DNA of 64,000 nt from Catajapyx aquilonaris (GCA_000934665.2 KZ538085.1:1-64000); one strand, 5' to 3'. Positions 1 to 64,000 are shown, numbered from the stretch's first letter. The notes: generated from the sequence alone by a model not told the origin. Made by a program: numbers and translations.

Positions 1-45
1 TCAGGTTGCGAGGAGAGAGTCTTAACCACTAGACCACTGCGCTAC
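1..45 (-). repeat. 5' part of a tRNA-like sequence (tRNA-derived SINE head or tRNA pseudogene), cut by the window edge
   Basis: Reverse complement reads GTAGCGCAGTGGTCTAGTGGTTAAGACTCTCTCCTCGCAACCTGA, with a Pol III A-box/D-arm-like TGGTCTAGTGG. The 3' half lies outside the window. Confidence 0.4.
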
Positions 46-1612
46 TTCGATACTGACACTCTCTCCAGCATGTACTTATTGTAAAGAAAGGGCGCCACAA
101 TATACTAATCATCTCAATGTAGCGTCATTTGTCAAATAAACTCTCATAATATATCCGTGTATAATTATTTTCTATGGGAATTTATACAATAATATTATAC
201 AATCACCATAAAATGTTTTATTTCGGGTACATTTTTAGCCTTATTAGTGTATGAAGTAAAATAATGTGATAATGTGTCGGGCTTTCATTAAATAGGCACC
301 ATGTACTGAACAACTCAAAAATACAATACAGGTCCATGCTATACCCCGGAAGGGGTGAAAGCATTACCCTCAAATTATTATTATATTATTATGTGGTAAT
401 TTGTGTGTTTCAGTTATAGGCCTATACAGTAAAAAAGGCATATTCATTGTACAGAATATGTTTTATTAGAAACCATTATTTCCCCTGCTTTTCCAGTTTT
501 CCCGCCACTAATTCTTCCACCCTTTTCTCCCAGCCTGACATCTTTTCTCCAACTGAACCTGCGTTACTGAGCTAGTCAGGGTGTGACCCGAGGTCAGGGG
601 TCACACAATGTATTGTACTCTATAAACTATAAAGCATATAGGATATACCTACCAGATGTGTCCTTCTTTCTGAAGATTTGGCAACCCTACCTGCTACAGA
701 AGGCCTAAAAAGGGAAATGTCCACTAAAAGAAAATAGTAGATTCCCTCTCACACTCGTCAAAAACAAAACAAAAAAGGATAAGAAACTGTGTATGTTCAC
801 AAATTATTCCGTCTGCAGTCCACCACCACCATCATCACAACAAAATGTTACTGATACTTCAAGGGGCATTCTCTCAAACGCAACGTGTATCCATGGTACA
901 CAGAGTTGCGATTTTTTTAATGTAAATTGTGTACTGCATTATGTACATTAGTTAAAATCCGGACTCTAGTCATTACGCACTGTAATTATACAAGTCAGTT
1001 TCTCTACTTATTAGAATGTACAGAATACATCATTTCCTCGCTTCAAACCGAAAGTGTTGTGCCCGAAGAAGATTTAATTCCCGTCACGAGTCAACGGCGG
1101 AATTTGGTGTACGTTACCACATGGCTCTACAAAGTGAAGGTGAAGGGCGTATGAATGATTCAACGCGTTGCGTTGGCGAGACTGTGACAAGTACAGTAGT
1201 GGCGACAATCTCGCGGGTTCACTGCCTCTTCTAATAAACATATGTACTTCAAATGCAGCATCCAGTTTTGACATTTTTATTCAAATAAGTTTGCACTTCG
1301 GTACTCCGCTGTACACCACCTGCAGTGGTACTCTTTGGTATGTTCATCCACGGAAGTAATGGTCCCGGGTTCGATCCCAACCCCGCGGTCTCCCTTGTCA
1401 TTTCGTCAGGAGTTGTATCTCCAGCTTATTTGTAGTTACCAGAGGTAGTTGCCCTCGAATGTCGCACATTGTCACTGCACGCAGGAGTCTTGGTAGAGTA
1501 TAGTGAGAGACATAATGATTGTGCAAGTAATGAGCATTGTTTATTTTCATTCAATTGCTTTTACTCTTACAACTATTCAGTGGTAAATTGGTTGTTGTCG
1601 GCTGCTGCTGCT

Positions 1613-3220
1613 TCATACGGTGTGGACATCGACCTTGATCTCCAGATCGGCGTGTCCCTTGATGTTGCCCCTACCGTCGTTGGTGGCAGTGACGTGGGCG
1701 GTCAGGGTGTTGTTGACGATGACGGTGGTATGCTGTCCCCCGGATGAGGTGGCCTTGAACTTGGCGATACCGGATGCATTACCAGTGACGTCGAGAGAAT
1801 TGTCGGACCCGACGGTGACGCCGATCACGTTGTCGCTCGAGCCCATTCCAGTGACGGTGGTGTCGATGTTGTCGTCATAGTCGAGGGAGGCGCCGTTGAC
1901 GGTCACGTCATCATGGGCGGATATGGAGAAATTCTGCTTGTTGCCAGAGATGATTACGGTCCTGTCGACGACTGCACTGGCGTACTGTCGGATGCTGGGC
2001 CTGCCCATGACGTACATGTGGCTGACGACTCCAAGCTGAGCATTGGCGGTCGTCTGAAATTCGTCAAACGGTCATGTAACAATCTTCAGGCATTTTCGGG
2101 AATACAGACCGTGATGTCGTCAGAGTGTGTGTCGATGGTGAGGGCTTCAGTAACATCGACGGCGACGGAATTGGAGGAAGAGGAATGCGCAGAGTCGTGG
2201 TGTGAATTCATGAGGTAGTGGAAGATCTGGGTGCCGGCGACGGTAGCCTGGCTGACCACGTCCATAGTCTTGTCGCCCTTCTTAGCGGCGCTGACGACGT
2301 TGATGATGGCATGTTCACCGTGTCCGGTATCGACGACGGTACCGTCAGAATTATTGATATGAGCACCGGCCCCGTGGTTCACGTTGACTGCGCTGAAGGT
2401 CCTGAATGCATCACTATCCTGCCGACTTTCGAAGTCAACGTCGATGTAAAGTGCGACCTGAGCTTTAACGTCGTTGTCGCCGATTTTGACCTGGACATTG
2501 ACGAGATCCTCAATTGTGACCCTATTTTTGTCGACTCTGAAGCCGCCGCTCTTGGTGTAAGCCACTGAGTTTCCGTTCAGGCTGGCGGTTCCAGAGCCTG
2601 TCCAGGTTGCCAGATTGTCCTTCACAGTGATGTCGTCATCTTCGCTCACGACAATGTCAACGTTCAAATCGGCGTTGACATGCTCAGCAGTCTGTGAACC
2701 ACAACGGCAAGGTTTTCACATGTTCAGTCAGTTACGTCCACAAAGGTGTTAACTTATTTCTCCCAAAAAATGGAATGTCTGTGAGCAAGCGTGTGTCTCA
2801 CCTGCTTGAGGAGAGTCTTGAGGAGCTGAAGAGTGACCTTCCTGCCCTTGAAGCTGTTGGAGATGCATTGTCCGGCCTCGCTGACTCCGGTCTTCTCGAA
2901 GTTGCGGACGCAGAATCCGATGGTGCGGACCACATCTGGTAGAAAGCAATGTACATGACACGGTGAAACAAGACCAGACTGGACAATGCAACACTCACCG
3001 GCGTGCTCGACGAACTGGAAGTTGTCGTCCTTCTCGATCACCTCGGTGAAGATGGCCCTGTGGCCATGCTCATTGAGGAAGGCATCGTCCAGGGGTTTCA
3101 GGGGAGAGGCTGTCGAGGTAGCAGGTAAGATATTTATTAATATTATCTGAGATAATGAGGTACGGCGGTGGACATACCGGCGGCAAGGACGACGAGGAGA
3201 AGAGCGACGAAGAACTTCAT
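1613..3220 (-). CDS. Secreted beta-strand-rich protein of unknown family, paralog 1 (5 exons, 436 aa)
   Basis: Exons 3220-3178, 3109-2999, 2935-2802, 2691-2110 and 2053-1613, all GT-AG with consistent phase. Signal peptide MKFFVALLLVVLAA, then SPLKPLDDAFLNEHGHR..., two Cys (FCVRNF...GQCISNSF), then a V/T/S/G/D-rich region ending GHADLEIKVDVHTV*. Confidence 0.9.
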
Positions 3221-3533
3221 AGTGTCCGGATGAGCTGACTACGATCAAAACGTACTCCGCCTTTCATGTATCACACATCTTGATTACAAGTCTGATAACA
3301 TCGGACACCATTACAACATTTTATCGCAAGACAGATTTGGTATCACAAATACCGGTATACATTTAAAATAATACGGGAGCAGTGGTCCGTAACCCAAAAA
3401 ATTTGTAACAAATAAATTCTGAGGGGCATTCCAAATGAGTGTGGGAATAATGAGAGATCGTGAAAATATCTTCAACCGACATTTATTTCATTCTTGACAC
3501 TCCCATGCGTGATTGGCAGCAGCCTGGGCGGAC

Positions 3534-5172
3534 TTAATTATTTGGAAAATCGGAATGGAGGTCAGTCTTGACCTCGATGTCCGCGTGTCCCTTGATATGG
3601 CCGCTACCGTCGTTTATGGACGTGACATCTGCAGAAGCATTGTTGGTGAGGGTGACGTGGAACTTGTCTCCTTCGGCTGGGGTCACCTCGAAATGGGATG
3701 TTCCGTTGACCTTTCCGGAGATGTCGACGGACCTGTTGCCACTGACGTTGACGACGATCTGCGTGTCGCTGGACCCAACTCCGGTCGTGGAAGACACTGG
3801 TTTGTCCTCGTAGTCCCAGACGCCTGCATTGCCCACTAACTGGTCGTGAGCGGTGATGGTGAACATTTCCTTGTTTCCGGAGACCGTAGCTGTCTTGCGT
3901 ACGGAGTCGAAATCGTACACACGGGAGGTCGGTTTACCACCGAAGATGTAGTAGCCCATGTATGCAAAATCTAGGTCAGCAGCTATCTGAATATGGACAA
4001 AATGCTAGTGATCTAATCGGATGACTCTACGTCTAAAGAGAAGAGATCTGTTACATAGCTTGCGCAACTCGTCGCAAGTAACGTTTACAACTTAACCGTT
4101 GTGGTACTAAAACTAACCTGGACATCAGGAGTACTGAAGTCTATGTTGATGTAGTCGGTAGATCGGCAGCGTCGGATCTGCTGGCAGACGCGTGAGTCTC
4201 GCTGCCGTCAGAGTTGGTCGTGTGGTAGTGAGCTATCTGACTGCCGGTCACCACATGCACGGTCGTCAGAGAAACCAACTTGTCTTCCTTTCTGACCACA
4301 GTTTTCCCGTCGACAATGACCTGTCTGTTGAGGGTGGCTTCAGTGACGGAGCCGTCAGCAAAAGCGATGGAGGAACTTGAACTGTGGTGGAGGCTGCTGA
4401 CGGTGGCTGTCCGGTTATCATGACATGTGATATCTACGTCCAAGTATGTGACTGCACCACCTTTGACACTGTCGCCATTTCGGGCGACTCCTAGAACGTG
4501 GACCGCCTCCTCGAATGTCACCCGCTTGTCAGAGGTGTTGAGAAGTCCGGTCCTGTTGTACGACACTCCCTGACCGTTGACAGTGTAGGTTCCAGCACCA
4601 GTCCAAGTCAGTCCACTGGAGCCAATCTTGACGTCGAAATAGTCACTGACGACGACGTCAACATCCAGCTCCCCATTATCCTTCTGTACTACTATCTATA
4701 GGAACCACGACGTACAAGTGAAAAGCCTGCGGATCAAGACGAATACTCGAGTGTCTCACCTGCTTGAGGAATGTCTTCAGGAGCTGAAGAGTGACCTTTC
4801 TTCCCTCGAAACTGTTGGAGATGCAGTGTCCTGCCTCTCCGATACCTGTCTGCTGAAAGTTCCGGACGCAGAATCCGACGGTACGGACCAGATCTGTGTG
4901 TCAAAGAGTGTCGTATCACACATGGCTAAGGACATTTTGATGTCAACTCACCAGCATACGCGACTAACTGGAAGTCGTCGTCCTTCTCCGTCACATCCGT
5001 GAAGATGACTCTGTGTCCGTGCTCATGGAGAAAGGAGTCGTCCAGGCCATGAAGAGGGGACGTTGCAACTTCAAGAAAACAGAAACATTTTAATAATTAC
5101 TATTCAGCAATATTGTTGCTGGGACTCACCGACAGCGATGCAGACCAGAAAAAAAGCAGCAAAAGCCGTCAT
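3534..5172 (-). pseudogene. Divergent paralog 2 of the beta-rich family, with a 1-nt frameshift near 4160 (pseudogene or assembly error)
   Basis: Same 5-exon layout (signal MTAFAAFFLVCIAV; SPLHGLDDSFLHEHGHRVIF; FCVRNFQQ...GHCISNSF). Exon 4 reaches TAG at 4143-4141, but the shifted frame gives TDYINIDFSTPDVQ|gt, homologous to SEATLIDTRSADIQ|gt of paralog 3. Exon 5 (3986-3534) is intact. Confidence 0.75.
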
Positions 5173-5815
5173 TATGTTTCCAGGACACTGCTTTTCTGGC
5201 GAGTGGACCTCAAATGCTTTTTCTTATAATAAGGCATAATCAGCATTGTGCGATTGATCTTCCTTGTGATAAGTGGGCCCTCTTATAGGTGGGTTACTTG
5301 TGATAAGTTTGACTCGTTTGAGTGTTGGGATGAAATATTTTTGCAACAGGATGCTACACTGGATTTTCCAGTCAGGGGATTGATACCAGCAAGTGCTTTG
5401 AGGAAGTAGGGAAAATAAATAATGGCGTATGACGCAAGTAAATATTTTGTGCGTCGTGTTAGAAGATCGTTAACATAGGAAATAGATGATCCATACGTGA
5501 TTGAAGAGTATACAATATTTGATATCACTCGACAGGGGATAGAGGAGACAGTGTGATCTGTCCGTGAATATTATCAACGTGATTTATGTGCAAGTCACTC
5601 TTGCCCAAAACAAGGACAGGTGCTCTGTAATCAATGGTCTGGGAGAAAATTTTGTTACGTGAAGTATAGTAATAAAAAACCGTTGAGTATTCGTAATGAG
5701 AAATGCTTATTTTTCTTTTATTGTTGTTACTCTCGTGATTGCTGTTAGATTGTTTGTTGGCGGGAGCCTCGATGGAGGTGGCGGCTGTCGAGTATTGTTG
5801 TTGTATGCTGCTGCT

Positions 5816-7455
5816 TTATTCGGAGTGTACGTTGACCTTGATGTCAAGGTCGGCGTGACCCTTGATGTTGCCGCTGCCGTCGTTGGTGGCGGTGACGTGG
5901 GCGGTGCCGCTGCTGGTGACGGTGGAGGTGGTCCTGGTGCCCTGGGTTGGGGTGACCTCGACCTTGCCGGTGCCAGAGCAGCTGGCGGTGACGTCCAGGG
6001 ACTTGTCGGACCCGACGGTGACGTCGACTTTGTTCTCGCCAGAAGCGGTGCCGTCGACGTTGGCAGCGAGGTTGTCTGCGTAGTCGGCGAGGACAGTGTT
6101 GCTGGCCACGATATCTTGGGCGGTGATGGAGAACTTCTGCTTGGTTCCGGAGATGGTGGCGGTCATGCCGGCGGTTACAATACCGTACTGGCGGATGGCG
6201 GGCTTGCCTCCGGCGTACAAGTGGCTGACCACTCCCATGGCGACCCTGGCGGTCACCTGAAATGCGCACCAAAAGTTCGTGTCAACAAGGTTGTTAATTT
6301 AGGCCGGACTAGTAAGTAACAAATGCAGTTGGACAGACCTGGATGTCAGCAGACCTGGTGTCGATGAGGGTGGCCTCACTAGCATCGATGGCGTCGGACT
6401 TGGCGGCAGATCCATGGACCTGGCTGCCGTCGGCGTTGATCTTGTGGAGGTGGAAGATCTGGGAACCGGCGATGGAACCCTGGCTGGCAACGGCCAACAT
6501 CTGGTCGTCATTATTGGAAGAGGTAATGAGGTTGACGATGGCATGTCCACCAGCTCCCACTTCAATGACGGAACCGTCGGAACCGGTGACTTGAGCACCG
6601 ACGCCGTGGTTCACGTTGGTGGCGCTAGCAACCTGGAAGACGTCTCCGTCCTGCTTGGTAACGAAGTCAACGTCGATGTAGAGGGCAGCTTGGGCCTTGA
6701 CGTCATTGTCGCCGACCGTGGCATCGACACTGACGAGCTCCTCAAAGGTGACCCTGTTCTTATTGACCTTGAGCCCTCCATTCTTGGCGTACTTCACTGC
6801 CTTCCCGTTGACGGTGACGGTGCCAGTGGCACTCCAGGTGACCAGGTTGTCCTTCGCAGTGGCGGAGCTATCCTCGCTGACCACGATGTCAACTTTCACG
6901 TCGGCCTTGACCTCCTGAGCAGCCTGTGCATAACGACGGTAAAGTTAAACTCTGGCTCGTCTTGTCCACGAAGATGTTAAACATATTTCTCCTCGCAAAA
7001 AATGGAATATCTGTGAGCAAACGTGTGTCTCACCTGCTTGAGGAAAGTCTTGAGGAGCTGAAGAGTGACCTTCCTGCCCTTGAAGCTGTTGGAGATGCAT
7101 TGTCCGGCCTCGCTGACTCCGGTCTTCTCGAAGTTGCGGACGCAGAATCCGATGGTGCGGACCACATCTGGGAGAAAGCAATGTATACATGAGACGGTGC
7201 AACAAGACCAGACTGGACAATGCAACACTCACCGGCATGCTCGACGAACTGGAAGTTGTCGTCCTTCTCGATCACCTCGGTGAAGATGACCCTGTGGCCA
7301 TGCTCATTGAGGAAGGCATCGTCCAGGGGCTTCAGGGGAGAGGCTGTCGAGGTAGCAGGTAAGATATTTTATTAATATTAGCTGAGATAATGAGGTACGG
7401 CGGTGGACATACCGACGGCAAGACCGACGAAGAGGAGAGCGACGAATAACTTCAT
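5816..7455 (-). CDS. Secreted beta-strand-rich protein, paralog 3 (5 exons, 437 aa)
   Basis: Exons 7455-7413, 7343-7233, 7167-7034, 6923-6339 and 6256-5816, GT-AG. Signal MKLFVALLFVGLAV; ends GHADLDIKVNVHSE*. Confidence 0.9.
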
Positions 7456-9438
7456 TATGTCCGAATCAAGTCTCCGAGAGTACTCCCTTTGGCCGGACCC
7501 TTGCATCTTTCATACATTTAGATAACACGCCCGATAACTGCATACACCATTGCAACTAACATGATTGTACAGAAAGGAGACGTGGTGTCATAATATGGAT
7601 ATTTTAAAAAAAATCCTTCACGTGAGATAATCTCGTCGCCGGCATATAGGCGAATGGATGGCAACACTACCCCCGTGGTTAAGGCTACTGGTTAATATCG
7701 ATTACATCAATTCATGAAGTATATACCTAAAATATTCCAGCATGATAAGTAACGATGTACAGATTCCCAATATTGTCGATTTACAGATTACCGACCCATG
7801 CATTAAATACTATGCAAATTATGAATGAGGTGAACCTAACGGAAAAAATGTGAATCCAACCTCTATAATCCTGTATACTGACCTGAAAGACTCGATCCAT
7901 CCACAGCACTTCTTAACAAAGTGCATCAGTCGAGTTTAATGTCCCCCCTTTTATTCTCAGGTTAATATAAATTGCTGGCTGAAGGAGACCGAAAAAATCC
8001 CCCAAAAATGCAGGCGAATGTGCTTGGATGAATGATCCAGATAGGGGGACCTTGCGCATAAAAAGGCTGTCCTCTCAGCTAAAGCAACATTATATGGGTG
8101 GCATATAGGAGAATTGTAATTGCGGTATGTTTTTTTGACATTTTGTACCAAGATACAATCCAGTTATTGATGGATCCCCTGAATAGAGATTTTCTTAGTG
8201 CCGTGATGCAAACAAAAATTATATAACATAGGGATCGTAAGCCTCCCCTCCCTCTAGTATAACCGTTTATCATAATTATAAGCACCCCATTGTTTACATT
8301 AAACTGTCCCACGTACAGCATGAATCTGGTAATACACTTGCCTATATTTTTTCCGAGGGAAACAAAATAGCAAAATAGTCTGACAACAATAAACGCCCAC
8401 GCAGCAGAGCAATGCAGTCTACATGTCTACTACTCTTGTAATAGACAAAAGCCGCTAAGAAAATAATAGTTTAAACCGGTCTAAATGGTCCGTCCGTATG
8501 CTAATCACACCATTACGTAACTTTGAAACCTCTCTCCCTAGTCACATTCATCATTAGTAAAACCACTTATTATTTAAATCAATTTAAAAAATAATTGTAG
8601 CTTAAAATGGTTAAGATGGCGTTCATACATTAGGATATAATGAAAAGCCGTGAAATGAGATCATGTCGTATTGATGATCGTAATGATGAAGATGGGGAAG
8701 GTTAGGTCTTTTTAAAAATATTTTAAAGCCTTCTGTCACAGCATGTCTTTCAGCATGCAGAACACTGTACCACATTTTATTTCGTTGTTCATAATACTGT
8801 ATTTCAAACGTTTAAAACATACACGAGTCGTACCAAAAATTATAAGCCTAACTTATTAGAAGCCAGTAATTATGCGTGATTGTTTTCGGTCATATTGTGC
8901 AAGTTAGGCTACTCTTCCCTTCAGCAAGGACAAGAGTAGGCCCTATTATACTCTGCAATGGGTCAGCCATATTGTGCTCTGTACTCTTCTTACTGCCCAA
9001 TTTAAAAATACTATCGCACTGAAATTATTGATAAATGAGACGAACTTACTGATGATACATATTTTACACACTACATTTTGCACAAACGTGTGTTTATATG
9101 GCAATTGCGAGAATTGCATACAGGTATCACTGCTGTAACGTGGCGCTATAGAGCTGTGTAATTTTTTTTCTATTGCCAAAATAGCTGGCATTATTACAAG
9201 TGACTGTTGTCAGATTGCATGTGCAGGATTTCGACACACAGTATAATAAGGTGGGAGGTAATAATTTGGTCATACGAAGTGTATACTGTAGTAATAAGAA
9301 ACCGTTGAGTATTCGTAATGAGCAATGTTTATTTCTCTTTCATTGTTGTTACTCTCGTGATTGTTGGTAAATTGGTTGTTGGCGGGAGCCTCGATGGAGG
9401 TGGCGGCTGTCGAGTATTGTTGTTGTTGGGCTGCTGCT

Positions 9439-11077
9439 TTATTCGGAGTGTACGCTGACCTTGATGTCAAGATCGGCGTGACCCTTCATGTTGCCGCTGC
9501 CGTCGTTGGTGCCGGTGACGTGGGCGGTGCCGCTGCTGGTGACGGTGGTGGTGGTCTTGGTGCCCTGGGTTGGGGTGACCTCGACCTTGCCGGTGCCAGA
9601 GCAGCTGGCGGTGACGTCCAGGGACTTGTCGGACCCGACGGTGACGTCGACCTTGTTGTCGGCAGAACCGGTGGCGTCGACGGTGGCAAGGAGGTTGTCT
9701 GCGTAGTCGGCGAGGGCACCGTTGCTGGTCACGTCATCATGGGCGGTGATGGAGAACTTCTGCTTGGTTCCGGAGATGGTGGCGGTCTTGTCAGCGGTTG
9801 CAGAGCCGTAATTGCGGATGGCGGGCTTGCCTGCGGCATACACGTGGCTGACCACTCCCATGGCGGCCTTGGCGGTCACCTGAAATGCGCACCAAAAGCT
9901 CGTGTTAACAAGGGTTGTCAGTTTTGGCCGGACTAATAAGTAACACATTCAGTTGGACCGACCTGGATGTCAGCAGAGCTGGCGTCGATGGCAATGACCT
10001 CACCACCATCCATGGCGTCGGACTGGGCGGCAGAGCCATGGACGTCGCTGCCGTCGGGGTTGAGCTTGTGGAGGTGGAAGATCTTGGAACCGGCGGCGGA
10101 AGCCTGGCTGGCAACGGCCACCTTCTTGTCCTCCTTCTTGGCAGCGCTGATGACGTTGATGATGGCATGTCCACCAGCTCCCACTTCAGTGACGGTACCA
10201 TCGGATCCGGTGATTTGAGCACCGACGCCGTGGTTCACGTTGGTGGCGCTAGCAACCTCGAAGATGTCTCCGTCCGTCTTGGTAACGAAGTCAACGTCGA
10301 CGTAGAGGGCAGCCTGGACCTTGACGGCATTATCGCCGACCTTGTCATCGACACTGATGAGCTCCTCAATGGTGGCCCTGTTCTTACCGAACTTGGCTCC
10401 TCCTTCCTTGGTGTACTTCACTGACTTTCCGTTGAAGGTGACGGTGCCAGAGGCAGACCAGGTGATCAGGTTGTCCTTGGCAGTGGCGGAGCCATCCTCA
10501 GAGACGGCGACTTCAAAGGTAAAGTCGGCGTTGACCTCCTGACCAGCCTGTGCATAACGACGGTAAGGTTAAACTCACGTTCGTTACGTCCATAGTGATA
10601 TTAACATATTTCTCCCCCCAAAAAATGGAATATCTGTGAGCAAACGTGTGTCTCACCTGCTTGAGGAAAGTCTTGAGGAGCTGAAGAGTGACCTTCCTGC
10701 CCTTGAAGCTGTTGGAGATGCATTGTCCGGCCTCGCTGACTCCGGTCTTCTCGAAGTTGCGGACGCAGAATCCGATGGTGCGGACCACATCTGGGAGAAA
10801 GCAATGTATACATGAGACGGTGCAACAAGACCAGACTGGACAATGCAACACTCACCGGCATGCTCGACGAACTGGAAGTTGTCGTCCTTCTCGATCACCT
10901 CGGTGAAGATGACCCTGTGGCCATGCTCATTGAGGAAGGCATCGTCCAGGGGTTTCAGGGGAGAGGCTGTCGAGGTAGCAGGTAAGATATTTATTAATAT
11001 TAGCTGAGATAATGCGGTACGGCGGTGGACATACCGACGGCAAGAGCGACGAAGAGGAGAGCGACGAAGAACTTCAT
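9439..11077 (-). CDS. Secreted beta-strand-rich protein, paralog 4 (5 exons, 437 aa)
   Basis: Signal exon 11077-11035 (MKFFVALLFVALAV); exons 2-3 are near-identical to paralog 3; exon 4 is 10547-9963 and exon 5 is 9879-9439, ending GHADLDIKVSVHSE*. Confidence 0.9.
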
Positions 11078-11882
11078 GGTGTCCGGATGAGCTGATCAAG
11101 ACTCCGAAAGTACTCTGCCTCGGCAGACCCTTATATTCTCTCTCCCATCTTGATTGCAAGTCTGATAACAGTAAGGCAGCGTTGCGACATGTATCGCAAG
11201 TCAGTCTCATAATAGACATAAAAAAATGTTCCCGTGGGATATTCCAGAATAGGAAGCGGCACTTGAGGCGCAATCAGAACTATACTGATATGGAGAAGCC
11301 CCTTTTGGCTTTTGCAACATCACCACACCACGAGAGAGTCCTTGGCCGATCGGATAGTTATCAGCACACACGGTCGACATGTCACCAGTAATCTGCGACA
11401 GGTACTTGTGATGTCCACTTCATGTCCTGCCTCCCAACCACCCTCCGTACAATCTCGTTTATGTAACTTTGTCGTGTTGTTTCAGCCCGCGAGTAAGCAC
11501 TTGAGGAACTTATACGACTCTGTTCTTACAATTGGAGGAATGATATAGGCGTCATTGATTTAATAATGCAATGTAACATTTATTTTAATATTTCCAACGC
11601 GGATGTCATTGTTGGAAATGTTCATACCCCGTGCAAAGGTTCATAAATGTTAACACATCCAACAATGAGTCGACCCCATCACAATATTGCTCACTCGCAT
11701 CTTCAGTAAAGTGGCATAAGTGACTATGTAGAGAGAAATCTACTCAATTGTTGGACATGCCATGGCTATTTTTTTAATGCAATGAATGTGCCAATAATCG
11801 TCTATTTGAATTTATGCACACATTCATAATGAGCGTGGACCTGGCGTGGACGTAATTTTGTAATTTGAAATAGTCATTAAGG

Positions 11883-11932
11883 AACCGTTGCGTATTCCTA
11901 ATGAGCAGTGTTTATTTCTCTTTTATTGTTGT
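11883..11932 (-). pseudogene. Orphan 3'UTR/poly(A)-region remnant of a fifth family copy
   Basis: aaccgttgcgtattcctaatgagcagtgtttatttctcttttattgttgt closely matches the 3' ends of paralog 4 (~9299-9350) and paralog 3 (~5678-5727). No coding exons are seen upstream of it. Confidence 0.6.
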
Positions 11933-13211
11933 GTTTGCCCTCGACAGCATCGAAGGCGTCGGACTAGGCGACAGAGACGTGGTTCTGGCTACATTCGCCA
12001 TATTCTGTTTTTGCAATTTAAGTATTGAAAAACATTTGTGGAGTTTGATTGCATCTCACTTCTCGATCGTCAGAAGCGAGGCACACTCAAGAGTTGTAGT
12101 GTATACTTTCCACGTCAGCTGTCATACATGGTTCACGAACACTCATGTTGGATTTGCCTTGTACCAGGACAACACTTACTGGAAAAGTATGCAGCAAGAT
12201 AAATCTGCATTATTAATGTTAAACGAGGTAATCACGTCTCACTTGACGAGGAGAAAAATAATTTAGCCAACTTGCATTTATTGTAATTTTTGGCAATGTC
12301 CTAGTCATACGTGCACATGACATATTAAGTGCCGATAATGAAAGATATTGCGTAACGGGTACTTGAAAATTCGATTAATCATCACACTACCGATGCAAGT
12401 TGTTGAGCGAAGTTTTAAATGCACTGAAAAATAACTGAAAGAAGATATTTGTCCTCTCTCTTATCTCTCTGATGATTATCCTTCTCACGTAATGACTCGT
12501 AGCAAACAATCTCATTTCACCTTTGATTGCAAATAGTCGAGATTATAATGGTCCGCTGGGGTCAAGTGCTTCTTAAGTAATTACGCCTTCCGTTGATCGT
12601 TGTACCCAGATGCAATGCTTATTTTTTTGCAGGCTTATTTTTAATTTTTCAAATTAATCGTCAGCCTCTTATTGATTGTTATACCAAATTATTAAAGTTA
12701 AACAATGAATAATTACGCTGGATTATTTATTTATTGGTGTTTAAGAATTATGTGTACAAATAATTTTAATGGGAGATCAGAGAGAACGCCTATAATTATG
12801 TGCTCTGGGTAAACAATGTGCAACCTCTCGCCTTGAACTGTTGGACTTGGACATCACACAGTAATTTAATCATACGGTTAATTATTAGGATACAAATATA
12901 GGGTGCAGAGCACAGGACTATATTGCAACAGGTGCATGCAGGTGTGTCACAACAGGTGCTTGCAAATTGATTCAACGAGTGTACACATGTCTGGTTTTCG
13001 CCGGAACTTTTTGTCCTCTTTAATGTGTCATGCACATTATAGCGATACACTTTTCAGAAATGATACCTCGTATCTCTCTTTCTGTACCCGCATGACCACC
13101 ACCACTTGAAGATTAAACTTTTTGCAACAACTTGCCAAGTCACGCCACTGTGTGTTCATATAGCCTCAATATTCCAATGATGCAATAAGGTTTTATTTTA
13201 ATATTTTATTT

Positions 13212-14542
13212 TCACGTGGTATTGTTCTTGATCCGATCAGGAAAAACATACTCGTTAATGAAGGAGCTTACTGAGAATGAGCTAACAAAGGGCCCGTATC
13301 TTCGATAGTATGTCCAGCAGTTGGGTCCGTTTGATTCCGTTGTCTGGATCGCAACTAGTTCGCCTTCGCACACCAGAGGTCCCCCGTTGCTTACCTGCGT
13401 CCAAGTGATTGGGAAAATGTGAAAGCTATACGAGTTACGTAACTCAAAAACTTTAATAGTGTTTATGTCCTTCAAATTTCGACTTTTTTTGGACAGAATT
13501 GGTTGTGTACTTGCCATGCAAAATATGAGGTATCCTCCAGAATATCCTGCGCAGATCAGGTCGTCCCTCAGCCAGAAATTGCTGGACTCGCGACAGGCGT
13601 ACGGACCTTGGATGAACATGGAGAGGTTGCTCGCATGAACTTCGCTCACTCGAACCACCTCCATCGACCTCATCTGAATATTCGAAAATTATTACAATCA
13701 TGAAAATATCCCCAACATAACAATTATTTTCTGTCGTACTCTCGCAGACAAGTTACACTGACCTCTGTTGTGTAGTAAACTCCATGCATGACACATGCAG
13801 TACCGAGCAGGCCCCTGTCTCTGGTCTGCACAGGTACAGGCCGCACGTCCTTGTTCAGCTCAAACGGTCCAGATGCCTGCAACACACACGAGATGTACAG
13901 GGTGCAACGTGATTGAAAATATCGATGATGATACCTGGACCAGAGCAACTGAATATCCCTCCTGTCCAATGCTGTAATTCGGATGAGTGATGAACCTCTG
14001 GACAGACCTTTTTTGCAACGAACCAATCGAGCTGTCTGCCTGGTACCCAACCACCATGTACGGCTCGCAACACCACCTGGCCAATTGTGCACAATACTGT
14101 TGATAAATCTCATTTCGTCTAAACCAGCCTCGTTAAGAACTTAGCAGCCTTTAGATGTTAACATGCCATATTGAGGTGCCACTGACTTTGCAAATAGTTA
14201 TGCGAATATTTACACGTAACGCATTTTTTAAAAGTAATGCACTGGTCATATCCTGAAGTAATGAAACACCTTACGTGACACATGTAGCTGATGTGATGGC
14301 CCATCTGGCCGAAATGAGCGTGGCCACACACAGGAATCCGGTTCGATCGTACAGGGTGGCCTGAAAAACCACACTGTATTGCCCCGAGAGAAAAAATGCG
14401 CGAACCATTTTAATACCAATCCTGAAAAATAGGTGGGATTGCGATTGGTGTCCACTGCATCCTTTCCTATCCGCAATCCTCCGTCACTGCCGTCTTTCAG
14501 GTGCTGAAGAGACATCAGGATCCAAAAGGAAGGTGGAAGCAT
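13212..14542 (-). CDS. Secreted trypsin-fold (S1) serine protease homolog, catalytically inactive
   Basis: Spliced exons give FLCVATLISARWAITSATC (TAAHC site), FITHPNYSIGQEGYSVALVQ (DIAL site), VRPVPV, LICAGY and CMVSNGGPLVCEGELVAI (GDSGGP site). Exons 14076-13935, 13876-13763, 13673-13515 and 13394-13212 join in phase; the last intron has a GC donor (gcaagt). The first exon boundaries are less certain. Confidence 0.8.
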
Positions 14543-14701
14543 GATGACCCCTACAGCCTGAATCACTCAGCTCATTCAAAAGACGACCCGACATATACCC
14601 AGTTCTAGTCCCATTGTGTTTCCCCACACCAAAAGATAAGTTTTAAGTATTATGTAACAAGTCTTTTTTATTGTGATCTAACAATGTACAATGTGTGCCA
14701 C

Positions 14702-15676
14702 TCAGCTCATTAACATTACGCAAAGCGTCGTTGATGCAATAACCGCCAGCAGGGCCGGAAGTAGTTCAGATACGCCGCTGTTAGGGCAGCTAGTCGCTTC
14801 ACAATAGTTCTGTAAAATTGGGCATAATTAGTGGCATGTAATTATGTTAAAACAATTGTTCATACCCGTATCTGGTCTTTCAAAATCAGATCGAACGTGT
14901 CCTTCACAACTGATTCTGCGTCGGAACCGCATTTGTCCAATGCGACTACTGCGATGCATTGTCTGTACTCTTCAAATCCACTGCAATAAGATTAGTTTAA
15001 TGATCTGCACTGTCACAATTAAACTTGAGCACGTACCAGCAAATTTCTTCTGATGGCAGGTTCTGGTTGAACTTGACATCCACCAATGTGCTGTTGTCGC
15101 ACTTTTTGAACTCCTTTGACTGTTTGTTCAGGCAGCCGGATTGGGTCTTGATTTCTGAAAAAAAAGTTATGATCAGCCTTGTTGCACTCCGAGATGGTTG
15201 AGCTAATTGCACATACTCGCTTTGAACGACGGAGAGCACATCTTTGTCACTGCATTCAGAAACCACTCCAGGAATTCGACGTGTTCCTTCAGTTTGTCGT
15301 TGACGTTGCTCACGTCACAGTCCGAAGTCTTGTCCTTTGCTTCTCTGGCAGCAGTCTCGTACTTTCTGCACATCAATGCAGCAAAATTAATATGGTGCAC
15401 TTTTGACTCTTACACTGTACACACTCACGTGCAAAATTTGTCCAGATCCTGGAACATGTTGAAGGCTTTTTTTGGCGACCTCTGGTTCTGAAGGTCTTGA
15501 ACCACCTTCAGGAGACCCACCTCGTTGCAACCATCACCAGACACTCGCAGGTACACGCTTGAGACTGCAAGCACAACATGATGTATCACAATGTCCGGTA
15601 CAAGTCCACACTTGGAAAATTACAACCAACCGGTCAAAATGAGGAAGAGGAATGTGGTGGTGCTGTGAAGGTCCAT
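14702..15676 (-). CDS. Cys-patterned secreted, probably GPI-anchored protein (DUF19-like), cluster member 1 (6 exons)
   Basis: TATAAAA upstream; signal MDLHSTTTFLFLILTVSS; LDKFC...KMCS...SGCL...EEICCGFEEYRQCI...DKCG; C-terminal hydrophobic tail NSGVSELLPALLAVIASTTLCVMLMS*. Confidence 0.8.
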
Positions 15677-16541
15677 GGCTGCTGCGGTGTGAAAGGACGG
15701 CCAGACACGTGCTGGCCTTTTATATTCTCGGACCTCATTTGCATGCACAGCTCGAATGTGACGTAGCAGTGTTCAATGAGAATATTCTGTCTACCTGGGC
15801 CATATTGCTGAATTCGCAATTTTACCAACGAAGGCATACTTGACAAAACTGGGGATTTGCAGTAAAAAGCCAGCTTCGTTTTAATCAACTTGTCGTACGA
15901 CTTATCTTAATTTATTGACGGCATAAAATTGCATAGGCTGGCGAATTACAAGTAAACAATGTTAATGACCTTTTACGCACTCTGCATTATTAAGCTAATT
16001 TTTTGTACAGATTAATTCCCTGCCAATATTCTCCATTTCAATATAGGGGTAGAGGAAGGAAAATATATTGTTCACTCCAGCAACCAGTTTAGAGTGAAGC
16101 CTCAATCACAATTTCGCGTCGAAAATAATATTATAATCAATTCCAATATTATGCAATATTGTCATCGCAATTTCCAGCTAAATGACTTTTTCCACGTTTT
16201 GCGAATTCAATGCAGGTAGCAATGAATTATTGAATATAACTCTGGCTTCTTGGGCCACCTAAGTAGTGAAGGGTTAAGTGAGGAAATTATTTAACGGGCC
16301 TTCCTTTTCTCCTTCAACTTTAATCATGCGTTAGTCCAGTTAATTTAACCTTGAAGTCCTCGTATTGTCAGACAACTGTGCAAAAAATGCTGGAATAATC
16401 CAATGAAAAAGCAGCTTTTGAATTTCCATAAAAAACAGGTGACTTTTTATTTAGTTACAAAATAATGCGAATTGTAATTTTTTATAAAGTAAATTAAAAT
16501 TTGTTTGATGCAGTCACACAACCAAAACATTTATTTCATGG

Positions 16542-16621
16542 ACTTATTTTATCGTTATTTTGAGCATGTTCGGAAGTCTACACCGACTTCTGAACATGCT
16601 CAAAATAACGATAAAATAAGT
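16542..16621. repeat. Long near-perfect inverted repeat (37-bp arms, 6-nt loop)
   Basis: acttattttatcgttattttgagcatgttcggaagtc-tacacc-gacttctgaacatgctcaaaataacgataaaataagt, with a single G:T mismatch. Confidence 0.9.
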
Positions 16622-17534
16622 AATCAGAACAGACAAAATATGTTTGCTTTGTTTTCTAACCAGAGTGAAGTTTTTATTTTGCAGGAATTTTTCTTCTGAG
16701 CTAATTATAATTATTACAGGCCAGGCGTGTTTTTAATAACACCTTATTTGCTCGTATAGTTTGGGCATAATAAGGACCTTGAATGTAGCCAATGTAGCTG
16801 TAGGGTAATTAAAAATTATAGTAAATATTTGGAGTCATGCATTTTTCGATTTTGTCGAAATCGCCTTTTATTTAATCGACCGGCGAGTCAAGGTCAGTGT
16901 GTCACAGCAAGCTCAATTGTGCGTTAGATTTTGTCCATTTACTGCCATGCAAATTAAACTGGCTTCCTTTCGAGTTGTCGTTATTAATTCAGTCTGAAAT
17001 TAAAACTTCGGCAAGGAAAGGGAATAGGTTATTAAGGCAAAGGCTGCAAAATGTTGAAATTTCACAGATCGATTTTAATGCCAATGTATTACAAACAAAT
17101 TTGCATTTTAAAATGTGGGCAATAGAACACTGATGCTCTACTGTACTACTAACACAGTACGGTATCTACTTGACACATGACCACAGAACAAATCAGTGCG
17201 GAATGACACAGGACGCAATTACACAGGGCATTATACCCTTTGATCACTCGAGGTCAGCTGGCATCACGTACCAGCCATTCTAAAAAGTAGCTACAATAAA
17301 AACTGCAGACGAACATTCCAGCAAGTCGGACGTGGCGTGACCTCGAGTGACCCAATCAGCATCAAGCCAGCCCTTATTTCCAATAGTGACTCTTACAAAC
17401 CTTATATAAGTACATGCGGGAGAACCAATGAGAAAGTCAGTCTTATTTTAATCCACAATTTATTTATTTCCGACAGAATAATCAGTGGCGTATATACAAT
17501 GTCGGGCGTACAATGCTCGGGTTTCAGTGTGCAA

Positions 17535-18603
17535 TTAGGGCATCCTGTGCAGCCCGTACAGTAAGAGTCCCTTGAAGCCGTACCGCTTGTAGAACATGTA
17601 GTCCATATAGGTCGGGAAGCTCCAGGCACCCATCTTGTACCAGTAGTACATGATGGCCGTCACGTGAATCATCTCCAAGGGAGGAGCACCTCCGCCGATG
17701 CTGCAGCTCGTTGCATTGCAGGTGCGTTCCTGTAAGATCCAAGTGTTAAGACGTGGTCAACAGGTACGGTTTACCATAGGCCTACCTTGTCGATGATACC
17801 CGAGTGCTCCAGGACATGGTCCACTATGGAGGCGCCATCTTCACCGCACTCGCTCGACACAGACACGTGACGACAGGCGTCGTATTGCTTGAAAGCGCTG
17901 GAAGTACGACAAAAGTGTGGGTAAGCAATACTGCAACAGTTAATTGCACGTCTTGCATATTGAAATTAAGTTACATACCAGCACCTGGCCCGGTTTATCT
18001 GCTCGTCTGTGTACCTGTCGTAGTACTGGAGGCTCCAGATCTGCTCAATCAGATCCCAGATGCAGTTCTGGACGTGCAGCTTCACATTCTCCAGACACGG
18101 AACCAGCGCATTGTATCCTGAGGAAAAAAGGAGAGCGTGTAATCGAGAGGTCAATAGGTGACTTGTCATGCTTCATTCTTTCAATACTGGCGCGGAAGAC
18201 GTCTTCGTAACACAGGCTATGGACGAGCTGTTTCTTGGAGTGGGCCAGCTCCTGGAGGTGCTTTGGAAGGTACTGCTCGCAGGACGGCATCTTCTCGAAC
18301 ACCTGATCCATCCAAGGACCCCACTTGGCGCAGAAGTCCTCCAGCTGATGAGGATCCATGGCTATTCCAGGCTCTGTCGGATCCCCGGACAATGGCACAA
18401 TCTTGTCCAGCTCAACGTCCAGCTCTTCCTGCAGTCCTCCACATCTCTCTATAGGCATAACAGCAGGCTGCAGTCCTTGAGGTCGGCATCTCCCCGCACC
18501 TGAGCAAAAGAAAAATGGTGAACTGCAACAACAAAAAGTATGGTGTAAACAAAAAAATCATCTTACCAGCAAGGAGTAAATAAAAAGACAAGAGCCAGCT
18601 CAT
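17535..18603 (-). CDS. Cys-patterned secreted protein (DUF19-like), cluster member 2 (5 exons)
   Basis: Signal exon MSWLLSFYLLLAG|gt; LEDFC...SLCYEDVFRARYNALVPCL...RARCCAFKQYDAC...SECG; intron positions shared with its neighbours; Tyr/Trp/Met-rich C-terminal tail. Confidence 0.8.
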
Positions 18604-20071
18604 CTTGCTTCAAGGATCATCGTCACACGCGCGACCTTTTGACCTGGTCCTTATGTAGTCCCCCCCAGGTTTTTGGTGAAGAGATTGCTGGGAAATATTT
18701 TTTTGAGGAAGACACGTGACATTGTCGGCACGTGTCAAGGTTGGTTCCGGATTATTCCGGGCTTGAGGAAAATGGAGGTGGGTTATACAGCATAAAGAGT
18801 ATGATTGCATTGCACCGAATATAGTATGCAATTGCCTGGGTTCAGTGACTTTGACCTACAGGAGCAATAGTGGGTCCACGGAGCTGCACAAGGTCAGCAC
18901 AGATAAGGGGCGAGGTCAACTGATGTGTGACACGTTACTAAATAAAACTATTTGGATCTATGTTATTTTCAGCTATTGTTATATAATCAGTTTTTTGGCT
19001 GAGGTTCGTGTTTGTTTTGTGCATTGAATTTTAATTACAACGTTTGTGCTCATTTTTATTATCGTTCTGTTTTTAAAACATGTCACAAAGAAGTTGAACA
19101 TTTTTATTAGCGTCAGATATCAGTCCGTACATTACAATTTATTTAAATGAGTTGTAAAATGTAACATACAGTATGACACTTCTTACGATGTACAGCAACC
19201 TATTTGTTAGTATGAAATTTTAACACCTTTTAAAGTCATTGAATAATGCAACTGATGTATGTATATTAAAAATTTTAAATAAAATTGCACTCATTTAATA
19301 GTGGCCAATTACGGGGACGAGTGCGTTTTTCTGACAATTTATGTTCGCGTATTTTGAAAAAAAAAAAAAAAGACCAAAGCAAGCATTTTATAATCGTTGT
19401 TTTAAATTTTGCGGGTAAAATTTTGATACATATTACAAATCAATTATTACTACTGTATAAAGCTTCACTCGTGTAAACTAAATGTAAATACTGTACTACA
19501 TGTGCGAATTGATTTTACAATAATTGGTGCTGGTTACGCCTTTGTCGAATAAAATGAACCTTGAGAAAATATTGTAAAAAAAGAGCCTATGCCAATTCCA
19601 CATTCGAGTTACGTTCATATCGATTGTGAGTACGTAACTTACAACACTGTATTACAATGCCAACAAAACAGATGTTTCGTTTACTTAAAATGAGTCGTGC
19701 TGATGGATGTATGGGACAGTACATGTTTTTTCCGAGACATACTAGTCTACTCCATGTATTTCGCTCCAAAAAGTAATTGAGAATCAATTACAAGATAGTA
19801 AACTCTCCTGCAATTAGAAGTAATTTATTAATGAGCATCCTGTAAACTGTATAGTGATTATTTTTGCATTAAAAACTGGTTCGACCTATTCAAGTTTTCT
19901 TGCAATTTGGTAACATCTGCATTTTATGACTTAATTGTCACTTCCTGTGGAACTTGGCCTCGGTTGTTTTTTTTTAATGTTATTGTATCCAAATTAATCA
20001 AACTGACACTGAATTGCATGCAGACGGCGCCCAAGTACACAAATTGCAAATGATGCCTTGAATCAAAATTG

Positions 20072-21083
20072 TCACTTGATGTAATTGTCGAAAGCGTATA
20101 GAAAGCACTGAACGGAAATGAGCCAGGCCAACGATGTCTCCAAACCAGCACCAGTAGAGCACAGGTTCTGGAAGAGAGAAAAAATATTGCTGTCAGAATG
20201 TACGGAGAATACTTTGTGCAATAATATCAGTTTTACTTTCAACACGATGGGAAAGGCTTCGTGGACAAATCTGCTGTCGTTGGGACTACACTGCATGTTG
20301 ACCATTTCAATGACGCAAGGTTGGTACTGCTCCTCCAAGCTGCTGCATTGTTTCAGAGAACATTGTAAAGCTGACCCTTTGACCTTGCTGCTGACCACTC
20401 ACCTGCACATTCCCTCGAGGGTAGGCTCAGGGGGTGGGTCCCACATGCAGGGGTAAAGACCCGTCCGAGAGAAGCAACCGTTCACGAAGTTCAAGTACAC
20501 TAAATTTTAAAAAAGGCATATGGTGAATAAAATGTGAACTTTGTCCTTTCAACAATGTGTATAGTAATTAACTAATTACGGTATTCTAGCTCCTTGTTCC
20601 GGCATATCTCGTGCAGAAGTCTGTCCACACTTCGTATCAGCTTGTTGACAGGCTCGAACTCTGGGTCTGAACCACAAGGCTCCAGCTCTTTGTCCACTTC
20701 ATCTTCGAAGCGCTTCAGCGACCTGAAATTGCGGGTTCAGATGTCACTTATAATTGCCCAGGTCATTGACGAGATTAACGTACGAGCAGGCTTCAGCAAA
20801 GGTGACTTGGTCTATTGGAGAACCTTCAGGCACGATGTTGTAGTAGGCCAGAGACGAGGCTATCAACTTGTCCACACTGGTCCAGTCGCACATCTCCTCA
20901 GCCCAAATTATGTGCCAAGGAGCTGTCGAAATTATCAGTTTTATCATTTTAAAAAATGAAAGGTTTCGCCTGATTATTTACACTGGGTGATACACACGTC
21001 CTAATGCTTATTTTCAATATAATTAATAATGTGCTGTGAAATACTTTACCTGCCAAGAGTAAGAAGTGGAAAACTAGTATCAT
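20072..21083 (-). CDS. Cys-patterned secreted protein (DUF19-like), cluster member 3 (6 exons)
   Basis: Signal exon MILVFHFLLLA; EEMCDW...AEAC...EPCG...HEICRNKELEYLYLNFVNGCF...GMC...QYQPCV...MQCS; hydrophobic tail STGAGLETSLAWLISVQCFLYAFDNYIK*. Confidence 0.78.
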
Positions 21084-21376
21084 CCTGACTGCAGCTGAAA
21101 AAGACACTGTGATGAAGCAGCACGAGCCTGTTCGTGCTGCCCAAAATTGATCCCTGATTGTTGCATAATATCGTAGTCTCAACCTTAAATTATTAACGCT
21201 ATTAAAGGCTATTTTTAACATCTGGTTTTACATCCACTGTTGAATATACCTGTACCAGACAATATCGGGGAAGGAAATGGAAATAAAGTCATCAGTACAC
21301 TCTCTCTTTCTCTTGTTAATCTAATTACATGTACAATGCGAAATGGAAGGACAATTATTGTTGGGTGCGAGTGAAG

Positions 21377-24300
21377 TCATTGTTGCCAGAGCCTGGAGAC
21401 TGTCAGCATCAAGACGGACAATCCGATGATGAGCGTTGGTGCCGGGTGTGTTTGTACATTTGCTGGGCTGCCGCAGTGGTCGTCGTAATCATCACATTGG
21501 CCCTTCAATTGCGAGAAGAAAAAAAATTGGTTGTAAATAGTCATAACTGAATCAGAGGCAATGGAAGTGTCGTAGGCTGTAACCGCAGGTTTTAAATATT
21601 CAGAGACCAAAGTCATGCCTCTGCAGAGTTTGTTTGAATGGACATTGTTACCTTCATGGCAGGTCCCACAGCTTTCTCCAGAAAATCGTCCATGAAGTCT
21701 GCCGCCTCCTGTCCGCACGTCGCTCTCGCTTCCAAACGCGCGCAAGATTCGTACTCCTGATACGCACTGGAAATTATATACAAAAAAAAATTGACGTTAG
21801 TTGTCCAGTCATTTCGACTTCAAAACTTACCAACAAGCAGAGGTCATCAGACGTCCAAGTTCCTCCTGTCCAGGTGGTGGTCTGGACAGTTCCGTCCTAA
21901 CGATTGTGTTGTATCTCTCACCGCAACGGAAGAAACGACCGCTGACTCTTTGGAAGCAGGCAGCATGCCGCAAGTAACCTGAAGGCAACAATAATATGTA
22001 GTTGAAGTGACATGTCGGTTTTTTTGGTGCTATATTGAGCGTGTAAAAAATTCATGCGGATATGGCCTGGAGTGTTGCACCGTTTTTTTTTTACTTCAAA
22101 AAAACAGTAAATGTGCACGGTTCTCTCTGTCTAATTTGCATGTACCGCTACTTTAGTCTGGTTGTCATGCTGCCTTTAGGACAAGGAGTTAAGAAGGTGG
22201 GTTGCGCAAGAGGATGAAGAGAGCATCAGACCACGACTTTTGATGGTTTTGGGTCAGGAAAGTGCAGCATACGTGTTGTGCATGAGGTGGTGTAACACGC
22301 TGTTGGTCGAAGCGACTTAAATATGTAGATTCTCACGTTCTCTGAAGATGTCGTTGTCGCAAAGGTTCTGTGTGACGGCACCTGCACCGCTGAGGGACCT
22401 CTTGACCATGTCTCGGTACGACGGAGACACGCAGTTCTCCAGGTAGTCAGCAACACGGCGAATCAGCTCCTTCATTTGCCTGTACAGAGAAAAAGCAGCA
22501 TTGTTGAAGTCATAAATGGCAATCAGCAAAAAAAAATGAATAAAAATAGGTTTCGGTCAAATTTGCATCATCATGGTCATCATGATTTGCTTTAAGTAGC
22601 AAAATGATCTGATTAATATCCCGCGCAGCATAGTTAAGTTGCAAGTTTTTTTTCTCCAGAGTCTCGCGGTTCAAAATGTGAGATAATCTTTTTGTCCTTC
22701 AATTTATTGTTAATAAACAATGTGGGTAAAAAACGAATCATGTTGATGAGTAGTCCAGGATGCCCTCCTTGTCCTGCCGGTTTTAAAAATTGGCAAAAAA
22801 AAAAGTGCGCTAAATTCCCACGTGACGATACTGCTGCTGACTTGAGAATTCACGTACCGTTAGTACCAATTAGTCAACTTTTTTTAAATGTGAGAGGTCA
22901 GCTTCTTTCAGAAGTTTGGCCTTAATTGAATTGGTCTCAATGTTTTTATTTCCACGTATTGTTATTACCCGCAAACTCTGTCGAGTTCCTCTGTTGATGT
23001 GACAGAAGCCAAGCTCTCGTCGGTGCTCATTCTCTGCAGCTCTGAAACATGTCCCTGAAGCGCAGAAGCGTCGCAGATCTGCCCCGCTGCCTTCTCCAGC
23101 ACACCACCTGCCAATCACAAAACCCCAACCATCAATAATGAATCAATTCACCCGGCGTCAATCACAGCTCCTTTTGATGAGAACATGCAAGATTCATGGC
23201 CAAGAGAGACCTTGGGAATCTGTGGGAAACAGGTTTTATCCAGAGGCTAATTTATTGAAATCGGCTTCACTCTCCTTTGCAGGCCGATATGTATTATTCA
23301 GGTGAGACGGAGCTGACCTCAGGCAACCGATGGGGGGAATATTTCCCATTGGCTCTCTAGGGCGTGGTTTGACCTTCTTACCTATTTCTATGTACCGCCA
23401 TGATCAAGACCTGTTTTTATGCCCCCTTCTTCAAGCCGCATCCCCAGATGATTTATGGGCCTTATTCCCGACTTGCACACATGTCCATGCGGCCATAACA
23501 ATAATGGAGTGATCAGTTTTGTTGCCGACTTTCACCAAGTTGGTGGTAGTAACAGAGCGTGACATAAATACCTTCAGGACAATAGAGTTAAGTTTTTTGT
23601 TTTAAAAATAGGCGTGTTTGGGATGGGAAAATGCGATAACACCATTTTCATGTGGTTTGAATTTGCACACCTTCGGGACAATCCGGGAGCTTACCCCATA
23701 AACTAATTTAAACAGTTCTCATATAACTGCATTTGGGCATTCAGCGTTGTCGTTATCTTCTGATCAAAAGTAAAAGTTCCTGGAGACAGTGACAACTATA
23801 TGAGTCGAGTTGTTAAACTTATTGAAGCTATGAAGTTTAAGTACGCAGCATACAGGCATTAAAAATGTAATTACTGCATTGTTTTCAGGACACAACCGTT
23901 TTGTACAGTTGTAATATATTGCAGTTATGACTTGGTATTCAGCAAATAAATTATGACTGCTGGTATTTAGAAAAATAATAAATTCGACAATTTTAAATAT
24001 GGTTCAGGGAGCGTACACTATTTACTTACGTAATCTATTTGCTTTAGAATTATTACGTCAGTGCTCATTGTATATGCAAATAACTGGACGTAACTAGTAA
24101 ATATTTTTGCATGGAAGTTGCCTTGAATTTTTATCTTCTTTGTTCAGTCTGATTGCCAATATGCCTCCAAGCCATGCAGGACTATTCACCAATCTTCTCA
24201 ACGTGCTTTGAATGAGTTCGCACATGTTTTGGGGGGGAAAGCGTCGCGAAAAGGCGCGAAAACCGTTTTCACGCATGGGACCAGTGTGTGTAACATACGA

Positions 24301-25701
24301 TCCAAATATAAGCCAAAAAAAAAAGTAGGATACAGCACCAATCAGAATAAGGAAGTGTGTTAGTGTATACGGCGTTGCAAAACCGTTTTCTGGTAAAATA
24401 GATCTGTGTCCCCAACACACAGCACAACATTTCCGGAAGCCAGTTTGGCAAGTGGCAGCATGAACCACGGAGCATGACGTCACGAGTTGCGGACTCTACC
24501 TTTTCAAAAGTGGCCAAAGTAAAGCAAAAAAAAGGCAAGTCTCCAGCACTGCTCGACTCTGATCGCTCTTCCGAAGCAATGCGTCTCCGGTATCCCCCCA
24601 CACAGCAGCACAAAATATTCCCCTTCACTCGACCCAACAACCGGGATATCTAGGTCTCTTTAAACAGTAACCAACTCTTTTTTTTCGAGGCAAGAATGTG
24701 TTACTCAGGAGCACCCACGCCCACGCTTTTAAAAATAATTCTCATAATATTTTTACGCTGGAGAAACTATTGATGTGCCCATAAAATACTACAGCTACGT
24801 CTATGTACTGTATAGTTACAGCTACATTATTAATTCTATTCAGTTTGTAGTTTTATTTTTATGAAATCTTTCTTCAAACATTTATACTTATTAATTAATC
24901 ATTCGTGTATTTTATGTTTTGGTTTATTGTACAGTATGACTTATATGTTTCTTTCATATAGCTTATCTACATTTTTAATATTTAAATTTCCCCCTAAAAA
25001 GCTCCGCTCTAACACAGGGTATCTGAAATAAAGAAAATAAATAAACAAAATAAAATATTTAAATTGGGTAACTTTTAACAAATCATTACAGTGAGCTCTA
25101 TTACAGTGTACTTCATAATAATGGAAAATTCCTTGTTGTAGCAGCTAATAAGTAACTGGTAGAGACAATGGCAAAAATGGAACCAACAACAAAATACATC
25201 AATTAAAGTAATACATCGCGCAATAAATAAGCAAAACATATAAGTAATTGATAAATTAATGTCTTACAAAACAAGCCTAAGTAATTTTGGTAATAATATG
25301 CAAAATAATGAGCAGTAAAACAGTAGGTAAAACACCCAATCGGGTAGGTCAAAAATTAAAGGCATAAACATGTAACGACTGTGGATTTCCCCACATATAA
25401 GTATGATGCCACGTACTTGCAATAATAATCGACACATATATTGGAAATCCCACGGGCATTATTTCCACATTCACATGAAAACTTGAGAGTCAAGGTCAGG
25501 GTTGTAAGTACGTGAGATTAAAAAAAAAAAATGTTGCGCTCGCTCCGACCTCGAACTTGACCTCTGCTTCCATTATTATTCAGAGGTTATCTCCCAACAC
25601 ATGTGGTCAGCCTCTCTTGGCACAACCCTGCACGTACACAAAAGTGTTAAAATACACCAACCTGCCAGAAGGACAATCAGTAAGGTCCAGCAGCCAGTCA
25701 T
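21377..25701 (-). CDS. Cys-patterned secreted, probably GPI-anchored protein (DUF19-like), cluster member 4 (6 exons)
   Basis: Signal exon 25701-25662 (MTGCWTLLIVLLA, phase 1) joins the exon starting at 23107 (GVLEKAAGQICD...LDRVCG). Then NLCDNDIFRERYLRHAACF...SACCAYQEYESC...ATCGQEAADFMDDFL and tail APTLIIGLSVLMLTVSRLWQQ*. Confidence 0.8.
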
Positions 25702-28388
25702 CTTTGGTCCTCGTGGTGGTGGTCCTCTGCCTAAAATTGGGCAGGTGCAACTCACACACAACCCACTGCACACTCTCGATTATTTGTTTGCTATTATCTT
25801 AGGACGCGTCCATTGCAGCCTTCCTGAGAGTTGGATGTCTTCTGGTGGTGGTCCCCTTGTGTTGTGGTTGCATTTGAGGGATGTGGGGTTGTCCAAAGAA
25901 GAAGGGGGGAAAAAAAGAAGAGATGGTGGGGAGAGGGGGGCAGGGCAGGGCAGACAAAAGAGCTGGCCAATCGGGGCTCGACTTAATGTTCCGGTGGGTG
26001 ACCCAGCCCCACATTAACTTTCCATTAAGTGACAGCAGTTTAAAAGATATCGGGAGGGGATTTAATGCCGACCCAAGAACAAGAGTGAAAACGAACGCTT
26101 TATCATGTTTACTCATCGTCTCTTCACTCACACACACCCTGGCCACTAATGGACATTTTATTTCACCACGCAACTGCATGCTTCATTTACAGCTAATTGC
26201 GGGTGTTATGTTGAGAGAAAAGTGCCCCCCCCCCCCCNCCCCCCCCCCCCGATTTAACTTCACTCTATAATAATTAATATTGATTTTCTGCATTGCTATA
26301 TACAAGTACAGGTAGAAAGCAAACAGGTTGGCATATTGTTAAAGTCTCTGATCCAAAAAGAAGGGAAAGGAGAAATAAAATATTGATCGTTCTCTCTAGC
26401 AACCAGTTTGACGAGAATTACCTGATAAATGTATTAATTTTTATTAAATGTAAGCGTGTAACGGCGTAAAAATTAGATGAATCATTCAGTAGAAATTAAT
26501 TAAAGCCAATATTAATAATATGCAGTTTTGTATTAATTAACTTAAAATCTTACAAATAACTTCAACAGCAATCATGACTATCAATTGCACGTAATTTGTG
26601 GGACTTTCGTACTACTACCGTATTGTCAATTATTGCTTATAAGAGAATTGTTTACCAAGGTATACAACAAAAAAACATTGATAAAACATTTTGACACTAC
26701 AACCGGACCATAAACTCAATTTCATATTTTGATAATTCGAGCATTGACACGCAAATAACGAGCTGCAATGTGTACGGTCTGATGCACCAGTGATATACAC
26801 ACTGCACGGGACTGGAATCCTTAGATTGCATTCCGCGAGATAATTAACCAGGACTATAAATTAAAGATGATATACAACACACTGCAAACGGGATTGTTTA
26901 AAAAAAAATTAAGCCACGTTTCCTAATTGAACGGACCAAAAATTCTGTTAGGTGTATAAGAGAGGCTCAGATATCATTTTACAAGTGAATTACTTGAACA
27001 CAAAAGGTTGATTACCTTTAAATTTTTGCAATTAGCATGTAAGTGACCATGCGTAGGTTTGAGGTCTGACCCTAAATGCGACATATAAAGAATAATAAGG
27101 TGGAACGAATGAGGCTCCGGGACAACACGTGCACTGGACCAACGAGGAATTTCAAGTGTCGGAATCCGGTTGAGGGAATTAGACGCAATTAAACTCAAAG
27201 CCAGGGAAGCTGCTGCTGGAGGAGGTAATTTACTCACCCCCCAACCATCTTAATTCATCTTCTCTTCACCGCACAAATTTATTGGAGCGTGTCCAAAATG
27301 GGGCGACGCTTACAACATCGTGTCAATCTGCCGAAAATTAATCCGACGCCTAATGGTCTGAATGGTCATGCTTCGTCGTATTGTCAGCCAGGTACACACA
27401 ATTTATCAGGTGGTACACACATTATCTGGACACCCCTGGTCGTCCATCAAGGTTGACCTTGACTTGGTTGCCTCGAGGGGCCCTTTGTAATATTTTTTGT
27501 GTGTGACCTAAATCGAGGGGTTGGCTGAACTCTTTTTCTTATTTAAAAAAAAGACGTGACATCAGTGTGTGCGACCTGTGACGTCACACACGACATGCTC
27601 AGTTGCGCAGGACCGTTGTCACTTCTGGTTTACTTCCCGCAAGGACAACTATCCGCTATGTCATGACCGGAAATCAAAACATTTTTTTTTTCCACAACGT
27701 TTTTTATTTTTATTATGTTCATTCCACATAATGTCTCTCTCACTTTTTTCGGTAATTACAGTGCCCAACTGCCCTTTTTTTCAGTATAATTATATTATTT
27801 ACAAAGATAAAGGTGATCTCTCTGTGAGTCCAGCTCTCCCCGCCCGGCTTTGCAACAATTAGCTTACAGCATTTAAAGTGATATGTCTGGAATTGCATTG
27901 GAAAGGGGGTTGAAGGAGGGCCTTTCCCCATTTTTACTTATTTTTTTTTAATTATATATATTTTTTTTGCACGAGTTTTACACTCTGGAAGGGAAATCTG
28001 TGGAATTCCCATCGGATTACATATAGTATTCCGCAGGGAATTCCACAAAGATTCCTCCAGGTCTGGTTTTCAAGGTGACGAAGAGAAGGTTTAGAGCGAG
28101 AAATGGGGAGGGTTATATCTACAGTGACCTTTGAAGGGGGGTCAAAGGGTGGGAGGTGAGGTTTGGGAAAGGTGGGAACTAAACACAGATAGAAGAAGAG
28201 AAAGATGGGGCCAAGAGGAAATATAGATGAACGACTTGCACGATCCTGCCCATTGTCTGTTTGTCTGTTTGTCCTCCTTCGTTTTAATCCCTGTCTCAAG
28301 TCACGAACGGTGAATGGTGTCAAAGGCTCTGGAACAAAGAGCTTGTAAGTTGATGTTGATGCGGTTGTTGATTGTCTGTCGGTACCTG

Positions 28389-30270
28389 CTAGATTTTGTC
28401 TGGTAGCAGGGACCCTTCTGGTGGGTCGCAGCGTTCTTCGTCGGTGAGAAGCAGAAGAAGTTCCTCCTCTTTGCTGGATGGCTGCTCCTTGGTGTACGGC
28501 GGAGGTGTCTTCTCCAGAACCTCGTCGGTGTGGTAGACTGGCAGGTAGCTGTCTGCCTGGGAAGATGAGACATGCAGGGGCAGCGATGCAGATGATGGGG
28601 TGGCTGTGGCGGCCAGGCAGAGCCAGACGACAGCCACGATGGCCGCGAAGAGAGCCACAGCCAAGGCCCATCGAGGAAACCCGGATTTCCTGGAGACACA
28701 ACTCAGCCAGTCTCCGGGGTATCCGGAGGCGGAGGAAAAGGACGGGAAGAAGTGGGACTGCTGGGACGACGGGCCCCTTCCGTTCACAAACACCACCTTA
28801 TGCTCCACGTTGCCTGATTCCTCCAGGTCCTCCTCTTCCTCAGGACCATCCTCCTGCAACCAAATCGGGAGAAACAATAATAATCAACGACATCGATAAG
28901 GAGCAAGCATGCACTCAAAATGGCCGCCAAGTCAGTGAACCCGTGAAACAAAATGGCGTCCAGGTCAATGAACCCCGTAAATCAAAATGGCTGCCAGGTC
29001 AGTGACCCATATCAAACAAAATGGCGTCCAGGTCAGTGAACCTCCGATGAATCAAAATGGCTGCAAGGTCAGTGAACCCTGACGAAACAAAATGCCCGCC
29101 AGTTCACTGACCCCAATGAATCTAAATGGCGGGCAGGTCAGTGAACCTACCGGCTGATGTCGACTGACGTATCCGTGTCTCCTGGGCATGGTCTGCACCT
29201 TCTTGGCTCCAGCCAGTTGCGCTCGGACCCCAGGGTCTTCCATCAGCTCCTCCACAGGGTCTTCAGCCTCTTCTTCCTCCTCTTCCTCTTCTTCCTCCTC
29301 CTCGTCGTCTTCCTCTCCGACAGTCACGATTCCTCCTGAGCCGGCCCTCAGCAGAACTAGAGTGTCGCTGTTGTCCTGTGCGTCGTCTCCTCCGCCGCCG
29401 CCGCCGTCGCCTACCACCAGCGTCCAGGAGATGCCAACCATGCTTCTGACACCTTCCATCAACCTGGGTGCCCACCACCACTTGACCTCCTCCACCTTGG
29501 ACACAACATATCAGAAACATGACCACAAATTGTCCTCAAAAATGAAGTACCTGGTTAGCAACATTGTCAGCCGATCCAGCTGCAAATCCGCATCCGACGT
29601 GACACGCGTACCTTTCCTTCGTGTGTACATACGCCTCCATACACGCTGCAAGTAAACGACAATTACATAACACTGCATGTCGCGAGCACCCAGTATTGAA
29701 TACATACAAGCCTGGCATAACTCGTTGCTGGTGGCACCCGCAGTGGGTATGGTGCTTGTGGTGCTAGCACCAGACAGGCTGACCAACGAGAAGAAGCTGC
29801 AACCACGTCTGCAACTCCATGCGCATTTGTCCTGAAGCAATTAACGTTTGCAATTAAAAAGTCGGCAACAACCACTGGTTGCCCCCTGTCGCCCGAGATG
29901 ACATCGATCCTTCTCCTGAATCGATCATGCGTATAAAAGACAACCCGGGTCGCCCCCCCAAAAAAATTGATCTGAAAATCCTGAAGGCCAAAAAGTCCGC
30001 GACCTGTTACGTCACACACTGCGCCAATATATTGTTGCTGCGGGTTAATTTTGTGGAAATGGCAACAATGGCTTTTGGGGAAAGGGTATCGATCGTTGGG
30101 GGGTTTTGGTTAACACTCACGTCTTGAGGGTGGGCCTGCAGACATGAGGTGTCGCATGGCCCCGGGGCGGGACCAGGGGCGAGTGTGTGGTTGCGTCCCT
30201 GCACAGAGGCCAACCAGGTCCAGAGCAGCAGGGCGGCCCAGGACCTGCGAATCACACACACCGCCGCCAT
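28389..30270 (-). CDS. TMEM59: Transmembrane protein 59-like (BSMAP family)
   Basis: Signal peptide; CRRGCSFFS, CMEAYVHTKERYACHVGC and WLSCVSRKSGFPRWALAVALFAAIVAVVWLC match TMEM59 motifs (CQRGCRLFS, CTEAY...YACHLGC, Cys-flanked TM helix); cytoplasmic PPPY; 5 exons. Confidence 0.85.
28917..29147 (+). repeat. Intronic tandem repeat, 7 units of ~33-36 bp
   Basis: Unit consensus AAAATGGCnnCCAGGTCAGTGAACCnnnnGAAWC, located in the last TMEM59 intron. Confidence 0.9.
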
Positions 30271-31333
30271 CTCTCTGCGACGACGCCTGCCTTTTTAGCT
30301 CAGATCGACGCCCGCGACGCCTGCCGACGCCTACCCACCCACCCTGCGCAATGGAAGGGAAGGGGGGGAACACACAAGAGAGGAAATGATTGAAAAAAGT
30401 ACCTTTTTTTTTATTGACCATTACAAACGGTGGGATTTTTTTTTTGTTTTGTTGGAAAATAAAGTGCCTGTAATCAGGCCGTGGAAGGAAAGCGAAAGTG
30501 CCACTTGCTTCATGACCTCCACACATACGTACACCACAAATACTGTGCAAAACATTCCCCCTACAGCTAAGCATGAACTTGTGCTCTTCAAATCACTCGT
30601 TAAGGCCGAATGAGGCTTGTATAATCTGAAAACCCAAAGCCAATACTGGGCAACCATGTCGGATTAGGTATAGCCCGATACCTAATTTTGCTGACGATTG
30701 GACCCTGAGTTTTTAAAATCATGCTTTGCAATCGACCCAAGTTTTTCTTTTACAATTTTTGCGTACTACGTGATGCATGGTTCCTGACTGGGGAGGGCTA
30801 CAGAACTAACAAGACTTTATTGCATAAAACCTCTCAAGGTTTTCCTGGTAGGCATTTTTCTTGCATGATTGTTACCATTGGCTGACTAAAGAGGAGCACC
30901 GATCTACGCAAAAACAAATCCAACCATATTATTGCGTTCGGTGCACTTTTAAGACCAGGCTGCACCACTAAAGGTCCGCATTATTCATTGGTGACAAATC
31001 GACATAATTAGAAGGTTGAGGTGGTACCTGAAGTGGTGCAACAGGATCGAAATTTCAATTTGTTATTGATTAATGCTAAGCAGCACTTACTGAATTGGGC
31101 ACATGATTTGAATCAAGTCTTTCCATTTCCAAGTACCGTACCAACTTGGAATTACATGAAAGACCCATCCATCAAAAAACCTTGTTTAACAAGTGCTTAC
31201 AATGCCAATTAACATTATCTGTGGTATTAATGCATGATATAAGACTCTGCGCAGGTATTGGTATCACAAGTAGGCTCCTTAGAGTATTGCAGTCGGGATT
31301 TTCTCTTGATCTCGCAAGTGCTGGGGGTGCCGT

Positions 31334-34300
31334 TTACGTTTGCTGAGACGACTTCAAGGTGTCAAACAGCTCTCTGAAAAAGGATCAACCGAATGTACAC
31401 TGAGCAACTCACACGCAGCACGATTTGTATGAAATTCCTCATGCACATGCGGTCATACCAAATAATTTGTAAGTGCACCAATGCAAATTACTGTTTGCTG
31501 AAGGCGTAAGTCAAGCAATTTTTAGTATTAAACAGAGAAGTCCTCACCTCCACATGTAAAAAAATATGTATCCTGTCTCTTGAGAGTCTTTCCCCAAAAT
31601 ATTCTTCTCCTCGACCTCCCGAACTGTAAGGTCATTGTAGTAAAACCACTTCTGGCGTGAAAGGTCAAACACGTCCGCCACGTAATGCCCTGAGCTTGAG
31701 TCCACACCAGAGTGACACACTATCCCAACCAAGCGGTAGTCCAACTTTCCGTCACAGACACTGATGGGGATCGGGGAAGGAGACGGGGAGGAGGATGGGG
31801 ACGCGTAAGATGGTTGAGGCACTTCTCCGTTCAGGCTCAGCTCAATGGCTTTCTTCACGTCCTCTTCCTCCTTCCTCTGACTGTCCGCCTGCTCCTCAAG
31901 GCTCAGCTGAAGTACACGTTTCATCTCGTCATCATCCCTATCAAATGCGAAAAAAACCGTATTAATATCTCAGTTTTGCTGTTAACTAACGTGTGGTTTC
32001 TTACTCGAGATCACCGCCTCTATTCAGCTTCACTGGCGATTGCGCTGGGGTTACAGCCGGGGTCAACACAGGGTTGACCCACCGCACTGGCCCACAGAAA
32101 TCGGCAGTGACAAAAGTGTCGAGGGCCAAAGAGAGCGGGATGGCAACCACAGTGTTAATCTTCTTGGAGCCAGAGTCAAATGCGTAGCGCTTGAGTTGGA
32201 GGATAAGGACCCGCGGTATACAGTTGAACACACTAGTAAGCCGACTCCGCTGACACTGACATGCATCACACTTGTAGTCAACTTCCTGTGGAGCCATGTA
32301 GTTGGAAAGGGCCGAAAAAAGGGTTGGGCGTGATGGGAGGCCTGGAGAATCCCCACATACGCCGTGTGTCGGGATGTCCAAGAACATCGAGAAGTAGTCC
32401 TGACGGCTAGTCACAACCTTCTCGCAACTGTGGGGAGAAAAGTAAATGTTCAGAACTGAGTGTGAGTCGAGCTTTTGGGGCGAGAGACTGACCTTATACA
32501 CTGATAGGTGTTAAGCATCTGAAACCCAAAGTTGTTTTTGATTGGGTTCCCCGTAACTTCCTCTTCCGTCCCCTTGTCGTCAGTAGCCTCTGGCCCAGCT
32601 TCCTTCTCGTTCTCAGTGCCTTTCCCACTTCCCAGCTTGTCGGGAGGATCTTCGAATATTGTCCCACTCTCGTCTTCCTTTCTCGCATCTTCGGATCCTG
32701 CCTTCTTGTCCTTCTCACTTCCCAATACCCTGTCAATGTCATCCTTGATCGAGTCTAGAACACGGATCAAGAACTCGTTTGCATCTTGCATCTGCGCTCC
32801 TAGAAAGTTACGGTCAATGGCCTCCAGTGCGTATTTCACGCCATTCAAAGCTCTTCGAACACCACTTTCGTTACAGCGTCGCTTGCTTTTCACCAGGTCT
32901 AACAAGTTTGTCACCAGTGCACCAAACTTATGCCCTCCTGTGGCACCAGAACCATGCTTGCTCATGTAAAGCATTTCATCTGTGAAGGAACTAAGACTCA
33001 GCAAGGCCTGCAAGCCCGCATTCAAGTAGCACGTATTGCCGAGGTTCGGGAAACCAATCACATCAGGACCAATCCCCAAGCCAACACCTGAAGAATACTG
33101 CGAGTCCAGATCGGTTCGGCTAGAAGGTGGTGCCAATCCAGGACGAGGTCGCAGTTTGATGTGTTGAGGGGATGATATCACACGAGCCTTTTTCTGTGCG
33201 CTGGGATATTCCCTTATGAACCGGGAAGGAGGGCTCAAGGGTGGAACCTCATCAGCGTCGTCTGAAATGTGTCCGTTTGATGTCCCCTTGGCTCCTTCCA
33301 ACCGAAGGCGCTTGTTGACTGGGGCAGGCCGAGGGGCTGGTTTGGACAGTAAGGAACTGCGCAGGGTTGGACTCCGCTGGTGGCTGTATTTCAGAGAATA
33401 ACCATTGGTTCGTTGTCTTCAAAGGTTACAAATCATAGATGTCTAATTTACTCAAGACTCACTTGGCACGCTGGGATAGGTTGGTGTTCTCCTTTTCATC
33501 TTCCTCCTCATCCGAATACTTATCATATGGGTCACAGTCTTTATCATTCGAAGGTTGAGGTACACGATGAGACGACGAAAACAACGCCACTTTTGGCCTT
33601 GGTGTATTACTGCAAAGTAGATAATAAGGCAGTGACAATTAGTTTCATAGCAATTAAACTACTTTTTGGATACGGCTGAAATAAATTCAATGACACCATC
33701 AAAGCGAGTTTATATTAACTTTGAAATTTATGAACATCAAACAATGTGTCACATTAACAATACTGCGGGATATTAATGCAAGGAAACTAAAATAAAGCAG
33801 TGCATAATTTTCAAAAGCATCCATGCAACAGCATCACCTGCAAAAGGCCTGTCGCCCAATCTGTTTTCATAATATCCCCAACGCTGCCAGTAACGGGGGG
33901 AGTAGCCTACGAATTAAAAGTCAACTGACCGATTCTTGAACTTGTAGGGTACAAGCTTATCCTGCGGATCATCAAAGACAGTCCTGTAACTTCTGCCTGC
34001 CTTCCCCGTGTGGCGGGAGACATACTGATACACAGACTTCTCACGGTTAATTCTCGGCCGTTCAGGGGAAGACTCGGGAGAATCAGGTTCCGGATCCAAA
34101 ATCCGACTCTTGCTGGTGTGCAACCTAAAAACACATGCAATTGAAGTCTCGCAGGCAGTGCAAATAAAAACAGGGGGCACATGCAACCAAGCGCAAAGTA
34201 ACTGCTGGCGTAAATTAGCACACGGATTACAGTGTTGATTAGCAGAGCGACAGACCATTCCGTACTGTTGACCCCCGTTTCTTCCAGGCATCGCGGTGGT

Positions 34301-34536
34301 CTTTTCTTTGCGGCGCTACTCCCGGACCGACTCTTGTAAAATCCGCTTGGCTTGAAGGCTATGGGCTCTGACTTGTCAGCGGCTGGGTCCTTCTCGTCTG
34401 AACGTGGGGGATGAACGGGGCTGGGAGGAGGCATAGCACCAGGCGGACTGACCCCAGTGTACACGGCTTCTTCCTTAACCATCTTGCGCGTTCCGTTCAG
34501 GAGGCTGGTGGCCAACTGCATCTTCCCGCCGGTCAT
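31334..34536 (-). CDS. USP37: Ubiquitin carboxyl-terminal hydrolase, USP37-like
   Basis: Cys box GFPNLGNTCYLNA; QMQDANEF; PRVLILQLKRY; UIM-like MKRVLQLSLEE and EEEDVKKAIELSL; His box YRLVGIVCHSGVDSSSGHYVADVFD...WFYYND; short terminal exon ELFDTLKSSQQT*. The start codon is uncertain. Confidence 0.8.
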
Positions 34537-37304
34537 CCAACGGAACACTACAAGAGAGATGTTGTGATCAGAGATGTGATGCTTCTGAAGCTGGGTACCT
34601 ACCATTCGGTTCTTCGTTTGGAGAGTGGGAAAAAGAAAGTGTTCCTTTTGTGTTCCTGGCTGGTGAGCTGCAGAGGCGGGATTCCAATTATTCCCAGCCT
34701 ACTTCCCGGGGAATGTTGTAGAGATGGGATTCCACTTATCAAAAGTGAAGCCAGTTGGTCGGCTAATTGGGCGCCATCTTGGTAGGGTCAAGGCTTCAGT
34801 TACACTTCAGTTGTAAGAAGGCAACTCGATGGAAGGGGGCCAAAAAGGTACAGACGGGGACTACTACCTGTTGTCGGTTGGACATTGGGGGAAAAAAAAC
34901 ATGGCGGCGCGGCCTTTGAACCTTGCTACAGGGTGTGCCAAAATATTTGAATGGCAATGACCATCATGAAATGGATTAAGTAGGCATACTTTAATCCATT
35001 TCATGCAATGTGTGTTGTTTATTGTTACAATAAAATAAGCCAGTTCATGTCTGCAAAACCTGCGTAACGAACATGTCTTGCTTTTGCGTGGAAATGCCCT
35101 GAAACGCATTTCAGAATTTTAGAAAAATTAACCTGTTCATGACCAAATTAATGGAAAGCCCCATTTTTTTTAGAACTTCTTTGATCATGTTGGAAATTAT
35201 CGCTGGAAGAGAGAAAAAAAAAGGACAAAGTGTGGAATTTTCCTCCCGCTACCGGTACTAGTTACTTCCTTAGCAGTCCCAAGTGTTGGCTATGGGACTG
35301 CTAAGTTAGCAGTAACTGGTAGTGAGACAAAAATTCAACCCGAAGACTTGCTTGCCATTTAAAAACCATCGGTTCCTAGGTGGTTCCGAGACATCTTCGT
35401 TTGAAAACGTTTTGATGGCGATGCTCTGCACATTGCCTGAAATTGTCCCATCATCAGATGCAAATAAGTACACAGGGATTTTTTTTTGCTTTTTTCCAGA
35501 ACAAATTTTATTACAAAATCCTATCTCGCAAAAAAGTAGAATACGTGTTTTCAGCCTTTTTTTTTAAACAAATGGTTTTTTTTGTATGTTTTTTTTTTTT
35601 TTTTGCATGTTTTACAAATTGGCTGTTTGATTTTTTGTTTTTTTTTCCAACTCGTTACAAAGTAAGTGACCTTTTTTTTCAGGGTAGGGGACCTCCTGAT
35701 CTCCAAAGCCCACAATTTTGAGCTTCGAATCGATTGATCCCCTTACAAAAATGGCAAGGAAAAAAAAAAAGTTATTCAAGTTAACATAACTTTGTTTTTT
35801 TGGGAAGCCTCTTCGTGTTATCCATACAAAAAAAAAAAATAGTCGGACTAGTAACTGACAACAAAAATGGCAAAACAATAAAGTATAATATTTTTTTTTG
35901 TGCATACTTTTTTGGACATTTTATACTTTTTATGGTTTGTCTTCTGAAAAAACACCCATCACTCATGCTTTCAAAATCCTTTTACTCACAAAATTTGCAC
36001 ACACTCCTTTTTTTTCCCTTTTTCCTTTGCCACAGGGGAGAAATTATCTTTTGTACCAATGATTCGCTACAAAGCAGTCACTCCTTTTGTAGTAATCATA
36101 TCTCCCAAGCAAACAAAGAAACGAAATGAAACAAAGGAAAACAAAAAAAAAAACACAATTGGAGCTCACCCCCAAGTAGGATGGATTTTACAAAAAAGAA
36201 AAAAGAAATGAAATAAAAAAAAACACTTTACATAGTTATGTACATATTAATGCTTTGTACAAAGAGCGAACTAGGACGTCCGCACTTAACTTCAACCCCC
36301 CTCCCCCCCCCCCTACCCAAACCCCACGAACATACAGACTAGATCTAGGGGAAACATCTTAATGAAAATGAATTGCAGTCAATAAATATGGAAAAAATAC
36401 CAAAAAAAAAAGAAGGAAGAATGGAAATCCCAATCTGTTGAGCAGTGAAGGGAATTTATATATTTTATGAGCCCCTCAATTTTCGTGTTTGTCCCAGGCA
36501 AAAACAATTAATTTGCTCTCAGTCAAAAGACAGGAAAAAAAAATCCATCTGATTCTATTTTTTAAAAAATCTGGAGCATTACCTAATAATTCAGAGAGGG
36601 TAAAAAAAAAAACTGATTACAAGAGATGTCCCTAATGCACTTTTCCTGGACATAATTGGTCCTAGAAACAAATGTATGTAAAAAAAAAAATCTGGCTTTT
36701 CAAAATTAACTTGCTAGCACAGCTTACACCAAGTTGGAAGCTACGTACTTGCTGCGCCATTTCAACAACCTTCCATCTTTTGCTGTCCAATTACACACCT
36801 TGGCGCTCCCTAAAATTGAGCCTCTTTTAATCCAGATTAGTGCCTTTTCTACATCAATACCTTTCTTCGATTATGGCACGACTAAATCAATACACATTTC
36901 CCCCTTTATGGAAAAAATAATAATTGGAAAGGAAGAGAAGCCTTTCAAAGATTCAAACTGATTCAATCTATAAAATTTTGTCTTCTCATAATGTTATGCC
37001 TTTTTTTTATATATATCATCCAATTGTATTTATATTTACCTCCCTGCCCTCACACCAGAATCAAAATGGCACCACTTTACAGAATATTCAGGCCTGTTGA
37101 CATCAGTGGTTGTCATTTGTCGGATGAGTTGCACCACAAATTTTGTCAATAAAACGGCGCAACTGTTGACCAGTGGTCATTGATCTAAGATCTTGTGGTT
37201 GTCTACATGTGTATATATATATATAAAAAAATTCTGCACCCTAATTGCGCTCGATGTTGAAGGTTTGGCCGCCTTCCTCCGAGGCAATCATGGTGCCTGC
37301 CTTA

Positions 37305-41844
<4,540 letters not shown>

Positions 41845-44800
41845 GATGACTATATATTGTTGGTTATGCTAACCCCAACAATCTCTCTCTCTCTCTCCCA
41901 ACAAAAGGGTGTTGGTTGCAGATCACACTACAAGCCCCACTCCCCCCTTTTCCTCCCACACCCTCTCGTCTCTCTCTCTTTCCCCTCTCCTCCAGATGTT
42001 TCCTCTCTTCTCTCTCTCCGCCTGCCTTCTGACTACTCGTAGCCCGGGACCTCCAAGCCCTTTAAAGCCGCCAGCCAATCGGAGGTTCCAGGGACTCACG
42101 TGCTTTGCCACGTTGCCAACACAACAACAGACGGCGGCGGTGTACGTGACCAACGTGCATCGGATCAATCGTTCAAAGAGGGGAGGGGGGGTTCGGTTGA
42201 GGGAAGCTGCGTCAGTCCGCGCCATTTTTTTTTTGTTTCTTTTCTAAGAGAATGTGTCGTAGTTTCCAGTTATGTAAATGAAAAGGTGCGATGTACCCGC
42301 GGGTCACGCCACTTTGACCATTGTTATGCCGGGTGTGTACCCGGGGGCCAGCTGGCAGACGGAGCGGGAATGATAAAGACGGTTTACTTCCACGAACGTC
42401 CAGGAAGGGGGAAACCATTACTCAGAAAATTTTATTAGAGAACTTCTAGATCACCTGATGCAACATGCTTCAAAAATGAACTAATCGACATACAAAAGTC
42501 GCACAAGTATGTCCATCATTTGCGTAACTGCGACTTTTACGTACAGGTACTGATGCGACTTCAAATCAGCACCGTTGCGAGTGTGACGCGGATGGGGACA
42601 TTGCCTAATTAGCATGCTCCCTAATTAACACGCTAATGTCCATGAACACTGCTCGGTAATAACAAGTGCGCATATCCACTATGAACTAATCAATTGCGCG
42701 GTTCAATTGAATCTTCTTGTACTTTTTTCCCCAGCTGCTATACACACGAGATGTTTTCAACTCGTTATCGCACGTGCATAGCTGTGCTGAGATAGCTCCT
42801 AGAAACACTTATAACAAATTTTTTTAGTAGAGATATGTGGTTTTACAAAGAACAACGCGGCATTCCCCCCCNCCCCCCAAGCCGATAGATAAGCCTGACC
42901 TCATGGCGTGACCCTTTTTTTCTGCGGTCACAAGACAAGTTCTAAAATACCAGTGACGATATCCACTCGCAAAAATTGCATTGCGACGCAACTTATTCGC
43001 AATCGCAACGAAAAAACAGCGGAATTACCATAATAAACGCGGAGGTTACACGTATAGGATGAACCGCGACGAACTCTGCCAAATTGTTATTTAAATCTGT
43101 GCTGTACAAAGCGTATTTACGTTCTTGAAAGGGTTTTTTTTTGCGAAATAAGCAGGGCACGGAAAAACCCCTACATATCCTTTTAAAAATCTTGTCGACT
43201 ATATACAATGCTTCTATAGTATGCCGAGTTCAAGCACACCAAGTGGACTATATACAATGTCTCGCACTTGGCTGCTCATTATTATGTGTTATATAGGGAC
43301 AGTCAAAAAATTAGTCGCTATAGTAATATACAGAAAAATTCACCTAATTGCACAATTAATTTCCGGGCTTATAAGTTAGTAGTAACTGGCTACTCCCTCC
43401 ACGAGACGACGCTTCTGTCGACTATAGTACTGTAATATTGACAGCTAATATTTGGGTAAATCCGCAGCTTATCGCTTAAGCCTTGGACTTACTGGCTAAA
43501 TTTGGATTATACGACCTGCGAAATGATGCCAATAGAGGCCTTCAACTATAGCAGCTGATATACAACCTTGATGAGACAATATGCGGTTCGCGTGACTCAA
43601 AAGCTTTTTGTTTATTATCCAGACAGCAGGTTCAGCTCTCACTGAGTCACCCTGTGTGTGTGTGTGTAACAAGTGCACCAAGAATATAAACGAAGAGACC
43701 TTGTACCGGAAAGTAAAGGAGGCGTGGATTTAACCCTAAGTCACACAAAAAAAAAGATAAGGACAAAATCAAGGATTACGAAGCGAGATTAACTGACCCG
43801 GGATGATCCACATCCTCGCCAAATCTGCTGTATATATGTGAAAAAAGGATGACGCAACGAAGCGCGTGATGTCGCCAAAGCATGTCAACATCAATCTCTT
43901 CGCAGGAAAAAAAAAAAATACATATCGCGCATAATATTACTTGCAAATATCAGGGGAATATCCCAACTGCCGGATGCTTATTTATTAGCAAATGAGACAT
44001 AATCGTTTTTTACATAATTTAGCAAAATTCATTCGATTTGAAGCTTCTCTATAATATTAGCAGCTTAACATTTTTGAAAAATACACAACTTGGTGCGAAA
44101 AAAAAAAAATCGGGACGTCTCGAGTAGCATTAGGAGCTGAGGCTTATTGGCACAACAAACCCATGTCCACTTGTGTGCCCAGAGGAAGTGCGCGGAAAAG
44201 GCTATCGGAAAGTGCGATAGGCCCCATGCCATCCTCGAGATAGCCTCATTCGTGACTGAAGATAAGAAGTGCGATCGCAAGGAACTGATAAGACTTCAAG
44301 GTAATTACAAGAAGAAGAAGAGAAAAAAACTGCGAACAATTTTGCACGTAACATGCGATAGACACTAGGAAGCGACCAGCTTCCGGCAAACTATGAGCAA
44401 AAAAATATATATATATATTACTTTCTGGAACTGGTAAAAGCCTACTGCCGGTTTGGATGACTCCTGGTATGAAAAAGGTGGGGAAATTCGCGAACGCCTT
44501 TTGCGTGCAAAGCTCCAGCCCGAGGGCTTTATCTCGCAAGCTGCTACAACACGTATAAAAGTCAACAAACCCACATTCTGCTGCACTATCGCCCACATCT
44601 CTCATCACAGGCTCTAATGACGTCGAAAGCGAGGATCTATGCATTACACACAGAAGAGGGTGGGACCCAAACTTTTTTAAAGAGAAATTGCGAGACGAAC
44701 AATTCGCAAATTCTGTGAGAAAAATGATGGAAGAAAGATATGGCAATCGGAGGATAAATGTTTACATTATTCTGATGCAGCTTACTAGGCAGTGTCCACA

Positions 44801-47800
44801 ATGCACCTGTACATATTATATCCATTGAAGGCCACTCCGACGATTACCAATATCAACAAAAATACTCGGATGATTCATTGAGACGCAATTGTTTCCGTGG
44901 TATCTCGTTTCCGCATTAACAACCGGTAGATTACACAGCCGGTATCGCAAAAGTTTCGACCGCAGCTATGCGTCGTACCAGCATGTACCTTCCTGACACA
45001 CAATATACAAAAGAGTTGAGCAGCACATGCCAATTGTAATAAAAGGCGGCGAAAAACAATGGGCTGCGTCAGGTATGATGATGGCACTGGTGAGTACCGG
45101 ATTCTCCGGCAATAAAAATGGAGCATTGTTCCGCCTCGCAGTTCAATCACTCCTTTTGTGTGTATACGGGGGGGCCCATTCTAATCGCAGCCTGGATGAC
45201 TAAACCGTACTGTTTAGTCATCCGACCAGCAGGTATGCCCTCATCCTTTTTTTTTTCATATTCGACACAAATTCTTTTGACATGTCCGTGACACGTCCCG
45301 GACACCCTGTGAGAGGTCGTTTACATCAAGGAAACTGGACACATTATTTGCAACCAAATAGGGTGGACCGAGTACGAATTATTCGAGACACATGTGCGGA
45401 ATTACATAATGAATTTTGATGACGTGTCAGTAATAGCACGTGCCTATTCAAAACGAATTCTATTATTGTACAGTACTTGGTATGTTAACTACAGCCCACC
45501 TTGACTCAGCTGCCAAGAGCAACAATGCTGCTCTGTGTCTCGCAACATGTCTCGACACACAGCAGTAATATCCGTGTGCGCTACTTTTGATTTTAAAAAA
45601 ACGGAAATTACATGCACTCAAAAGGATTATTCAATGGTATTGGCAAATTCCTATACGTCAAATCGACAATACCCGCTGTACCCAACAATGGAAGAAAGGA
45701 GAAGCTATGCCGAATTGCTCCTCTTTAAACCAGCAGTTGCCTGGTTATAAACAACTCACAACGTTCTCTGTAGTTCCGGTTCTAATGTGATTACTGATTA
45801 CTGTACAAATTATTTCCTAGAAGATTTATTAAGTGTCATTTATTTACTTGCCGATTTTCACTCTCACCAGCACATAAGTAAGAACAATCGCCATTCTGCA
45901 GCAATCTGTCTCAACAGTTACAAGCGCCACATTCCTGATGCCGATGGTATTCATATAACATTGCTTCAGTTACATGTGCTGCTGTTAAAAATAACTTGCG
46001 ATGACACACACTGAATATTTCATTGCTTCGGCGCCTGTGAATTGGTTGAGGCATAGTTTTTTAAACGGAGCTCTGAATAATGTAATATATTTAATAGCCA
46101 TAGGTGGTATGTTGCGAGTACTTGATATGTCGTCGAGTGGCAGTCCGGCACGTATAACCTCCCCATGCTCAATGTATTAATGTCTTTTGCTGTGCATGCG
46201 TGCGTTTACAGCTCACGGAGGTTGAGTGTACGTGAACAATGCACAATTGGGCCATGTTGCTCCCAATAACAACTCGAAATAGACAAAGTGCCTGGTAATA
46301 ACGGTCGGGGTGTGGCCCTGGGGACTATAACAAACCACCGGCAATATACTATACGCACAGAGTGCAGCGTACGTGATGGAAGGCAGGGCCAGGAAGACAT
46401 TTAGAAGAAAAAAAATTTATAGTGTACGTGCAATAGTACTCGTCGGAGGCGCAACTCTGACGTCACGCCATGTTGCCAGCTCTGCAAGGACTTTTCTCTC
46501 TGTAGCCCTATAGCCTGCCAAACTGTCTGATGCAACTTACGCTAGACTTTGCTATGATGCACGTGACTGGGCTCACGATAGACATACTTCATAACAAGAC
46601 ACGCGCATAATTCTTCACAATATCAATATCGAAAAATGATCAGAAAAAATGGTTACGTGATAAGTACTGAACATTGAAAATTCCGCTATATACAAACGGG
46701 ACATTTTCAGGATGTATTTTTGCGGTTTTTACCCAATCGATGCCGCATTTTCCGTTTGTCACCGTTTGTCACGTACAGTATATACCAAAGTTGGCGAGAA
46801 GTCCCACTTTATTTTTGAGCTTCGTGCGCAAGACCTGTGCTTTAATAATCGTGTAGACATCATTGAACTTTTTCTGGCAGCATATAAAACCTGGCCTTCA
46901 CACCAGCAAACGACCGAAGCAACCGAGACTTGGCACATTTTTGGAGGGGGGCCTGTTATCACAACCAGACTGGACACACGAGACGGATGCACACTTTGAT
47001 GTGATGCAGGCCAAAGTTCGGCCACAATTGTTTTTCCAGACAAGAGATTTTCTTGTCCGATTATATTGCTGCCCCGGCGATCTCATGATACGTACAAGCC
47101 GCACTTTGTCCCCCCAAGGCACGAATCAAAACGGCCCCGATTTATATTTAGAATCGCAGTAAAAACATTTGCTCGTCAAGGAGGGGGAAAAAACATAACT
47201 TCCTGAAGCAAAAACTATGACGCAGACGACGTGCAACGGCCAGGAATTTGCCAAAGTCGAATCAGAAGCTATCAGGTCGTCCAATTGCCAAATTAATTCT
47301 CTAGCTTCACATAAAAATCATCAAATATTACTTTTAAAAAATGCAAATGGCAATTACAATTGACAATGTACTTCACATTCATTTTTAAGAAAAATGGCTT
47401 TTAAAAAGTAGTCATATCGTGAATAATGGAAGCCAACTATCGGCTAGAATACGTATTATTTCGAATTAATTTTCACTATTTCATGTACAGTGTACTTTAC
47501 ATAATTATTGCTGATTATTACCACATGTATGCAATCGTTTAAAATTAGTGACAATCGCACTTTACAATGGACCGTCTGTAATTATCTTGAATTGGTTTCC
47601 ACTTTCATCACCTAAAGTGTACTGGCAGTATACTGCTTTTACATAGCAAGGCAGTGCACATGAACTGGACTTCCTGGTAAGTGCTGTGCGCACTTATAGG
47701 CAGGTGACCTCCGCAAAGGTCGGGCCAAGTTATTACATGCCAAGTTCGCATCATCGGCCGCGCAATAACTACTTTTCAACAAGACGTAGGTACTTGCCTC

Positions 47801-49607
47801 TCCGCATATAATGCGCCGTGTTTACATTTTCCCATTATCCTTCAAGGTAAGAAAAACAAAGGGTCGCGCCACTGCCGTGCAGTGACGCTATTGGCTGCAC
47901 TTCCTAGTCTGCAAAAAAATATATTATATATTTTTCGCAAACTCGGCTGATCGGGGCAGTCATTCATCCCACAGGTTCGCAACTTCTCTTTTTTTTATTT
48001 TCTTTCTTCCAAGCACTATTCTGGTATGGCGAGTTTTGTGGGTCGCCCACCTTAATGTACGGCCGTCTCCTGGACCTCGCCCAATCTAGAACCTATAGTA
48101 CACAACCTAGATAAGACCAGAAACACGCCATTGCCAAGATACCAAGGCATCCAGAGGATTACAATTCTCAAAAGCTAAATAGTTCTGACGAAATCCCAAG
48201 CAAACGTGGCCAGCACAGATTGATAACAATCTCTGATGTTACTCTATAAAACTCTCGTAATAACCAGCAGATTACGACATTAAAAATAGGCGCAATTATT
48301 ACAAGGTCATGCTCGTTACACTCGGCTACTAGGAGCTGAACTGTGACACAATAATAACAATCTTGTTGGACACTAAATCAACAGTTTGTCATGTTCCTCT
48401 GCATTACTAACACACACTAATTTGAGGTATTTTTATCCTGAACAGTGCTTGCTTTGCCCCCCTCAAAAAAAAACCAACTAGGTCATTCTACTCTTCCTCC
48501 ACATTCCCAACACCTTAAAACCATCCTGGGGGAAAAAAACCTAAATGGTCAACAAAAATATAAGTGACAACATGTCTGTACCACCCAAGTGTGTATGATG
48601 CTTGTCAAAAATAAACCTGTCTGGAGGTGGTTGAGGCGGAAGGAAGTTGTTACTACAAAGGAGTTGAAGTATAAGAAGAGGGTGACCTTGTCCCTTTTTG
48701 CGTCGCAGGCTATAGGGGCAGCAACCTTACCCCCCACTAGTAGCCTCCTCTTCATGATCAGATGCCCTATAACCAGTGATTGAATGGAATGGCTGTGGGC
48801 CAGATCGTTGTGCGCCGTTCACCACCCCTTTTGCTAACCCCTTCTTTTTTTTTTGCACAACACCTCAGTACTTATGTAACCCTATCGAATCCCCGGGAGA
48901 GACAGCAGGGGGGAAAAACAGTTTAAAAAAAATTTCAGTTGGCAATTGCGCAGGCCGACTTATTGCACACATCACTATTGCGAAAATACTCTCCGCGGCT
49001 AAGTACAGTCCCATAGTTTTGGCATGGCAACAACCAGGCAGCACCTGCCTGGGCCAACGCGGCTGCCATCTGCACATGTTACGGACAGCATGATTTTACA
49101 CAAATTGTATCCAGTTGGAAAAACTCCAGTGTAATGAGATAAAGTTATATCACTATTAATGTAATAAAAACTCACTAACTCTTGGTAAGACGTGGCTCAT
49201 TATGTAAATTAAGTTGGATGTGGACTTGAGCCAGGTCGGACCAAAATAATTGCGCACTTTGATCCCATTTGCAGCCTATCTGTTAAATATCTTGCAGCTT
49301 ATTAATAAATGCGCTCAACTGCTTATTGTGTAAACACTGCATGAACAGAGCAAGAATAACTCCAAACAGTCAGATAGCCTTCAGAAGTTAATAATTCCTG
49401 TCTTAGGAGGCACTCGAGTATGTCAGTCCACGCATGAGAAGAAATGTAAATAGGATGTTACCTTCTACATAGCGTTATAAAACTGGGCGTGAAATGCACG
49501 CTCACTCAAAAGCTGAGACGACTTTTGCATTCGTGCAAAATACAGTACGTCGTCTACATTTTAATAAAATGCGGTAACACCGACGTTAACAGTGAGGACT
49601 GCTCTTA

Positions 49608-51222
49608 CCTTGATCGCCACAATCCCCTCCTGCCAGATGTTGTTCCTTGCATCCTCCCCCAATGCCATTGCTGCCACATCCATTGCTGGCCCCATCACTC
49701 GCCCCTGGGGTGGCCCCAGGGCAGGCAGGCACCAGGGGGGGGCGAGCTAGCGAGGGGGCGAATCCGGGGCCGAGCTGCTGCTGGTGGAGCGGCGGCGCCT
49801 CGCCTTCCTCCTGAGGATTTAAAACAGAAATCGCAAAGCTTGGTGAGAATATACGCAAAATCGCCATATTTATAAAAGGTTTTCATGATTTTGTGTCATC
49901 AACCTACAAGAGCCTCACTTGCTTGATTAGCTCATTTTCTATGCTCCAGCTAATCACAGTCTTCAAAACATTGACCCTGTTAACGTTATGATAAATCATG
50001 TTTTATATCTGGGTTCCCAAAGCAATTGTCAAACGTTGCTGGTTTTTTTCAAGGTCAGAACGAATGATACATGGTATCTCATTTGATATTTGCAATTTGA
50101 TGGGAATTCCAGTGGGTGAGATGTCAAGTGCTATCTCGTTAAGTTTTCAGGTATAAACCTTTATATGAATGAAGTGCATGAACCTGCTTTTATCTGATAT
50201 AAGTACAGTGTACTGCATGTTGCTTAACCGTAAGGTCACCAACATTATTTACGAAGGTCAATTTTGTTGTACCGCAAATGTTCCATATTACTGATATGCA
50301 TGTGGTTAATAAAACATTTTTTTAAACACATTTTTGAGCAATCCACAACTAGCGAAAACACATGCTACACAGAAAAAAACACTTGTACGAATTAGCACAT
50401 TTGAATCACATCAAGATGACTTATCCGCCAATATTCTGCAACATCTGCTTTTCATAAAAGTCTGCTGAATTATTTGGCATGCACATATTTTACATCAATG
50501 TCCAAATAAATATATATGAGGTGACTCATTACCACGTGCAGCTAGGTCGATATCTTTTATTAACATTTCGCTAATCATAGTAAGATTATTCATTTCACAT
50601 TGACAGATGTCCTTCGAGCCTTTTTTAAAATGAAGTATATTGCAACGAATCTTATTACTACATTAAGCATGTGATTTCAGGCATATGACTTCAGACATGT
50701 GATTTTACCACAAGATACATAAAAATTGTATTCCTCATCAGTAAACTCGTTATGTAATAACTGCGGTTATCTCCCAACACTGCGCATTAAAAGCATAAAA
50801 AATAGCACCGTATCTCAATCGCATCTGTACGCTATCACCCAGCCAGCAATCTAACCGCTGGTTATTGAAAGCGGTATCATAATAATAAATAAGTAATAAT
50901 TTATTCCCTCTGAACATATCCGGTTAAGTGTAATAACCCTTGTGGTATGTGGTTTCTTTTTATCAATTTTTTTTAAAATGTCCATTGTGTGAATGGCTGG
51001 CCACACCCATTTGACATAAGGGCCGCCCTTTGTCCTGCCCCTGCCCCGATTCGACCCCCATCTCATGCCCTGACTTCTTAAGTGTCCACTGGCCCTGGTT
51101 TGGACTCGGGGCGGCCCCTGGGTCCATCTTTAAATGTCCAAAATATTCACCTGGAGCAGCCCGTCCCTTCCGGAATCCATCGCCTCCTCATCGCTAGCTG
51201 AAGCCACGTTGCCAAGTCCCAT
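49608..51222 (-). CDS. Candidate distal alternative 5' coding exons of MNK/Lk6
   Basis: Exon 51222-51151 (MGLGNVASASDEEAMDSGRDGLLQ, phase 0) and exon ~49812-49608 (EEGEAPP...GDCGDQ, phase 1) are phase-compatible with the MNK exon acceptor at ~40457. Confidence 0.55.
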
Positions 51223-51569
51223 CAAAACATGCAGTTGCCATGGGAGAACACCGCGGCATTCATTCGCCCAATCCATCTCTAAATCACCTCACACGTTTAA
51301 TCAACCCATAATTAGAGTCATTACAAGTAAAAGATGCGGCAGTGCGTTCATGTGCTGTTTGTGGCTGGAAAACTGGCAACAATGCGTGACGTCACGGAAT
51401 TGTCGGCCATGTTGGATCCACATTTTGGATTAAACATGGCGGATTTCAATTTCTGCGCCGTTCGGCACATTCGCAATTAGAAGAGTGGGCGTTTGCACCA
51501 TCTAGCGGCGGAAACTTGAACTAACACATTAACCACCTGGCGGACCTGGTCGAAAACATTACAAGTAAC

Positions 51570-51629
51570 TTTTTGTATTAAAATCACATTTAATGATCAT
51601 TTTTGTATTAAAATCACATTTAATGATCA
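51570..51629. repeat. Exact 30-bp tandem duplication
   Basis: tttttgtattaaaatcacatttaatgatca x2. Confidence 0.9.
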
Positions 51630-51812
51630 CAATTAAAAAGTTTAATTGGCCAAATGAAGCATTGTTCCAACTACTTACCCGCCATACGGAAAGGTGCTGG
51701 AGGTACATACAGAGCCTGTAAAGCGCGGACTCTCACAAGAAAATTGCATGATATTACACTCGTAAGAAATAAAGACAAAAAGTTGAATCCGTGACGTTTA
51801 TTTCACATTGGC

Positions 51813-52253
51813 TCAATTGTCACTGACGTCGACATTCTCAGTTTGCAGTCCCTTGAAGCCCTCGACTGGGACGTACGTAACGAGGGTGTACAGCTTGTGC
51901 GGTGAGTCCTCATCCTCGTTGCGCCGGCGGGAGAGACGCACTCGCATGCGGAAGGGCACGTTCCTATCAAGTGGAGGGGAAAAATTAAACCAAATTTGTT
52001 CCGTACATTTCCGTCCAAGCCGAACGTACCTGACTCCCTTGCTCCAGACCTGCTTGTTGAGCCTGATGTCAATCCGGACGTCCTCGGTGCCCATCTGCTG
52101 CACTGCGAACTTCCTGATCTCCTTGATGGCCCGAGGAGCCCTCCGCTTGAACCCGATGTTATGCAGGCGCTTGTGCAGGTTGACGGTGTACTCCCGGGTC
52201 ACCACCTCGTTGATGGCCGACTTGCCCTTACGCTCTCCCTTTGCCTTGGCCAT
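51813..52253 (-). CDS. RpL31: 60S ribosomal protein L31
   Basis: [31 protein letters not shown]...[43 protein letters not shown]; 66-nt intron at 52029-51964; probable non-coding first exon ~52460-52422. Confidence 0.97.
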
Positions 52254-52855
52254 CTGAAGGAGAGACACACTGTGATGGACCAGCAGCCTAGGCTTAAACA
52301 ACAGTGTTATAATGAAGATGGTTTCTCAACGGATGTGGCTTCCAGGAAATGTATCGAGGGCCTCAGATTGGCTGGAAGTGGTTAAATGTAAGGAAAAGTT
52401 GGCCACAAGTTGAAAAACTCACGTCTTTTTTCTTTCCTTTCCGAGTCGAACAGAAGCCACGCGACGAACTAGTCAGGACCGGAAGCGCAGCTCAGGGCTC
52501 GATATGTGGGACGCCAAGTACAGCTAGCCAACACAATCCGACCCTATTGCTACTGTTGTCGGCTCATACTATTTCGATACAACTGTACCTCTCATGTAAA
52601 TCATCGTTATGACGTCACACGATGTGGGCCCTGCAAGAAGCGTGTCCTTCTGGTTTCTATGCTCGTGGCGGGGCCCCCAACATGTGCTGGGCCAACAAAG
52701 AGGGGTAAGTACACTCTGATATGACCTCTTGTACCCCCCTAAATCTTGATTACTTCTCATGTGGTGCTATGCAGAGCCTGGGAAACTTCTACACTGGCAG
52801 TGTCTCGCTGGGGATCAACCCAGGAAGAAAAGGAAGGTGGCAGTGGCAGCGACCA

Positions 52856-55800
52856 ATGACGATGAAGGTTTCGCTTGTGGTTGCAGTACTTGTTGCTGCT
52901 GCGCCTACTCTAGCAATAAGTGAGTACCTGGCAATGATAGGTTTAATTGTTTCAAAATATTGATTGGTTTTGCCATGCTTATCAATATCATGTCATCAAT
53001 ACGTTGCAACGATGAGCAGGAAAAGGCAGCGTTGTGTTCAACATGCGCATATATGAATGTGCCATGTTGACAGCCATGAAACATTCAGTGAATTGCGTGA
53101 ATAACAGTCATGTTGTGGCTTGCAAATCACTCTGAGCAAGTTGGGAGTAGTTTTGAATCATCCTGTACCATACGCAGAAAGTGGTACTTACAGGGAACGT
53201 CTTAATATGTGGATTGAAGGAAATGTCAGTAATGTTAATCATGTCAAAGTCATAAACTACATCGTCAGTGGCTAGAGGGTGAGTTACAATCGTCTTTTTT
53301 TTTTGTTGTCAACTTTGGAATGATTAACCTTATCATCTGTTTTTGTAAGTGTCACCTTCATTTTGTGCGTTCCTTGTGGTGATAATGACTGAACTTGACT
53401 GATATTGTTCATCTAAGTACAAAGTAAAATGGAAGAAAATGTTTTTGCAGGTTCATGAACTTCTTGCAATGTATCTTGTTTACTAATCACAATCTTCTTG
53501 CCCAGTAATTGTCCATAACTTGCAAAGTTTTTGTATACATTTGTGTACTCCTGACACACGTTTTTTTCCCCCTCATTGCTATAGATTTGGAACGATGGCC
53601 AGAGCTGTCTCGCACATTAACCCCGTCTGCTTCAGCCGAGGTTCAGACTGAAGCTGTCCAACAATTGATCCACCGCCTGATTCCATCCCGATCTAGCGAG
53701 TTCAATGCACGAGTTGATCCAAGTTTGGCCATTGGTTCTCGAGAAGGGGACACATTCAGCATACTGAAGATTCCAGGCGTTCCCTTCGTGGAGATAGTTG
53801 GAAGCACTGGAGTTGCGGCCTCGATGGGTTTCTTGCATTACCTGAAATATTTCTGCTACTGTCACGTATCATGGGAGGCTGACCAGTTGAACCTGCCTGA
53901 CACACTACCTAGTGCAAGCGTAGCAATAGTGACCAACGACAGGTTGCGATACTACCAGAATGTGTGCACTGTTAGCTACAGCTTTGCCTGGTGGGACTGG
54001 AGCCGTTGGGAACGTGAGATTGACTGGATGGCCATGAATGGGATCAACATGCCCCTGGCCTTCACGGGTCAGGAGGCCATTTGGGAGGCGGTGTTGCTGC
54101 GACTTAACCTGACCCAGCATGAGATTGACGCATTTTTTGCCGGACCTGCCTTCCTTGCATGGTGTGTTGTGAGATTCTTCTTGTGCACAAATATGCAATT
54201 TTGTATGCCCATTATTGCAGGGGTCGCATGGGCAACATTCGAGGCTGGGGTGGACCTTTGTCGTCCAATTGGCATCATGCTCGGCTGCAGCTTCAGAAGA
54301 AAATTCTGGCTCGCATGCGTTCCCTTGGTATGCTCCCGGTGCTGCCTGCTTTCGCTGGTCACGTCCCGGCTGCATTTGAGCGTGTTTTTCCAAACGCAAG
54401 TCTCACTCGGCTCAAGTCGTGGAATTCGTTCAGCTGCAACTACTCCTGGTATGAAGTCTCAAATTCAGCGACTTTGAACATTTACCACAACTTTTGTTGC
54501 ATACATTTTCAGCACATACCTGATGAGTCCAACAGATCCATTATTTCAACAAGTGGGCGCAATGTTTATGAAGGAGGCAAGAGAAGCAGTTTTCACACAT
54601 TTTGTAGTTAAATATTGCGCTGCATTGTGGCTCATTTGCTCTTTTTAATATTGACAGATGATATCCCAGTTTGGGACAGACCATTTGTACAACTGCGACA
54701 CGTTCAATGAAATGCGTCCTCAGAGTTCAGATCCAAAGTATTTGGGCGCTGTCGGCAAAGCGACTTTTGATGCTATGAACAATGTGGATCCGAAAGCTAT
54801 TTGGTGAGTTTATGTGCGGCGTTGTGAACGTAGTCACATGTAGGATGTATACAAGGTAATGAGAGTACAAATATGCAATACAAAAAAAAAAAACAGGGTC
54901 ATGCAGGGGTGGCTTTTCCATCATGACTTCACCTTTTGGAATTCCGCTCGAGCCCAAGCTTATCTCACATCCGCTCCCATTGTGAGTAAGGTCTCTCGGT
55001 TAATAATTTTCTGTCCTTTGCTTGTTTAAAAATAGATTCAAGGAATGGCTTGTAGTATTGGTTAGATGTAAATCTGTCTCATTGGCTTACAGTATGTAAT
55101 CTGGATGTCAGTGGTCTGGATTTTAAAAGGAAATTCAATTCTCCATCACCAAAATATAAAGTACTTTAAATAGTGCATGATTTCAGTATGCAATGTTATG
55201 TGAGTAGAAATGCATGAAAATGCTACAACAATAACTGCAACTAACTTGGTCGCTACAAACATGAAGGCAATCCATGTTAAAAAGCTCTTACGACATCTCC
55301 GTTTCAACATAGCCGCACAATTCATAGCACACTTTAACTCCTTTCCTGGTTTTTGTGTGAATTTGTCCGCTCTTACGACATGGATTGCAGTCTCCTTTTT
55401 AACGAAGCGTATCTTGTTGCTGCATATTAACCTAACAAAAATGCTCGACCATTATACCGTTTCTCTCTCTTTGCATCTGCTTTTACTCTGGAATTGTGCT
55501 GTCTAGGGTGATGCAAGGATGGCTGTTTATAGATGAGTCTTTTTGGGGAATCAATCAATCCCAAGCTTACCTACTGTCAGCTCCAGTTGTAAGTACCTCA
55601 GATAACCCAGGTTATGCATGTGGTTCATTCGGATCATGTTGCATTTCCCTTTTATTAGTTCCGTGTGTTAACATAATATGGCTCTTTATTTCTCGCAGGG
55701 CCGGATAATAGTTTTGGACCTGCAATCTGAACTTAGTCCGCAGTTTTGGAGGCTGAAGTCTTACTTTGGGCAACCATTCATTTGGTGCATGCTCCAGAAT

Positions 55801-57930
55801 TTTGGTGGAACTTTGGGACTTTACGGTTCTATCGACAGGGTGAACATGGTGAGGAAATTGCTTTCAAAATCTGCATTCGGTGCGACAAATATATGAAACT
55901 AAAATATGTATAATTGCCTTGAAAATTTTGACTCTAAGGCAGTGGAATGTTGCGTACCTAGATGCTTTAACTAGTCGTATAATTACTTAGGGTCCATTTG
56001 AAGCACGAAAGATGGAAAACAGCAGCATGATCGGGACTGGATTGACTCCTGAAGGAATCAACCAAAACTACGTAATATTCGACTTAATGAACGAAATGGC
56101 CTGGAGAAATGAACCTGTAATTCTGGATGATTGGTGAGTCGAATACAACACTTACAAAAGTTTTTGTACTTACTACTGTACGTAACATTTCAAAGGATGG
56201 CTGCCTATGCGATGAGACGTTATGGGAATTTTTCAGAAGAAGCTGCGGGAGCTTGGAAAATTCTCAAGGTGAGTTTGCACTTTGTGCAAAATGATTAAAC
56301 GAAATGAATTTTTTTATCGGAACCTACGTAGTTAATCAGTTCAGTTGTGTCAAGTATTAATCTTGCAATCGTTTTAAAGAACAAAGAGTCTTAATAATTA
56401 ATTTTTAGAAGGGTGTGTACAACTACAAGGGAATCATCTCCTTTCATGGGAAACATCTCTTGACAAAGAGACCTAAAATGAAGCTCAGAACTATGGTAAT
56501 AGTACCAGAGAATTTTTTGCATGACCTAGGCGTGACTAAATGCTTTGCAGGCCTAATAATAAGATAGTAACAATAATGCTTGAGGCATTGCATGGCATGG
56601 ATTAACAGACTGTATGTTCCTCGGCTCATTTTTAGGAAAAAATTATTAACTGTATAACGTACGCTGGAAATGGGCAGTATGTGTTTGTCAAAAGACCGCA
56701 GCTCCAACGGACTGAACCTGTGAGTACAATAGTTTGTCTGCGCATCTTGTTGAGTGTTGCATGCGTTTGTGTTGCATTGTTGCTTTGAACGTAAGTAATA
56801 ATGAAAATGCAATATTTAGTGAAACTTGTTAATTTTTGTTGAAGCTGTGGTATGATGTCAAAGAACTGGTTGAAGTGTGGGGCCTGCTGGTCAATTCCTC
56901 TGAAACATTGGGTCATCAACCGACCTTCAGGCATGACCTGGTCGATGTGACTCGTGAGGTGCTGCAAAATCTGGCTGCCCTTTTTTACAAGAAGTTCACC
57001 ACTGCCTTCACTGCCAACAAGACGCAAGCATTTGAGTTAGTCTCGTTCTTAATTGTTTCACACATTGCTATACGACTCTCACATGCTTGCCGTATTTTGC
57101 AGGAAAAACGCTGGACTTTTCCTGAGTGCTCTTAACGACATGGAGACAATCTTGGCATCGGAGCACACATTTTTGTTGGGTCGCTGGCTCAGTGATGCAA
57201 AATCTATTGCTGAGACTGAACAGGTAATACAGCATGAAATTGTCCGACACCTTGTTCAAAGTATAATTTGTCGATTGCTAACGAAGCTGACGAAGCATTA
57301 TTTTGGTTAGTTATTAATTGCTGCAGACTGAATTATGCCTAATTTTCTACCGCACTTTATTATTAGGACATGAGCCTGTTTGAGTACAATGCTCGTAATC
57401 AGATTACTCTGTGGGGTCCGAAAGGAGAGATTGTTGACTATGCAACTAAGCAGTGGTCAGGTTGGTTTCTCTGGTTGGTCGTTGGCGTTACGTTCAATTG
57501 TAATGTGCGTAATTGTTTTCAGGTGTCGTTTCCCACTACTACATTCCAAGGTGGAGACTTTTCATTGCCAGACTGAGAGCAAGTTTAGGCAACCAGAGTC
57601 AGTTTGACCAGGGAAAATTCAACGCAGATGTGTTCAGGAAAGTGGAGCAGCCGTTCACATTTGACACGAATGTGTTCCCAACTGAGCCACAAGGTAATGA
57701 GATGCAGCGTATAAGTACTGCCTGTTAACAGTTTTGTTCCTTCAGGCGATTCTGTAGCCATCGCCAAATATCTGCACAAGCAATGGATCGGAACATTTGG
57801 CCCCAAGACCCTGAAGCAGTTCCGCAAGAATCGCAGGGCATTCGAGAAGCTTCAGGTACTGAGAGAGCGAAGGCGCAATGAAAAAGCCCAATCCGGAAGG
57901 CTATTTCTCTCCTCCGAACTGTCCATCTGA
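52856..57930 (+). CDS. NAGLU: Alpha-N-acetylglucosaminidase (GH89)
   Basis: Signal exon; [93 protein letters not shown]. Multi-exon, with one GC donor near 54577. Confidence 0.95.
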
Positions 57931-58078
57931 ATGAAATACACTAAGCACCGATATCCACGAAGCAAGCAATTAAACATGAGTTATCATGTTGTCTACTTGT
58001 AATTAGTCATGCAGTACTGTATACCGCAATGAAATAATAAAAAAAATGTGCAAAATTCGATTTCGAATGTCGCGCCAT

Positions 58079-58152
58079 TCGTGACGTCACCCCTGAAGCA
58101 GGGTTGCCAGCTGAACAGCTGGCAACCCTGCTTCAGGAGTGACATCACGAGT
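58079..58152. promoter_or_regulatory. Palindrome in the NAGLU-OSBPL9 intergenic region (OSBPL9 promoter)
   Basis: Perfect 22-bp arms cctgaagcagggttgccagctg-aa-cagctggcaaccctgcttcagg (58092-58137), extended by gtgacgtcac/gtgacatcac flanks. Confidence 0.75.
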
Positions 58153-58349
58153 CAGCAGTTCCTTTCCATCCCGCCAGACGTCGCCTCGATCGCTCCTAAT
58201 TTCTGCGGCAGTTCTCTCTCTGTTTGTTCCATTCTTTTTTTTCTTTCTTTCTTTTTTTTTTCGTGTTCCAACAGCGTCGCCGTCGTCTGCCGTCGTTTGT
58301 GTGTGAGCCAGGCGTCGGCGTCGTGCTGCCAAGGGGTGCAGTTAGTAGG

Positions 58350-61300
58350 ATGTCGTCGTCCAGCCGGATGGAAGGCCCCCTCAGCAAGTGGACCAACGTC
58401 ATGAAGGGATGGCAGTACAGATGGTTCGTGCTGGACGACTCCGCAGGACTACTCTCTTACTACACCGTCAGTATAATTACTATTGTACCACCGCACTATA
58501 GGTCATACACAGCACAATAATTACATTGTGCATTGTACTGTTCGACGTACAGCAATGGCCACACTTGAACCGTAGAATGTTCACATGGGCGTTGTTGTCT
58601 TTTTGGAATAGCCATCTCCGCAGTTCCGGTTCATGCGGCGTCGAGTAATACCTAATAAAACAGCGCACGCTTCTTAAAATGTAAGGACACAGTTTTCTTA
58701 TCTAGTTGTGGAGACACAATCAGATTGATTTAACGACACATGATGACGCCTCATGTCTAAATTCATGGCCTAATTAAAGCCTAAAGGTGCGTTTACATGT
58801 GGGCGATTTGACGAGCTATGTCATCGCCGAGTATCGGAAAATCACCTCAAACACTTCGCTTGGTGACGCCTTCGCTCGTCAAATGGCTCACATGTAAACG
58901 CATCGTTGTTTATTTTATAGATTTATTTACCATACTCCGTGCTGAGGCTTGTTTTTATGTAAATGGCAGTAACTTGAAGCTCATTGATTTCATTTGCAGC
59001 TCTTAAATATGCGAAAAGTGTATCCTTACCCATGAAAATGTATTGACCTACTTGTGTACCATTCAGATATAAGTGGTTGGCAAAAGTTCAAAGCCCCCCT
59101 GGATGGCATGAAGCCTCAAAATTCGGGCCGTACCTCCTGTCGATCATTTGCAAACAATCGCTTATAAATCGAGTGCAGAGAGTGGAAGCAGGGGAATACG
59201 GATGTGTCGCTTCGCATGGCTGGTTGTGACGCCGATTCGTGCGTCACATGGCAGTAATCCTTTTTTAATTGATAGGTCATCACACTTTTAAAATGCGGGG
59301 AAGTGAGAAAAGTGGGTGTGGTGGACAACCCTTTTTTGTTATTGACTGATCAGCTGACTTCATCGTTTTGTAGAGTTGGCCTTGGCCTCTGATCGAATTG
59401 GGGTTCATCACTAATGCATGTCTTGCCCACACGCCATTCCTTAATGCCGCTGCTCCCCACCCAGTCTTTGTTGATCCCCCCAACCCCTCGTTGGTTGGTT
59501 GGGCAGAGGGGGGGGGGGGGGGGNNNNNNNNNNNNNNNNNNNNGGGGGGGGGGGGGGGGGGGGTGGGGATGGGGCGAAAAAATTGGGAAGGAAATTGCTG
59601 CTTTATAACAGTACTCTTAAAACTTGGAAAACTACTTTAAGCATGTACTTCCTGCATATTTCATGTCATTCTCCGAGCACGTGACTCTGCTGGAAATACA
59701 CCACCGAATTTTATAGTCATTGGATTTCACAGAGTGGGGAATGCGATAGTTGGTACCACACCAGGGCTGAAGCGTTCATCTGAGAATTGAAATCAATTCC
59801 CAATCATACTAACTGGCATCGCATGTAGAAAACGCCCTTCCCTCTTTTTTTCTGTCTGGACTTGGAAAATAATGGGGAGGGTGAAAAGTGAGTCATTAGG
59901 ACTAGACATTGACTCACAGTTCCTCCTCTTTTTGCAGCTGAGGATTAGGAAATAAAACTCTTCCACGCTAATGAACACTGATGGACGCATAGTGTGAAAA
60001 TGACATCATAAAAGAGAGCTGACCTTTAACCATTACATTGCTGCTTTCAGTACAGTTCTAAAAATTTGTTAACTAATAAGGATGATAGGGCTGATATGCA
60101 CCAAAAGGGACTCACTATATGATTATATGCATTGAAACAGTTGCGCATTTAATATCAGCGCTGGTCTTCCGCAGCGGAATTTATGTGGTTTTCCTTAATC
60201 ACATCCAGGATAATTGCTGGATGGTTTCCTTCTCGTAAGCCACAGACACCATGTCCTATCTTCCCCCTTTGGATGTGTCAGTCGGTAGACTTCCTTCACT
60301 GGCATGCAATTCGCTGTTCAGTAGTCTTTGAATTAGTTACACATTATTCTCTTTACCCTACCAGTGAACCAGAACACGCACCGGAAAAGTCCAGTGACCT
60401 CAATTTGTGTTTTGTGCTTTATACACTACTACTTTTGATTCAATGAAATATAAATTCCTGAGTTGAAAAAAAATTAAGCCAATGAGTTACTTCCATATAT
60501 TAAAGCTTGTTCATGAAGAACACCAACTTGTATTAGTTTGTTTATAATGTAACGGGGATGTTTTCGTATGACAGTGCAATTAGTTGCATTGCGGAGACGC
60601 TAGCGAGCACAGCTACATGAATATTTAGAGTAGGTTTTTGAAGAGTGGTGCAAGCGGAAGTAGGAAACAAATGGTTTGTGGCCCCTTGCCATTGACAGAA
60701 AAAGCACGGCATTCGTAAAAAATTTAAATCTAAGCACATGTGTTGTATTTTTGGACCGTTGGAAATCAGTTGGGGTTATTGACACTGGCTCATTTATAGC
60801 TTCCGTGACTGTAATGCCAACATTTTTTGTGTGTGTTACTTAACTCCCGGTACATCCGCCACCTGTCAGTCAAACGCTGAAACTGACTGATGCGCTTGGA
60901 GAGCGGTTTGGACATAACCTCTCTCCCCCTGTCCCATTATCTATTGACTTTTATATAATTTTTTCCTTACTGTGTGTGCTACTTATCTATTGAACATTGT
61001 TTCTTTCCTCGGCTCACATGATACACCGGTTGATGCCAAGAAATGCAACATTAATGTCAAGTCAGAAAGTATTTGCACCCGTCATTTTTAAAAAATTAAG
61101 ATTATTTTATAAAATTAATTGTGTGTAATCAGTGTATTAATCGGCAAAAATTGGACATCTGTCACTGCTTTATTGTTTTTGAGCTAATTACGATATTGTT
61201 GTTAAGTGTTTGACTTAATTTTGATGTCCCTTGTTACGTGTGGGAAAGTTACCTGGACCTATCCCAATTATTATTAGTAACAAAATTTTATCACTTCCTT

Positions 61301-61582
61301 GTGCATGTCATTGATTGGTGGTCTTTTATTACATTCTTCCCACATGTGTGACGTTGTGGCGCGTTGTGGAATCAGTCAAAGGAGAAGATAATGCGTGGAA
61401 CCCGCCGGGGCTGTGTCCGCTTGAAGGGAGCAGTGATAGGGATAGACGACGAGGACAACTCCACGTTCACAGTGACAGTGGATGGGAAGGTCTTCCATTT
61501 CCAGGCCCGGGATGACGAGGAGAGGGAGAGATGGGTTCGGGCTCTGGAAGACACCATCCTCAAACTTGCACACGTCAGCAGG
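58350..61582 (+). CDS. OSBPL9: Oxysterol-binding protein-related protein 9, first two exons (PH domain); gene probably continues beyond the window
   Basis: Exon 58350-58466 [39 protein letters not shown] and exon 61376-61582 [46 protein letters not shown]...[13 protein letters not shown]. Confidence 0.92.
58788..58902. mobile_element. Small MITE-like element in OSBPL9 intron 1
   Basis: 29-bp terminal inverted repeats tgcgtttacatgtgggcgatttgacgagc / gctcgtcaaatggctcacatgtaaacgca (2 mismatches). No clean target-site duplication is seen. Confidence 0.6.
59524..59543. other. Assembly gap (20 N) inside a poly-G tract
   Basis: N run flanked by G homopolymers; single Ns also occur in poly-C runs near 26238 and 42872. 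Confidence 0.95.
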
Positions 61583-64000
61583 GTAAGCAGATTTTGTTGT
61601 AAAATTATTTACAATATGTAAATGGCTACAACTGTCTGCTACACGTTACTCGAAATGATTACTGGCTGAAAAAATGTGACCAGTTGTGACTTCTCTTGAA
61701 CGCATTGAGCTGTTTGCTCAGATGTTATGAGATTTAATGCTGATGAGCAGTACTAATCTCCTGAAGCAGAAGGACCTTAAGATAACCAGCTGCAACCAGC
61801 AGCCACCAAACAGTCATCGAAAATGAGCGCGGCAGAGGCAAACAATGCTGTGAATCATCCATTGTGTATGTTCAGATGGTGACACTATGACGAGGATTGG
61901 AACCTTCATTGCCGTACCACCACGTACATACATCTACTATCGTGCTTTGTGGTACTAATTACTGGCAAGTTTTTGTGGCACATGTGTTTATGAGGTTACT
62001 GCACCGTTGGAAGAATCTCGTTATTATGTTAAGTATTTTGTAATTTTGTTGGGTAACTACTACTATCACGAGGGTAGTATTAATAGACCGGAAATAATGG
62101 TGCTCAGTCAGGATCAGTTGCATGGCTTTTATCCGGACGCAAAAAAAAAAGTCAAGGTCGAGCCGAAGGCCATGAAAAGCTAGCTGGGAGATCAAATCAA
62201 AAAAAAACTATAATAATATGTGCATGCAGATCCATTCCTTTTGTGTTGCCCAACACACACAGATGCTACACTTCACGTACAGTAAGCAGCAATTGCTGTG
62301 TACGTCAGCAATGTATGGGTTTCGTGATGTGCCGCTAAGCACCTGCCGCATAAGGGATGGGAATAAGCTGCTGCAAATCCAGGGTGTATCCAATGGAGTA
62401 CGAGATGGTACTGTACTGGCCTCAGTCTTGGGACGTTCCTCATTATCGTATGTAATGTGTTGGGAGGTGGTTAGTTTGGGCTGGGGCTAAACAACTGAAG
62501 CCGAGCTTCAGTCCTCGTTCATTGGGGAGGAATTCTTATTTGGTATCTAGGTGTCATTGTGAAGAGCGATTACAGTGCTGACGCTGCAGTGAAAGGATCA
62601 ACTACAGGCAATTGTCACACAGGTCCAGTTGCGTAGTTTCTTTCGTGCCAATCTTAACAACGTCAGCATCCATCTGAAAAAAATGTGTGCGCTGTGGGGA
62701 TTTGGTGCAGGATATACTTACAATGAAACGTGTAGCTATTCAAACTTGCCCAACGTTCTTTACCATTCTGCCAAAAGTCCTGCATCGTTCACAATTACGA
62801 GAGTCTTAAATCAACTGAAATCGCTCGTAAAACAGACTGTGTATTGAATGCGTACGCCATTACTAAGGCAATCCACTTGAAAAGCCGAGAGAGTCCCCTG
62901 GAGATTATTTGGCATTTTATGTAGCAGTAATTATGAGGGTATGGTTTGTAGATAAGTGCAGATAACATTATAACAGATAAGTGTTTGATGGTGACAGGCA
63001 GACTCACTTTGGCAGAGAGATACCTGGTTACTTTGGGTGAAGCTACTGTTTACGTAGAAATGGTTGCTATCTGTTGGCAAGATAACTAAAGCAGATGATG
63101 GGAAAATAACACATCAGGAGATACTTCGGAAGCGAAAAATAAGTTGACAGCGAGTGACGAAAGTGTGAATTTCTTTTCAAAAGTCGCAAGCACTGTAGAA
63201 TACACAATTACACTACACGTTCAAAAATTAACGACGCTGCATCATTATTAAGTGATCCTAACATGTTTGGTTTTAGCCTCAATATGGAAATATGAGCAAT
63301 TCCACGTAAAAGTAAACATCTGGGACAAAAATTGAAAATGACTTGTTGGCAATGTGTGATACGTCGTTGGAATCAGAAAGAACCCAAATTGCGGCTTCTG
63401 AAATATATTTTGACATGGAACCTGAACTGGTAAAAGAAATTGCACCTGAATGTGTTACATTGTGAATGCGAAGTTGTGCATGAAATCACATGAACTTTGA
63501 CAGGCTTAAATGGGAACTTAAAATAAAAATAAATCCACTTTTCTTTGCACGGGGCTCAAGTCGAGGATGAAATGACCGCGTTCCTTGATGGAGAAGGACA
63601 GTCATTCGACATAAATGGTTGATCTTGGCATCAAAAGTGGACTCCGCGCGGTGTGTGGGGTGTAACGAAATAGATAAAAAAGTTTATGACAATGAGTGGG
63701 TTTTAGGGCAGTGGTGCTAGTTTTCAATATTCATTGACTAGACACCGTGAGCAATGTCTCATGTGAATTGAAAGTCATAGAATGCCACCAATTTCTGGCA
63801 GCATTGATAAGGAAGTTGTTATGGGGTGTAACGTTACACCCCTCACGTGGCACGGGTATGGGGTGCAACATATGCTCTATTCCCGTTTAAATGAAGTAGA
63901 GTCGTACATATTGTCACATTATGCTGAAAATTGTCTGATTATCTATACAGTAATATGATACAGGCCTACTGTACGCATGGGTGAAGGAATTCCCCACTCA

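Follow-up and report, generated by a model that had tools for sequence, protein, structure and literature searches.

We analysed a 64-kb window of the genome of Catajapyx aquilonaris (GCA_000934665.2 KZ538085.1:1-64000), in which four paralogous genes of five exons each, which we call A, B, C, and D, lie on the minus strand between positions 1613 and 11077. An earlier note on this DNA had placed four paralogues here, and their positions are borne out by the gene models, which have GT-AG at all four introns of each paralogue, and by a tblastn search with the D protein as the query, which matched these four loci and nothing else in the 64-kb window. Paralogue A (3220-1613; exons 3220-3178, 3109-2999, 2935-2802, 2691-2110, and 2053-1613, with the stop codon TGA at 1615-1613) is intact and encodes 436 amino acids. 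Paralogues C (7455-5816; exons 7455-7413, 7343-7233, 7167-7034, 6923-6339, and 6256-5816) and D (11077-9439) are also intact and encode 437 amino acids each. In D, exon 1 (11077-11035) encodes the signal peptide, exons 2 and 3 (10966-10856 and 10790-10657) encode an N-terminal module with Cys60 and Cys75, exon 4 (10547-9963) encodes nine predicted strands, and exon 5 (9879-9439) encodes another seven predicted strands and the stop. There is also a short relic of a fifth copy on the minus strand (11878-11982), which was found by comparing the D locus to the window with blastn: 11878-11932 is 91% identical to 9295-9349, just downstream of the stop codon of D, and 11936-11982 is 79% identical to 9995-10041, which is part of exon 4 of D.

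Paralogue B (5172-3534; exons 5172-5130, 5068-4952, 4893-4760, 4683-4118, and 3986-3534) has diverged the most, with 31-38% identity to D, and is the one of the four that is not intact. Its exon 4 has 566 nucleotides, as compared to 582-585 in the other copies; the frame shifts near 4160, there is an in-frame TAG at 4143-4141, and the splice donor is reached only in another frame. Probably, B is a pseudogene or contains an assembly indel. The alternation of hydrophobic and polar residues that characterizes the family (see below) is gone from exon 4 of B (z = 0.3) and is retained in exon 5 (z = 3.9). The family also has one or more additional B-like copies, located either beyond the window or on the other haplotype, and segments of B without identical cover in the public run X5 were left out of our interpretation.

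As evidence for splicing, we used joints in the contigs of X5 that match the predicted introns. For A, the contigs skip 2053>2110 (56 nt) and 2691>2802 (110 nt) exactly. For C, there is a joint 6254>6337 (equivalent to 6256>6339 if the cut is moved by +2), and a second joint connects position 6923 with exon 3 of D (exon 3 is identical in C and D). For D, the joint 9877>9961 (9879>9963 if the cut is moved by +2) is present in four contigs. None of these intron-skipping joints of A, C, or D was found in the DNA run X1. The earlier note had named an absence of spliced transcripts as the observation that would count against it, and for A, C, and D such transcripts are present. Overall, this is a real, transcribed, and lineage-restricted family of arthropod genes that encode secreted acidic proteins of about 44 kDa.

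Each protein begins with a putative signal peptide (MKFFVALLFVALAVA|SP), which we recognised by reading, followed by an N-module of 81 amino acids (residues 16-96) with its cysteines at positions 60 and 75; C and D have one additional cysteine at position 384. The rest of the protein, or the body, has 340-341 amino acids and is dominated by a few residues (11-13% Val, 9-14% Ala, 10-10.6% Thr, 9.4-9.7% Ser, 8-10.6% Gly, and 8.5-10.6% Asp), with just 0.3-0.9% Pro and 0-0.3% Cys. The note's description of an N-module of about 80 residues with a cysteine pair, and of a body of this composition and length with almost no Pro or Cys, was accurate. It had also pointed to alternating hydrophobic and polar stretches, and these are far above chance: for A, C, and D, the period-2 hydrophobic moment of the body has a z score of 5.2-5.5, and none of 2,000 shuffles of each sequence reached the observed value. 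As the note had also said, there are no internal repeats to be found (when we compared profiles of the exon-4 and exon-5 halves, the probability was 0.17%, with E = 0.36). The predicted isoelectric points are 5.1-5.4. Five histidines and the motif NDG.G..KGHAD are invariant among the four copies, whose C-termini are ...VHSE, ...VHSE, ...VHTV, and ...DFPNN.

The claim that these proteins belong to no recognised family held up across Pfam, PDB sequences, 1.84 billion representative proteins, and metagenome contigs. In a Pfam scan of four exon products of D with E values of up to 1, no family was above the cut-off (the matches below it were gpW, E = 0.16; GldM_3rd, E = 0.058; and DUF7407, E = 0.7), and no outer-membrane-protein, porin, attacin, large lipid transfer protein (LLTP), or pore-former family was among the matches. 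Sequence profiles for exons 4 and 5 had 0 and 5 matches in the PDB, none of them a barrel protein (best E = 0.028). For the N-module, we used as the query a read-through of the 63-nt intron 2 of A (2802-3107), which includes 21 intron-encoded residues, and there was no Pfam match and nothing better than E = 0.028 in the PDB sequences. A search for protein homologues of exon 4 of D considered 4,655 longer and 352 near candidates, none with E of 1e-3 or better; the best scores for exons 4 and 5 in the ESM Atlas (0.76 and 0.78) were under any useful level; and none of the 124 + 277 pattern matches in metagenome contigs was confirmed. HMMER searches of the 1.84 billion representative proteins with the exon-5 profile gave six bacterial matches with E of 1e-3 or better, which we rejected as driven by composition or repeats: the five that were inspected are built of tandem repeats and match in 3-7 stretches each (three of them resemble bacterial Ig-like repeats), and the sixth has 12 stretches.

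The note had proposed a long antiparallel beta-sheet or barrel, and the structure predictions and fold searches agree with this. We folded the two halves of the body separately with AlphaFold2, using alignments of the four paralogues only. Exon 4 of D was modelled as an all-beta meander of nine strands of 12-21 residues (pLDDT 83.4; three of the five models for this exon had pLDDT of 39-42), and exon 5 as an all-beta meander of seven strands of 14-20 residues (pLDDT 93.4). For the body as a whole, the prediction is a single uninterrupted meander in which turns of 2-5 residues connect 16 long antiparallel strands. A complex prediction for the two halves scored 0.15, 0.33, and 0.28, against a mark of 0.34, and gave no contact output. 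In the 16 predicted strands of D, one face is Val/Ala/Gly/Ile (of 136 positions, 32 are Val, 26 are Ala, 16 are Gly, and 11 are Ile; 8 are aromatic), and the other is Thr/Ser/Asp/Lys/His (of 136 positions, 25 are Thr, 19 are Ser, 16 are Asp, 16 are Ala, 15 are Lys, and 9 are His). The hydrophobic face is unusually rich in small residues (Ala and Gly make up 31% of it), which would also suit tight packing of sheet on sheet without any lipid.

When we compared the models of the body exons to known structures, the matches included barrel walls and lipid-binding beta-sheets. The best Foldseek match for exon 4 was microsomal triglyceride transfer protein (6i7s_H, E = 7.7e-5, probability 1.00, TMq 0.45), and 8eoj_B (TMq 0.49) and apoB100 (9coo_A) were also listed. 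The barrel matches had an rmsd of 2.3-5 Å, and judging from these, the modelled sheets are curved and resemble a barrel wall. For exon 5, Foldseek listed pore-state chains of pleurotolysin, the complement MAC, and gasdermin (E = 1.3e-4 to 1e-2); these matches are to the long hairpins only (TM 0.14-0.25, rmsd 18-40 Å).

The two parts of these genes have evolved differently. Across the stretch that begins with intron 1 and ends with exon 3, the DNA of A, C, and D is 95-100% identical, introns included, and the identity of the N-module and its introns therefore points to gene conversion that homogenises the 5' module of these three genes. In exons 4 and 5, the identity is 73-92%. Between the bodies of C and D, there are 100 nonsynonymous differences at 776.8 sites and 18 synonymous differences at 246.2 sites, for a dN/dS of 1.84 (Fisher p = 0.016). 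Of the 83 amino acid changes between C and D, 63 preserve the hydrophobic or polar class, as compared to 57.7% for random changes (p = 0.0008). With random substitutions, the reading frame stays open in 8.9% of trials, so the frame test by itself is compatible with relaxed constraint on one copy. The difference in conservation between the hydrophobic and polar faces was not significant (Fisher p = 0.09-0.44).

We tentatively favour the view that these are secreted amphipathic beta-sheets that bind lipid or another hydrophobic phase; in the models, the body is an antiparallel beta-sheet with the amphipathic character of those that bind lipid. The aliphatic face would be buried against the hydrophobic phase, which might be lipoprotein lipid, a membrane, cuticular lipid, or a ligand enclosed by the rolled-up sheet, and the polar face would remain in water. 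Lipid might be held as it is by the beta-belt of apoB100, by the beta-sheets of the LLTP superfamily, or by DBXN, a pigment protein derived from vitellogenin. In the parts of these sources that bear on the question, the apoB belt is described as a continuous amphipathic beta-sheet on lipid with a mean strand length of 11 residues (PMC11839476), and the sheet of DBXN is described as enclosing lipid and pigments (PMC12167979). The N-module, with its possible disulphide, would stay constant and serve as a lid, plug, or docking piece, and the sheet would vary. Because amino acids change quickly and yet the alternation is kept, selection may be acting on the surfaces of the sheet, perhaps at an interface with other organisms or with a ligand.

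The family differs from apoB100 and the other LLTPs (MTP, vitellogenin, and DBXN) in several ways. It has neither sequence similarity to them nor LLTP or Vitellogenin-N domains (by Pfam); it combines 16 strands in 44 kDa, as compared to thousands of residues in LLTPs; it lacks their helical inserts and has an N-module of its own; and lipid binding is, for this family, our inference. Its predicted strands of 12-21 residues are also longer than the average given for the apoB belt in that portion of PMC11839476. Besides the small residues of the hydrophobic face, two observations run against lipid binding. The Pfam scan of D gave no sequence link to LLTPs. Also, tandem secreted genes whose dN/dS exceeds 1 more commonly encode immune, venom, or reproductive proteins than bulk lipid carriers.

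A defence protein or toxin that attacks membranes by forming a porin-like barrel, either as a monomer or as an oligomer, in the way that has been proposed for insect attacins, is possible but rather unlikely. The tandem duplication and the high dN/dS would suit an arms race, pore states are among the fold matches for exon 5, and we speculate that the five invariant histidines could be a pH switch. Those matches have low TM scores, however, and attacins, outer-membrane proteins, and beta pore-formers such as aerolysin, haemolysin, MACPF/CDC, and gasdermin are absent from the Pfam matches. Outer-membrane barrels have an aromatic girdle and a C-terminal beta-signal that ends in an aromatic residue. 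The family has neither the girdle, given the few aromatics on its hydrophobic face, nor a terminal aromatic residue. Unlike the genes for TonB-dependent transporters, CymA, OmpG, or autotransporters, these are eukaryotic nuclear genes with introns and an ER-type signal peptide, with no match to outer-membrane proteins in Pfam, and the predicted turns are short at both ends of the sheet. Attacins are akin to outer-membrane barrels in the clan system of Pfam; the body described here is about three times the size of the 130-residue mature attacin, is acidic (most antimicrobial proteins are cationic), comes with an extra Cys-pair module, and does not match the profiles for the N- or C-terminal domains of attacin, even with E of up to 1.

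We consider it unlikely that these proteins are a self-assembling structural or adhesive material, such as a component of fibres, eggshell, cuticle, or cement, in which the Val/Ala/Gly faces of adjacent molecules stack in cross-beta or silk-like layers; an adhesive or a fibre was among the roles suggested in the note. One face does resemble those of tightly packed beta-sheet materials (Ala, Gly, and Val occupy 74 of 136 positions), the turns are tight, and the body is nearly without Pro or Cys. The codon usage is similar to that of a ribosomal protein gene (GC3 is 0.71-0.83 in the family, 0.76-0.88 in the neighbouring RPL31, and 0.53-0.60 in USP and NAGLU), and gene conversion in tandem clusters is known for eggshell and silk genes. 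But repeats are the rule in structural silks and cements, and the sequences of this family contain none; it has defined strand lengths, conserved turns, and a defined, globular-like end (the invariant motif), and AlphaFold2 is confident about isolated monomers. The note had been reminded of barnacle cement of the cp19k type. Like CP19k and CP43k, these are secreted arthropod proteins that are rich in small and hydroxyl residues, with a size near that of CP43k. As far as the relevant part of PMC8561864 describes them, the cement proteins are biased towards Gly, Ser, Ala, and Thr, have under 1% His and internal repeat motifs, and are said to form beta-rich assemblies; by that description, rather than by sequence, our family differs in its Val (11-13%), Asp (8.5-10.6%), and His (2.6-4.7%) and in its absence of repeats, so the likeness to barnacle cement is not supported.

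We also considered a thin two-layer sandwich of the nine- and seven-strand halves, whose large Thr/Ser/Asp faces would bind a flat surface such as ice, calcium mineral, or chitin, and we think that this is very improbable. On the polar face, Thr and Ser together fill 44 of the 136 positions, there are Asp-X-Asp and Thr-X-Thr stretches in the strands, and the small residues of the inner face would permit very close packing of the sheets. Against this, the polar face is broken by Lys (15) and His (9), a regular TxT array is not conserved among the paralogues, and the modelled sheets are curved rather than flat.

The note had also argued from the neighbouring genes that this is a product of a gland or host interface. 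The flanking genes that we identified are a UCH protease, a MNK kinase, RPL31, and NAGLU, and a putative pseudo-protease neighbour had no Pfam match as raw ORFs. The argument is weak because the identified neighbours are all ordinary.

Elsewhere, sheets of the predicted type are found lining bacterial porins or wrapped around lipoprotein particles. Porin-like sheets occur in the membranes of bacteria and organelles and are predicted for attacins. To our knowledge, large lipid-bound amphipathic beta-sheets in animals are known only from the giant LLTPs (apoB and vitellogenin), and all of the known small exchangeable apolipoproteins are helical. Our literature searches by topic found nothing on secreted invertebrate amphipathic beta-sheets that bind lipid, and among the matches listed for porin-like secreted beta-barrels of insect hemolymph, none was relevant. 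A further possibility, which seems improbable to us, is that the 16 strands form a water-soluble, single-chain barrel of the size of a porin or a miniature apoB-like belt, with the gene-converted 81-residue Cys-pair module as its plug or lid. Such a protein could carry lipid in its lumen or could turn its aliphatic face outwards and insert into a target membrane, and positive selection would be driving its diversification. If so, it would be the first small exchangeable apolipoprotein made of beta-sheet, or a "soluble porin." A compact 44-kDa protein that is nearly all sheet would be a tractable model for the solubility of amphipathic beta-sheets, their binding to lipids or membranes, and their evolution, and new lipid carriers, surfactant-like coatings, or proteins that act on membranes could be built on a scaffold from this family. 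The family also combines, within single genes, the concerted evolution of one module with the rapid divergence of another.

The window is nuclear DNA of animal type, and from a stop-to-stop ORF listing and the minus-strand sequence we identified four similar genes within 1613-11077, all on the minus strand. Each gene has five exons, and all 16 introns have GT...AG ends. Paralogues A (3220-1613), C (7455-5816), and D (11077-9439) encode proteins of 436, 437, and 437 amino acids, respectively. Paralogue B (5172-3534) is the most divergent copy (31% identical to D in exon 4 and 38% in exon 5). Its exon 4 is 566 nt long, versus 582–585 nt in the other copies, and contains an in-frame TAG at 4143-4141; the conserved donor of this exon can be reached only via a change of frame near 4160. 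Because of these defects, B is either a pseudogene or the carrier of an assembly indel. The tandem family of four paralogs described in the earlier note is thus correct as to the copies and their place, but one of the four has a broken frame. No further copies were found in the 64-kb window by tblastn with the D protein as the query. Just upstream of D, blastn identified a relic of a fifth copy of about 100 nt (11878-11982). It includes 55 nt with 91% identity to a stretch 3' of the D stop codon and 47 nt with 79% identity to a portion of D exon 4.

There are also long open frames on the plus strand, antisense to the family (1748-2218, 5687-6319, 6303-6980, and 9361-9936; up to 225 amino acids). 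They are probably not genes but a consequence of sense-strand codon usage, which is GC3-rich and poor in stops. (GC3 in the family, at 0.71–0.83, resembles that in the RPL31 gene of the window, at 0.76–0.88, and exceeds that in USP and NAGLU, at 0.53–0.60.)

The run records for this region list no RNA data. For evidence of splicing, we mapped contigs from four coded public sequencing runs (X1, X5, X6, and X7) onto 1400-11300 of the window. X5 has the same organism label and 32 Mb of contigs; the kind of run is not recorded. Contigs from X5 are joined precisely across predicted introns of A, C, and D: A intron 4 (2053>2110, 56 nt), A intron 3 (2691>2802, 110 nt), C intron 4 (6256>6339 after a +2 shift), and D intron 4 (9879>9963 after a +2 shift, in four contigs). 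A further joint in X5 links C exon 4 to D exon 3, which is identical to C exon 3. None of these joints is present in the DNA run X1. Word depth for the contigs with the D joint is 9,082 in X5 versus 27–85 in the DNA run, which we read simply as an indication that X5 is something other than genomic DNA, not as a measure of expression. Intron 2, too, is probably spliced out, since the 10 letters of a loose end at 10791 can be read as the last bases of exon 2. In A, this intron (2936-2998) has 63 nt and is open in frame, so an unspliced transcript would encode 21 extra residues in the Cys-pair module; its counterparts in C and D have 65 nt. X5 also includes a spliced contig of 1,316 nt that is about 85% identical to B over the listed pieces (3717-5054), and its differences from B also occur in X1 at about half depth. 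Together these point to expression of a B-like copy that lies at another genomic location or on the other haplotype. Overall, the family is real, spliced, and, judging from its signal peptide as read, secreted; spliced transcripts, whose absence would have counted against the earlier note, are present for A, C, and D.

In each of the two runs labelled as other organisms, X6 and X7, a single short contig (248 and 189 nt; depth about 2) matches D exon 5 (9431-9760) at 99% identity or more. Possible sources are carry-over of an abundant transcript, DNA from prey or a guest, and a close relative.

Residues 1–15 (MKFFVALLFVALAVA) are a putative signal peptide, judged by reading alone. They are followed by an 81-residue module (residues 16–96) with Cys60 and Cys75 and by a body (residues 97–437) that is rich in V, A, T, S, G, and D and has little proline (0.3–0.9%) or cysteine (0–0.3%). 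The mature protein is 43.7–44.8 kDa with a pI of 5.1–5.4. The body shows a strong amphipathic periodicity of the beta type: its period-2 hydrophobic moment lies 5.2–5.5 SD above shuffles, and 0 of 2000 shuffles per protein (A, C, and D) reached the observed value. In line with the earlier note, which saw no exact internal repeats, the two halves of the body do not repeat one another (hhalign probability of 0.17%).

We folded exons 4 and 5 separately, each with the four-paralogue alignment. For exon 4 (195 amino acids), the model is a plain up-and-down meander of nine strands of 12–21 residues, with a mean pLDDT of 83.4 (two of five models at 81–83 and three at 39–42). For exon 5 (146 amino acids), it has seven strands of 14–20 residues and a pLDDT of 93.4 (three of five models at 88 or above). 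The long beta-sheet body that had been proposed is therefore predicted as a 16-strand meander, with its halves modelled apart. In the predicted strands of D, one face is largely aliphatic (V 32, A 26, G 16, and I 11 of 136 positions, with just 8 aromatics) and the other is polar (T 25, S 19, A 16, D 16, K 15, and H 9 of 136).

The sequence has no detectable homologues in the collections that we searched, in agreement with the earlier statement that it belongs to no recognised family. We found no relative in Pfam, in the PDB sequences, in word-indexed searches of 5.8 billion proteins, in the ESM Atlas, or in two metagenome scans, and a complete HMMER search of 1.84 billion representatives gave six matches, all repeat-driven. 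This may partly reflect a missing proteome. An exon of a nearby MNK-type kinase is closest to arthropods (79% identical to a termite protein, 74–78% to other insects, and 72–73% to crustaceans and a scorpion) and had no 100% match in the protein search, so the source arthropod is absent from these collections. Sequence tests did not support membership in the outer-membrane barrels, the large lipid-transfer proteins (LLTP), the attacins, or barnacle CP19k/43k, and the proteins lack several of the features that define these groups. For CP19k and CP43k the comparison was of composition, as given in PMC8561864, and it does not bear out the suggested likeness to cp19k-type cement.

In an all-against-representatives fold search, outer-membrane barrel walls ranked top. 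The best Foldseek match for exon 4 is not a barrel but microsomal triglyceride transfer protein (E = 7.7e-5, probability 1.00, TMq 0.45); the matches listed for exon 5 include the pore states of pleurotolysin, complement MAC, and gasdermin, at a TM of just 0.14–0.25. What all these matches share is an extended amphipathic antiparallel sheet, one face of which lies against lipid. PMC11839476 describes the apoB belt likewise and reports that its AF2 models collapse without lipid, and according to PMC12167979, the 16-stranded sheet of DBXN, a vitellogenin-derived pigment protein, encloses a cavity with phosphatidylcholines and pigments. We infer that the aliphatic face is the working or buried surface. 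By analogy with the sheets of apoB, LLTP, and DBXN, our leading but tentative reading is that the body might bind lipid or another hydrophobic phase, with the sheet either open on a lipid surface or rolled around a load. A membrane-active defence or toxin protein resembling attacin ranks second and is rather unlikely; a fly attacin is reported to have similar porin-wall matches and to damage outer membranes (PMC10690985). A stacking structural or adhesive material is slightly less likely again, and binding of ice, mineral, or chitin by a flat surface is improbable.

Across the stretch from intron 1 through exon 3, the DNA of A, C, and D is 95–100% identical, introns included, versus 73–77% (A against C or D) and 86–92% (C against D) in exons 4–5. 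This pattern is typical of gene conversion restricted to the 5' module of these three copies. For the body, dN/dS comes to 0.62 when A is compared with C or D and to 1.84 between C and D (Nd of 100 over 776.8 sites and Sd of 18 over 246.2 sites; Fisher p = 0.016). The C–D differences are spread over codon positions 1, 2, and 3 (46, 40, and 32), with no indel across 1023 nt. Because 63 of the 83 amino acid changes keep the hydrophobic or polar class (57.7% under random substitutions; p = 0.0008), the alternation has been held despite residue turnover. The open frame alone leaves room for relaxation of one copy, since it stays open in 8.9% of trials with random substitutions. Conservation did not differ significantly between the two sheet faces.

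The family has ordinary housekeeping genes as its neighbours: a ubiquitin protease of the UCH type with UIM motifs (31544-33418), the MNK-type kinase (37766-38770), ribosomal protein L31e (51813-52325), and alpha-N-acetylglucosaminidase (53509-54477). Two minus-strand ORFs (13212-14140) had no Pfam match at E 0.01 when searched raw and resemble the C-terminal region of a protease of the trypsin family, with ...SNGGPLVC... in what we take to be the place of the catalytic-serine motif. These ORFs may be the "pseudo-protease" that the earlier note placed beside the family.
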